DNA of 64,000 bases from Microthyrium microscopicum. Its lineage: Eukaryota. The position numbers and the translations under genes are program-made. Below the pieces are notes generated by a model that did no database searches, was not told where the DNA came from, and saw only the letters and a list, made by a program, of their open reading frames with translations. Positions 1-64,000 of this stretch are shown here, one piece after another (position 1 is the first letter of the stretch; the number at the start of each line of letters is the position of its first letter). The stretch spans positions 2,065,481 to 2,129,480 of the forward strand of contig MU004232.1 in assembly GCA_010405405.1 (NCBI GenBank), read 5' to 3'.

Positions 1-1837
1 CAAAGACCATCTTCTTCCTCGACTATTTGGATGTTTCTGAAGGGACCGACTCGAGCGCCGGCCCAGAGAGTGTGTAGAGTTTTGCCACTTTTGAGCGAGA
101 ATATTCGAATTGATCCATTGCCTTGGGCTGCGGCGATAATGCCTAGGTTCTGAGAGACATCAAACCCGAGGTCGGGTGCAGGATAGAGCCGGTTGTGATG
201 ATCAAATCTGTGAACTGGTTGAGTGAGAAGTCTAGTGGGCTGTGGCGCATTGCCAAAGGGTTTTCCAAATGGCACAAGCTTGTCCTTCATAAAGCGAAGA
301 TCATAGGTGAGGAGACAATCTTCGATGCCGTTGACGACAAGGTAGTTTCCGTTATAGTCAACGTAGGAAATGTTGGTAACCTGGCCTGGGTGACGTATTT
401 TCGAGTCCCCCATCGTATTAGAACGCATATCGTATCCAAAGACATGTCCCTTGAGCATGCCAGCACTAACGAGGTTATCGCCTATTAGTTTGATGGCTGT
501 AACACTCCCTAAATCATGGATCAATGGCTTTCGTAAGCAAGTGTTAGTGAAACAAGCGCCTTGACCGTAAATGGCGTGCTCAATTCCATTCTTTGTGCCA
601 GACCAGATTTCCAAAGTGTCAACCATATTTGGAACAATACGGGTGTCTGAACAATTTACAATCGAATGTTTTTCAAAGTTGATGCGGGTCTTTCGGTTCT
701 GAGGTCCGTAACGACAACCCACTTGGACACATGGCAATCTCTGGTCTACTAGGCAGCCGAACTCATGAGTTAGCACGCCGGACCGTGGTGGTGCTCTACG
801 AGAATTGCGTGCAAGAGCTGCTTGAGAAAAGCTGCTAGGACGAAACGCATTACCGTCAGGTTGGACCAGTGATTTTGTCAATGCAAGACATGGACCGTCC
901 CTGTCAAATAAAAACGACGCATGTCCAGGGACAACATTGAACCATCTTTCCACTGAAGCGTTTTGCCATAGCCCGATTTGCTTCACAGCGGTTAAATGGA
1001 GTCCAAAAGCATCAGCTGGAGGGACAGGATAGTGAGATTTATATGGCGTGCGGTGGTAGTAAAAGGGATAGTTTGTGTCCAAGCACGCAGCCCAAATTTG
1101 GTAATGACGTGTTGGGCCTATCATATCATACGCGGGTGCGACATATAGAATTTTCAGTAGTGGGTCATACTTAAAGGCTTGAACCTCTGCGTGTGGAAGT
1201 GCTGGATTTAGACAAGACGCATCCAATACAATTGCAGGATATTGTAGTGGATGAGGAAAATCGTCTGAATTAGCCGTCGCGCCGAATGTAGAAAGACAAT
1301 ATGAAGCTGCTGCTTCTTTTCTGCTTAGAAATTTGTGCGAGAAATTGGCTTCTTGGAGAACGACCGCTCCAGCAACTTGGTCTTTGAAACTCTCTTTGCG
1401 CTGAATGCGCGGATGGGCTTGGAGGTTTGCGAGTTGCTCTCGCTTTTTCTTGGCCAAGGTTCTGGTTTCATCCGCAGCTGATATTGTTGCATGAGTGTGG
1501 TCCTTTTGGAGGGTGAACCATTTTCCTTTGGACGCATCAAAGTGGAAACCTCTTGCCTCCATCAGCTGGTCCAAAGCACTTTGAGCAGGCTTTGGGTCTG
1601 GTTTTGGTTGCCGCGAACGCGGCCTGAACTCGCCAGTTCTGTAAACGATTAATAACCCATCTATGCCGATCCATTGAATGCAATGCGTGTTTTGAACTGT
1701 CGAGACTCGACGGTAGGAGTAACCATCACTTACATGGCGGAGTTGCCATCCTCGAGCAATGGCTTGCCATCTTGGTAGTCTTGATCCAGTCGCTGCCGCT
1801 TTCGTTGGCGGGCGCGGGCAGCACCGTTCTTTGCCAT
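1..1837 (-). CDS. DCAF4/WDR21-like WD40 protein, multi-exon, 3' end runs off the window
   Basis: Manual translation: ATG at 1837 (MAKNGAARARQRKRQR), then a GTAAGT intron, then GFHFDASKGKWFTL, which resembles the N-terminal GFYYD..K.KYF motif of DCAF4-like proteins. A WD-like tail (LGFDVSQNLGIIAAAQGNGSIRIFSLKSGKTL) lies near 70-170. Not present in the ORF track. Confidence 0.65.
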
Positions 1838-2392
1838 TGATTTTGTGGTGCAACCTGCCAATTTGTTAGTACGCTTTGCAAAGTCTCAGTGCTGTTCACT
1901 TGGACGCCAGTCGCTAGCCAGTGATTTCGCCAGGTCACACCAGGGTCACGACACATTCAAGATCGCCACGATATCGTGCAAACGTGAGACTTACTAGCTT
2001 TTAAAAGTGGCAAGCCTGGTTGAGAGTCCTATGAAGAGACAGTCATGCTGACTGGAAATAAAAAAGAAGGAGATAAGGGGCCTCGAGGTGGTGACAAAGT
2101 TGACATTTGCTCAAAAACCGGGTAGACACGTGACTAGTTTGTTGGTATAAAAGTTAGGGAAGTCGCATTTAGATCGCAACTTCCCGCCATGGCCACAATT
2201 GCAAACGGGAAGTTACGACGGGCGGGCCGCACCTGCCTTTGCCAGTCAACATGGCGAAGGCACCTGCCCCAGTTTCTGGAAGGCCCTCCTTCACCTCTCC
2301 CTCTTGGTCCTTGGATGTCGTGGATTCAAAACCTGTCTTCCTTCTTCTCGCTATGCCACCATCGTCAATATATCTTCCCCGACGGAGCCACC

Positions 2393-4266
2393 ATGGCGGA
2401 GATCGCTTCATCCCAGAACTCGCTCACCCTCAAGCCTGACGAAATTCCTCATGTTCGGCTCGATGGCCCGCTCAAGCGTTTGCGAACCCTTGCGGAGGTC
2501 CAGGCTTCAGACGAGACCAGTAAGTTGCTTGCCGCCTAGTGGTCAAGGCCTTTAACGTTAACCTCTTTATAGTCGAAGTCTACATCGCAGAATGTGCTCC
2601 GAAATCTACCAAGGTGGTTCTAGAGTATGCATATTCATGTTCTTGTTGATCTCGAGCCTAACCATGCTGCAGTGCAATGAAGCCATTGTTGCCAGAAGAT
2701 CACAAGAAAATTAACTTGGCCCATTTACGACGACCATGCACGTGTATTCAGCTACCTCCTCCTTTGCAGCCTCGCTTCTGTCCTCCAGGCTTTCTGGAGA
2801 CTCTTGTCAGCTCTCGACGTAAGAAAGGTGGTGCTAAAACAATCTTCGTACTCCTCTGCGCTACCTGTTTGGTCGAAGAAAAGCCATTGATGGACTCCAT
2901 TGAAATCTCCTTACATGACGCTGAACACCCACCGGGAAAACTCCACCGCATTCAAGTACCCCGTTTCGCTCCTACTTCCCCGGAGCAGGCTGAGAAATGG
3001 TCTCTGATGTACTGGCCAACCTCGTTCAAGAATAACAATCCATACGGCCCACATCCTCGCATAATCGCCTTGGCTGAGATCGAATTGACCGAAGAACGGG
3101 AGCTGAACGCAGAAGCTGGCATGAAGCTGGCTCGTCGAGCTGCCGCAGATGGAAAAGAGTGTGGACTAGGAGCTGCGGTCGGCGTTTGCGTTATTGAACG
3201 ATCACCAGAATATGGCGCTCGAGTGGTTGCTGTAGCATCGGATGGCCGTTATAGAGGCACAGCTGGTTGTCATGATGATGAACAGTGTGGAGGCCGTGGA
3301 AACATTCTCGCCCACGCTGTGATGCGGGCAATAGCCTTGGTCGCCTTGAAACGTCGTATCATTGATGGAAAGGCAGGGCCACCTGCAAATCCATTGATGC
3401 ATGCTACTCACATGAATGCTGTCAATCCTCCATCTACAGATGCGCCCAGCGCAACTATTGTCATGGATCAAACGGATTCGCACAGTGATGAAGAGTCTCC
3501 AACATCTCCTGTGTCCATGTCTGCTGCGCTCGAACCGCCTGTGAGAACAGTGCCTGCAAAGGAATTTCCTCCAATGCCATCCTCCTGCCTGGACCTGCTA
3601 CCTCATATGGACTCGTCTTCAAACATTTTCCTTGATTACCCGATAACCGACATGGAAAAAGAATACTTCGATAAACCCACTCTGGCCCCGAAAGGCTATC
3701 TTGCCCTCCAACTGGAACTCTACGTAACCCACGAGCCATGCATTATGTGCAGCATGGCACTCCTCCACTCGCGATTCGGCCGAGTGATATTCGAGAAAGA
3801 AATGCGGTCGACCGGTGCCCTCATCGCTGAACGCCCACCCATGCCATCCATTCTACCCATTTTAATCCCGCGAGAACAAGGCCCCGCTCCCACCAAGAGT
3901 GCCAAACGCCGCCGCAACCGCAAGAATTCGAAGATGCGCGCTCGCGCGATTGTCGAGGCTGAGAAGGCCCGTCCGCTCGGGCCGCCGATAGAATACGGCC
4001 TTTGGTGGCGCGGCCAACTCAACTGGAAGTTTTTATGCTGGCAATGGCGCCAGGATCGTGTAGGCTTTCCCGACTCTCGACCTTCTTCTTCGAACATGTC
4101 TACTACCGGCGCGGGCACACCTTCTATTGAATGGGCCCCGTTGGACCGCGGTGGCCCAGATCCGCGTTCCAGCATGTCTGACTCTCGGCCCTCTATGGAG
4201 GACGACCTGATCGACCGCATTCGGAGCATGACCCTCGACAATCTGGACCAATACACCCACGTTTAA
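2393..4266 (+). CDS. TAD3: tRNA-specific adenosine-34 deaminase, non-catalytic subunit
   Basis: HAVMRAI (V replaces the catalytic E) and THEPCIMCSMALLHSRFGRV zinc motifs; W..YWP motif; LNW-F tail. Two short 5' introns (2520-2572 and about 2625-2672). Start codon inferred. Confidence 0.9.
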
Positions 4267-5362
4267 GCCATCGCATGCTACCTCTTAGATATCTTCCACG
4301 CCCCATCCTCCTGCGTGAGGGTTTGACGAATCTGCTAAGAGCAAATTCTACTTTTCCCTCTGGCTTGTTTTCATGTATAAGATACCCACTTTGTTTTTTT
4401 CTCTTGTTTTTACTCCCTCTTTTGCCCGGTTCAGATTAGATATCCCAGAATCAGTCGGCTTACAGCATGGTTGTTGGAATGCAGGGCACACATACAACTG
4501 TCTCTTTTCTTTTCTTGTCAAATATTGCATAGCGATGGCTGCATGGGCACAAATACACGACCCGTTTATGGACTGGTACCATAGAGTTTTACTGCATAGC
4601 ATGGCGTTAGACACGAGGGGTCCTTTGTCTCATGACAAGCGTTTTTGTCGACAGGCGCAAACCACTTGTTGATGATGATGGATGACGGGACTATATGTAT
4701 GATAGACACGAATAAAGCAATATGTACTATCATCTCTCTCTATTTCGGTGACTTCGGGATTGCTAGACTTGCCACTACATTGAAACAGGAGAAGTAAATA
4801 ATGATTTAACTGATTTCATTTGCTAAAATTGGCGCTCAGGTTGACTGGAGCACCTTTTCCCAACGCACCACAATCATAACAATACTCTATCAAATAATAA
4901 CGAGCAGAATGTCTCCAGCAAGCAAACAACAACACCATGCTGCCAGAAGTAATCCAATCCACCGTTTTGTTGTTGATACTCCCACCTCTTTCTTTCCCTT
5001 CCTCTTTCTAAGCAACAATAGATAAAAAGCAAGGCTATCTATATGGGATACTAGTTGTACAAGAATCGAGCTTTTTTCCGTAGCAAAAAGCAGGGGGCTT
5101 TTGTGGGTTGTATCCAGTTTCCGTAGTCTCTTTTTGTCTATATCCTGAAATCATGATAATTCGTTGTCCGCACTGTAATGTTGGTGGCCCTCTCTCCAGT
5201 CGTCATGTGTATCTTATACAACGATTCGCACACGCTCTTGAACTGCACATGGGAATGCAATTTGCTCGCCAAAGGCGCGAATCGGCAAATCATGCAAACA
5301 ATGTGTACTGCCAACAACAAACACAAGAATCAAAACACGTTCTTTCTTCACACATCTTCTTC

Positions 5363-9859
<4,497 letters not shown>

Positions 9860-10816
9860 GATCAACAAGCCTTCTTGGCAATCATGAAGTAAGGTGGTGG
9901 AGAGCGTGGAGTGCGTGCGGGAATGGTCGAGATTGGGGCAATGCCTGAGCAGTTGGCGGCTGGGGCTCGAGAGTGACGGTCAAGGACGCGACCTGGCGCC
10001 TGGTAGGTAGAAGGAAAGAAGAGGTAGAGAGAAGAAGAGTCCAACCGCGTATGGTTGTGTGCGCAGTTGGAGAGCAGCAGAGGACAGCAGGAAGAGTGGA
10101 GTGGAGAGAGAAAGAGAGAGGTGGTAGTTGGTAGGAGTGGTGATAGCAGTAGCGTTTTGGAATGAGTCTAGTTAGTGCAAGCCAGCAGCCAAGCACCCAT
10201 CAAATCGATTTGGCAGGAGCAAATGCCTGATGCAATGGCCAGCCGGGGAACCACTGCTGGCTGTGACTGCCTAATCGAGGTCAAGTCGTCCATTAGGTTT
10301 AGGGCTGGAACGTTGACCCCATTATCTTCCGATTTGTTCCTGGCTTGTCGCTTGGAGCGGCTCTCAATTGGTGTTTTATCCAGAAATACAACCACCATGT
10401 TCCCTGATCTATTGAGCTTGCCGCACACTAGGAATATTAGATAATTACAATGAGTTTTGTATTATCACTATACGCTAACAGATCTGAGAGTTGGTGTTTT
10501 CCTTCGCTCTCTGCCACACTTGGTAGCCTGCAACATCCCAAAACTACTATATACATGTTCCAAACGCTCTAACCAAACATTGTTCCTTTCCTGTTGCAAA
10601 CTGACAAGTGACATCTGCCGCTAGAGCTCTCATGATAAGACGCCAGAGGTGTGCCTTTTGAAGAGTGACAAAGTAAAGAAAGTAGCATCGCTCCGCCAAC
10701 GCCTCTGCCCTATTGATGAACAAGAACGAATGGGGTAATAATGTAAAAAAAGACTGATGAGGCAAATTATAAAGGACAACATGCAATGAAACAAAAGACA
10801 GGTAGTCCACGTCGTG

Positions 10817-12612
10817 TTAACTCGACCCACAATCAGTAGCGGCTGCTACTGGATAGAACCAAGCAGCAACAGCTATGATGATGTACAGAGCCATAAGCAG
10901 TACACCCTCGAGCCAGTCTAGAGATCAAATTAGTTATACACCAGGTCAGGCGGAAATGCTGGTACTTACGACTTTTGCCATCTCCGATCAGGTAGTTGAC
11001 CAAGATGACAGCAACAAACAGAACAGCAATCTGGAAGTCATCAAACACCAAGGTCATATCCTGACCCATACCCCAGCCAATGACAACCATGAGAGGCAAC
11101 ACAAACAGAGCAATCTGCATGCTTGATCCAACAGCAACACCGATGGCAAGATCCATCTTGTCGCGCATAGCGACAGTGACAGCAGTTGCGTGCTCAGCAG
11201 CGTTACCGACAATTGGAAGAAGAATCAGACCAACGAAGTACTGCGAGATAGGATACTTGCAGGTGACACCGTTGATACTGGAGACTAGGAACTCGGAGCA
11301 GACACCAATGAGAGCAGTGGCCAGGCAGAGTGTAAGCAATGCACCCATGAAGGTAAGATTTGGCTCTTCCTCGTCGTCGTGTTCAGGCTTTTGGACTGAG
11401 CGGTTTTCATTTTGAACTCCACCACCAGAGTGAGCTCCTGCAAAGCCTCCCATTTGAGCGATGCTCTTTCGGAAATCCTTCGGGGGGCGACGCTTCTCAA
11501 CCTTCTGACTGGGCTCGTTGAACTGTGCGCGATGTGTCTTAAGCTGGAAGAACAGGAAGGCACAGTACACTATCAAAAGAATGATTGATGTGCCGTGAGA
11601 TAGCTCTTCATCTGCGTTCGACTTGGATGGATCAAAACCGTTGCCCCAGGTATAGGCGGTAGGAATGATCAGAGATCCAACAGCCAAGGCCAGAAGACTG
11701 GCAGCAGTCTGAGCAACAGTCTCGTTAAAGAACTGCTCCACTCGGTTCAATCCGCCAAAGAAGAAACACATGCCCAAAACAAGAAGCAAGTTGGAAAGCA
11801 TACTGCCAATGAGCGAGGTTTGGACGATAATGATTTCACCTTTGGTCAAGGCAATGACACCGACAATAAGTTCGACAGCATTACTGAATGATGTTAGTAA
11901 TAGAAAATAGGCAAGCAACGTAAACATACCCGAAACTGGCATTGAGCAATCCACCCAACACTTCGCCGACACGTAGTGCCACTTCCTCAGTGGCCATACT
12001 CAGCATCGCAGCAAGAGGAACAATGGCAATGAAATTAATCAAGAAGACAGCCAAAGGATCGACGTTGGTGAAGTTTAGACCGATGCCGACCGGAGCTGCA
12101 ATCAAGAGCCAGTTGATTGTGTACCAACGTGGGAATAGGACATGTCGTAGCTGTTGTCCAACGGGTATAGGGTCGTCCAAAAACATTTTTCTATATAAAC
12201 GTTTCCATCGGCCGTCTTTTTTCCCGTCATGATATTCTTCTTCGCGAGAGGTAGGCGACTCTGCAGTGAGATCATTCTTTTCCAAATCCGTGGTGCTCCG
12301 ATTTTCACCATTATTCCGACGGATCGCACCGCTACCTTCTCCATTGCTTACTGGCGCAAAGTCCTCTGCTTTTGTTGTTTTATTGAGGTCAGTGGGCGAG
12401 AAACTCAAGTCATGGGTGTTTGTACGACTGTCCGGTGCAGTTTGAGCATGATGGATTGCTTCTTCAGTGCCGCCGTCATTGACATCCCGTTCGACGTCGG
12501 TCTGGGCTCGGCGCGGTCGGTCAGAACCACCCCAAAAGTTGTAGTTTCCTTTGCTGGCTTCGCGTCTAGCTTGGCGTCTCGTTGCTCCTATATTAACTGG
12601 AGCAGATGGCAT
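10817..12612 (-). CDS. VCX1: Vacuolar Ca2+/H+ exchanger (CAX family)
   Basis: GGLLNASFG|NAVELI, GSMLSNLLLVLG, GNAAEH, KMDLAIGVAVGSSMQIALF; last exon WLEGVLLMALYIIIAVAAWFYP; two introns. Confidence 0.93.
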
Positions 12613-15600
12613 GGTTAGTAGAGTTGATAAAACTCCCCATAGTTGAGCGCAACTAGATGCGCACGAGTGGAGAGTAAGATGGATGCAGGAGGGACTGACA
12701 GTGTGACATAGCGCTACGAGGATGGGTGCCGGGCTAAATTTATTACAAAGAAGCTTTGGCGCGCTTTTGTGATCCTGCGAAGGGTACAAACAACTAGGGC
12801 AGCTTGCTTTGGTCAAACGACGATTATCCACTTGGTGCAAGCTTGATTGAACGTCAAGTTTGATGTTGAAAAGGCTTTTGGTAGAATGGCGAACAAAGTA
12901 CCGTGTAGCGAAGTATTTTGTACTAGAGGGCTTCGATTTGGCTCTCTATTCACTTCAATGTTAGTAGGTGATCTCGACGCTGTAGGCTGTAGGTAGCCTA
13001 TGTCACCGCCTCAATTACGCCGCTCTCAATTTCTGTTCAGGCTCTAGTTTCACTGAGCCACAGAAGCTTAGGAAACAAAATGGATGATGATTGTGGGGCG
13101 AGGCGGGTTCGAGGTGGATTTGGCAGTGATACGGAGTATCCAGTTGCATATGCAGCTTAGAGGCGGGCTGGAGGAAGGATATTTTACCTATCAAGAAGCT
13201 CAAAAGGTGAAATTTTGGGGCTGTGCACTGAGGTGTCCTCGCAGGGCCTCTACTGCAAAAGTGGTTGGCGCGACAGGGGAAGTGTAGATGACGTTCGCGT
13301 CAATTGAGTAAGGAGGTGAGCGCGAGATTCCGCAATCCAATGCGCGCAAGGAGGGCCGAAGTTAAAGTGATAGATTGAGGTAGGAAAGAAGTTGATTAAG
13401 AGAGAAGGCAAGTTGAAAGGAGGTTGAGAGAGAAAGAGCGAAGGCAATGGTCAAGTCAAGGTCAAGACTCAAACAGAGCTTGATTGACTTGGCATGAGCA
13501 GCGTTTGCTGGCACGTTGGCAGGAGGAATTCTACCAAGGTCCAAGACAGATGAGCAGCGAGCAAGGCGCGATCCATGACCATATTCTCCTTGGCAATTCA
13601 GTCCTTGACAAAATTACTGGTGAGCGGGAAGAAGCACAAAGATCAAGCTATCCGCTAAGCATCTAGCGACTGAGTTGGCGCATAGCACGGTCGGCGCAGG
13701 CTTACCCGCGTCGAAAAGGAATCGGTTCAATTCGTACTGCGTACAGCATCTGTCCAATTCTCGTATTACGATTTTGAGTATCTTAATCCAGACCTGCTTA
13801 TGAATTGCCTAATGAATCACAAGTCAGGATAGCTTCCAGGCCAAGAAGAAACCAGGATTCAATTCAACGGCCATTTGGGGTTGCAATCACCGAATTCTCA
13901 GCCATTGGCTCATTTGGGATCTGATAATCATGGAGTTGTGGCTCTCACATCGAAATGTTAACGGGTTAGCTTCACCAGGATACGCTTCTAGTACGCACGG
14001 AACCGAGCCTTCCAACCGCTTGCTACCATTGATATGTCACAGCTACCATATGCAGTATTTGAATTACTTACACCAAGCCTCGATACATGCCTCTGATATT
14101 ACAACGACTGATGCACGTCTAGGATGGCTCGTTTCTTGGTGATGTCATGAAACATTACGATTCAAAACCGGGCATTGACAGCAAGAGCAGGTGTGCCGTG
14201 TCGCTGCACAGTCTGCAGCGAAGCCCAGAAGAATGGCTGTCGGATTGCAGCGATCAGGGGTTGAGAGATCTTGGCGGCTACTTTTACCGCTCAATCTTCC
14301 CCATAACCGCCAATCGGGCACCAGCATCTCTACTTCAGTCTTCCAACCACGCGATTGATCTTGCTTTGCCCCTTCGCACAACCGCCTCGCCTTGCATCGT
14401 GTACTCCAATACACACGTCATTGTACTCCAAAAGATACAGGAGCTTGGTTCAATTGCACTGTTATGGGACACGAGATATCATGTTGATACCCGAGGTCTG
14501 ACGAAATGCGGGTGACAAAGTGATACCAGATCTGCCGTGCTGCTTCAAGAACCCACCATCCGATTATCTATCCACCTCGACTATAGTAAGAAGAAAGCTT
14601 GAGTCGAGTTCTCATTTAAACGAGTCAGGCGATACCTTCCTCAACACTGATCGAACGGTACCATGGAGTGCAACGACGTGTTCATCGTGTAGTAAGTGTC
14701 AGAAACCTCAATCCTCCCGACAGTCGACGTCTTTCCTCCATGCTCAGTCACAGGCTTACCAAGATGCGCGGAACCTCTACATCTGGTGCGGTGCCAGGAC
14801 AGAGTTTGCTTTCGTTGCGGATCACTGTGTGGCATTTTTTATCTCCCCTTCAATATAGTGGCAGGCTGCTTCGGCGTGCCAGCCCCAGGAAAGGACCATT
14901 GCCATGATTGTATTGTGCATGCACCAGTGGGAGAAGTATTATGGCAATAGGCACGAAGAGATTGGAGGGATGCATTGCTACTACCGCGGGGCTGGCAAAG
15001 ATGGGAGAGTAGAGTCGTCGCAATTACTTGATCGGGTAAGTGAGTGAGGCTCGTGAGAGGTTGTTGATTTATGGGGCTGGGATGGATAAGATCGCTGTGG
15101 ATATGCCCTATGTTGGCAGGGTAGGTTTAGGAGCTTTGGTAATGGTCAAAGTCTTGAAAAAGGCGTATCCTGGTCTGTTAAGTTGAAAGTGATAGCTTTG
15201 GTGAAAGGTACTTATGTTGAGAAGTAAAATGATTGCACTCACTGAGGCTTGACAAAACCTACAGATTCACTGTTAATAGGCTGATGCTACAAGAAACACA
15301 AATACCAGAAAGACATCCCGTAGATATCATAGAAAAAGCAGGATCACCAAAGTCGTCGTATTTGATGGGCAATGCCTTCATTTAGTACTAAATTTTCGAC
15401 GCCAGCACACACGACAATCGACTTCTGTGTTCCGCTACACTAAACTTACTTGCCGCGACATCAACGTGTCTTTATCCCTCTATATTGTTTGCTCTATAAT
15501 TACTGAATCACATGTACCCTGCCCTTCAACAACCTTGATCTTCCCCTGTAGTAACGGAAAAATGATATACAAGAACATAACATCACTGACTAGACGTAGA

Positions 15601-15758
15601 GAATCAAGGAAATGGAGAGAAGCTGCAACAGACAATAGCCGATCTGGCCATTCAAGCACCGTATCATTCCAATGCTAAACTAACGGTAATATCTCTTTCA
15701 AGAGAATCCAAAGTGAGTCTACCCAGACCCCTTGTTTTTCTACAGTAACACATTACCG

Positions 15759-17349
15759 CTACCGCCAAACGCTACCATTAGAGTGCCCATTTGCGTGCCC
15801 ATTCTGTTGACTACCCAGTGAGCACGCAATGACGCCCTCTCTCGCTTCACCAACATTAGAAGCCACCCGCAGCACTGCGTCCTCAAAGGTGTGCATAGCC
15901 GAAGCCAATTCTTGAACGCGTTCCTTGCCTGCATCTTCACCAGCCGTCCGTCGAAGTACACGATGTAATTGTTCATTGGCTCCCTCCTCTACGGCACCTA
16001 GATGTTGCGTGATCTCGTTGATTTGCTGCATGTATCGTTGAAGACGCTTATCTAGCTCGTCTGCCTGTTTGTCGAAGTAAGGTACCATGTTTGTCGATGC
16101 AAAGACATCACCATCGTGATCGTTCGAACCAGCGCCACCCCAGGACGTGCCGTATTGATATTGAGCAGGCAGTTTCAGGTGTTCGATAGCGCCGAATACC
16201 CGACGGGCGTCTTCTACATCTTTGGCGACAAGATCTTTCACTGTGCCGACTTCTGCTGCATCGCGATCGAGGGTGAGTGCGACAGTTTCGAGTTTCTTTT
16301 CCACATAATCCACATCGTCTGGTATCGGCTTGAGACTTAGTTTATGGCCTGGCATGAATGCTGTGATTTGCCCCATGAATCTTATTTGTTCCTGGATAAA
16401 ATCATCTACGTGGACAATATCTCGCTGGAGGCCGTCATGGAGTTCGAAGAAGCGTGTGGTTGGTTTGACGTTTTGAACGTCTATTCTTACGCCTGGGACG
16501 ACGGTTTGCTGCTGCTGGTTTTGTTGTTGCTGTTGTCCAAGTAGTCCCCCAGTTCCACCGGTTCCAAGGCTAGAAAAAAGAGGTGCCGGACCATTAGCTT
16601 GTTGTTGCTGTGGTTGTTGTTGCTGTTGTGCGCCAGCGTTACCAAATAAACTACTACCCGCCGCTTGTGGTTGTGAAGCCGGGGCATTGAACAAACTTGC
16701 TGCAGGTTTTGCTGCTCCGAATATCGATGCGCCCGCTGCAGGTGCGCTCACAACAGTGTTGACAGAACCAGGAACCCCAGGAGATATACTTGGTGCTTGG
16801 ACCTGTATGGCAGGTACTTGTAAGAGGCTTGGAGCAGAAGTACCTGGAGCTGCTGTTTGCGCATTGTTGCTAGTAGCACCAAAAAGACCTAGCTTGGGCG
16901 CCTGTGTTGTGTTTGCGCCAGCTGCAGAAAATAGACTCGATCCGGCGGCAGTGGTTGTTGCATTTGCGGACGAGCTGAAAAGCCCTCCTCCAAAGGCATT
17001 TGGAGCCGCTGAGGTAGCAGCGCCGCCAAATAGTCCTCCAGGTGCGGGTGAAGCTACATTTGCTGCTGGGCCAGAGGTAGCAGCAGCAGCATTTCCAAAG
17101 AGACTTTGACCCGGAGCAGATGCTGCTGGCGTAGATGTAACATTTCCGAACAATCCCCCTGCAGCCGGAGCTGATGTATTAGTCGCGGCGCCTCCGAATA
17201 GCCCAGCTCCGCCTGATGTTGTGGTTGGGGTAGAGAAGAGCGGCTTCGAGGTATTGGTATTATTGCTAGACACGGAGTTAGTCTTGATCTTCTTGACAGA
17301 ACATGAGAAATTAAACGACATGTCGCGGGACTTACAAGAATGCAGACAT
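15759..17349 (-). CDS. NUP49: FG-repeat nucleoporin, Nup49/Nup58-like
   Basis: Many GLFG/SLFG repeats, then VPGVRIDVQNVKPTTRF and a coiled-coil C-terminus. Micro first exon MSAF (17336-17349) followed by a GTAAGT...CTAAC...TAG intron. Confidence 0.8.
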
Positions 17350-17982
17350 CGCGAGAGCGCGCGAAAAAGAAGTCAAGGAGATGTTCAAGTGTTGATTGTT
17401 GCGTGTTGCATGCTGGTGTTGACTACCACGAACTTTTGGAGATGCAGAAGCCAACGCGATTCAAAGCTTTCGGCCCGATGCTGCATTTACAGGGGTCTAT
17501 CGGCCCGAGGGCAACCTCAGAATCCAGCTATCCTACTCAAGCTGCCTTCATTCGAGGTGTGGTTATTTTGTTAGAGAAATGTCTTTCTATGACGCTTTGG
17601 TATAGATTAAAGAAAGAAAGAAACTATGTTTATCTTCCATTGAATTGTATTCATTTGCCCCAGTGTTGACTTATCTCAATATTGATTCTTTCGCCAGACA
17701 TAGCGCCATACAGCTCGATATGGACTGACATCAAATAGCTCTGAATACTCGTTTCTGGTTTTTCACATGATACCAAAGCTCGATGTTGAAACTACATCGA
17801 AGTGTCTTGGATGCCCACGAAGCAGCAAGCTCAACAATGCACGAGGCTGACCGCAAGGCTGAAGATCAACCTCGACGTCACTCGTTCGCTGATTGGCCCA
17901 GGGAAACATCGACTTGAACATCAAATTCATTGCCGCAAAGATGAGAAAGACACTTAAAACCAACGCCATCTTCACATCCAAA

Positions 17983-18577
17983 ATGCGGTCCAGAATAATA
18001 CAGTCTCCACTCCTCCACTCCCTCCTAAAACCTCTTCCCACCACCCCAAGCATCCACCTTCGAGCCTTCGCAACAACCAAACCTCGACCCGCCAAAAACC
18101 GCGTCTTTGACCCGTTCGCTCCTCCTTCCCCATACAAGCACAACAAAGTACTAACCAATCCGCAGAGTTCGTAGCCCTGCTGAATTTCAGACCCTCCTAC
18201 TACTACACACGACCCGCAGTGCACCCCTCCTCACGCTCTGGACCGCCTCCTGGTGTCGCACATGCGCCGAGATCGAGCCACTCATCCGCTCGCTGATCGA
18301 GCTCGAGCACTACGGTCTCGAGCAGGGCGGCGTAGGCTATGTCCCGATAGAGCTAGATAGTCCGACGATTGGCGATGTAGGAACAACGTATTCGATAAAA
18401 AGCATGCCGACGCTACTGGCGTTTAGTCGCGGAGAGCCGCAATGGGATACGCGAGTCACAGATCCAAAGATGTTGGAGGATCGAGACTTTTTGATCAAAT
18501 GGATTGAGGAGGAGGCGAGGAGAGGTGGTAAAGGAGGTGCAGGTGGGGGCTTATTTGGCGGTCTGTTTGGGCGGTAG
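17983..18577 (+). CDS. Thioredoxin-fold protein with probable mitochondrial presequence
   Basis: Exon 1 is Arg/Ser/Leu-rich (MRSRIIQ...LRAFATT). Intron 18114-18165. Exon 2 reads LLTLWTASWCRTCAEIEP...YSIKSMPTLLAFSRGE (CxxC motif and cis-Pro loop). Confidence 0.85.
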
Positions 18578-18794
18578 TAGGAAGTTTAGGTTGATATGAG
18601 GTTGGTCACATGTAAAGATATGTTTGTGTAAGATCGGAGAAGTGGGTTGGTCAAAGGAGTGGATTGCTGACTAGCAGCATTTGATGAAACTATGAACTAG
18701 TATCTGGGATCGGTCGCATCGTCGTTGAGATTCATTAAAATACAGAATGCCGCCATTGGTCGTAAAGTCGTTAGATGTAAATAATCCCGTCATG

Positions 18795-19892
18795 TTATCC
18801 CCATGGACTCATGTCACCTGAAGATGAAGGATATGTTACGCTTGGGTAGTATTGTAAGTCGCCATGGTACTCATCTGGTTTCGCAAGTGTTGATAGTACA
18901 GACTGGAAGGCTGAGTTGGAGCCTGGATGCGACCCAGTGGGAAAAGGTTGGTCGTAAGCAGAAATTGGCATAGTCATTGCTCCTGTTTGTGAGTAGCCCA
19001 TTGGATATGCGGTGGGTTGATGCCAACCACTTGCTCCCATGCTCATTGAATAGGACACAGGATTCATTCCATAAAACTCCTGTGCTGCGGTTGCCAATGA
19101 AGCTGATGGCGCAGACTCGGCAGATGTGACGCTTGACAACTCCTCAGCTTCATCCGAAAAAGAAGTTGAACGGGAGCTTCTGGCTAAGCGCACGCCGCGA
19201 TTTCGTCGGCCTGATTGTTCGCTTTGATTGCTTGGTGTTCTCAGAAGACTTGGTATTTGCCGTGCTGTAGGAGACAGCAAAGCAGTTCTAGGGTCTAACC
19301 TGCTCTCCGACGCTTGGTTTCTGAAGAGCGTTCCAGGATCCCTTTCTCGCTGTCTTCGCGACGAAGATGCATCAGTCCTTGTTACTAGTAGTGCCTCAAG
19401 AGACTCTCTTGTCGCCGAGAGGTTTTGCTGAAAAGTCGGACTTGCCAGAGCCGGTTCATGTACTGAAGAAGCACCACTTGTACCAGCAGCCGCATGGTCA
19501 ATCTCTGTCTCATTCACACCAATGCTCAGTAGCAGATTTCGCAATCTTGAAACCTCATCTTGTAGTCGTTTGTTCTCATCTAGAACCTTTCGCGCCGCTG
19601 TTTGCATTTCTGACGACGCCTTGACACCTTGCATATCAAATTCACGTGCTTTTGCTTCTAGCTCTTGGATGTAGTCTTTCCGTCGTTGTCGAGAACGTCG
19701 CTGGTTATCTCGAATTCGTGCCAGATTTGACGCTTTTTGATGACCCTATGAATGTTAGTTCGAATTGATATCAGAGTTGCTTAAATACAAAGTCGTATGA
19801 ACAGTAGGAAGAACACTATCAAAACATATAGCAATCTTGGCCAATTGGCTGCTTTCAGTACTTACAGAATCATCATCTGGAGAGTTTGGCAT
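18795..19892 (-). CDS. bZIP transcription factor
   Basis: Short exon 1 (MPNSPDDDS), an intron, then NLARIRDNQRRSRQRRKDYIQELE in frame with ORF 18795-19634. Confidence 0.85.
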
Positions 19893-21798
19893 GTTCTGTG
19901 ATATCAGTCAAACTGTTACAGATAGTTGAACCGCAATTGCACAAAGATTATATCGTCGACAAGTGGTATGATATAGCTCAATTGAAAAAATAGTGATGAA
20001 CCATAACAAGACTTTCAATGTTTATCATTGACCCATTAAGGAAGGACAAGCAGCCGATCCATATAATAAACTTATATCAAAGTGCTACCACACCTTAATG
20101 GCTCCTAGTTAGTAGAGTAAACCAGCCAGGAGTAAGCCACGGTATATCCCAGTAGCGGCCACGCATACTTTTCGTACATTCCAAACTCACAGACCTGGTA
20201 CATTGAATGATGATGCACAACGGACGGGAAGAAGGCGCAGCAAGAAGCCTGTACTGAGATCCAGACATGAATCGTGCTTCGGCGACTCCATGAAAATTGA
20301 AAGGTTCAGAGTAGATATTGCCAAGGGAGGGAATGAAAGCGGCAGTCTTAGCCAGTGTGCCGAAGTCCAATCACGTTGAGTTTACGGTGCCAGCCACAGC
20401 TCAGACTTGACTGAACAATGTAGAAATATGACTTTTGATGGAGAGTCTCAGAATCATGTAGGCTGAGCCACTGTGCCCGTGGAGAATTTGAAGTTGCATG
20501 GTTTGAGTTTTGTACGGTTGAATGGTCTATACAAGTCTAGACCATCGGATGCGGGTATGGAGCGCTAACCGCTTTAGGACCCAACCTGTCGGATGTCTCC
20601 CTCACATCGTCCGACATCTACTCATTCTAAGTTCTTACAGGCTCTTGCCATCATCAAGATCACGAAGAGCGCATGCCATCGTGCGAACGGAAACAAAATC
20701 GGAATCAAACCGCTTATTTTCGGCGACATTGCTCCAGCTTCGTACGTTATGAGCCGCTTCTTTGAGAAGTTCTCTCATGGTATTAAACCATTCCAAAGCA
20801 AGACAACGGACAAGACCGCTGTCCAATACCTCGTCTATGTTGTGGTCCAATATTTCAATTCTAGAATTCTTGGCGTGACTTACATAGGTGTTTGACGGCT
20901 CGTGGAAAGCAAATAATTCAATCCCTTCAACCATCGCTTTCGCTTTCCATGCATCCCTTGAACCGCTACTACTCTATAGGTCTGTTCAGCCATCCTGATT
21001 GAGTCCAATGCTACTATCATAAAGCTGAAAGTACGTACATTCAGCTTGCATAGGACCTGGAGTTCGATATCATATCGATTATTCGCAATTGGGTTAATCC
21101 ATCGTCACCACCTGTCAAAACATAAGCTTGTGGCGGAGTGGCGTCGTCACTACGCGTGGAACCTTGGAAGACTTCAGATCTCGTGTGGCTGCTTAGAATT
21201 GATTTGAATTATCAAAGATGTCAATGGACAGGTAAGCCAATCACTTTTGCATTTACTAACACTTATGCAAAACTGAAGTGTGCCGGGTTACTCACTTCCC
21301 GGAATGCACCGTGTGCAGCTTCAACCTCCAACGGTTGACCTGCCATCAGCCCCAAGTTACATCCAAAGTCAACCTCCAATATTACTCCACCCTGTCGTGA
21401 TCACTGACAACCTGCAGGCGGCACGAATTAAGCTTCTTTTAGGAACCATTGTCTCGGTTCATTTGTCAATTCCAAGGGTAAGGTATCTCGGGTATAAGCC
21501 ACACTTTTGGATCGATCTAGACTCTCTTCAAAGCATCAGTCCAATAGGGTGGTCAATAACCTTACCTTATACTATTGAAGTACGTACCACAGTACAGCAT
21601 TTCGCTAGAAGATAGGATAAAGTAGGTACTGCTCATCGATGTTCTTCAGTCGCAACACCTCAGCCACATATGTCTAGATATGTAAAGTAGAGCACGGGAC
21701 TGTTGTGTCATACATTGGATAGGTCGACTATCTACCCATATACTTTCGACGAGTAACTACATGTTCTGAGTAGATATCCGCTTGAACATGCTCACCTG

Positions 21799-22830
21799 CT
21801 AGTCATCGGTTGCCCAAGTTGGATCTATCTCTATCTCTTCAATGCCGACACAGCCCTTACCACCTCGAGCAATAACCTCCTTATCAAGAGCCTCAAAGAC
21901 CTTGTCCAGATACTTCTTCTCGCCTGGTATGTCGATGCCCATTGTTCTTCCAGTCTCAGCCATCATGTCGAATGCCTTCCTCGCTCGTTTCGAAACCTTC
22001 TGCTCGTCAGAGAGATACAGCTCTCCAAGCCGTCGTCTCCAGAACAGCCATCTCGCCATGCTGAAACCTTCCTGATTGACACCAGCTGTGGCTGCAAGAG
22101 CACCTGGTGTCATTGAGTTCGCATGTTTACCTGAGCCGTAGGTGTAGCCATCAGCACACAGTCTCGCCAACTTGAAATTGGCGTGGTCCAGCCATTCGAG
22201 GCATGCAGGAAGAAGATCGCTGACGGTGATGGGGCTGTCATGATCCTCCGTAGACGACACCATGATTGGTCTCTCAGTCTCCAGAGTCTCTTTGAACAGC
22301 CATAACGCACAGTGTGCCAACTCAGTTGAACATACTCCAGCCGCACACAGCTTCGCAGTCAACACCGCGAGACACAACCTATCTGCAGCAGTTCGACTCA
22401 TTGCCTCATACGACCAAAAAGCCTGCAAATCTGCTGCAAGAAACGGCAAATCCACCCACAGCCGCTGTCCATTGGACATGGTGACAAGCTCTTCACCATC
22501 ACTTTCCAATACGCCCTTATTTTTGCGCACAAAGGTGCCTAGCTCACGCATCGTCAGAATAAGTGTCACCAGACGATCGTGTTCTGCGCTGGTAGACGGG
22601 GTCGCCATAGCGATGTGAATGAGTTCGTCCCATACATCGTGTAGTCCCTGTTCAATATCCGCCAGTTCAGCGTCTTGTTCGAGAGATTGTGTACCCAAGC
22701 TTAGAAGGCTGTTTTGGAGGTCTTTCCAGGTCTCGAGAGCATTGGATGGGTCGTATTTGTACTCTGCTCGTTTTTCAGCCCGGGTCATGGGTCCAGGTAG
22801 GGCGCAAGAGCCATCTTCGCAGTCTGCCAT
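21799..22830 (-). CDS. Fungal hypothetical protein, DUF3632-like
   Basis: Uninterrupted ORF of about 340 aa with HDRLVTLI, LWVDLPFL, ALWLFKETLE and GFSMARWLFWRRRL, patterns typical of DUF3632. Confidence 0.7.
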   Translation of the reverse strand: MADCEDGSCALPGPMTRAEKRAEYKYDPSNALETWKDLQNSLLSLGTQSLEQDAELADIEQGLHDVWDELIHIAMATPSTSAEHDRLVTLILTMRELGTFVRKNKGVLESDGEELVTMSNGQRLWVDLPFLAADLQAFWSYEAMSRTAADRLCLAVLTAKLCAAGVCSTELAHCALWLFKETLETERPIMVSSTEDHDSPITVSDLLPACLEWLDHANFKLARLCADGYTYGSGKHANSMTPGALAATAGVNQEGFSMARWLFWRRRLGELYLSDEQKVSKRARKAFDMMAETGRTMGIDIPGEKKYLDKVFEALDKEVIARGGKGCVGIEEIEIDPTWATDD

Positions 22831-24412
22831 GATGTTCTTCCGTGTGAGTCGAGTGCTGAAGACTGGAGGGAGTAGTGGCGGCAAGATGTTCGACGGTGCT
22901 AGACGGTGTTGAGTCTTGCTATTGGTGACAACGATGAGTACTGTATATCGTTAAGGAGAGTTTTCAGAGTCCAGTGAGGCGAGAGAGGGTTAAGTACAAC
23001 ATAGTCGTAATAGTCTGGTGTTACGAGGCGGGGGTAGTGCTACTTCATGTCTTGCTACGGAAAGTACAATAGGCGGCTCTAGGCAACATTTCGTGACTGC
23101 CTAATTTGTGCCTGTTTTTGTCCCAGAACAGCGATTGCGATATGATTCTCATATCTGCTGTATCTTCATGCTGATTTTGGCTGTCTTCGTTAATTGAAAT
23201 GTTGTGATTCGACCCGATCAATGTCATCTATATCAAAACGCAACATCACATTTAGTCAACTTCATGTTGAACTTTCGAAGACTTCAATATCCCAGCTCCA
23301 TCAGGATCTTTCCTAAAGTACTCCTATACGTTGTTCTATTGCACCTAACGTCAACTAGACTGATAGTATGCATAGATACCGATATAAAGCTGCAATACAA
23401 AATCTCAATTCTTCCCATCGATCTTGGGAAACAGTCCTACGGTAGAACAGTAAAACCAATCCATGCCATATATAACCCACAAAGTAAACATACTCCGCTT
23501 GCCATACTTACCACAAAGCAATGTTTCCACCAGAGTATTTCCAGAAAGGCCGCCATACAGCGCCAGGCATGATGTTTCGATCCAAGCCAGCGAAAAGGCG
23601 TCTCAACATGACGGACACGTTTGATGTACATGCTGGATAGTTGACGTTTTCGAAGAAGAGGTAGGTCTCTCCATACGGAGTGCTCGATAATCGAATGAAT
23701 CTGGTACGGGGTAGTGTCTGAGTGGAGGATTGGCAAGATGTCGACTCTGATTTGGGTAATTGACTACTAGCAGTCAATAAATGGGAGGCCTATCGTTTAC
23801 GATACGCTATCGACTGATGGATTGACGACTTCGCCGCCAGAGCAAACTGCACGTCTTGTTTCTTACCAGATGTTTGTAGGGCACAGAGAACAAAGGAGAT
23901 GAAAATTCGACACATAATATTTCTAGTAGGTTGCTGGAACGACCCCAGCCTGATTGTGTATATGAGCCATTGGGATACCAGAAGGCAAAGCAGACGCCAT
24001 GGTCATCAAGAAAGCTGAATCCTGCTCGGTTTGAATGAAGAAAAACCCATAAACATGGAAAATGATAAAGACTAAGATTAAACACACGGTTCATAAAAAT
24101 ATAGAGACCATGAGATTACATCTTTGGCCTCGTGTGACAATCTATCCGATGCCGTTGCAAGATAGATCTTTGCTAATTGAGCGATCTCCATTCATGTCCC
24201 ACGACCGCTCTCATTTCGCTGACCGACGAGAACGCCAGCTTGTACAGAAAAAAAAAGGCTTCCATTTCTTGTGCGCCGTTTGCCCAGTGATCGCGAATGC
24301 TCCGTCTAAAAGCTTCCTACTCGTCCAATCCACGCTGATTCGTCGTATCAAGACATCCCCACACCACCTGTGCTCTTGATCTCCCAAAGTTGCGCCTCCT
24401 GCTCGATATCAT

Positions 24413-25375
24413 TTACATGACAGTACAGCAACCACCACAGCCTCGTCCTTTTGACTCGTGGTTGTCAGCCTTCTCTGACATGCCTTGTGCGCCGGGTCCG
24501 CCCGCTGGATAGCTCATCTCCTTGTTATAACGGCGTATTTCGCGAACGATGTCGTAGAATGCTTGCTCGACATTCTTGCGTGACTTGGCTGATGTCTCGA
24601 TGAATTTGCAGCCGAACTGTCGTGCAAGTGCTTGACCCTCTATGAATGCAGTCAATATCGTTTCCACTCTTCAACAAGAATTGAGGCAAGGGCCTGCAGT
24701 CGCAATGCTGGATGGACAGAGAACTTACCTTCAAAGCTCACTTCCCGCTCGTTTTCTAGATCGCACTTGTTTCCAACCACAATAATGGGAAAGTAGTCCT
24801 TGTCCTTGACGCGCAGGATTTGTTGTTGGAATGTGAGGATTTCTTCGAAACTTTGCCGACTGGTTATGCTGTAGATAAGGAGGAAACCTTCGCCTGTACG
24901 CATGTATTGTTCTCTCATGGCACTATATTCTTCTTGACCGGCTGTATCGAGAACATCGAGCAGCGCAACTTCTTCGTCGACAACGCACTGCTTGCGGTAT
25001 GAATCTATTCCAAATGCTATGAGTGAAATGTCCGACAGCCGATCAAATGCCGATGCCAGATGAGCACCACATATTTTCCCCAGTATCAAACTCAGCAAGA
25101 ACTTGGAGGGTCGACTAACCTTCGATTGTGGGATCGTATTCATCGACGAAATGGCTCTGGATGAGCTGAATAGTCAAGCATGACTTTCCGACACCACCTC
25201 CGCCTACAACTACGAGCTTATATTCTCTGAGAAACTATGACGTGTATGAGTTAGCATAGCTTAAGGTCAGACAGGAGCAGGTGAGCAGCGGAAGGCAATG
25301 ACGGGTCTGAGAGGCCGTATGTTCGCTTAGGGGTTCAAGAGCGGAGGCCAGGGCGTTATGTACCTTTGTCGCCAT
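24413..25375 (-). CDS. ras1: Ras small GTPase (Ras1/RasA type)
   Basis: [52 protein letters not shown]-terminal CCTVM CAAX box; four exons. Confidence 0.97.
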
Positions 25376-28267
25376 TGCGAACGGATCGGGATATTAAAAG
25401 TGGTACTGAATAACGAAGTTGATACGAAGGTAATGGGGCGGCAGCTTGTACAGTTGACTAGGAGAGGGCGGAAGCAGTTTAGACAGTTGTAAGGTGATGA
25501 ATTGAAGGGGTATTCTTTGCGCAAGGGAGGTAAAGTTTGCAGAGCGCGGCAAACAGGAGGCGGGCAAGTAGTGGGAGGAGGGGGGCCGTGCTTTTTTGGC
25601 GGTTGAGTCGGAAGACCCAAGTCAACTGGATTGGAATGCTGGAGGAGAATTGGATACCACGACAGAAAGGGTCTCTAGTGGCCTAGATTGGCTAGGTTGA
25701 TCAAACGGATAGAGGACAGCGGTAGTAGTGAGTGTCACAACGGAGGTTTTGGTTGCAAGATTGGAAAAATTATTATTTAGACGAGAGATGGATTATTTCA
25801 CAGGGCGAGAGAAGAGAGGAGTACAGGAGGATTCAAGGCACAAGCCAAAGATTCAATGCGGAGGAAGGTACCTCCCACACCACACTCTCCCTTCGTGCTT
25901 GCCCAGTCTTACACTCACCACCACCGCGAACCAGCTCAATTAGGAAACGACCACACAACAAGACACCAACAGCAAGCAAGTCCAGAACGACCAAGACTCA
26001 AGGCTCGCTCAAGCACACCAAGCGCACCAACTCAGAAAAGAACCACTCAGTTTTAGTTCTGCGCTCTTGATTTTAACAAGGGGCCAGCCAATCACCGCAC
26101 CGATTTATCCCCAGCTGCTACTGCTTCTGCTCCAAGCAGCTCTCGAGCTAAACCTCTTTGAGCTTCATCCGCTGCAATGAGCATGGGCTTTAAACCAACT
26201 CTACGCAACAACCTCGATGCCGAGTCGTGATACGGGGCCGATTAAACCGCATTGTGGGGTTGCACTGGATACCGTGCTCTTATTACCAACTCCACCGTAT
26301 GTTTAAAGTCCGTAACCTTTCTACATCCGTCGTTGAGAATTTGGACAGATCTATACTCTTTTGCGCCGAGAAGATTCGGCCTCCAATCCAATATAATCCA
26401 TGAGGCTGACCAAGATCGACCGTTCCAATCAGGAAGGTACGATTGGCCTAAGCATGTGCTCTTTGCCGCCTCGCTACTCCCAATCACATCTTGATATCGC
26501 TCCAATAATTCCATGAGCCAGCAATCGAGCAACGGTGCTGATTTTCTACAACATGCATCAGAAACATATCCGTATTAGCAATTGTAACGGTGAAGAGACA
26601 CCGTTATCGACTAGCATTGATTTTCTTTTGTTTCTTGTCCCACGCGAGACAAGGATAACAATATATATATTCTTTTCCCAGTCTTTCCACGTGCAATTGA
26701 GGTACAAGCTCCCTGGCCAGCTGAGCTATTCTATTTAAATTAGTTCGACCACTTTTCACCTTGATAGCCTTGTCTAGCTACGGCGCTCAAAGCTTCTAGA
26801 AGTTCTATCGGAAGGCTCATCCAATAATCATTCAATTCCCCCATACCTTTCAAATACAAAGAACCAACCCTAGAAGCATGTTAGACAATTATTACACATC
26901 TGCTATACAATTATCAGCGCACTCGATGGGAGACAGCGTAGTAGTTGACTCCCATCAGCGCTGATGGAGATTCGCGAATAACTTTGTGCAAATTCACTCT
27001 GGAATTCAATAGCGACGGTCAATAGCAATTTCTATCCAAAAGTAAACTGTACGGTTAGCTTGATATTCTTAGATCTACCGGTACTCGATCAATTGGATTT
27101 TTGTACTTGTCATCTGACACGATAATGGAACTTACTCCATAGAAAGACATGATATCTCTTTCAACTCTATTTCACAACGTATATTCCACACTCCTACACA
27201 TCGCACAAATTTTTACAAGCAGGCCAAATAACATTCCCCTTCCGACGAACTTTTACCGAAACATATAAACATCCTCACCTCCGAAGTTCTAACTTCAAAT
27301 CCAAACTCTCAAAAACCTCACATGCTGCCATTTTACCCGTCCACAAACCTGTCCACGACTCGTTCTCTAAGCCCACTCAACACACTCTGACATTTCCTAG
27401 CGCACTTGAGATACTTGACCTGCGGTTCCTAACCTCCATCATCCCACCATGCCAAACACGGAGAATTCCCTCGCAAATCCATGCTAACGGGCCCGTCTGG
27501 ACTGTCCATGGACGAGTCGGGTTTTCTCGGACCAGTACCATCTGCACTCCAGCTGCACGAGGTCGACAGTTCATGCGGGGAGACGTAAGGGTTTTCTGCT
27601 TCACTAGATAGCTTGGCTTGCATGGGGAGACGGACGATTTGGTTCGTAGCTAGTATGAGAGGCACTTGGGGAGATCTTGATGCTTTTATATAGTATGCTG
27701 TTGTGCAGTGGCACTGGCGGGTACTAACGTAATAGATCGGTAATGTACCAGCTACCTCTATTGTTTGCTAATCTTATAAGTCATTAAGTTAGGGTACTTT
27801 GGATTGTAGACTTTGAGAAAAGGAGGATGGAGGGAGGATTCGCTTCTAGAAGCGAGTTTCGTTACCTATCAATTCAGCAGATATTGACACCAGCTCCCTG
27901 GGGCAATGAATGCTGCGGGCTTGAATAACCTTGTTGCATTGACTGGTATTTTCTATCTATATTTTGATCTCAGTTCGGTGAATTGCGACTCTATCAGACA
28001 GAGATCCCTTCAAAGCAAAAAGTACCTTAGTTCACCTCACACTTCAAAGTAAAGTAAGCTCCTTGGGTGCTACACCTATTGTATTACTTCATTCAAAGGA
28101 TAAGTTCTGTCTAACGGGTTCAATAATGTAGTAGACATATAATGCACTCGATAGGAAGCATAGCAGTGTTTAATTGAGAAGTACTGTAACAAAAGTCGTA
28201 GTTAATGGAAGCGACACCTGAACTGGTTGTGCATTACTTAAGTGCGTATAAAAACGCCCCGCAGAGC

Positions 28268-28274
28268 AAAAAAA
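28268..28274 (-). terminator. Pol III oligo-T terminator of tRNA-Gln
   Basis: T7 run on the minus strand about 43 nt downstream of the tRNA 3' end. Confidence 0.6.
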
Positions 28275-28316
28275 GAAGGTTCTTTTAACTTAGAAAGTTA
28301 CGGCTTGGCCTGAGAC

Positions 28317-28453
28317 AGGTCGAACCGGGGATCGAACCCGGGTCGTGAGAAGACGAAAGTGATTTCAGAATCTCATGTGCTACCCTGGGACGAGTTAGCA
28401 TCTTCCAAAATGCTGACTACTCTTGAGGAAAACATACACTACACCATCCAACC
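28317..28453 (-). tRNA. tRNA-Gln(CTG) with a canonical 13-nt intron (28352-28364) and a 53-nt spliceosomal-type D-loop insertion (28385-28437)
   Basis: After removing both inserts: GGTTGGA TG GTGT AGTGGTA GCAC A TGAGA TTCTGAT TCTCA CGAC CCGGG TTCGATC CCCGG TTCGACC T. All four stems pair fully (G-U allowed). Anticodon CTG at 28368-28366; U discriminator. Confidence 0.9.
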
Positions 28454-29243
28454 AATTTTCCGAAGAAGAATATCCAGGATTTCGGTCCATTAGATACATA
28501 ACTCTGCGTGCTTCACGTTACCGCAAACGCCACAAATGGTGTAAAATGCTCTTACACTGACATAGAGAAAGCTTACCTCATAGACAGTTAGACAAATTTA
28601 CTGCCTTTTCTGCTTTGTTATATGCTCAATTTTCAAATTTGGTTTTTTACAAATAGGCAAAAAGCAAGCTCGAAAATCGTCGCCCAGAGCACAAGCGCAA
28701 AACGCTGCTGTCACTGTTTCATAAAGGAGCGTTAGGTCTCCCATGATTTCTAGACTCCCGGACGACGCCCTATGGCAAGTAAAGCGCTCGCTAATGGCTA
28801 AGGCATATCTCGCTCAGATGGGAGCATATCACTTACTCTCTTTTTCCTGAATCCTGAAGTTGAGGTCCTCGACTCCACTGGCTTGACTAGTAACAAACTC
28901 CCATTTAGTATGATATCTGGCATCGCACTCCATAAGGGAAGACGCTTTTGCTCTGACATATGCTTCGACTTGTCCACCGCCTCACTTGATCAATCAGAAA
29001 TAAAATATGTGAATATCTAGTCCGATGAAAATCACACAAATCGTCTTATTGCCGCGTCATTCATCAGCCACCTTTCAAGATGGCTAAGCCACTGTCATCC
29101 CACTTGCACCAGCCGTGCGCGCTCGCCATCCCTCGTTTCTCTGGCATCCATATCACAACACCATCCATTTGAGAATAGAGTACTGGCTTCGATTGCTGTT
29201 TGCTCATCCATTTCTCATATCTGGTAAATCCCCACGTACGGCA

Positions 29244-30760
29244 ATGGTCGAGCCTGATTCCGGGCCTGACAATCCGCACGTCCCAAAGTTGCCTGCTGGT
29301 GCGCATTGCTCCGAGCTCTAGAAAGTCAACAATATGCTAATTGCTTACAGGCTGGATTGCGCAGTGGGATTCCAAGTACGTGACATTCCTAAACGGCAAG
29401 CTCATCGCGACTGCCTGCGTCGGCATGACCGCAAGTCGTCACTTTCCGTGACCAGCCACCCGATCGTCACTTCAAAGCAAACACCCTATCAAACACAACG
29501 ACGACCGTCTATTTCAACGGACGTTGCTGACTTCTCTATCAACCATAGCTCGCGAAAATACTATTACGTTCAAATATCGACCGGTAAATCGACCTGGGAA
29601 ACCCCTACAACTATCGCACCCGGCGTTGTCACAGGCAGCACCAGCACCACACCCGCACAAGGGACACCTTATTCGCCCCCAAATTCGCATTCCACAATGT
29701 CCGGAGAGTATAATCAAGAGGGAACGAGAGGTATGGAGCATGGCGAGAGTACAGATAGAGCTGGCGGATTGGGAGTGAGTGGCATTCTTTCAAGGGATAT
29801 ACTAGTCATCAACCAATGAAGTCTGACATGATATAGGGAATGGCTATGAACATGCTCTCAGGAGGTGGCGGCAAGCAGTCGGGAAGTCTCGTGGGCCAAC
29901 TCGCTTCGGGACTGCTAGGCGGCAATTCCAAACCATCAAGTGGTCATGGTGGTAGCTCACCAGGTGGTAGTTTTGTAGGCAACCTAGCCTCTGATTTCCT
30001 CGGTGGTGGGAGCCACAATAAGCCAACACAACAGAGTGGGAATTCTTCAAGTGGAGGTGGTTCCGGCGGTGGTATGCTTGGAAGCATCCTTGGTGGAGTT
30101 CTAGGTCATGGAAGCCACTCCCAGAATCAGAACTTTGGATACTCTCATACGGGCCAAAGCGGCACATATTCTGGACAAGAACCTCCGGCTACTTATCCTT
30201 CTCCAGCAGCACATGGAGCATATGGAAAACCTCAGCCTGTAGGACAGCACCATAATACACAGCCATCTCAAGCACCTCAATCATATGGCAACCAGTCAGG
30301 CTCGTACAACGCGCCTACCCCTGCGCAACATCATCAAGGTGGATATGGACAGCAAGAGTATGGTAGCCATAGCCAAAGTCACAGCCCTTATCCAAGCCAG
30401 GAGCCACCTCGTCCATCATACAGTAATCAAGGGAGCTCATACGGTGGACCTCAGGGACAATACCCAAGTCAACCACCACCAGGACAATACCCAAGTCAGC
30501 CGCCACCTGGACAATATTCCAATCAACCGCCGCACAACCAATATGGTACTCCTTCTCATGATCAAGGCCAGTATGGCGGTCAACAACAGAGTGGAGGTGG
30601 ATTTCCTGGACAAGGTCATGGCCCGGGTAGTGGAGGTGGTTTTCCAGGTCAAGGCCATGGCCCAGGTAGTCATCACCAGCAACAAGGGTATAACCAACAG
30701 CCAGGAGGCTATGGTCAACAGGGCGGATATCAATCGGGTCCTCCCCAACCTCAATGGTAG
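29244..30760 (+). CDS. WW-domain protein with Gly/Gln/Pro/Tyr-rich tail (Wwm1-like)
   Basis: Spliced small exons give LPAGWIAQWDSNSRKYYYVQISTGKSTWETP (WW domain). Three introns, then low-complexity ORF 29840-30760. Confidence 0.85.
30455..30667 (+). repeat. Coding tandem repeats: about 3 x 27 bp (GQYPSQPPP) and 2 x 39 bp (SGGGFPGQGHGPG)
   Basis: Visible in both DNA and translation; copies differ mostly at synonymous positions. Confidence 0.85.
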
Positions 30761-30980
30761 ATTTCGTTGCACGTTCCTGATTCAACCACCGGTTCTTTTG
30801 CTTTGATGGCGGAGCGGTGCTGGAAATCCAGCTTTTGAAACCCATGTTTGGAGCAGCATTGAATGAGTTTGTGAATGGCTAAACTCTGTTTTCATATATG
30901 TATTTTGGTTTCGGCCTACGACTTTTGAAAATGCATATCTTTATGTTCAACCTATTCATTTTTTGTCCACTAATCAGCGC

Positions 30981-32257
30981 TCAGTCGGAATCACCCATCA
31001 AATCTGCTAATTCTCGCTCTTCTTCTTCAGTCATCAAGTTCTCCTTCTTCTCTTCCTCTTTACCCTGCTCAAACACTTCGATTTCCTTCTTCATCTCATC
31101 GGTACCGAGACCCCACCTTCTTACTGTTCCATCGATACCGACACTTACGACTGCCTTTCCGCCAGCAACTATAGCTAGTCCAGTAACTTCATCCCAATGT
31201 CCTCTTAGTCTCGCGAGACATTTGCCCCTGCCGCCTTCCCAAACCCGTACATCCTCATCTCTACTTCCCGTCACTACCAGATCGCGATCCTGTGCCAGAG
31301 CTACACATTTGACATAGTCGTCATGTGCCAAAGTCGTGTCCGCAGTGTAGTTGTGCGCCCGAGAAAGCCGTTTAGATGTTTTGTCTGCACTAGCAGTCCA
31401 TAGGTCACCACTGGTAGAATAAGTCAGACTATATAGTGATGTCTCATGTATCACTAGCGGATCTATATCTGCATCAGATGCTGATTTGGAGACTGGTGTC
31501 TCGCTCGCTGCATCTCCGGTGGAAATCTCGAATGCAGCTTTTGCAGAAACGTGCCAGAAGCGGATCTCTCGATTTGAGTCTCCGCTGGCGATGATAGCTG
31601 ATTCATCATCACTAGGTCCGCCGAGCACATCTGGGAGACTCAAAGGGTCGATAGCGAGTGCTTGAACACCGCGTTGATGGCCTGTCAGGACATGTAATTT
31701 TGTCAAAGATATAGCATCCCAAACAATCAGCGATTTATCTGCTGATGCTGAGACTAGAAGTGGCGTTTCTCGGAATGGAATAACGACGAGAGCTTTCAAA
31801 AAATCCGAGTGCCCTTGCAAGGTGGTAGTCGACGTTGCCGATGCCGGCACTGAGGCCTTTATGGGCCATACGTAGACATTTTTATCCCATGAACCAGCGA
31901 AAAGAGTTCCGGTGGTTGGTGAAGTGACGTGAATAGCAAGACAAGTGAATGGGTTCGGTGGAGTTGATGGACGAAGAGTGTGGGATGTCGTGCCAGTTTC
32001 GAGGCCGATACGCTTGATAGTACCGGCCGCTTCGGCAACATAGATGGCATTTTCGTTGAAGGGATCTGATATCACGCCTAGGAGTTTGGATGGGAGCTTT
32101 ATTGGACTTCCGGCTTGGTTCTTGGATTTTTGAGCTTTGCGGCTTGATTCTGATATCGCAGCACTGTATTTGTGGGTCAGATCTGCGCATCAGAGACGTC
32201 CAATTCGAAGACTTACTCGGTTTGGAAGTAGTGTTCTGCTTCAACTGATTGCCTCAT
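30981..32257 (-). CDS. WD40-repeat protein
   Basis: Repeats GHSDFLKAL..SASADKSLIVWD, GHQRGVQAL, HDDYVKCV..TGSRDEDVRVWE, GHWDEVTGL..DGTVRRW. Exon 1 MRQSVEAEHYFQT followed by a GTAAGT intron. Confidence 0.88.
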
Positions 32258-32584
32258 ATTGACAGGAATATGTTCTGTAACGAGGTGAGGATCGCTCCAG
32301 TTGAAGTTGTCAACAACTGAGGGGCTGCCTGATTTGATTGGAATAGGAGATATATTTGCCACGCATCTTGGTTATAACTTAATAGCATCGTTGCATTAAT
32401 GGTATCTGTTTACTCTGCACAATCTCATGAAGCTCAACTGTTTTTGATATGTCCATACAATTCAAAATATTGAGGAAAGGTGAGAGTCTGGTATTATTCG
32501 CCATAGCCTATACCCGGCCTTCAAAACCCGCTAAAGTCATCCAAATATTATCAAGCCATTAGATCCATACAGTCGTTGAGCTTT

Positions 32585-33802
32585 TCAAAAGCTATAGCCT
32601 TGATTGACGCCCCTCATACTTCTCCACCACTGGGAACTCCTGGCTAATTCGCTATCTTCACCACCGATGACCCAACTCCACTTCGCCAGGAACCATGTTT
32701 TGGCCTCCCAACTCCTTCCGTCCCATGGAGCACCACCACCACCGGCTGCGACTCCAGAGCCGGGTGACACAGATCCCCAGCACATTAGACCACCGCCGTC
32801 CATATCTTGCCAGAACTCGTCTTCGTCCACCATTGGGGGGTCCGCTGTCACCAAGTCGATCAAGCGGTCCCGCAAATCCTTGAATGGCATGATGTCGATG
32901 TAGCATGGATGTTTCACCATGATTTGCTTGCGTGTTGGCCTAAGATCTGGCTTGATGGAGAGGAAAGTCTTTTGAACGGCTTTGACAACCGCTTCTGAGT
33001 CTTGAGCCTTGACTAAATTAGGCCGATAGAAGATCGATAGAGTGTCCTCGGCACAAGGGTCTTCTTCGTACATGCCAAGTGCGAGGAGGTTTGCCTGCGC
33101 AGCGAGAAAAGTTGTTTGAGATTGAAGTGCAAGGTGGTTCATATATGGATCTGCAACATCCCTATACGTCTTGCTGAAGACGAAAAAGTCATCGGATGAT
33201 GCAGGCGAGTTGGAGGTCGTTGAATTCGACCGTGATCCAATGAACGTTATTTGGGAGTTCGGTGCTTTTTTGTCCTGTGAGGCCGATTGAGAATCGATAA
33301 ATGAGGTTTGAATGGTAGGTGAGAGAGATGGCCATGTCAATTCTGTGCTCGTGATGTCGTTTTGAAGATCGGCCACCCAAGCATCGTCTAGGTAGTTATC
33401 CAGGCTGTCCAAGTTGTCCAAACTTTCCAGATTGTCCAGTTCAAAGACACGAGGTTCCAGCGATGAGTTCAACCTTGTGGGATCTGCTATTGAATTGGTA
33501 AATCCAGGGCTCCCTCGAATAGGTATGTTATCAAGTTGCGGTATAGATGGCTCAGCACTTCCGGCCTTGCTGCCATCAGTAACATCGGGGGGGCTTTCTG
33601 GACTAGCTGATTTGGCGGTATTCAGGCCTGCGGCTGCAGCTAGTTGTTCTAATTCCTGCAAGCGTCTCTTTCTCTTTTCTCGATATGTTTTTTGTGCTGC
33701 TCTATTTTGTGCTCTACGTTTATCAGAGGCTTTGAGCACCCGTGATTGGGCCGCGGGCTCGCGTTCTTCTGCTGAGATTGTTGTCATGTCTGATATGGTC
33801 AT
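32585..33802 (-). CDS. bZIP + DUF3425 transcription factor
   Basis: KRRAQNRAAQKTYREKRKRRLQELE basic region; C-terminal LRPT..Q...HP.YID..PF..LRD.LI and PWDGRSWEA..WFL.KW. Confidence 0.88.
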   Translation of the reverse strand: MTISDMTTISAEEREPAAQSRVLKASDKRRAQNRAAQKTYREKRKRRLQELEQLAAAAGLNTAKSASPESPPDVTDGSKAGSAEPSIPQLDNIPIRGSPGFTNSIADPTRLNSSLEPRVFELDNLESLDNLDSLDNYLDDAWVADLQNDITSTELTWPSLSPTIQTSFIDSQSASQDKKAPNSQITFIGSRSNSTTSNSPASSDDFFVFSKTYRDVADPYMNHLALQSQTTFLAAQANLLALGMYEEDPCAEDTLSIFYRPNLVKAQDSEAVVKAVQKTFLSIKPDLRPTRKQIMVKHPCYIDIMPFKDLRDRLIDLVTADPPMVDEDEFWQDMDGGGLMCWGSVSPGSGVAAGGGGAPWDGRSWEAKTWFLAKWSWVIGGEDSELARSSQWWRSMRGVNQGYSF

Positions 33803-34927
33803 CTTGATTCCACAAAATGCATATATGCCCAGGGGCCTTTTCACACCTAAATCAGATTGAAGGCTTGAGGCAGCAACATTTCGTCGCGGTTATTGATGAA
33901 GATGAGCTCAGCATGGGCGCTAAGCTACTTTAGGTTAATGCCAATTTTCCACGAAGTCCAGCAGGAGTGTGGGAGTTCTTCTCCACCCTAACTCCAGTAC
34001 ATCTTCTACGCTTACACTGTCATGGAACATTAATTTCAAGGAGGCTATAATATGCCTTTACACGATTGGGGAAAGTGTCTATTTCTGAGGACGGCGTGCG
34101 ACTCTAGAAGATACACTGTTGTACTCAAACCACCAAACCAGTGTCACACTGCGATTGTCCAGATGAGGTTGCCTAGATCCTAAATCCGAGCTGTTGAAGT
34201 AATTCCTCTTCATGTGCTCAAGGATTAGAAATTTTGTGGACTCCTTCTCATTATCTAGGTGATGGCATGTTGAGGCGCGTCGCCTCTTCGGTAACTACTA
34301 TGTAAAAGATACTGGTGTGTGAACTGAAACCCCTTTCCTGATGGATTCGAAGTTGACAAGCTTCATGATGTGTGCTTGATGCCAATACCATAGTGCTAAT
34401 ATATATTGTTGTAGAGACTGTACATTCACTAAAAATTAAAGATGCGAACCGTCTGTAAACCTTGCTCATTTCCGCCAGCGCCTTACCGTAGCATAATAAT
34501 GCTCCGCCATATCAGAATTAACGAGGCAAGACTTCACAGCTTGACCATGCCAAATCTTGCCCATCCCAGAAACCAGAAAATCCCAGGTAACTAAGTAGTA
34601 AATAGCTTACAGCCGTTGGTGCAAAGCTATAGCTGTATAAGACAATTGATTATACTTGTACTGCCGCCGTAAGGTGAACAAAGCTTACAGCTTCTCCAGC
34701 GAAACCAGGGTTTATGGCATTTCAGCGGTGGGAAATCCAGGTTTTGATTTGATTATAACAGGGGTACTTCGTAAATTTCTCCAAGCACAATTATAGGTAA
34801 CTTTTTTCCGCGTTGTATATAATGATTTAGGGACAGACAACTTCATGTCGCTGGCTGGAGAATCTCTCACGGATTAGTCCCTCCTTTTTGTCACTCCTTT
34901 GAAAGCGTGAGGTTGAATTATATCAAT

Positions 34928-36163
34928 ATGAAGCTTCTGTTTGCTGCTGCAATTCTGGCGGAGGCCACGGCCACCATGGCCAGCCCAATGGAAGAATGGT
35001 TTACTCAGTTCAACGATCCAAGTATCAGAATCCCAGAAATGATGAACGCAACAAGGCTCGCCGCCTGTGATACAACTCCTGCAAAGGCTGGCAACAACGC
35101 AAAGCTTCCCAACCCATTCAAATTCAACAATGGCAAAGCAGTAGCGACCAAGGAGGACTGGGCATGCCGTCGCGAAGAAATGCGCACCATGCTCCAACAA
35201 TTCGAGCTCGGCACAAAGCCCCCAAAGCCCGAGAAAGTCACTGGAACATTCAGCGGTAACAGCCTGAGCATTACATCTTCCGTCGGCGGCAAAACAATGA
35301 CCTTCTCCGTCTCCATCAAGCTCCCCAGCGGTGGCGCTGGCCCATATCCCGTCATCATTGGCAATGGAGGCTCTTCGCTACCCTCTTTCCCTGGTGTAGC
35401 CACCATGATGTTCAATAATAACGACATCGCCGCCAATATGGCCGGCTCCGACCGCGGCAAGGGCAAATTCTACAGCCTCTACCCAGGTTCTGATGCCGGT
35501 GCGCTCACCGCCTGGGCCTGGGCAGTCAGTCGCATCATTGACGTTCTCGAGGAGACACCTGCCGCCAAGATCGACCCCAAGCGCGTCGCCATCACTGGCT
35601 GCTCACGTAACGGCAAGGGCGCCCTGACCATTGGTGCGTTGGATGACCGAATTGCGCTCGTCATCCCAGAAGAATCCGGCTCCGGAGGTACTGCTTGCTG
35701 GCGTCTATGTGATGCGGAAGGCAAGAGCGCGAAGGTGCAGACAGCAAGCCAGATCGTGACCGAGAATGTGTGGTTCAGCAAGAAGTTTGACCAGTACTCC
35801 AAGGCAGTTAACACATTGCCATACGACCATCATTTCTTGCTCGGACTCGTTGCTCCTCGTGGTATGATTACCATTGATAATGCGGAACCAAAGTGGCTAG
35901 GACCTATGGCTTCGTGGGGTTGCTCGAATGCCGCTCGCACAATCTACGATGCTTTGGGAGCGCAGGATAACTTTGGCGAGACGTTGGCTTCGTCGCATCC
36001 TCATTGCTCGTTCCCGGCTGTGCAGAAGCCAGAGGTGGAGGCTTTCGTGAACAAGTTCTTGCTCGGCCAGAGCTCGGTGGCTACTAAGGTGTTCAAGGCA
36101 TATACTGCCCAGCCTTTTGAGAAGAGTCAATGGATTGACTGGACTACCCCTAAACTCACTTAG
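34928..36163 (+). CDS. Secreted 4-O-methyl-glucuronoyl methylesterase (CE15)
   Basis: Signal peptide MKLLFAAAILA; LPNPF, GALTAWAWAVSRIID, catalytic GCSRNGKGA, EESGSGG, LPYDHH. Intronless, no CBM1. Confidence 0.93.
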   Translation: MKLLFAAAILAEATATMASPMEEWFTQFNDPSIRIPEMMNATRLAACDTTPAKAGNNAKLPNPFKFNNGKAVATKEDWACRREEMRTMLQQFELGTKPPKPEKVTGTFSGNSLSITSSVGGKTMTFSVSIKLPSGGAGPYPVIIGNGGSSLPSFPGVATMMFNNNDIAANMAGSDRGKGKFYSLYPGSDAGALTAWAWAVSRIIDVLEETPAAKIDPKRVAITGCSRNGKGALTIGALDDRIALVIPEESGSGGTACWRLCDAEGKSAKVQTASQIVTENVWFSKKFDQYSKAVNTLPYDHHFLLGLVAPRGMITIDNAEPKWLGPMASWGCSNAARTIYDALGAQDNFGETLASSHPHCSFPAVQKPEVEAFVNKFLLGQSSVATKVFKAYTAQPFEKSQWIDWTTPKLT

Positions 36164-36458
36164 CAATAATACTGTGAGGCTATTTAGTGCTCCATTCTAA
36201 ATCAATGTATTACTACAGCCAACGATGCGACAATTGGGAATCTTTATGTGATACACTGAAAAAGGATCTATATCAGATGTGTACTAGAAGTCTTAGGCAG
36301 TTTAGCTCTGAGCCGTCGAGTATATGTTGTGCCTGGATGCTGTGGTATGGTTCCAGTAACAAATGGTTAGACTTGAGTTGTCGAGGCGAGTATGTCTTGT
36401 AGTCGGCAAGTGCAAGACACTTATTTTGACGATACAAAGGGGTTAGATGGGTTTTTCA

Positions 36459-37820
36459 TCACCTACGTTTCTGTAAGTAATAAGCCATTGAGCCTGCCAC
36501 AACTCCGGCCGATAGAAATCGTGTAGCAGCGACCACCAGCGCAGCTCTTTGGATAATTTTGAAGTAGGCCGGTAACCACGCTATCTGAAGATGGCCACGG
36601 CGTCCTCTCACTTCAGATCTGATTCTGCCAAAGTACCGTTCTTCACCATCTAACTGGACCATCATCTGATCTGCGTCGGGCGTAGGCACCTTTTTCGCAA
36701 GCATGCTTTGCTGCAACTCGATATCTTTGGTCTTTCGATAGTTGTATGACAGTATCCAAAGGCAAAATCGCATGTCTAATGCAGTCCAAGATGGATATAT
36801 CCATGTTTGCATTATGTCAAAGGGCGGTATCATGTCGATGAAATCACCAACAACGCCAAGAGTGAGTCCCCAAAGAAGGAGCGTTGCGCCAGTGTCGTCA
36901 ACGCTCTGAAGGCTTCTTCGAGCCGATGTAAGTGGTATAGTGAGATTTGAACCCAATGCTTCGAGAGGTTGGAGTCTCTCTGAGTATTCCTCGGTTTCTG
37001 TCGCAAATTTGGATTCGGACGGGTATAGCCGTATAGCGGCAAACATCATATCACCGGTGATGAATCGATGGAAAAGTTTCTTCATGCCGAAATCTTGCTT
37101 AGACGTCCTTGATGAGGCATCTTGTAGCCAATATGAGCGAAACTTGGGGTTCAATAGAGATCGCATCGGAACCCAGTGGGCAGACGCGACTTCAGTGGGC
37201 TGTAAGCGTAACGACGGTATTGGTTTCGTGAGTACAAATATGTATGGACAGAAAGTCAAAAGACTGTTCAGATTGTCAGGTCAAGATCATGTCACGGCGG
37301 CGTCTGGGGTGGGATCATACGGAACCTCTCCCCAACTAGATGTTATAACGCTCTGAGTCAAGTTTCCGGCTGGTATAGCGTATCCGCTCTCCTCGCGTAG
37401 GTCAATACCGACTTCTTCCCAAGCTTCTCTCACGGCCGCTGCGAAATCGTCTGCGTCCTCAGGATCTCGTCTTCCACCCGGAAAGGCAATATGGCCGGTC
37501 CATTTATCATTCTTGTTTGCCGCGCGCTTTATGAATAGGATCTCCGGATCACCATGCTCAACCCAATCTTGTGAAAAGAAGGCATTAAGCCGGTCTTCGG
37601 TAGATAGAAATTGAGATTCTTCTGGGAGTTCGGAATATGTAGGATAATGTGAGTAATGAGGTTGTATGCGTATGATCAAAGCGACTGAAGCTCGTCTTGG
37701 AACGTCTGAGGGGCTCGGATTTACAGGATAGGGATGTGTATGAAGGTCTAGTAGAAGCTGGTGAATGTAAGGTATGAGTTTAGAGGCGAACATCTGTTGG
37801 GGAATCGTTCTTCGAGGCAT
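36459..37820 (-). CDS. Nudix hydrolase (CoA-pyrophosphatase-like) with C-terminal membrane segment
   Basis: ILFIKRA...WTGHIAFPGGRRDPEDADDFAAAVREAWEEVG Nudix box; EVASAHW; LWGLT. One intron near 37270-37320. Confidence 0.85.
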
Positions 37821-38294
37821 GATGAGCTATGATACAGGTGGAAGGGCGAGTATCCAAGATATGTTCGTAGCGCTTCAGTTCTCCATGCTTCGAATTTTCG
37901 ATTTGTGTTCCAAATGGTAGGTAATTGTGAAGCTTGAGTCAGTTGAATCAAAACTTCAATGAACATACAAGCCTCGGCGATATATTTAGAGTCGTCGGTC
38001 CGATGGGCGCAAGGCAGGAGCCGCATCTTATCTTGAGCAAGGGTTATCTCCGCATCTTATCGTATTCCCTGTTCTTGCACGAGGTGTGCGCGAAGTGCGA
38101 CATCTCATTGGATCACTGCTTCCAAAGCTTTCAATGAATTTGAGCTTGCTCTCCCCGCCTCCACTCTTCTCCTCCGCCCAGAGTTTGCTTGCTCCCGGTC
38201 ACACTACCAATACTGTATACATACCATCCTGTGCTCCTTGAGACATTGGCTTGATCTTTACTTACTGTGAGGTCAATTGGGCTTTGCTGCAGTC

Positions 38295-40734
38295 ATGAGG
38301 TTCGGTAAACAGCTCAATGTCACCATCTATTCTCCCTGGAAGGATCAGTACATCGATTATGCCAAACTAAAGAAGCTACTTCGAGAGTCCAGCTCCACTC
38401 CAGATTCACCCACCCATCATGACGAGGAAGACCAATGGACCGAGGAAGATGAGAGTGCATTTGTTGAAGAGCTCATCAATGTTCAATTGGAAAAGGTTGC
38501 CACCTTTCAAGGCTCCACCTTTCAACGCCTACGCGACGAGACTGCCGACATCGAAAAGCGTCTAGCACCACTTGGTGTCAAGGCTGCAGAAGACGGAGGT
38601 TCTAGTAGCAAGAAGATTTCAGATGAGGATCGGAAATCGACATTGAATGATGCCTTGGGCAAGTTGGATACGATTACCAAAGAGACCAATGAGCTCGCCA
38701 AGTACAGTCGCATCAACTATACCGGCTTCCTTAAAGCGGCCAAGAAACATGATCGCAAGCGAGGGCAGGCATACCGCGTTGGACCTCTCCTCAGAGTACG
38801 CCTTTCCGCTTTGCCATTCAACACCGAAGATTACTCGCCTCTACTCTATCGTCTGTCTGCCATGTACTCTTTTGTTCGCCAGAGTCTAGACGGAAAGGAT
38901 GGTTCTGGTTTGACATTTGAGGAAACCACATCTGCTGATTCCTACACAGCCTACAAATGTAAGAACCAATCCATGCTCCAGGGGCAATGCTAACTCCGTT
39001 AGTCTGGGTCCATCCCGAGAATATGCTAGAAGTCAAGACTATTATTCTTCGAAGACTACCCGTTCTCGTATACAATCCTCAAACCTCAAAGATCGCCGAC
39101 GGTACACAGCAAGACCCAACGGTCACATCCCTCTATTTTGATGACAAGAAATTCTCTCTATACTCCGAAAAGGTGGACCATCAAGGAGAAGCCTCTTCAC
39201 TCCGACTTCGATGGTACGGGGAACTCGATGATCAAACCGAGATCCTTATTGAAAAGAAAGTTATAAAAGACGGAGGCGAAAGTGAAGAACAAAGATTTCC
39301 AATCAAGCCCAAATATGTCACACCCTTCATAACAGGAGATTACAAAATGGAAAAGGCTATCACCAAACTTGAAGATAGAGCTGGCAAAGATTCCAACCAG
39401 GCAATACAGCTCCGCGATGCTGTGAGCGGCATCAAAAAGTTCATCACCGATACCAAAGTCGAGCCAATGATTCGCGCCAATTATACCCGCACTGCTTTCG
39501 AGATCCCTGGCGATGATCGTGTGCGGATTTCTCTTGATACCAACCTTGCCTTCATACGAGAAGATGCTTTAGATCCAGATCGCCCTTGCAGAGAGGCTGG
39601 TGACTGGCATCGCTCCGATATTGATAGTACGCATATGGAGTACCCATTTAACACCATTGGCAGAGGCGAAGTCAATCGATTTCCTTTTGCACTTTTGGAG
39701 ATCAAGATACGCGGAAATAAGAATTACGAATGGGTAGAGGATTTGATGAATTCTCATCTCGTGAAAGAAGTTACTCGATTCTCCAAGTTTGTTCACGGCA
39801 CTTCAATTCTCTTTGAGGATTACGTCAACGCATTTCCGTTCTGGCTAAGCATCATTGATACTGATATCCGGACCGATCCAGTAAAGGCCTTCCAAGAGGA
39901 GAAGGAACGCAAGGCGCAACTAGTTGCTGAAGAACAAGTCATAGGAAGTCTATTTGGTTCGAAAGCAAGCCCAATTCACCGAGGTTCCCTAAGAACTGGC
40001 GGTTTGACAATGTCTCCTGTTGGCTCCCCTGCCAACTCTCAGCCATCAGAGTTCCGTAGAGCCACGGTGGATATGACCCGAACCGACGCACAATCCAAAG
40101 GCAAAGGCCCTGCCATTGTTGACGACTCCGATGATGAGGATGATGTCCCTACCACAAACCCTGAAGCATCCGGAGGTCTTCGCAACCTTTTCCCATCCTT
40201 CTCAACCTCAAAGTTCGCCCAACGCCATCGTCCATTACCACCAGGTGTTACAAAACCAACCTACTGGCTCAAGGATCAGGGTCCGCTTCGAGTGGAGGCA
40301 AAGGTGTGGCTCGCAAACCAACGTACATTCATTAAGTGGCAACATGTTACTGTGTTGCTTGCCTCCTTGTCTCTCGGGTTGTACAATGCTGCAGGAAAAG
40401 ATAACTATATTGCCCGCGCGCTGGCAGTGGTTTATACCGGTTTTGCTATCTTTGCAGGTGCTTGGGGATATGGCGTCTATATGTGGCGGGCTGGTCTGAT
40501 CCGCAAGAGAAGTGCAACAGATTTTGACAACCGACTTGGTCCGATTGTTGTATGTGGTGGATTAGCGGTGGCTCTAGTGCTTAATTTTGTCTTCAAGGTT
40601 TGTCGGCTCCTCCGTCTCAACAAGATTTCTACTGACATATCATGTAGCTTCAAGTCGCATTTGCAGCGCGCGATAATGCTACGACACCATACATTAATGA
40701 CTCTTTGGTAATCCCACATGGAGGAGAATTTTAG
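38295..40734 (+). CDS. VTC2: Vacuolar transporter chaperone subunit Vtc2/Vtc3 (SPX + VTC + DUF202)
   Basis: MRFGK..W...YIDYAKLKK and INYTGFLKAAKKHD (SPX); YK|FWVHPEN, TSLYFD, LRLRWYG, YTRTAF (VTC); VEAKVWLANQRTFIKW plus three TM helices. Two introns. Confidence 0.9.
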
Positions 40735-41129
40735 GAAGCCGGCGTGACGCATTCATACTTGTATATACTTATATATAAACTTAGGACATGAGGCAAGCAC
40801 AGATTGACCCGTTAGCATAGTGGATATCCTTTTTGAGATTGGACGCATTGTTGCATTATCAACAAAATGACAAGATGGAATGGAACACTCCTCACGATGG
40901 GTGAGCGCCTAATCAAGTTTCTCTATCAAAGGTCCATAGCAGTTTTTGATTCGCTGTTCTAACGTTCAAGTAATATGGAAGTGAAGATTTTACACACTCA
41001 AAATAAATGGTAGGAAACTAGAAACTATTCAAGCTGCTCATGATGCTAATAACTCTGGAAAGGAAGATGCACCTTATGCTGATATGTCCCCAAACGCCTT
41101 GCAATGCTTGTATGTTCTGTAATGCCGGC

Positions 41130-43543
41130 CTAAGGAATAGCTAGACCAGCTGCGCGCCTATCCAAGACCGAATCATGAGCAACGTTGAGACTCTTCTCAA
41201 GACCAGCAATGTGCGACGCTGCAAGCTGTGGAACGCTCACAGTCGGTGCCTTCTTATCGGTCGCGCTCTCAGATGGAGCCTTTCCAAGCTTCTTCTTCGC
41301 CTGGCCGTTTCCATTCTTGAAGCCACCAGCAACACAGTCTCTCTTGCCAAAGAACTTGGCATCCGCTGCAGCCTTCCACATCGCTGTAATATCCATCGTC
41401 ATCTCCGCCGTATAGTACAATCGGCAGTCGGCTGGCTCAACGATGAACTGCAACGGTGTGCCAGAATCGTCTCCTTGCCTTAGACCGTCACGCATGTTCA
41501 GCACTGGTCCGCCATTCATTCGATGATATGGCAAGAAACTGTTGAACGTGCTCATCTCTGTGCCGCGCCATGAAGTCTTGAGCGAGGCATCGGCTGCTTG
41601 GTAGAAGTTCATCACGTACTCCATGATGCCGAGCCAGGACCAGTCGTTTGTGCCCTTGGTTCCGCCGACGGCTTGTATGATGTCTTTGTTGAGACGGCCG
41701 CCCATGGCAATGGTTTCGACTTTTCCTTGCTGCCGCATGAGCTCGCTGAAGATCGTGCACGTCGAGGCGCAGTAGCCGTCGTATACTAGGACCATATCCT
41801 CAGCAGTAAATGGAAGGTCGAGAGACGGGAGTGGGTTGGGTCCGTATTTGGTCATTGAAGCTAGACCGCTGTACTCGTTGCCGAGGGGGTCGTTGAGATT
41901 CCATCGTTGCGTGGTCGTAAAGGAGTCTCCGTGGACAGCATGTGGTCCGTATTTTTCCTCCCAGCTGTTGAATGGCTTGTTGTCGATATTGAAGTCGGAG
42001 CGGTAGTTCATGGGGCTCGAGATCCAGTCATCGACGTTGGCGCTATAATTACCGGTGCGCGTGGTGTTGGAGACTAGTTTGCTAACGAGCTTGCCCATCT
42101 CGTCCCATGTTTGATGGGCGCGGAAACGTTGGCCGCCAAATGGTTCGATGGAGGGGAACAATTGCGCAAAGATCTCATAACCAAGCCAGATTGTTCCGCC
42201 GCCATTGGCACTTACGTCGATGACTAGCTTTTTCTTGCCGGCTGCTTTGGCTTTGGATAGGAAAGTGCGAGCAACATCTTGGAATTCCTGTTGGCCAGAG
42301 TCGCCAATGAAGCTGGGAATAGAAAGCACCGCGATATCCTCGTAACCTGGACCGTCAAGGAAGAAGCCACCGAGCTCGTTAGACTTCATGCGCGCGACTG
42401 GAGTTGGATAGCCCGGTGCTGGAATGGCTGTGTCATCTTTTGCGACCGCTGGTGTCTGTGGAAAACGTGGATCGGTCTCGACATTGAATTCTGCTGGAAT
42501 TGCCTCGAGGTCGACCTTCATATCTACGTTTTGTCTGATGAACTTGTCGTAGACTGCTTGTCCGGATGTTAGTCCGGCAAAATCCTTCTTAACATTGGCC
42601 TGATTGCTGAAAGTAAGGACGGTGCCATTTTCAAACTTGATTGTTGTTGATGGTTCAGGATACACAACAGAACCTCTTCCTGCGCCAGAGAAAACTCCAG
42701 CTCCAAGTCCATTAGGGCCAAGAGCTATTTGTGGCAAAGAGTAGAAGAGTGTGCTGAAGTTGTCAGTATGGTTCTGCCGAATAGCAACAAATACTGACTT
42801 GAATAGAGCATCTCGGTCCTGAAGACTTCCGATCGTGCTAAGCTTGAGAAGATACTCCTCAACAGCGTAGTTGTCAATCTCGTCTACAGCAGAAGGCTCA
42901 AAAGAGCTGTCTTTGGCAGCAGCCAATACATCGGAATACACGAAAATATCCGGAACTTCCGTACCATCTTCAGAGACTGAAACTAAAGCAACGCCTCTAG
43001 TCCATGAGAAGAATTCTCTCACAATCTCTGGAGCGAAGTACAAATGACCCTCGTGAGCTGACTGTAGCAAAGTATACAGTTCTAAGGCAAACTTGAAGAT
43101 ATTAGCTGCAGTCTTCGAAACGAACTGTTTGTACAGACCTCATATTCTCCCTTGTATTCACCAGACCTGACCTTACTGGCGATATTGTCCAGTCCACCCA
43201 CCAAATCGACGGATCCAAACAACTTTTGAGCATATTCGGCCGGTGGGTCCTTAAGGAAGGCTACAGTGGTCTGGAAGCTCATGTAAGGCTTGATACTCTC
43301 GACCAAATCTAATGCACCAGTCGAGTTTATTGGAATCGAATGTAGACAATCCCAAGCAAGTTGAGCGGGTACTAATCCTTTGGAGGTAGGAAGACTTGGA
43401 TTCGGCGTCAATGCCGCTGGTATCTGGGCACATGGTGATTGGCCATTGCCATCAGGCTGCGGAAGAGGTGAAGCGAAAGAGAAGGGTAAACAGATGAGAA
43501 GGTTAAAGAGCGAGGATATACTGGGTTTCCTAGAAAGACACAT
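41130..43543 (-). CDS. Secreted peptidase S41 family protein (CPAF-like)
   Basis: Signal peptide; AHEGH, LVIDVSANGGG, YDGYCASTCTIF, QAVGGTKG, PLQF..EPADCRLYYT. Introns near 43085-43138 and probably 42755-42800. Confidence 0.88.
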
Positions 43544-44870
43544 AATGTCGATTGCTTCTTGATCCAGGTGGATAACTAGAACTCATATGAAGTCGTACAT
43601 CTTGTTCAAGGCGACCTTCGCCGAGATCTTATATGCAGCTCAACGCTCGCGAGCCTCGCCGCCCGAATGTCCTGCATCTTTGACCGCTTCCAAGGGCCAA
43701 GCGACTGCAAGGGACGCTGCGGTATCTCAAATGTCCTAGTTAAGCAAGAGAAAGCATTGCCACTATTGAGTGATGAATACTACATGCTAAAAGTATGCAA
43801 ACCTCTTTCCCAAAAAGTTCATCATAACTCCCGTGCCATACGCAGCGGCTATCACCAGGACGGAAGCCAAGGTGTATGTTGATCTTCAGGGGTGTTCACC
43901 AGGGTTCCATTGGACGTGTTCCTGAGTTGAACACCCTGACTCGATCCTTTGGGATAGTTTCTCTTGCCAAGTTCGAACAACATGCCGTGTGGGATGTGAA
44001 GCTGCGGCGATATCCCGCGGTTGGCCGCCAAAGTGGTTGCTTGGCTAGCACTCATCTTATTTCAACCACTAAATGGACTTCGAGTCTGCCGATAGTTGTA
44101 TCGCGTTTGACAAGGCGAAGAACTTGAAAACGTTGCTGCTTTTGAAAGTCGAATGTATTCACGTTCAACTTCTTTGAATCACGTTCACTGAATGTCCTTT
44201 CCTCCAACAGGTATTTTATTTAACACAAGGCCTTCTCGAGCGAAGCGATGGGATTGAACATGCTACATAGCTTCCCGATTGGGCTGAAATTTTAATATAA
44301 ATGATGTTCCTTTTGGATCGACACATGGAGTCGCCCCAGATCTTGGTACTCCACATGTGGAAGCACTGGTTCTTCTTGGGCGACACCCTTGTCAACATAA
44401 AAATAACGGAATTTGAAGATAAGGAAAATTGAAAGTGGTGGTACGGCCTAAAGAAGGTATGGAGAATGCCAATAAGGCTGTCGTGTCACCATGTACACAT
44501 CGTAGTTCAGCATAATCCAAGCCATGTCAGCAGGTGGACGAAATGAACGTCGATATCTCATCAAGTACGATGGTCACCATCGCGCTTTGTATCTAGTAAC
44601 GGCTGGAAGCTCCACCACGGTAAATAGCCTCTACATTCACGATGTCTACAAGGAGAATGGAGGTAAAACAACTTGGCCATGAAATGTAGATAACAAAGAT
44701 CGTACTTCGTGGGATTACGCGATTAGCCTGTTTATTCGGTTGACAGGAAAGATACTTCGAGCTTTATATTCGTCGGATCCAATAATGTCGTATCTGACGC
44801 ATGGTCTTGAATCTCTTGATCAAATACTGCAATTATGTATGTACATGCTATTTAGAACAGGGTATATATG

Positions 44871-47800
44871 CTACCTACGCCGAAACAAACGAGCAACTGG
44901 TAGACAAGAGAACAGCTTGCGAATTCCAGCACTGTTGCTTGCACGGGTATTATCCTCCTCCCCGATGTTGTGATTTTTGACGATTGTCAAGAAGATCTCG
45001 TCAAACGCTGATGGAGAGACTGAATAGAACTCTACACCGAGCATATCCTTGCTTTCTTCCAAGATCGAAAACAGCGAGGCCACTGATCGCTGCTCTTCTG
45101 GTGATATATCCTCAGAAGATGTGTTCGACTTTAATGGGACCAGGAATCTCATTTGTCCATGGTAAGGAAAGCCTTCTAGTTTCGATCCCGGGATTTTCTC
45201 TTCGATCCAGTGCTGGAGCTTCTCCATTTCTTCAACACTGGTGTTTGGCGCTGTCTTTTGCACCAGATGCAAGTGAAAGCCAGAGCCGTGCTTCTTTCGC
45301 AAATGATCTGTAGTGCCAATATCTAAAAGCCTTCCAGCGATAATAGCGACCCGAGTTGCAAGAGCATCTGCCTCTTCCATGCTATGAGTCGTCAAAAGAA
45401 TGGATCTGCCGGACTTGAAAGCCGAAAGGGTCTTCCACATGTTTCCTAGGGACAGTTAGAGATATCGTCACAGACATGGTGACAGGCAGCGTCAACAAGA
45501 GAACTTACGTTTTGCCAGCGGGTCCATTCCAGAAGATGGCTCATCTAATAATACAACCTCAGGATTACCGATTAGTGCCATGGCTAGACTCAACTTTCGC
45601 TTATTACCGCCGCTTAGCTTTTCAGCCATTCGATCAGCAAAGGGTTGAAGTCCAACGGATCTAATCATTTGTTCCACGATGGCATCTACACCATGACAGC
45701 CACGTATCTTGGCATAAAATGCAAGGTGCTCTCGCACAGTGAGTTTGTCTGGGTACAAGTTAGTTTCAGCCCACGAACAGAGAGCAAAGCTTCGCTGGTA
45801 AAGCTTCAAAATACAAAATATGATATTTCGATAACATTACCAGCACAAAATTAGAAGGAAGTCTACGAACCCATAGCATCAAACTGTGGACACACGCCAA
45901 GATGAAATCGAGCCAAATATTTGTCCTTGAGAACTGACACGTCCTGGACGAACAAATCGCCCTTTGAGCCAGTTGGCTTGGTTTCGCCACGAAGCATGGA
46001 TATGGTTGATGACTTTCCAGCCCCATTGGGTCCAACGAGAGCGAAAACCTCACCGCGCTGAACACCAAAACTGAGATCATCGACCGCATGCACAGCTGGA
46101 GTGCCAATGCTCTTGTATATTTTGTCGATATGTTGAACTTTGAGGCCATCAGTCGACGTCTCTACTCGCTTTTCTTCGGCAAGAACTTCAGGCTCGACGG
46201 TCCGAATATGTTCAGGGTCTCGACTAGGGAGGGAGCGTGATTTCCCGAGACCACGAAGAGAATAGCCATGATCAGACCATATTATGAAAGCAAACATAAT
46301 CAGGGACTGTATTATCAGAAAGAAAATGGGAGCTCCATAGAGTTCCCAGCTCCCAGGATTTGTGGCTTTTGCGGGTGGTTGTCCTTTGCAAAGGATCGAA
46401 AAGAGATTGAGGGCGACAAGCATGGCTTTGATGAGCTGAGTGATCGGTGATATTGATCCAATCACATAGTAAGCAATGTTCTGCGATCTCGCGACCGTTA
46501 CAGGACTAGCACGAGCTTCGAGTGTCAAATATGATGTTAAGTATATCAGAAGCATGACACTGACGAATGTTAGCGTTTTGTTGGTCAGGGGAGAATGTTT
46601 CGGATTACCATTGTCCACCCGCAGAGAAGGCGAAAGCAGCGAAGGAAGACTTAGAATATCGAGCGATGATATAGGAGAGTAGCACGGCTGCAAGTCCATA
46701 TAAGACCAGTACGAGGAAGAAGTATCCAATTCCGTACCTAGTGATGTGTTAGTAATTGCTTTCGGTTACTTGTTGCGATCATACCATGTTGAACCGGTCG
46801 CTGCAGCATAGATAACAGTCACAAAGACTGCGGATATTATGGTAACAATCCAATCAAATAAAGTGTAAGCCGCCCATAGAGGGAGTGGGCGAACTCCGTT
46901 GGAAAATTCCATTGCTTTGACTCCTCGAAGTCTCTCCTGGCAGACATATAGGGTGAAGAAAGCTGGAACAGAGCCCATTATAAGACCAAAATAGAAAGTG
47001 AACTGAAGGGTATCGGTGGTTCCGTCTGGAAATGCAATATCGAAAGTCGTGTACTGAGCTGCAATGCTTGTTCCAACAAGAACGGAGTTCAATATACTTT
47101 GCAGCAACACTCCACTGAATATCGCCAAGGAACCAATGTTCGATCTGATGTTGAATGTCGGTGGAGTGGAAGAATCCCCGAGATAGACTCCACCAGGATT
47201 GATGGAGGTGTAATTGGACTTGGTCCAGTCGTTGAACTCGCTGAACGAGTTGACAGAATGAACAAAGTTTATGACACTAGTAGTTGTTCCGCCACCTTGT
47301 CCAAAAGTTCCAGATGGAAGGATACGAGTGATGAGTCCAATGTTCTTTGCGTTCAGCGCGTTTGACGGTCCTATAAGAAGCTGTGGCGTGTTTTTAGAGC
47401 TCAAAGTTGTCGTATCTTGAGTACTAAATTGAGAGCCAAGGTCGCAACCAGGATTTCTGATCCCTTTTATTAGAATAGACAATAAGCCAGCTGCTACAAT
47501 AGGAATCAGTAGAGCCTGGAGTAGTGGGGCTGGATTCCTTTGAAACACTGTCCATCTCTTTACGAAGAGGATTTGAGCCTGTTTGAAAACTCCAACTGCC
47601 TTGCGGGACTTAGTCTCTCCAGTGACATCCTTGGCTGAAGCTGTGTAGCCTTCTTTATTGTCAGAGAGGTCAGAAGTCGGTCGAGGGGAAGCAGCGGGAC
47701 GCAGTACATGTGCCCCATCCTCTTCATATGCGGCATCTTCGTCCGCAGCCAAGTCCATAAACACATCCTCGATTGTCGGTCCGGAAATTTGGTAATTTGT

Positions 47801-50566
47801 TGTCCCTTCGGCTTCAAGTTCCCTCACTCGAGCAAGAGCTAAGCCAGCCGTAGAGAAATTTTCGGAATGCTCAAACTGCTCAGGCTGGCCATGACCAGTC
47901 TTCTCAGATCTTATGACTTGCACCCTGTACCCGTTATTGAGCTTACTCTTGAGTTCAGAAACCGAGCCTTGGGATTTGATTTCGCCTTTGTGCATGATGA
48001 CCTGGATTCCTTAGCAAATATGATCCATAACGTTTGGTACGGGTCTGCTTTCAGATAGGGGTATCTTACCATTTGATCAGCAAGGAACTCGGCCTCATCC
48101 AGGAAATGGGTGGTCTGAAATCTGTTAGTATCACATTACGATCGGATTTAACACGCCTGAAATGACAATTGGTCTTTTCGTGGTGAGTGTGAGAAAGCGA
48201 AAAACACCAATCGCAGTCGGTAGGCTCCATAGCACTCGATCAGCAACGCATTCGTTGGTGGCCATCGAGTGCGATGGGAGATATTATGTTTTCCGAATTC
48301 ATTGGTCGTCGTCAGAAAGCGTGATATAGCTCGGGGAAATCTTACCAGCAGAACTGTACGAGATCCTCTCTCAGCCAGCAGAACATCCCAGATCTTTCGA
48401 CGACTCAAAGGGTCCAGGCCGCCTGAAGCTTCGTCGACCTGAACATATTAGTTTGTCTATCGAGTAGAACGGAAAATGGGCAATATCTTACACAGCATAC
48501 ATTACTGCCGCCTGTCAGCATCATGAGCAGCTGAAGCTTTCTTTTCTGACCACCGGACAAACTCTTTGAAGGCATCTTCTTCTTCTCAACCAGTCCACAA
48601 GATTGATACAACTGATCCAGATCTGCCCCAACCTGGGTCTTATGGGCCGCCTTCAATCTGTTAAAGATCTTCGCATGTGCTTGAACTGACAAGGCGGAGA
48701 AAAGAACGTTCTTCTGGGGACATATTCCAATGCCTCCAGAGCCGTTGACGTGAATAGTGCCGCTCGTTGTGCTGCCTAATCCAACAATTGCATTCAGTAT
48801 TGTGGATTTGCCACACCCGTTTGCTCCCACAAGCACCATCACCTGTCCTTTCAATGCAGACAGAGAAATGTTCTTGACTGCATGAACAGATTTCGTACTT
48901 TTTCCAAACAATCCTAGAATTTTGTTCCACAGCCAGGAGTGTTGATAGGTCTTCGAGACATTCTCCACGCGCACTGGGATGTCATCGTCTTGTGTGGAAG
49001 TACTTCGATCCGTTCTCGATGCTGCAGTCCCATATAGCCATCTTTCTACTAGCGCTGCTAGTAGAGGATATACGAAGATTTGGATAACGAAGAAAATCCA
49101 GAAAGCAAGCACTGGGACACTCCACGGGCTTGTAGGGGCGGCTTTGATCATGCTTATTGATTGTTGTTCGTGCTCGTAGCGTGCTTGTATGATGAGCATA
49201 TTGACGAAAGCCATGGGCGCAAAAAGTAGTCCAGTGATGGCTACACCCACGGTGGACATGTTTTTGGATGTGACTTGAGCCACAACAGCCAACACGACAA
49301 AAATCCCCACAATAGAAACACTAGACAACTGAGCCCTTTTGAAGAACGCGGCTCCTAAAAGGCTGAAGGAAACAAAGGCCAGTCCAGCCAGAATAATACC
49401 AATGACTGGTATCGCTCCAGAACTGGCTTTATAATAGCCTGCCTTGAGAAAAATGCCGACAAAGATCCATGATGGCAGGTACACAATGTCAAAGGCAAGG
49501 TGATGAGCGAGTAGCCGGATTGCTTGAGGCTCCCATCTTCGAGTGTTTGGCATCATGGATTCGATGAGATCAGACATCTCGGTTTCGCGTTCTTTAGCCA
49601 TGAGAGTAACAAGCTGAAAAGTAACTCCTATCATAGCCACGACCCACACAACAGAAGCAAAGTTTATGTTAGCCTGTAAAAGGGTGATTCGCATGCTATC
49701 CTTCCACTGATCTTCGGTCTTAGATGTGAACAGAAAATCGTCAATACGCGATGGCAGCGCAGAAGTCCCATTTCCAGAGTCAAGGTAAGATATCGCAGAG
49801 TCGATTGCATGTTGTAGCGGCATTGTGTAAAGCTGAGCATCATTCGTATTCTTGGTGACGTCCAGGTTGTTCAGACCAAGTGATGCATCTCCTCGAAGTG
49901 TGTAATTCCAGATACCTCCAGTGCCTTCCGATGGGCTTGATTGAAATACTGCGGCGCCAAAGCAGTTTGTTGCTCCGCTCAGAGATGGACGACATAGTGA
50001 ATGTAAATCTTCCGCGTTGTTTGTGATTATCAGTTGTTTTCCCGCAGCTTGAATTGGCTCGGCCACAGTCTTTATGACTTGATCAATATCACCACCTGAA
50101 GACGACGCATTGTTCACCAAAATCAATAGGCCTGGATGCGCGGCGTTCATGCCATCCAAAAGGCTGCGAATAGGTACTGGGGAACCAATACCGTAAACTG
50201 CGCCTGGCCTGATACAAGGTTAGTCTTAACAGCTTTGTACATTCGAACGGCTGATTATGTTTACCAGTAGATTTTGAATATTACCGTCAGATAGAGGGCG
50301 ATAATAATGGGAATCCAGAATGCTCTGACGATCTATAACTAATTAGTGATGTTCTTAATGCGCTCGCTTGGAAACATCGCAGTCGCTGGGAGACATCATA
50401 TTCTCTGGGAAACTTCGCGGTCGTTGGGTAATATTGTGCAGGTAGAATCGCGCACGCACAAACTAAGGTTGGAAGAACTGACCGTGAAGAAACTGGATTT
50501 CTTAGTGAAAAGCAACCGAAGGTCCTTCTCGATAAGAGCGCCGAGCTGTCGCAATTGAAGTTCCAT
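44871..50566 (-). CDS. Full-size ABCA-family ABC transporter, multi-exon
   Basis: Start [15 protein letters not shown] at 50566. NBD1: [40 protein letters not shown]2: [41 protein letters not shown]. Two TM domains. Confidence 0.95.
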
Positions 50567-50894
50567 GGCTGTGACAATGGTAGTGAGCTGGAGGTTGCTA
50601 AGGTGCGTTCACCCAGCACTGCATCACAGAGACTAGAGTAATGGGAATCAAAAGGCACGACAAGAAGCCATTGTAACCAGATCAAAGACTGAGGCCACTG
50701 GAGGCAAAAGTGATGCCTACGATGCCAATGTAAGAGGCGCGGCTTCCTCGCTCGTATTTCGTAAAGAGAAAGCGAAGCAGAAGACGTGCAGGGGTGGCGG
50801 GCAACGAGCACAATCGAACAAGTAGACACGATTGTAGCGTTTGTATCGAAAGAAAAGACTTGTTAACGGAAGAGCGAATCATCGGGAATAATTA

Positions 50895-50923
50895 CCGTAA
50901 AAAGCTGACAAGATGTCAACAAG
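50895..50923 (+). repeat. Left terminal inverted repeat
   Basis: CCGTAAAAAGCTGACAAGATGTCAACAAG, preceded by TA at 50893-50894. Confidence 0.92.
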
Positions 50924-51631
50924 GTAGCCAATCGTTTCAGCCAAAATAGCAGGTTGAGTAGAAGGGCGTGCCAGGGGGCGTTAAAAATATAGCGCTAGTA
51001 ATTTAGGTAGTATCCATTTTTAATGCCCCAATATTAGCACTAAGCAAGCTATTATGACTATTTTTAACCTATTTAAAGATAAACTAGACTACTTTAAGTA
51101 GAATATTATTATTTTTATATTTGTTATAATTAGGCTAAAGCCTTAGATAGAATATTATACATAGTTTTTATAGCTAAATTCTAACTTCTTCTTATATCTA
51201 ATCTAAATCTTTAAATATCTATTATCTTAACTTGTATCTAATTAAAAAGTACTAAATTTAACCTCTATAACTATGCTAAAGGCACTAAAAGAAGTACGCT
51301 AATTACAATAAGTACTATTTATAGAACTAGATCTAAATATTATAAGGATAAATTATCTTTAACTTTTAAGGACAAAACTATATATAAAAAAGAGTAAGGG
51401 TTTTAACCTATAAAAGATCCTAACTATTAAGCTAAAATTGTAATCTTTTAATACTACTTTAGTTTAACTTTAAATGAAAGTAATATCTTAGATATTACAA
51501 TAGAAATATATTCTTCTATAGGGTAAATAATAATATCTACTACTTCTTAGTATAAAGTAGAGTAAATATCTTAATACTTATTATTAGTATTATTCTAGAA
51601 TAGCTATTAAAGCTACATAATACTTTATAAT

Positions 51632-51860
51632 TATAAGGATCCAATAGGCACGTAATTAAGCAAAGAGTAGATAATATTTAACGATTTAGTATACAAAGGG
51701 AGAGAGAGAGGTAGAGTAGAATCTACGCTAAGGAAAGAAGAGGGTAATACTTAGAAGATCCTTAGGGACGCTAGTCCTAATCAAGACTAGTGCTACTAAA
51801 TCTTTATTTAAGATCTAGCTTAATACTAAAGCTATTATACTTTAGTAAGGAATCTTTATA
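51632..51860 (-). repeat. 3' LTR (229 bp)
   Basis: Colinear direct repeat of 59197-59425; ends reconstruct to TGTAAGGAT...ATCCTTACA. Confidence 0.92.
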
Positions 51861-54800
51861 TTACTCCCTCCTCTAAAACTAGTACTCTAAGCTACGTTTT
51901 AATCTATACTATTTTATTCTAAGCTAGGCTAGGCTAGTCTAGTCTAGTCTAGTCTAGTTTAATCTAATCTACTCTATATTTAACAAAATGCTATTTGCGC
52001 CCTTTTACTATTCTACTATCCTCTAGCCTACTAAAGTAACTATCTAAGTATTAATAAACCTAGATATCTTTAGAATACTCTAGTTTATAGTACTAATAAG
52101 GCGCTAATAGTAGCGTAATATAAATAAATAAACAAACACTTTTCTATTACTCTAACTAGTTATCTAGTAATTTATTACTATTATAGTTAGTAAAGTTAGA
52201 TATATTAGGTCTAATAATAAGTAGTAACTACTTAGGGTTAGGGCTAGGCTTCGTAAGATTACGTTTATAGAAGTTATAAATTAAGTTTGCTATATTCTTA
52301 AGGTCTTCCTATAGTTACTATAAAAGTATATTGTAACCTATCTATTTTATAAAGTATTCTAACTTCTTATAAATACCTTTTTTGTAGTAGCTATTAAGAA
52401 TTTTATTAACTTATTACTCTTCTTCTTTTAGTACTTTATTTACTACTACTAGTAGAAGGTTATATTAATATAGAAGCTCTATATTATCTATAACGATATA
52501 TAGTAGCTAAACGTAAAATATAGAGTATATCTTTATATACTTTAATAAGTTAAGTTTAAATATAATAGTGTTAAGTTTCTTTAGAATATAAAAAGGCTCT
52601 ACGCTTTTACTATTAAAGGTCTTAGACGTACGTATTATATAGTAGTTTTAAATATCTAGACATACCTAGTTTCTAGGCTAGAGATTTAGTACTATATATT
52701 AATACTTATTAGCTTATTTAGCTTATTATACTTATACCTATATTAGCTATTCTATAAGATAATTATATATATCTTTATAGCTTTCCTATATCTTATTAGC
52801 ATCTTTTTATTCTTATTAAGCTAAAGAGAAAGAGTATTAGTATAGTGCTAGTACTTAGTAAGATAACTTAAGTTTAGATTTAGGGAGAAAACTATATTAG
52901 ATCTTAAATAGAGTAAAGCCTATTATTATACTAATAGCAAAGTTAATAGCAAATTCTATAAATAGTAGTAGCTAGACCTAATTATCCTAATCCTAGTTAA
53001 TAAAAGCGTAAAGATATTACTTAAGTACTAATATTAAGATTTCTATAATTTCGTTAGTCTATAAATACTATATAGTACTTAGCTATAGCACTATACCTAC
53101 TTAATTATATAATTATTTTTAGAACGCTAAAGTAAACTATAACCCTCTATCTAATAAGATTATATTTAGCTATCTAGTTAGCTTCTAGACTTAATTAATA
53201 AACGTAAGAACTATTGTTTCTATAAAGAGATTAAGTAAAAGAATAAAGCGCTATTAGTAAGTATATTAATCTATAATAACTATAATATAATAAAAAGTAA
53301 TACCTAAATAGGTATACTAAGGTAAAGAGACTATAAAGTTAATTAAGATATCTAACTACGCTTACTCTAGTAAGGAGAATAATTAAAAAAGTTTTTACTT
53401 CTTCTAGTAGATAGGTTTAGTAAAGATATATTTATATCCTAAGATATACTTTTTTATATCTTATAATATATATAGCTACTAGTAATCTTACTAGAGCTAG
53501 TAATAAGTAGTTACTAAGCTTCTATAACTTATAACTTTATAATAATAAGTATATATTATAGTATAATAATAAAGCTTACCTTTAGATATTAGAATACGTT
53601 AGTAATAAAGGACTAAGCCTTTTGCTAAGATTATATAGTTACTAAGCTTAATATCTTATTATTTTAGGATACTAAAAAGAAGGTATAATAATCCTTCTTG
53701 CTTAGTATAATGAATAGTATTTAGTAACGTATTATCTTTGCCTACTTTTATTATTTCTATTAGAAACTAATTAACGTTAAAGTCTAAGGATTTATTAAAC
53801 TCTAAAAAGTTATTTTTAGGCGCGTTCTTAAGCTAGTCCTTATTACTAAGGTCTATCGTTATAAAGTCTTCTAACGACTCTCCTACTTTAGTAGAGAAAT
53901 CTAACTTATTTATAATAATAGTAGTAATCTATATAAGAGATAATATAATAGGTTTAACTAGTAAGCGTGCTATTTTAATTATATATACTATATTAAACTA
54001 ATAAGAGAAAAGTAAAGAGCGTACTTAGTACTAAATATATAGATTATTATTACTCTAAGGTAAGTTTTAAGAGCGCTAAGTTAGCGCGTTTACTTTCCTA
54101 TTAACTAGTCTAGGACAATATATAATCTTAAAGTAGAACTATAATAAAAACTTTACTTAGTATACTTAATAGCGTAAAAGCTTCTTAGTAATTATAAATG
54201 TCTATAGATTTTAATAATCTAAGAATACTTTAATAAGATTATTAATAGAGAATAGCTTTAGTTCCTATTCTTTAAAAGCGTATATAATTATAAAAAGTTC
54301 TTTATTATAGATGTTATAATTATATTCCGCTAGTAATATCTTTTTTAAAAGAAACGCTATAGGATATAGATCTTTATTATTATCTTTTTAAGATAATACT
54401 CTAGCGTATATCTAATTAAACGTATTAGTCTTAAGCTAGGTCTTCTTAGTATAATTAAAATGCTTTAAGATAGATACTATAGTAAACGCCTTCTTTAGTT
54501 TATTAAATGCCTAATCTTCTAGTCCTCTAATATCCTATAAGAATATAGTAACTACGTTTTTCTTTATTAGAGCTATAAAGAGTATAGCGATCTCTAAGTA
54601 TTCTTATATAAAATAGTAATAGAAGTTAGCAAAACTAAGGAAAGCTTAAACATCTTTAATATATAATAGTTGTTCCTATTCTAATACTAATTCTACCTTT
54701 GTAGGGTCTATTTTAATACCTTTTATAGTAATAATTAACCCTAAATATTTTACTTCTATAGTAGCAAATTCTAATTTATAAATATTAAGATATAAGCTAG

Positions 54801-57800
54801 CTTTCTCTAGCTTATTAAGTACTAAGTATATATAAGTTATATATTCCTTATATATCTTACTAAAAATAAGGATATTATCTATATAGACTATAGTAAAGTC
54901 GTTAAGATACTTTATAAAAATATAGTTAATATATACTTAAAAGGTACTAAGAGTGCTAGTTAATCTAAAAGATATAATAATAAACTTATAGAGACTATAT
55001 TATATAAAGAAGGCTATTTTATATTCATTCCTAGGTTTAATCTATATCTACTTGTAGGCTATAATAACGTTAAATTTGCTATAATACTATACTTAATATA
55101 GCTTTGCTAAAGTATTAGAGAGTAGTAGTAGTATATTCTTATTCTTATAAGAGATCTTATTAAGACCTTAATAATTAATATAAACTTAAATGCTTCTACC
55201 TAGTTTATATATATATAATATTAGTACTATAAAGTATAATTTAGAAAGGCATATAAAGCCTTTTCTTAATAGACCTTCTAGATACTATTTAATAATAATA
55301 TTCTATTTTAGGTTTATATTAGTACTATATTATTTTAGCATAGTAGTATCTAGTATAAGATTAATAGAATAATTAAAACCTAAGTAATAAAGTAGTAATT
55401 TATCTACTTTCTATAAGTTAAAGACTTTAAGATAGTAGTAGAATTCCTTTAGAATTATCTTATAAAGTTCTTTATAAGTAAGATAAAGATACTTATACTT
55501 TTTCTACTACTTCTTAAAATTATATTCTAAGATAGTAAATAGATTAATTACTACGTTATCTATAAAGAAGATTAAGTCTAATATTCTTAAGAAGTTAAAT
55601 AGCTTCTCCTCCTCTATTAAAGGATTCTTTAGTAGAGGGCTATTTAGTAGTTTCTTATCTTTAAGCTTAGTAAAGTCCTTAGAATAAAGAACTTCTACTA
55701 TTTAACCTTCGTGCTTTATAAGCATTATTATAACGTATATAGATACTACTACTACTTCTTTATTTTCTAGAAGTTTTATAACGAAGTTATATTATCTCTA
55801 AGTATTAACTTTAATAAAATAATATATTAGAATATAATTATAAAGGTAACGATAAGAGTTAAACATAATAGTCTTTTTACCTCCTCTTAGATATACCTTA
55901 TAAAGCTAGATCTAAGGGTTACTAAGAATAAGATTATAAGTAGCTACTTTTATTACAAAATAGTATATCTATTTAATATAACTTCTAATACGCATAGTAA
56001 CTAGTATAGCTTTATTAATTTTAATAATAGTTTTCTTATTTATAAGCTCTACTAAGCATAGTTATTTAAGTTATATTTTTAGTATATTATACTATTTAAT
56101 AAAGTAAATATAGATAATTCTAAGTATACTACTACTAGTATTAATTAATATGTTATACTTCTTAAAGGCGTTAGCTTCTAGAATTAATATACTCCTAACT
56201 ATTATTTATTATAGCCTTACGAAAAGTATATAGTTAATATTATTTAATAGTAGCTATCCTAGATTAATTACTACTAAGGATAATTAAATAATATAGTATA
56301 CTACTAGTAATAGGTTTAAATTTACTTACTAGGTTTCTAGCTCCTAAATCTTATCTTAAATCTAGCCTAATTCTTACTTCTTTTACTAATTATATACTTC
56401 TTATAAGTTTAGCTCCTCTTTGCGTTAGTAAGGTAGAGCGTTTAGTTTAAATACTTATATAAATACGTGCTAAGTATCTCTACTTAAGAAGCGTTTACTA
56501 TAGTAGTAAGCATTACTAAAACCTTTAGTTAAATTTTATTATTTATTAAGTAAGTCTTCTATCTATAGAGAGTATCCTTTTATCCTAAGGTATAACCTTT
56601 CTTACTATATTTAGGATACCTATTTTATACTTATAAGGCTAGAAAAACATTATTTAGGTAGCATAGATATTTACTACTATTCTAGCTATTATTATTATAG
56701 GTACCTCTATTCTAGTTCTCTAAATTATTAGTTAAGTTATTATTATTAGTACTACTACTATTAGAATTATTAGTATTAGAATTATTATTATTATTCTACT
56801 TTAAGAAGTTTAGGTCTTATTCTATATTATATAAATACGTATAGAGTTCTAGGTAGGTTTTAATATTACGTCTTATTAAGAAGCAAATAAACTATCCTAG
56901 AAGAAGTAAGCGTAGTTCTATAACTTTATTATAATTCTCTAGGTCTACGTCCTTAGTTTTCTCTAAAAAGTAGCCTAAGAATTCTATTAAGTCCTCTATA
57001 GTCTTTATTTTAGTATCTGCTAAGTAGAGCTACTACTTTATAATATTATATTTATTTATTATTTTATTATAAGCATCTAAGTCCTTTTATATATTATTAA
57101 TAGTAAGGTAGAAGCTTATAAAATTATAGCCTAAGTAATATAATATTAAAGACTATACTAGATTATTTAGATTATTATAGATAAACTAAATCTTTTCCTT
57201 ATTAATTAAGTAAAACTAAGTATCTTCTTTTAGAATATTTAATACCTAATCCTTCTATTAATAGTATTTACTCTTATCCTTACTATTATATTATTTAACT
57301 ATATAATAAGGTTAATTAATATATAGAGTAGCATTATTTAAAAAGTTAGACCCTACTCTTAAGAAAGATAATATAAAATGTATCTATACTAGGTTAGGTT
57401 AAGTAACTATAAGTTAATATAGTATATTACTAAGTAATTTAGCGTCTTCTTTATCTTCTAAGCGTATAAAAGCTAGTATATTATAAGGTTTTATAAAGGT
57501 TAAAAGATCTTATATCTACTACTTTATAGCATAAAGATGTTAAGTAAAAGATTTATTTTTAGTATTAAGGTTTATAATAGTAGTATTCTAAAGTTATATC
57601 TACTTATAATATTCTTAGAGTTATTTTATATAATATACTAACTCTACTTCTATAGAAGTAGTATAGTTTTTTACTACCTAAATATTATACTATAGTTAAT
57701 AATAATTAAAAGTAAGTTTATAGTAATTAATTATACTAATCTAAAGTCCTTTAACTTCTAAGAAAAGCTTATCTACTTCTACCTTATAGTTAACTATAGA

Positions 57801-59196
57801 GCCTTTTAGATTATCTACCTTATTTATAAGATCTTAGATTTTCTCTAAGGACTTAGCATTTTAAATATTACTCTTTTATAATTTATTATAATAAAATTAG
57901 TAGCGTACTACTATAGCTTAGTTTATAGCTAAGGTAGCATAAATCTAATTAAATAGAAGTTAAGGATCTTTCTATATAACTTCCTACTTTAGCTCTTAAG
58001 CATTATAAATTAGATAGTAATCTTTAAATACTCTAGTAGTAGGATTAAGTTCTTAATAATAGAATAGTAGTAATAAGTTTAAGGAACCTTCTAGTATAGC
58101 TACTTTTAGATCTTTATAAGCTTATATTTAGAAAGGGCCTTAGAAAACTTAAAAAGATACGATACGTACTATATTATTAACTACTAGGTAGTTATTTTAA
58201 AAAGCTAAAGGGACCTTCTTATAACTATTATTTTAGAGCTATATTTCCTATAACTAGACTAATATAGTAGAATAAATTCCTTTAAATATCTTTCCTTCTT
58301 TTACCTCTTATACGTTCTTATAGAAAGCTAAAGATATTACTAGAGTAATTAGTTCTATTAAGAATATAGTAAATACTATAATTTTAATTAGTTATAAAAG
58401 TTTACTACTAGGCGCGCACTAAATAGGTAATAAGATTAACTTCTAGTTTACTTAGCTATAAGTAGATAGATTAAAGAGTAAGAAGTTATTATCTTCATTA
58501 GAATTAGCGCATAATAGCTAGTACTTACTCTTTTCTTATTAAGAGGTCTAAATAGTAACTTATATAAAGTCTTACGTATTTACTACTACTTTCTTTATAA
58601 ATAAGCCTTTAAGATCTTAATCCTAATAGTAACTAACGACTAACATATAATAGCTCTAAGAAAGGCCTAGAACTATTTCGTCTTAGCGTTAAGGAGATAT
58701 AGACTACGATTAAGAGCAAGTAGTTATATTAAGGCTTAAAGACGCTAAGGGAGGAAACTCTTTAAAAGGGTCCATAGTTTTATTAATAGATAGTTACGTA
58801 AGGGTAATAATAAGTAATAACGATTAGATAATTTCTTAATCACTAAGGATAAATAAGTTAATAGATTAAGGGTAATTAGAATATAGGTTAGTAGTATAAA
58901 GAGAAGTAAAAGGGCAAAGGTTCTATAGTACACGTAGCTAAGTAGAGAGGTTCTAAGAGCTTAGACTACTATAAGATCTAGGTATTTACGTCAAACACCT
59001 TATTAAAGATAATTAATTAATATTTTAGAAGGTAGTAAAGATATGCTACTTAACTATATTAAGGAGTCTATAAGTAAGAATACGCGTAAGCTATCTCTTA
59101 AGTATAGGTCTTAAAATCTAAGAGCGCTAATCCCTAAAGATAAATATATAAATAATTTTAAAGTTAATTTTTAAGTTTAATAGGTACGCTAGATTA

Positions 59197-59425
59197 TATA
59201 AAGATCTAATAGGTATATAATTAAGTAAAGAATAGATAATATTTAACAATCTAGCATATAAAGGAAAAAAGAGAAGTAGAGTAGAATCTACGCTAAGGAA
59301 AGAAGAGGGTAATACTTAGAAGATCCTTAGAGACGCTAGTCTTAATTAGGACTAGCGCTACTAGATCTTTATTTAAGATCTAGCTTAATACTAAAGCTAT
59401 TATACTTTAGTAAGGAATCCTTACA
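59197..59425 (-). repeat. 5' LTR (229 bp)
   Basis: Direct repeat of 51632-51860; ends in ATCCTTACA followed by the TSD. Confidence 0.92.
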
Positions 59426-61878
59426 ATAATAAATAATTAAATAGTAACTTAATAATAGTATTAGCGCTTATTATTATAATTAATTCTATATATAAGCTAT
59501 TAAGTTAAGCGTCTAGATATATAAAGGAAGCACTTCTCTAGACTTAAAGATACTATTTATATATAGTATTATTAAGAGTAAGATAAGAAGAAGTCTATAG
59601 ATACTTATTAACTACTTTAGAAGGCTATAGCGTTATATTCTTATATTTATACTACTAAAATTAAGGCTTAAGAGATACTAGCGACTTATTAATTCTTAAA
59701 GAGCTAGCTTCATAATTATATAAAGCGCTTTAAAATTGCGTAAAGAAAGGCAACCTATATAGCTTAGAAACTACCTAATAGTTAGGTTCCTATATACGCT
59801 AATCTTATTAAATTTATAAAGCTTACTACCTATAAGGCTATAGCGCTAGCTAGTAGTATTTAATTAAATATTAATATATTATTAGATAAAGAATTAATAG
59901 TAGTAGTACTTTCTAGTTAAATTACTAATATAAATAAAACGCTAATACCTTTTTATAACTTTAATAAGTATACTTTAGTAAATATAGGATCCTAAATAAT
60001 TACGATTTATACTTATAAAGATAAAGATAATAAATATTAAATAATAATTATATTATCTATTACTACTAATAGCATGCTTTAAATCCTACTACTAATTATC
60101 TTTTATAGTACTACTAATAAAGATAAAGGTTATATCTTAAAGACTAAGGGCGCATTCTATAACTAAGAGATATTTATTAAATATAATAAGACAGCGTAGA
60201 ATAATAAGGATATTATAAAGTAGTAGTTAGAATACTATTATCTTAAAGAATTAGATATAGCAATAGAGGGGCCTAAAGGGCCTATAGAGAGGTCTAAATA
60301 GTCTAAAGATATTCCATCTCCTTCTATCTTAAGTAATTCTTCTCTTATACCTTCTTAAAATAGAAATATTTTAGTACTAACTATAAGATCTAGAGCTTAA
60401 TTTAACAATATCTCTACTAAAATCTAGCCTTACTATAATATCTTTAATATCTTCTACCTCTTTAATATCTATAACATCTACTTCTAATCTTTCTATTTTT
60501 ATTATAGACGCCTTCTCTACTTATAAAATAACTACTATTAAGTAATAGTATAAAGACTATAATATTATTATTACTATTATTCTTCCTAATTATATATTCA
60601 AAATCTAACTACTTAATGTTAGCGTAAACAAGCTATTTAAATAACTCGTTAAGGACTTTTAGGACCTATAGGCCCCTATATTCTTTTAATAAGAGCGCTT
60701 TAAAGATATAAATATTAAAGATTTAGACTTCCTTAACTAGAATATATCTTAATATTAAGTATTTATAACGCATATTATAGTAAAGGCCTAGTAACTACTT
60801 TACTTTAAGAATTCTTTAATAATTAGATAATCTTTTACTATTACTAGTTTAAATACTATACCTAAAAACGTTATTATTTGAAACGAGAAAAACAATATTA
60901 GCATTAAAGATTTAATAATACTATTAGACCTCTTAAACTAGCGCGCAGTAAAGTAAGAATCTATTAATATTCTTAGGGCTAGGGTTAATAAACAATAAGA
61001 GAAGATTAATAATCCTAATATAGAAGCTAAAGATATTAGTAATAAAAATAATATAGAATACTATAATAAAGAAAAAGCTAATAATTATATTCTTCTACCT
61101 ATTAACGAAGATAAAGCTATAATTAATTTATCCTTTATTAAATTAATAGAAGATATATAGCAAAATTTATATATAAACGACCTAATACCTACATCGTTGC
61201 TAATTATCCTACTATACCCTAACTCTTAGCCTAACCCTCAGCCTAACTCTTAGCCTAATTACTAGATCCTCTTACTAAAGGATTTTAAATAATATTACTA
61301 CTATCTTTATTAAAATTAATAAGTAATTAAGCCTACTAATAGCCTCCTCTAAAATAGATTACTTAATAAATACAAAGAGTTAAATCCTAGCAAATTTTAG
61401 TATTAGACTACCTCTAAGTTACTAATATTAATATTAGTATTCTAGTATCTAGAGCTTCCTTAATTTAAGCCCTATCTTATTAAAGAACCTAGCTAAAATG
61501 TCTATCTTTAGCATTTAATAGTAATATTCTATTATTAATAGGACTACTTAAATTAGTAATTAGACATTAAATTAAGTAGTATTCTTAGCCTATAGCAAAT
61601 ATAGATAAACGATAAAAATCGTAAGTAACATCTACTCTATATTAGTATTAAAAATACGCTTTAAAACTATTACTTATATATAATACTATAACTTTCTAAT
61701 TTTGCTATTTTATGCTAATAAGATATAGTTATATAGCTTTAATTTTAAGTATTTAATAGGTTTAAGGATAGGAACGCTATTATAGTTTTTAGCGTTCTAA
61801 AAACGGATTACTACAAAATTACTATAGGAGGCATTTCTATAGAAACCAGCCTAAAAACGCCTCTCTAGCGCCCCAGAG

Positions 61879-61907
61879 CTTGTTGACATCTTGTTAGCTT
61901 TTTACGG
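61879..61907 (-). repeat. Right terminal inverted repeat
   Basis: Reverse complement matches the left TIR at 28/29 positions (one G>A change); followed by TA at 61908-61909. Confidence 0.92.
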
Positions 61908-63002
61908 TAGGATGAAAGAGAGTATCAGATAAGAGTCATGAACCACCAAATCTGGCCAAGCGTGACAGGCAAATGCTGCGACAGTCGCGTGCAGAGGCTG
62001 GCGTGCGATCGACAGCCGAGCGAATCAAACCACTTGTGGATATTCCTTTGCTCGGATCCTCGAGACACCGAAAAGTGTCATAAACAACATCTAAGCGCGG
62101 CGAACAATCATTCAAATGGAGAAGAATTTTACAAGTAGATATTAGGCTAACTTTGAGTGGAATTCGATTAATCAACCAGTCTTAAAACTCCGGGCATTTA
62201 CTGATTTAGCGGCGATCTAGTTCTTTGGGTTCCTATTGTCCCTAAAATGAACAAGGTACCAATTTTTAATTGGCTGAATGGATAGTTCCAACTACAGTCA
62301 TAATGGACCACAAAATTGGTGGCGCACTCCCATCAAACCTATGCTCCTTTTGCCATCAAAGGTGTTGGAGTTTTTATGACTTCCTAGGTTCAAAACGAAG
62401 TCACAGCACCATTCTTCTATTCATGGTAATATTCCGTAATTGTGGTCAACTCGACAAGGCCCAACCGCATGACAAATTAACTGGCGTTCTCCCATCAACT
62501 TCGCTGGCTCCCATGAACGCTTCTAATTGAGAGGTGTTATATTTTCCTTTGAATTTAACAGAACTCCCGAGTCCAAACGCCCTATATGGTATATAAAACA
62601 CCCGATACCAGAGCGTGTGGGATTTATCGAAGTCGGTGGGGGCATGCCAAATATTTTGTCTATCAGTTAAATGCCATTTGTCTCGCTCACATGCTCGTAT
62701 GTTTTTAACTCACTCATTCTTGTCAATATGAACAATAGCTTCCTAGCACTGAGTAGCAAAATACCGTGTTGTACAGGCGAAAGCCCTGAAAAATCAAGTC
62801 TATCTGTGAATATGGTAATGGAATGTAAGAGTAGGAGCTTCTACTCAAGTGTTCTACATGATAGTTCTTAAAAGGCGTGATAACCAGCTGCTTATGGTAC
62901 TATTTCACACTGCCAACTGGATTAAAAAATTGTGAGCATTAAATTTACAATGCGAGGGATGACACATTTGATTATAGGACAAGTAAAAGCAAAAAAAGAT
63001 GA

Positions 63003-63111
63003 TGGAGCTGGCGAAATTCGAACCCGCAGTACCACTGGCCTGGGAGCAGCAGGGAAAAGGATTCAGCGTCAGCCAATGTCCTGGGCGTGTTACCAATTAC
63101 ACTACAACCCC
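63003..63111 (-). ncRNA. tRNA-like Pol III gene: Ala-type acceptor with aberrant expanded anticodon domain; possibly a pseudo-tRNA
   Basis: Acceptor GGGGTTG/CAGCTCC-A with G3:U70; D arm GTGT-AATTGGTA-ACAC; T arm GCGGG-TTCGAAT-TTCGC; T7 run 5 nt downstream. No canonical anticodon arm. Confidence 0.7.
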
Positions 63112-63581
63112 TTAGATTTTTGACTCAAAATTAGGGAGAAAGGACATATGACAGAGCTCGCAAAAAAATCTGGCCAGAGTGACTATAATCATTTGCTAGA
63201 ATACAAGTATCTACAATCTCATCCAATTTGAACTGTTCACTTTCCCTCGATGACTGTGCTTAACGAACGGAGCAAGACGCGGCGACGGCCACGGGGGAGC
63301 GACTACAAGTTTCTAGTGTTCTTGACTGCGATGATAGTGAAACCAATAAACCGTTTCTCCCTATGCTTTCACTGTATCAATGATGCCACGGGGCAATGTG
63401 ATTTTCGTGAACAGCAGTGAAATTGCTGTAGAGTAGTATAAAGGTTCAATTAATCCTCTGCTATTGATCTTCCGGACGTCCAGATCCAACAAACACAATT
63501 TACAAAGTCTTTGACAACTCCATCACCAGAGTTCTTCAACAAGATACAATACCTGTCTACTCTTCTTCCAAACTCACCAAA

Positions 63582-64000
63582 ATGCATCTCGGCAACATCT
63601 TGTCAATTGCTTTCGGACTTGTCGGAGTCTCAGTCGGTATCGTCTTGCCAACTCAGCCCAAGTCGGTCTCGATTGCAGACATTGCCGAAAGCTCCATCAT
63701 TCGTCGGAATACTACTAGCACCGCTGATAGATACGTGGTTCGCTGCAACGAGAACAATCTGAACAACGATGGCATTGTCGGCTGCTTGAGATTGCTCAGC
63801 GACGTTAACACGAGAATGAGGGGACAACAGTGCTTTGCCACTGGAAGCGGAAAACCTGGTAAGAATGGCACTGACTAGACAATGGATCTTTGCTTACATA
63901 TTTTAGGCGCCGGTACTTTCTGTCAAATCGAGGGTGCTTACGTCTCTGGGCGTGGATGGTCTGACAACGGCGGACCTGGAACAACAGTGGCTCTATGTAA
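63582..64000 (+). CDS. Small secreted cysteine-containing protein (effector-like), 3' end beyond the window
   Basis: Signal peptide MHLGNILSIAFGLVGVSVG; IRR possible Kex2 site; at least 4 Cys. Intron about 63859-63907 (GTAAG..TAG), then GAGTFCQIEGAYVSGRGW. TATAAA near 63437. Confidence 0.75.

Follow-up and report, generated by a model that had tools for sequence, protein, structure and literature searches.

The closest described parallels to a spliceosomal intron in a tRNA gene are found in other small non-coding RNA genes. The U6 RNA of S. pombe is a Pol III transcript that carries an intron of the mRNA type and is spliced by the spliceosome (PMC5855946), and spliceosomal introns have also been described in other fungal U6 genes and in U1, U2, U5, U3 snoRNA and rRNA genes (PMC5855946, PMC5832005). 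In the parts of these two papers that list non-coding hosts of spliceosomal introns, tRNA is absent. The introns of eukaryotic tRNA genes are placed between N37 and N38 in a 2023 review (PMC10275265), and spliceosomal introns, tRNA introns and the XBP1 intron are described in a 2025 paper as three classes with no relation to one another (PMC12530127). Introns of the bulge-helix-bulge (BHB) type at positions other than 37/38, the D arm included, are known from tRNA genes of archaea, of cryptophyte and chlorarachniophyte nucleomorphs and of Cyanidioschyzon merolae, where they sometimes stand beside a canonical intron in one gene (PMC4090602, PMC3978253). Finally, introner-like elements and other recent intron gains in fungi place short spliceosomal introns at new sites (PMC11146597). 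No paper describing a nuclear tRNA gene with a spliceosomal intron came up in a search of full-text literature, with subscription journals and supplements largely outside its reach.

Here we describe a tRNA-Gln(CTG) gene that can be read in three pieces at 28453..28317 on the minus strand of the window (by which we mean the whole 64-kb stretch of DNA analysed), a reading made from the letters and from ARAGORN after deletion of one piece in silico. Its D-loop is interrupted by a 53-nt insert that is probably a genuine U2-type spliceosomal intron, and a 13-nt canonical tRNA intron lies in the same gene. The class of intron would be a known one that lacks a prior report from hosts of this kind, and it stands beside the intron that is usual for them. 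The window is from an ascomycete, as judged from the best protein-atlas clusters for its WD40 gene (30984..32189), which are Ascomycota.

The locus resembles the U6 genes of S. pombe and other fungi in being a small, structured, non-coding gene with a short GT-AG intron and a branch site, and in having putative Pol III-type internal promoter elements; the U6 intron is removed by the spliceosome (PMC5855946). It differs from U6 in that it holds a second intron, of the endonuclease class, and in that its host is a tRNA and not a component of the spliceosome, so the origin by reverse splicing at the active site that has been proposed for U6 is not obviously applicable. The introns of U1, U2, U5, fungal U3 and the rRNA of lichen-forming ascomycetes have canonical splice and branch sites, as does the insert (PMC5855946, PMC5832005), whereas those hosts are mostly Pol II or Pol I genes. 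The 13-nt intron is of the same kind as canonical Sen/TSEN tRNA introns (position 37/38, an extended anticodon stem and bulged splice sites), whereas the 53-nt insert lies at 16/17, lacks such structure and carries spliceosomal signals. The insert shares a position outside 37/38 and the company of a canonical intron with BHB-type introns, but the latter need BHB-like motifs and the endonuclease, and the insert has GT, CTAAC and AG in place of a BHB. Its arrival in the tRNA gene could have been a single event of the introner-like or recent intron-gain kind. Introner-like elements occur as introns in many near-identical copies across a genome; within the 64-kb window the insert is single-copy.

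Results

A tRNA-Gln(CTG) gene in three pieces

ARAGORN finds no tRNA in the whole 64-kb window, and the intact 271-nt locus gives no ARAGORN tRNA with the intron option on or off. At the Rfam gathering score the locus is also absent from the matches in the window, where the sole tRNA match is another gene (63003..63111), and a permissive Rfam search of 27800..29000 returned three weak matches, none of them a tRNA and none overlapping the locus. An earlier reading of this DNA (the sequence-only reading) had expected standard finders to overlook the gene, and both programs do so. In tRNAscan-SE 2.0 the sole models that look for non-canonical introns are archaeal BHB models (PMC8450103). When 28437..28385 is deleted in silico, ARAGORN -i calls a 71-nt tRNA-Gln(ctg) with a further 13-nt intron beside the anticodon. 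In the rebuilt cloverleaf the acceptor stem has 7 bp, the D stem 4 bp and the anticodon and T stems 5 bp each, the D-loop contains GG and the T-loop is TTCGATC; with the introns removed it is a complete cloverleaf in which the D-loop GG, U33, the T-loop and the CTG anticodon are all present.

The pieces, all on the minus strand, are as follows. Exon 1 (28438..28453, 16 nt) supplies the 5' strand of the acceptor stem, positions 8–9, the 5' strand of the D stem and the first three bases of the D-loop. The 53-nt insert (28385..28437), the candidate U2-type spliceosomal intron, follows between tRNA positions 16 and 17; it opens with the 5' splice site GTATGT (28432..28437), contains the branch-site motif GCTAAC (28394..28399), whose second A (28395) is the putative branch A and stands 10 nt from the 3' end of the insert, and closes with CCCAG, in which the last three letters are the 3' splice site CAG (28385..28387), the junction at 28384 being set by a contig from a public sequencing run (below). 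Exon 2 (28365..28384, 20 nt) holds the remainder of the D-loop, GGTA, and the 3' strand of the D stem in the ARAGORN cloverleaf, and in its distal part the 5' strand of the anticodon stem and the loop with the CTG anticodon as far as position 37. The 13-nt canonical tRNA intron (28352..28364) was placed at 37/38 by ARAGORN -i, and exon 3 (28317..28351, 35 nt) comprises position 38, the 3' strand of the anticodon stem and the variable loop and, distally, the T arm with the B box, the 3' strand of the acceptor stem and the discriminator T. Since G starts both the insert and exon 2, a one-base shift of the borders (TA..GG) would give an identical product. The anatomy proposed in the sequence-only reading, a 53-nt insert in the D-loop and a 13-nt intron at 37/38, was reproduced in its coordinates and by the ARAGORN cloverleaf obtained after the deletion; of the two introns only the 13-nt one is at 37/38, the 53-nt insert lying outside that site at D-loop 16/17.

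How specific is this result of deleting a GT..AG stretch? Every such stretch of 35–120 nt on both strands of the window was deleted in turn (40,197 constructs) and each construct was given to ARAGORN. Only eight deletions produced a tRNA call and all eight lie at the tRNA-Gln locus; five are minus-strand tRNA-Gln variants, the 53-nt deletion among them, and the remaining three lie antisense on the plus strand, where ARAGORN calls "Leu", and are in our view spurious.

The structure of the 137-nt precursor was judged from its minimum-energy fold. There the 53-nt insert folds on itself, its 5' border is unpaired and no bulge-helix-bulge is present at its borders. Part of the branch motif is paired in a hairpin inside the insert in this fold, which counts against the spliceosomal reading. 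The 13-nt intron is in the same predicted fold a classic endonuclease substrate, with a 5-bp helix that extends the anticodon stem and is flanked by 3-nt bulges.

Splice signals of the insert and of nearby mRNA introns

The insert restores a cloverleaf when it is removed, but do its signals match those of mRNA introns in the same DNA? Candidate mRNA introns were accepted where at least 45 open codons lay on each side in a continuing frame, which left 11 candidates, some of them sharing a splice site. These are 46–125 nt long, start with GTAAGT, GTATGT, GTGAGT or similar hexamers, have CTAAC or CTGAC near the end and finish with CAG or TAG; the distance from the branch A to the 3' end is 8–13 nt in eight of the 11 and 19–27 nt in the remaining three. 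With a GTATGT start that fits the fungal GURNGU, a GCTAACT heptamer, 10 nt after the branch A, a CAG end and a length of 53 nt, the insert is on its letters indistinguishable from these 11 candidates in signals, spacing and length. Single features have exact counterparts as well: GTATGT also opens the candidate mRNA intron 11929..11884, the heptamer GCTAACT recurs in the candidate 7233..7188 (9 nt from its end there), and a coding-supported candidate of 53 nt is present in the WD40 gene (32216..32164). These 11 coding-supported candidates agree with the earlier claim that the insert resembles the window's mRNA introns in signals and size. The particular comparison offered for it, a first intron of 53 nt in the Tad3 gene, could not be reproduced; the motif filter gives candidates of 48 nt (2625..2672) and 71 nt (2625..2695), which adjoin the deaminase ORF 2662..4263.

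The full set of signals is rare. Only 3 of the 127,894 53-mers in the window combine a GTRNGY start, a CTRAY 8–35 nt from the end and a YAG end, and multiplying the marginal frequencies of the three signals gives 6.8 × 10−6, so that an arbitrary insertion is unlikely to carry the signals exactly at the borders whose removal restores a cloverleaf. No second copy of the insert was found in the 64-kb window, where its best other match is 11 nt long. A metagenome scan for the end of exon 1 plus GT, a gap of 35–65 nt and AG plus the start of exon 2 gave no matches, nor did the scan with a 20-nt stretch of exon 2.

The exon 1–exon 2 junction in public sequencing runs

A search of public sequencing runs yielded seven, here X1–X7. 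X1–X4 are from one sample, a possible source of the window DNA; X5 and X7 are from a second sample in a second study, and X5 holds 0.66 of the sampled words while X7 holds next to none; X6, from a third study, holds 0.39 of the sampled words. The label "RNA?" attached to X6 is a guess, and no run is on record as RNA. The contigs of X1, X5, X6 and X7 were compared with 27900..28900.

In X1 a single contig of 40,283 nt spans all of 27900..28900, and no second contig was found on that interval, that is, no other DNA copy sharing the trailer was seen there. The DNA run X5 covers 27900..28146 and 28406..28891 with no differences (it leaves 28147..28405 uncovered), and in its record 3 (28406..28891) exon 1 runs on into the insert for the first 32 nt of the latter. 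Since a DNA run of another sample also joins exon 1 to the start of the insert, the insert is genuinely present in DNA and is no assembly artefact of a single data set. No X7 contig was placed.

X6 supplies three letter-perfect contigs in this 1 kb, identical to the window over 439 bases and leaving 28385..28741 and 27990..28194 uncovered. Stretches that a run leaves uncovered were given no weight here. One of them, record 5 (206 nt, mean word depth 43.9), lies on 28195..28384 with no other letters and no gaps, and behind 28384 it has a loose end of 16 letters that is identical to exon 1 (28438..28453 read on the plus strand). The chance of such a 16/16 match is about 2 × 10−10. This contig joins exon 1 to 28384, and what it lacks is precisely the 53-nt piece bounded by GT|AG (or, with the same product, the piece one base further on). 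The joint table of the contig comparison is empty, because the exon 1 side of the junction is just 16 letters long. The junction between exon 1 and exon 2 that the sequence-only reading had predicted is accordingly present in a public run, in one contig of one run that is labelled RNA by guess. The 5' end of the contig coincides with the first base of the tRNA (+1). The 13-nt intron is still in place, and past exon 3 the contig continues for 122 nt of 3' trailer (28195..28316), through a T7 run (28268..28274, 43–49 nt past the end of the tRNA) and a T5 run (28250..28254) to 28195.

Is X6 RNA? The mean word depths of its three contigs within 1 kb are 4.8, 43.9 and 968.3, and such depths fit single-copy DNA poorly, X1 being a single contig there. 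From these uneven depths and the identity to the window we infer that X6 behaves like RNA of the same organism.

Promoter and terminator elements

The A-box and B-box consensus sequences used here are those which we take to be standard. By them, the B box GGTTCGATCCC is intact, and the DNA at positions 8–19, the A box, reads TGGTGTAGTGTA, in which just the last G of the GG pair is missing because the insert itself starts with G. In the DNA, 108 nt separate the start of the A box from the B box. The sequence-only reading had the insert splitting the A box, and the insert does hit its core, but the box is merely nicked, losing the second G of GG only. An intact B box, a near-complete A box and a T7 run that resembles a Pol III terminator fit transcription by Pol III, whereas the RNA-like X6 contig, which continues past T7 and T5, is more in keeping with Pol II or read-through transcripts. 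At least part of the precursor may come from Pol II that runs past the Pol III terminator. The lack of long T runs in the insert was considered as a sign of compatibility with Pol III and was set aside, since the insert, with no run longer than T4, is in this respect like nine candidate mRNA introns, whose longest runs are T2–T4.

Discussion

The spliceosomal signals of the insert, its site outside 37/38, the lack of a BHB at its borders and the X6 junction all support the interpretation first given in the sequence-only reading, and we judge it likely that the insert is a spliceosomal intron of a nuclear tRNA-Gln(CUG) gene in a filamentous ascomycete, a gene that would then have two introns of different classes. 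A plausible course of events is the following. The locus would be transcribed from the minus strand, which the X6 contig documents provided that X6 is RNA. The nuclear spliceosome would then excise the 53 nt at GU|AG by way of GUAUGU, GCUAAC and CAG; the precise removal is seen in the X6 contig, and the signals in the letters point to the spliceosome as its agent. RNase P would cleave at +1, as the start of the contig at the first tRNA base suggests. Lastly, the 3' trailer would be taken off and the tRNA splicing endonuclease and ligase would excise the 13-nt intron. Because it still has the trailer and the 13-nt intron, the X6 contig looks like an intermediate between the last two of these steps, and its anatomy suggests the intermediate expected if the spliceosomal step came first and the endonuclease last. 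In budding yeast, tRNA splicing comes after end maturation and export. That the gene is a working one, yielding functional tRNA-Gln(CUG) only after the spliceosome and then the tRNA endonuclease and ligase have acted, is a serious possibility that we stop short of calling probable. Exon 1 is short, 16 nt plus the leader, and this counts against a spliceosomal intron here.

Several other explanations of these data were weighed. The gene could be dead, a pseudogene with an intron-like 53-nt insertion, and the junction words in X6 could stem from an uninterrupted paralogue. Record 5 is the product of a de Bruijn assembly and can be chimeric, its exon 1 side is only the 16 letters with no joint in the table, end-matured pre-tRNA reads of a paralogue with the same 13-nt intron could provide the junction words, and the contig starts at +1, just where the flanks of a paralogue would diverge (a repeat boundary would give the same start). 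This explanation would, however, need a random insert with all three splice signals in the right places (a chance of about 1 × 10−5), and it has to contend with a contig that runs unbroken for 122 nt into the locus's own trailer, with X1, where no second contig shares that trailer, and with a tRNA body that is otherwise undamaged. Pre-tRNAs of 84 nt are, moreover, poorly captured by ordinary RNA-seq libraries, which speaks against them as the source of the junction words. We consider a dead gene with an assembly effect unlikely.

The splicing could also be real and yet a by-product, affecting only Pol II or read-through transcripts, while the Pol III pre-tRNA is left unspliced and is degraded and no functional tRNA results. 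Recruitment of the spliceosome is normally coupled to Pol II, and the sole RNA-like molecule reads at least 122 nt through T7 and T5. On the other hand, RNase P and RNase Z can free tRNAs embedded in Pol II transcripts, so an origin from Pol II would not preclude function, and the intact tRNA body, B box and canonical intron argue that selection has continued or that the insertion is very recent. That a Pol III transcript can be spliced is, in addition, known from S. pombe U6 (PMC5855946). Splicing as a by-product without a functional tRNA seems quite unlikely to us.

A presence/absence polymorphism at the DNA level is another way to obtain an X6 contig without the 53 nt: the X6 organism might lack the insert, and the contig would be its unspliced transcript or its DNA, with no bearing on splicing in the organism of the window. 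X6 and the possible source of the window do have different organism codes (C and A), X6 is labelled RNA by guess, and recent intron gain with within-species polymorphism has been described in some fungi (PMC5647799). X6 equals the window, however, over 439 bases that include the non-coding trailer, and X5, with a third organism code, is equally identical and has the exon 1–insert junction. Were X6 DNA, one would expect its contig to go on past +1 into 5' flanking sequence, and it would be odd to see depths of 4.8, 43.9 and 968.3 within 1 kb. Such a polymorphism is, we believe, decidedly improbable.

The fungal tRNA endonuclease reportedly locates the 37/38 site by its distance from the mature domain, which speaks against excision of the insert by it. 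Excision of the insert as a non-canonical tRNA intron, by the tRNA endonuclease and ligase or by another nuclease and ligase, can appeal to the D-arm introns of nucleomorph and C. merolae tRNA genes, whose excision has been confirmed by RT-PCR, but is very improbable, since the minimum-energy fold has no bulge-helix-bulge at the borders, the nucleomorph inserts are just 3–24 nt long (PMC4090602) and the full set of spliceosomal signals would be an unexplained coincidence.

What would a spliceosomal intron in this tRNA gene mean? If it is confirmed at the level of reads, the spliceosome can act on a pre-tRNA, and one small RNA passes through both splicing systems in a defined order; it would be the first tRNA seen to need both machineries. 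Were the tRNA also a working one, the decoding of CAG would be partly dependent on the spliceosome. There may be a hidden class of such tRNA genes in fungi, overlooked by every tRNA finder, of which this one is the first to come into view, and, if the intron is confirmed, counts of fungal tRNA genes may be too low, because ARAGORN and the Rfam tRNA model (cmscan) are blind to such genes. The gene also lends itself, as a small natural system, to asking how introns come to settle in non-coding genes and whether splicing needs Pol II.

Other genes of the window

The tRNA-like gene at 63003..63111 was considered as a second split case and rejected. Single deletions there (8,402 in number) gave 216 ARAGORN calls, many with conflicting anticodons, and in just two of them does the deleted piece have GT/GC..AG ends; both of these start with GC and are 13–16 nt long, which is implausible, and the GT..AG deletion scan made no call at this gene. 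Besides the genes named above, the window has genes for a Tad3-like deaminase, a JmjC protein, Nup49, a Ras GTPase and a glucuronyl esterase, as well as VTC and ABC transporter genes.

Transcription of the tRNA-Gln(CTG) Gene and Its Upstream Neighbour

The contig from X6 (a public sequencing run whose RNA label is only a guess) that carries the exon 1–exon 2 junction of the tRNA-Gln(CTG) gene also contains 122 nt of trailer (28195..28316, minus strand), and it crosses both a T7 run (28274..28268) and a T5 run (28254..28250). A Pol III pre-tRNA would not be expected to extend across these T runs, and their passage hints that the tRNA gene is transcribed by Pol II or by read-through. Another X6 contig, 4,762 nt long and with a mean word depth of 968, begins at 28742, 288 nt from the start of the tRNA gene, and runs in the opposite direction. 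It probably covers a gene for a WW-domain, Gln/Gly/Pro-rich protein at about 29322..30760 (plus strand), in which case the two genes would have a short divergent intergenic region in common.

Other Features of the Window and of the Insert

In a second tRNA-like gene at 63003..63111 (minus strand; Rfam tRNA match, 34.4 bits), the acceptor, D and T arms are perfect and a T7 run lies directly 3' of the gene, but ~50 nt stand in place of the expected 17-nt anticodon arm. ARAGORN made no call for this gene, and single-deletion scans gave many mutually conflicting anticodons, with no GT-AG solution among them.

The open reading frame at 2662..4263 (plus strand), which the sequence-only reading named Tad3, carries the zinc-binding motif of cytidine/deoxycytidylate deaminases (Pfam PF00383, E 1.7e-07). 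The 53-nt length claimed for its intron 1 was not reproduced; the motif candidates are 48 nt (2625..2672) and 71 nt (2625..2695) long.

Folded alone, the 53-nt D-loop insert of the tRNA-Gln(CTG) gene gives –10.3 kcal/mol, and this predicted fold contains a hairpin with a 7-bp stem (28395..28418, minus strand) in which part of the GCTAAC branch motif is paired.
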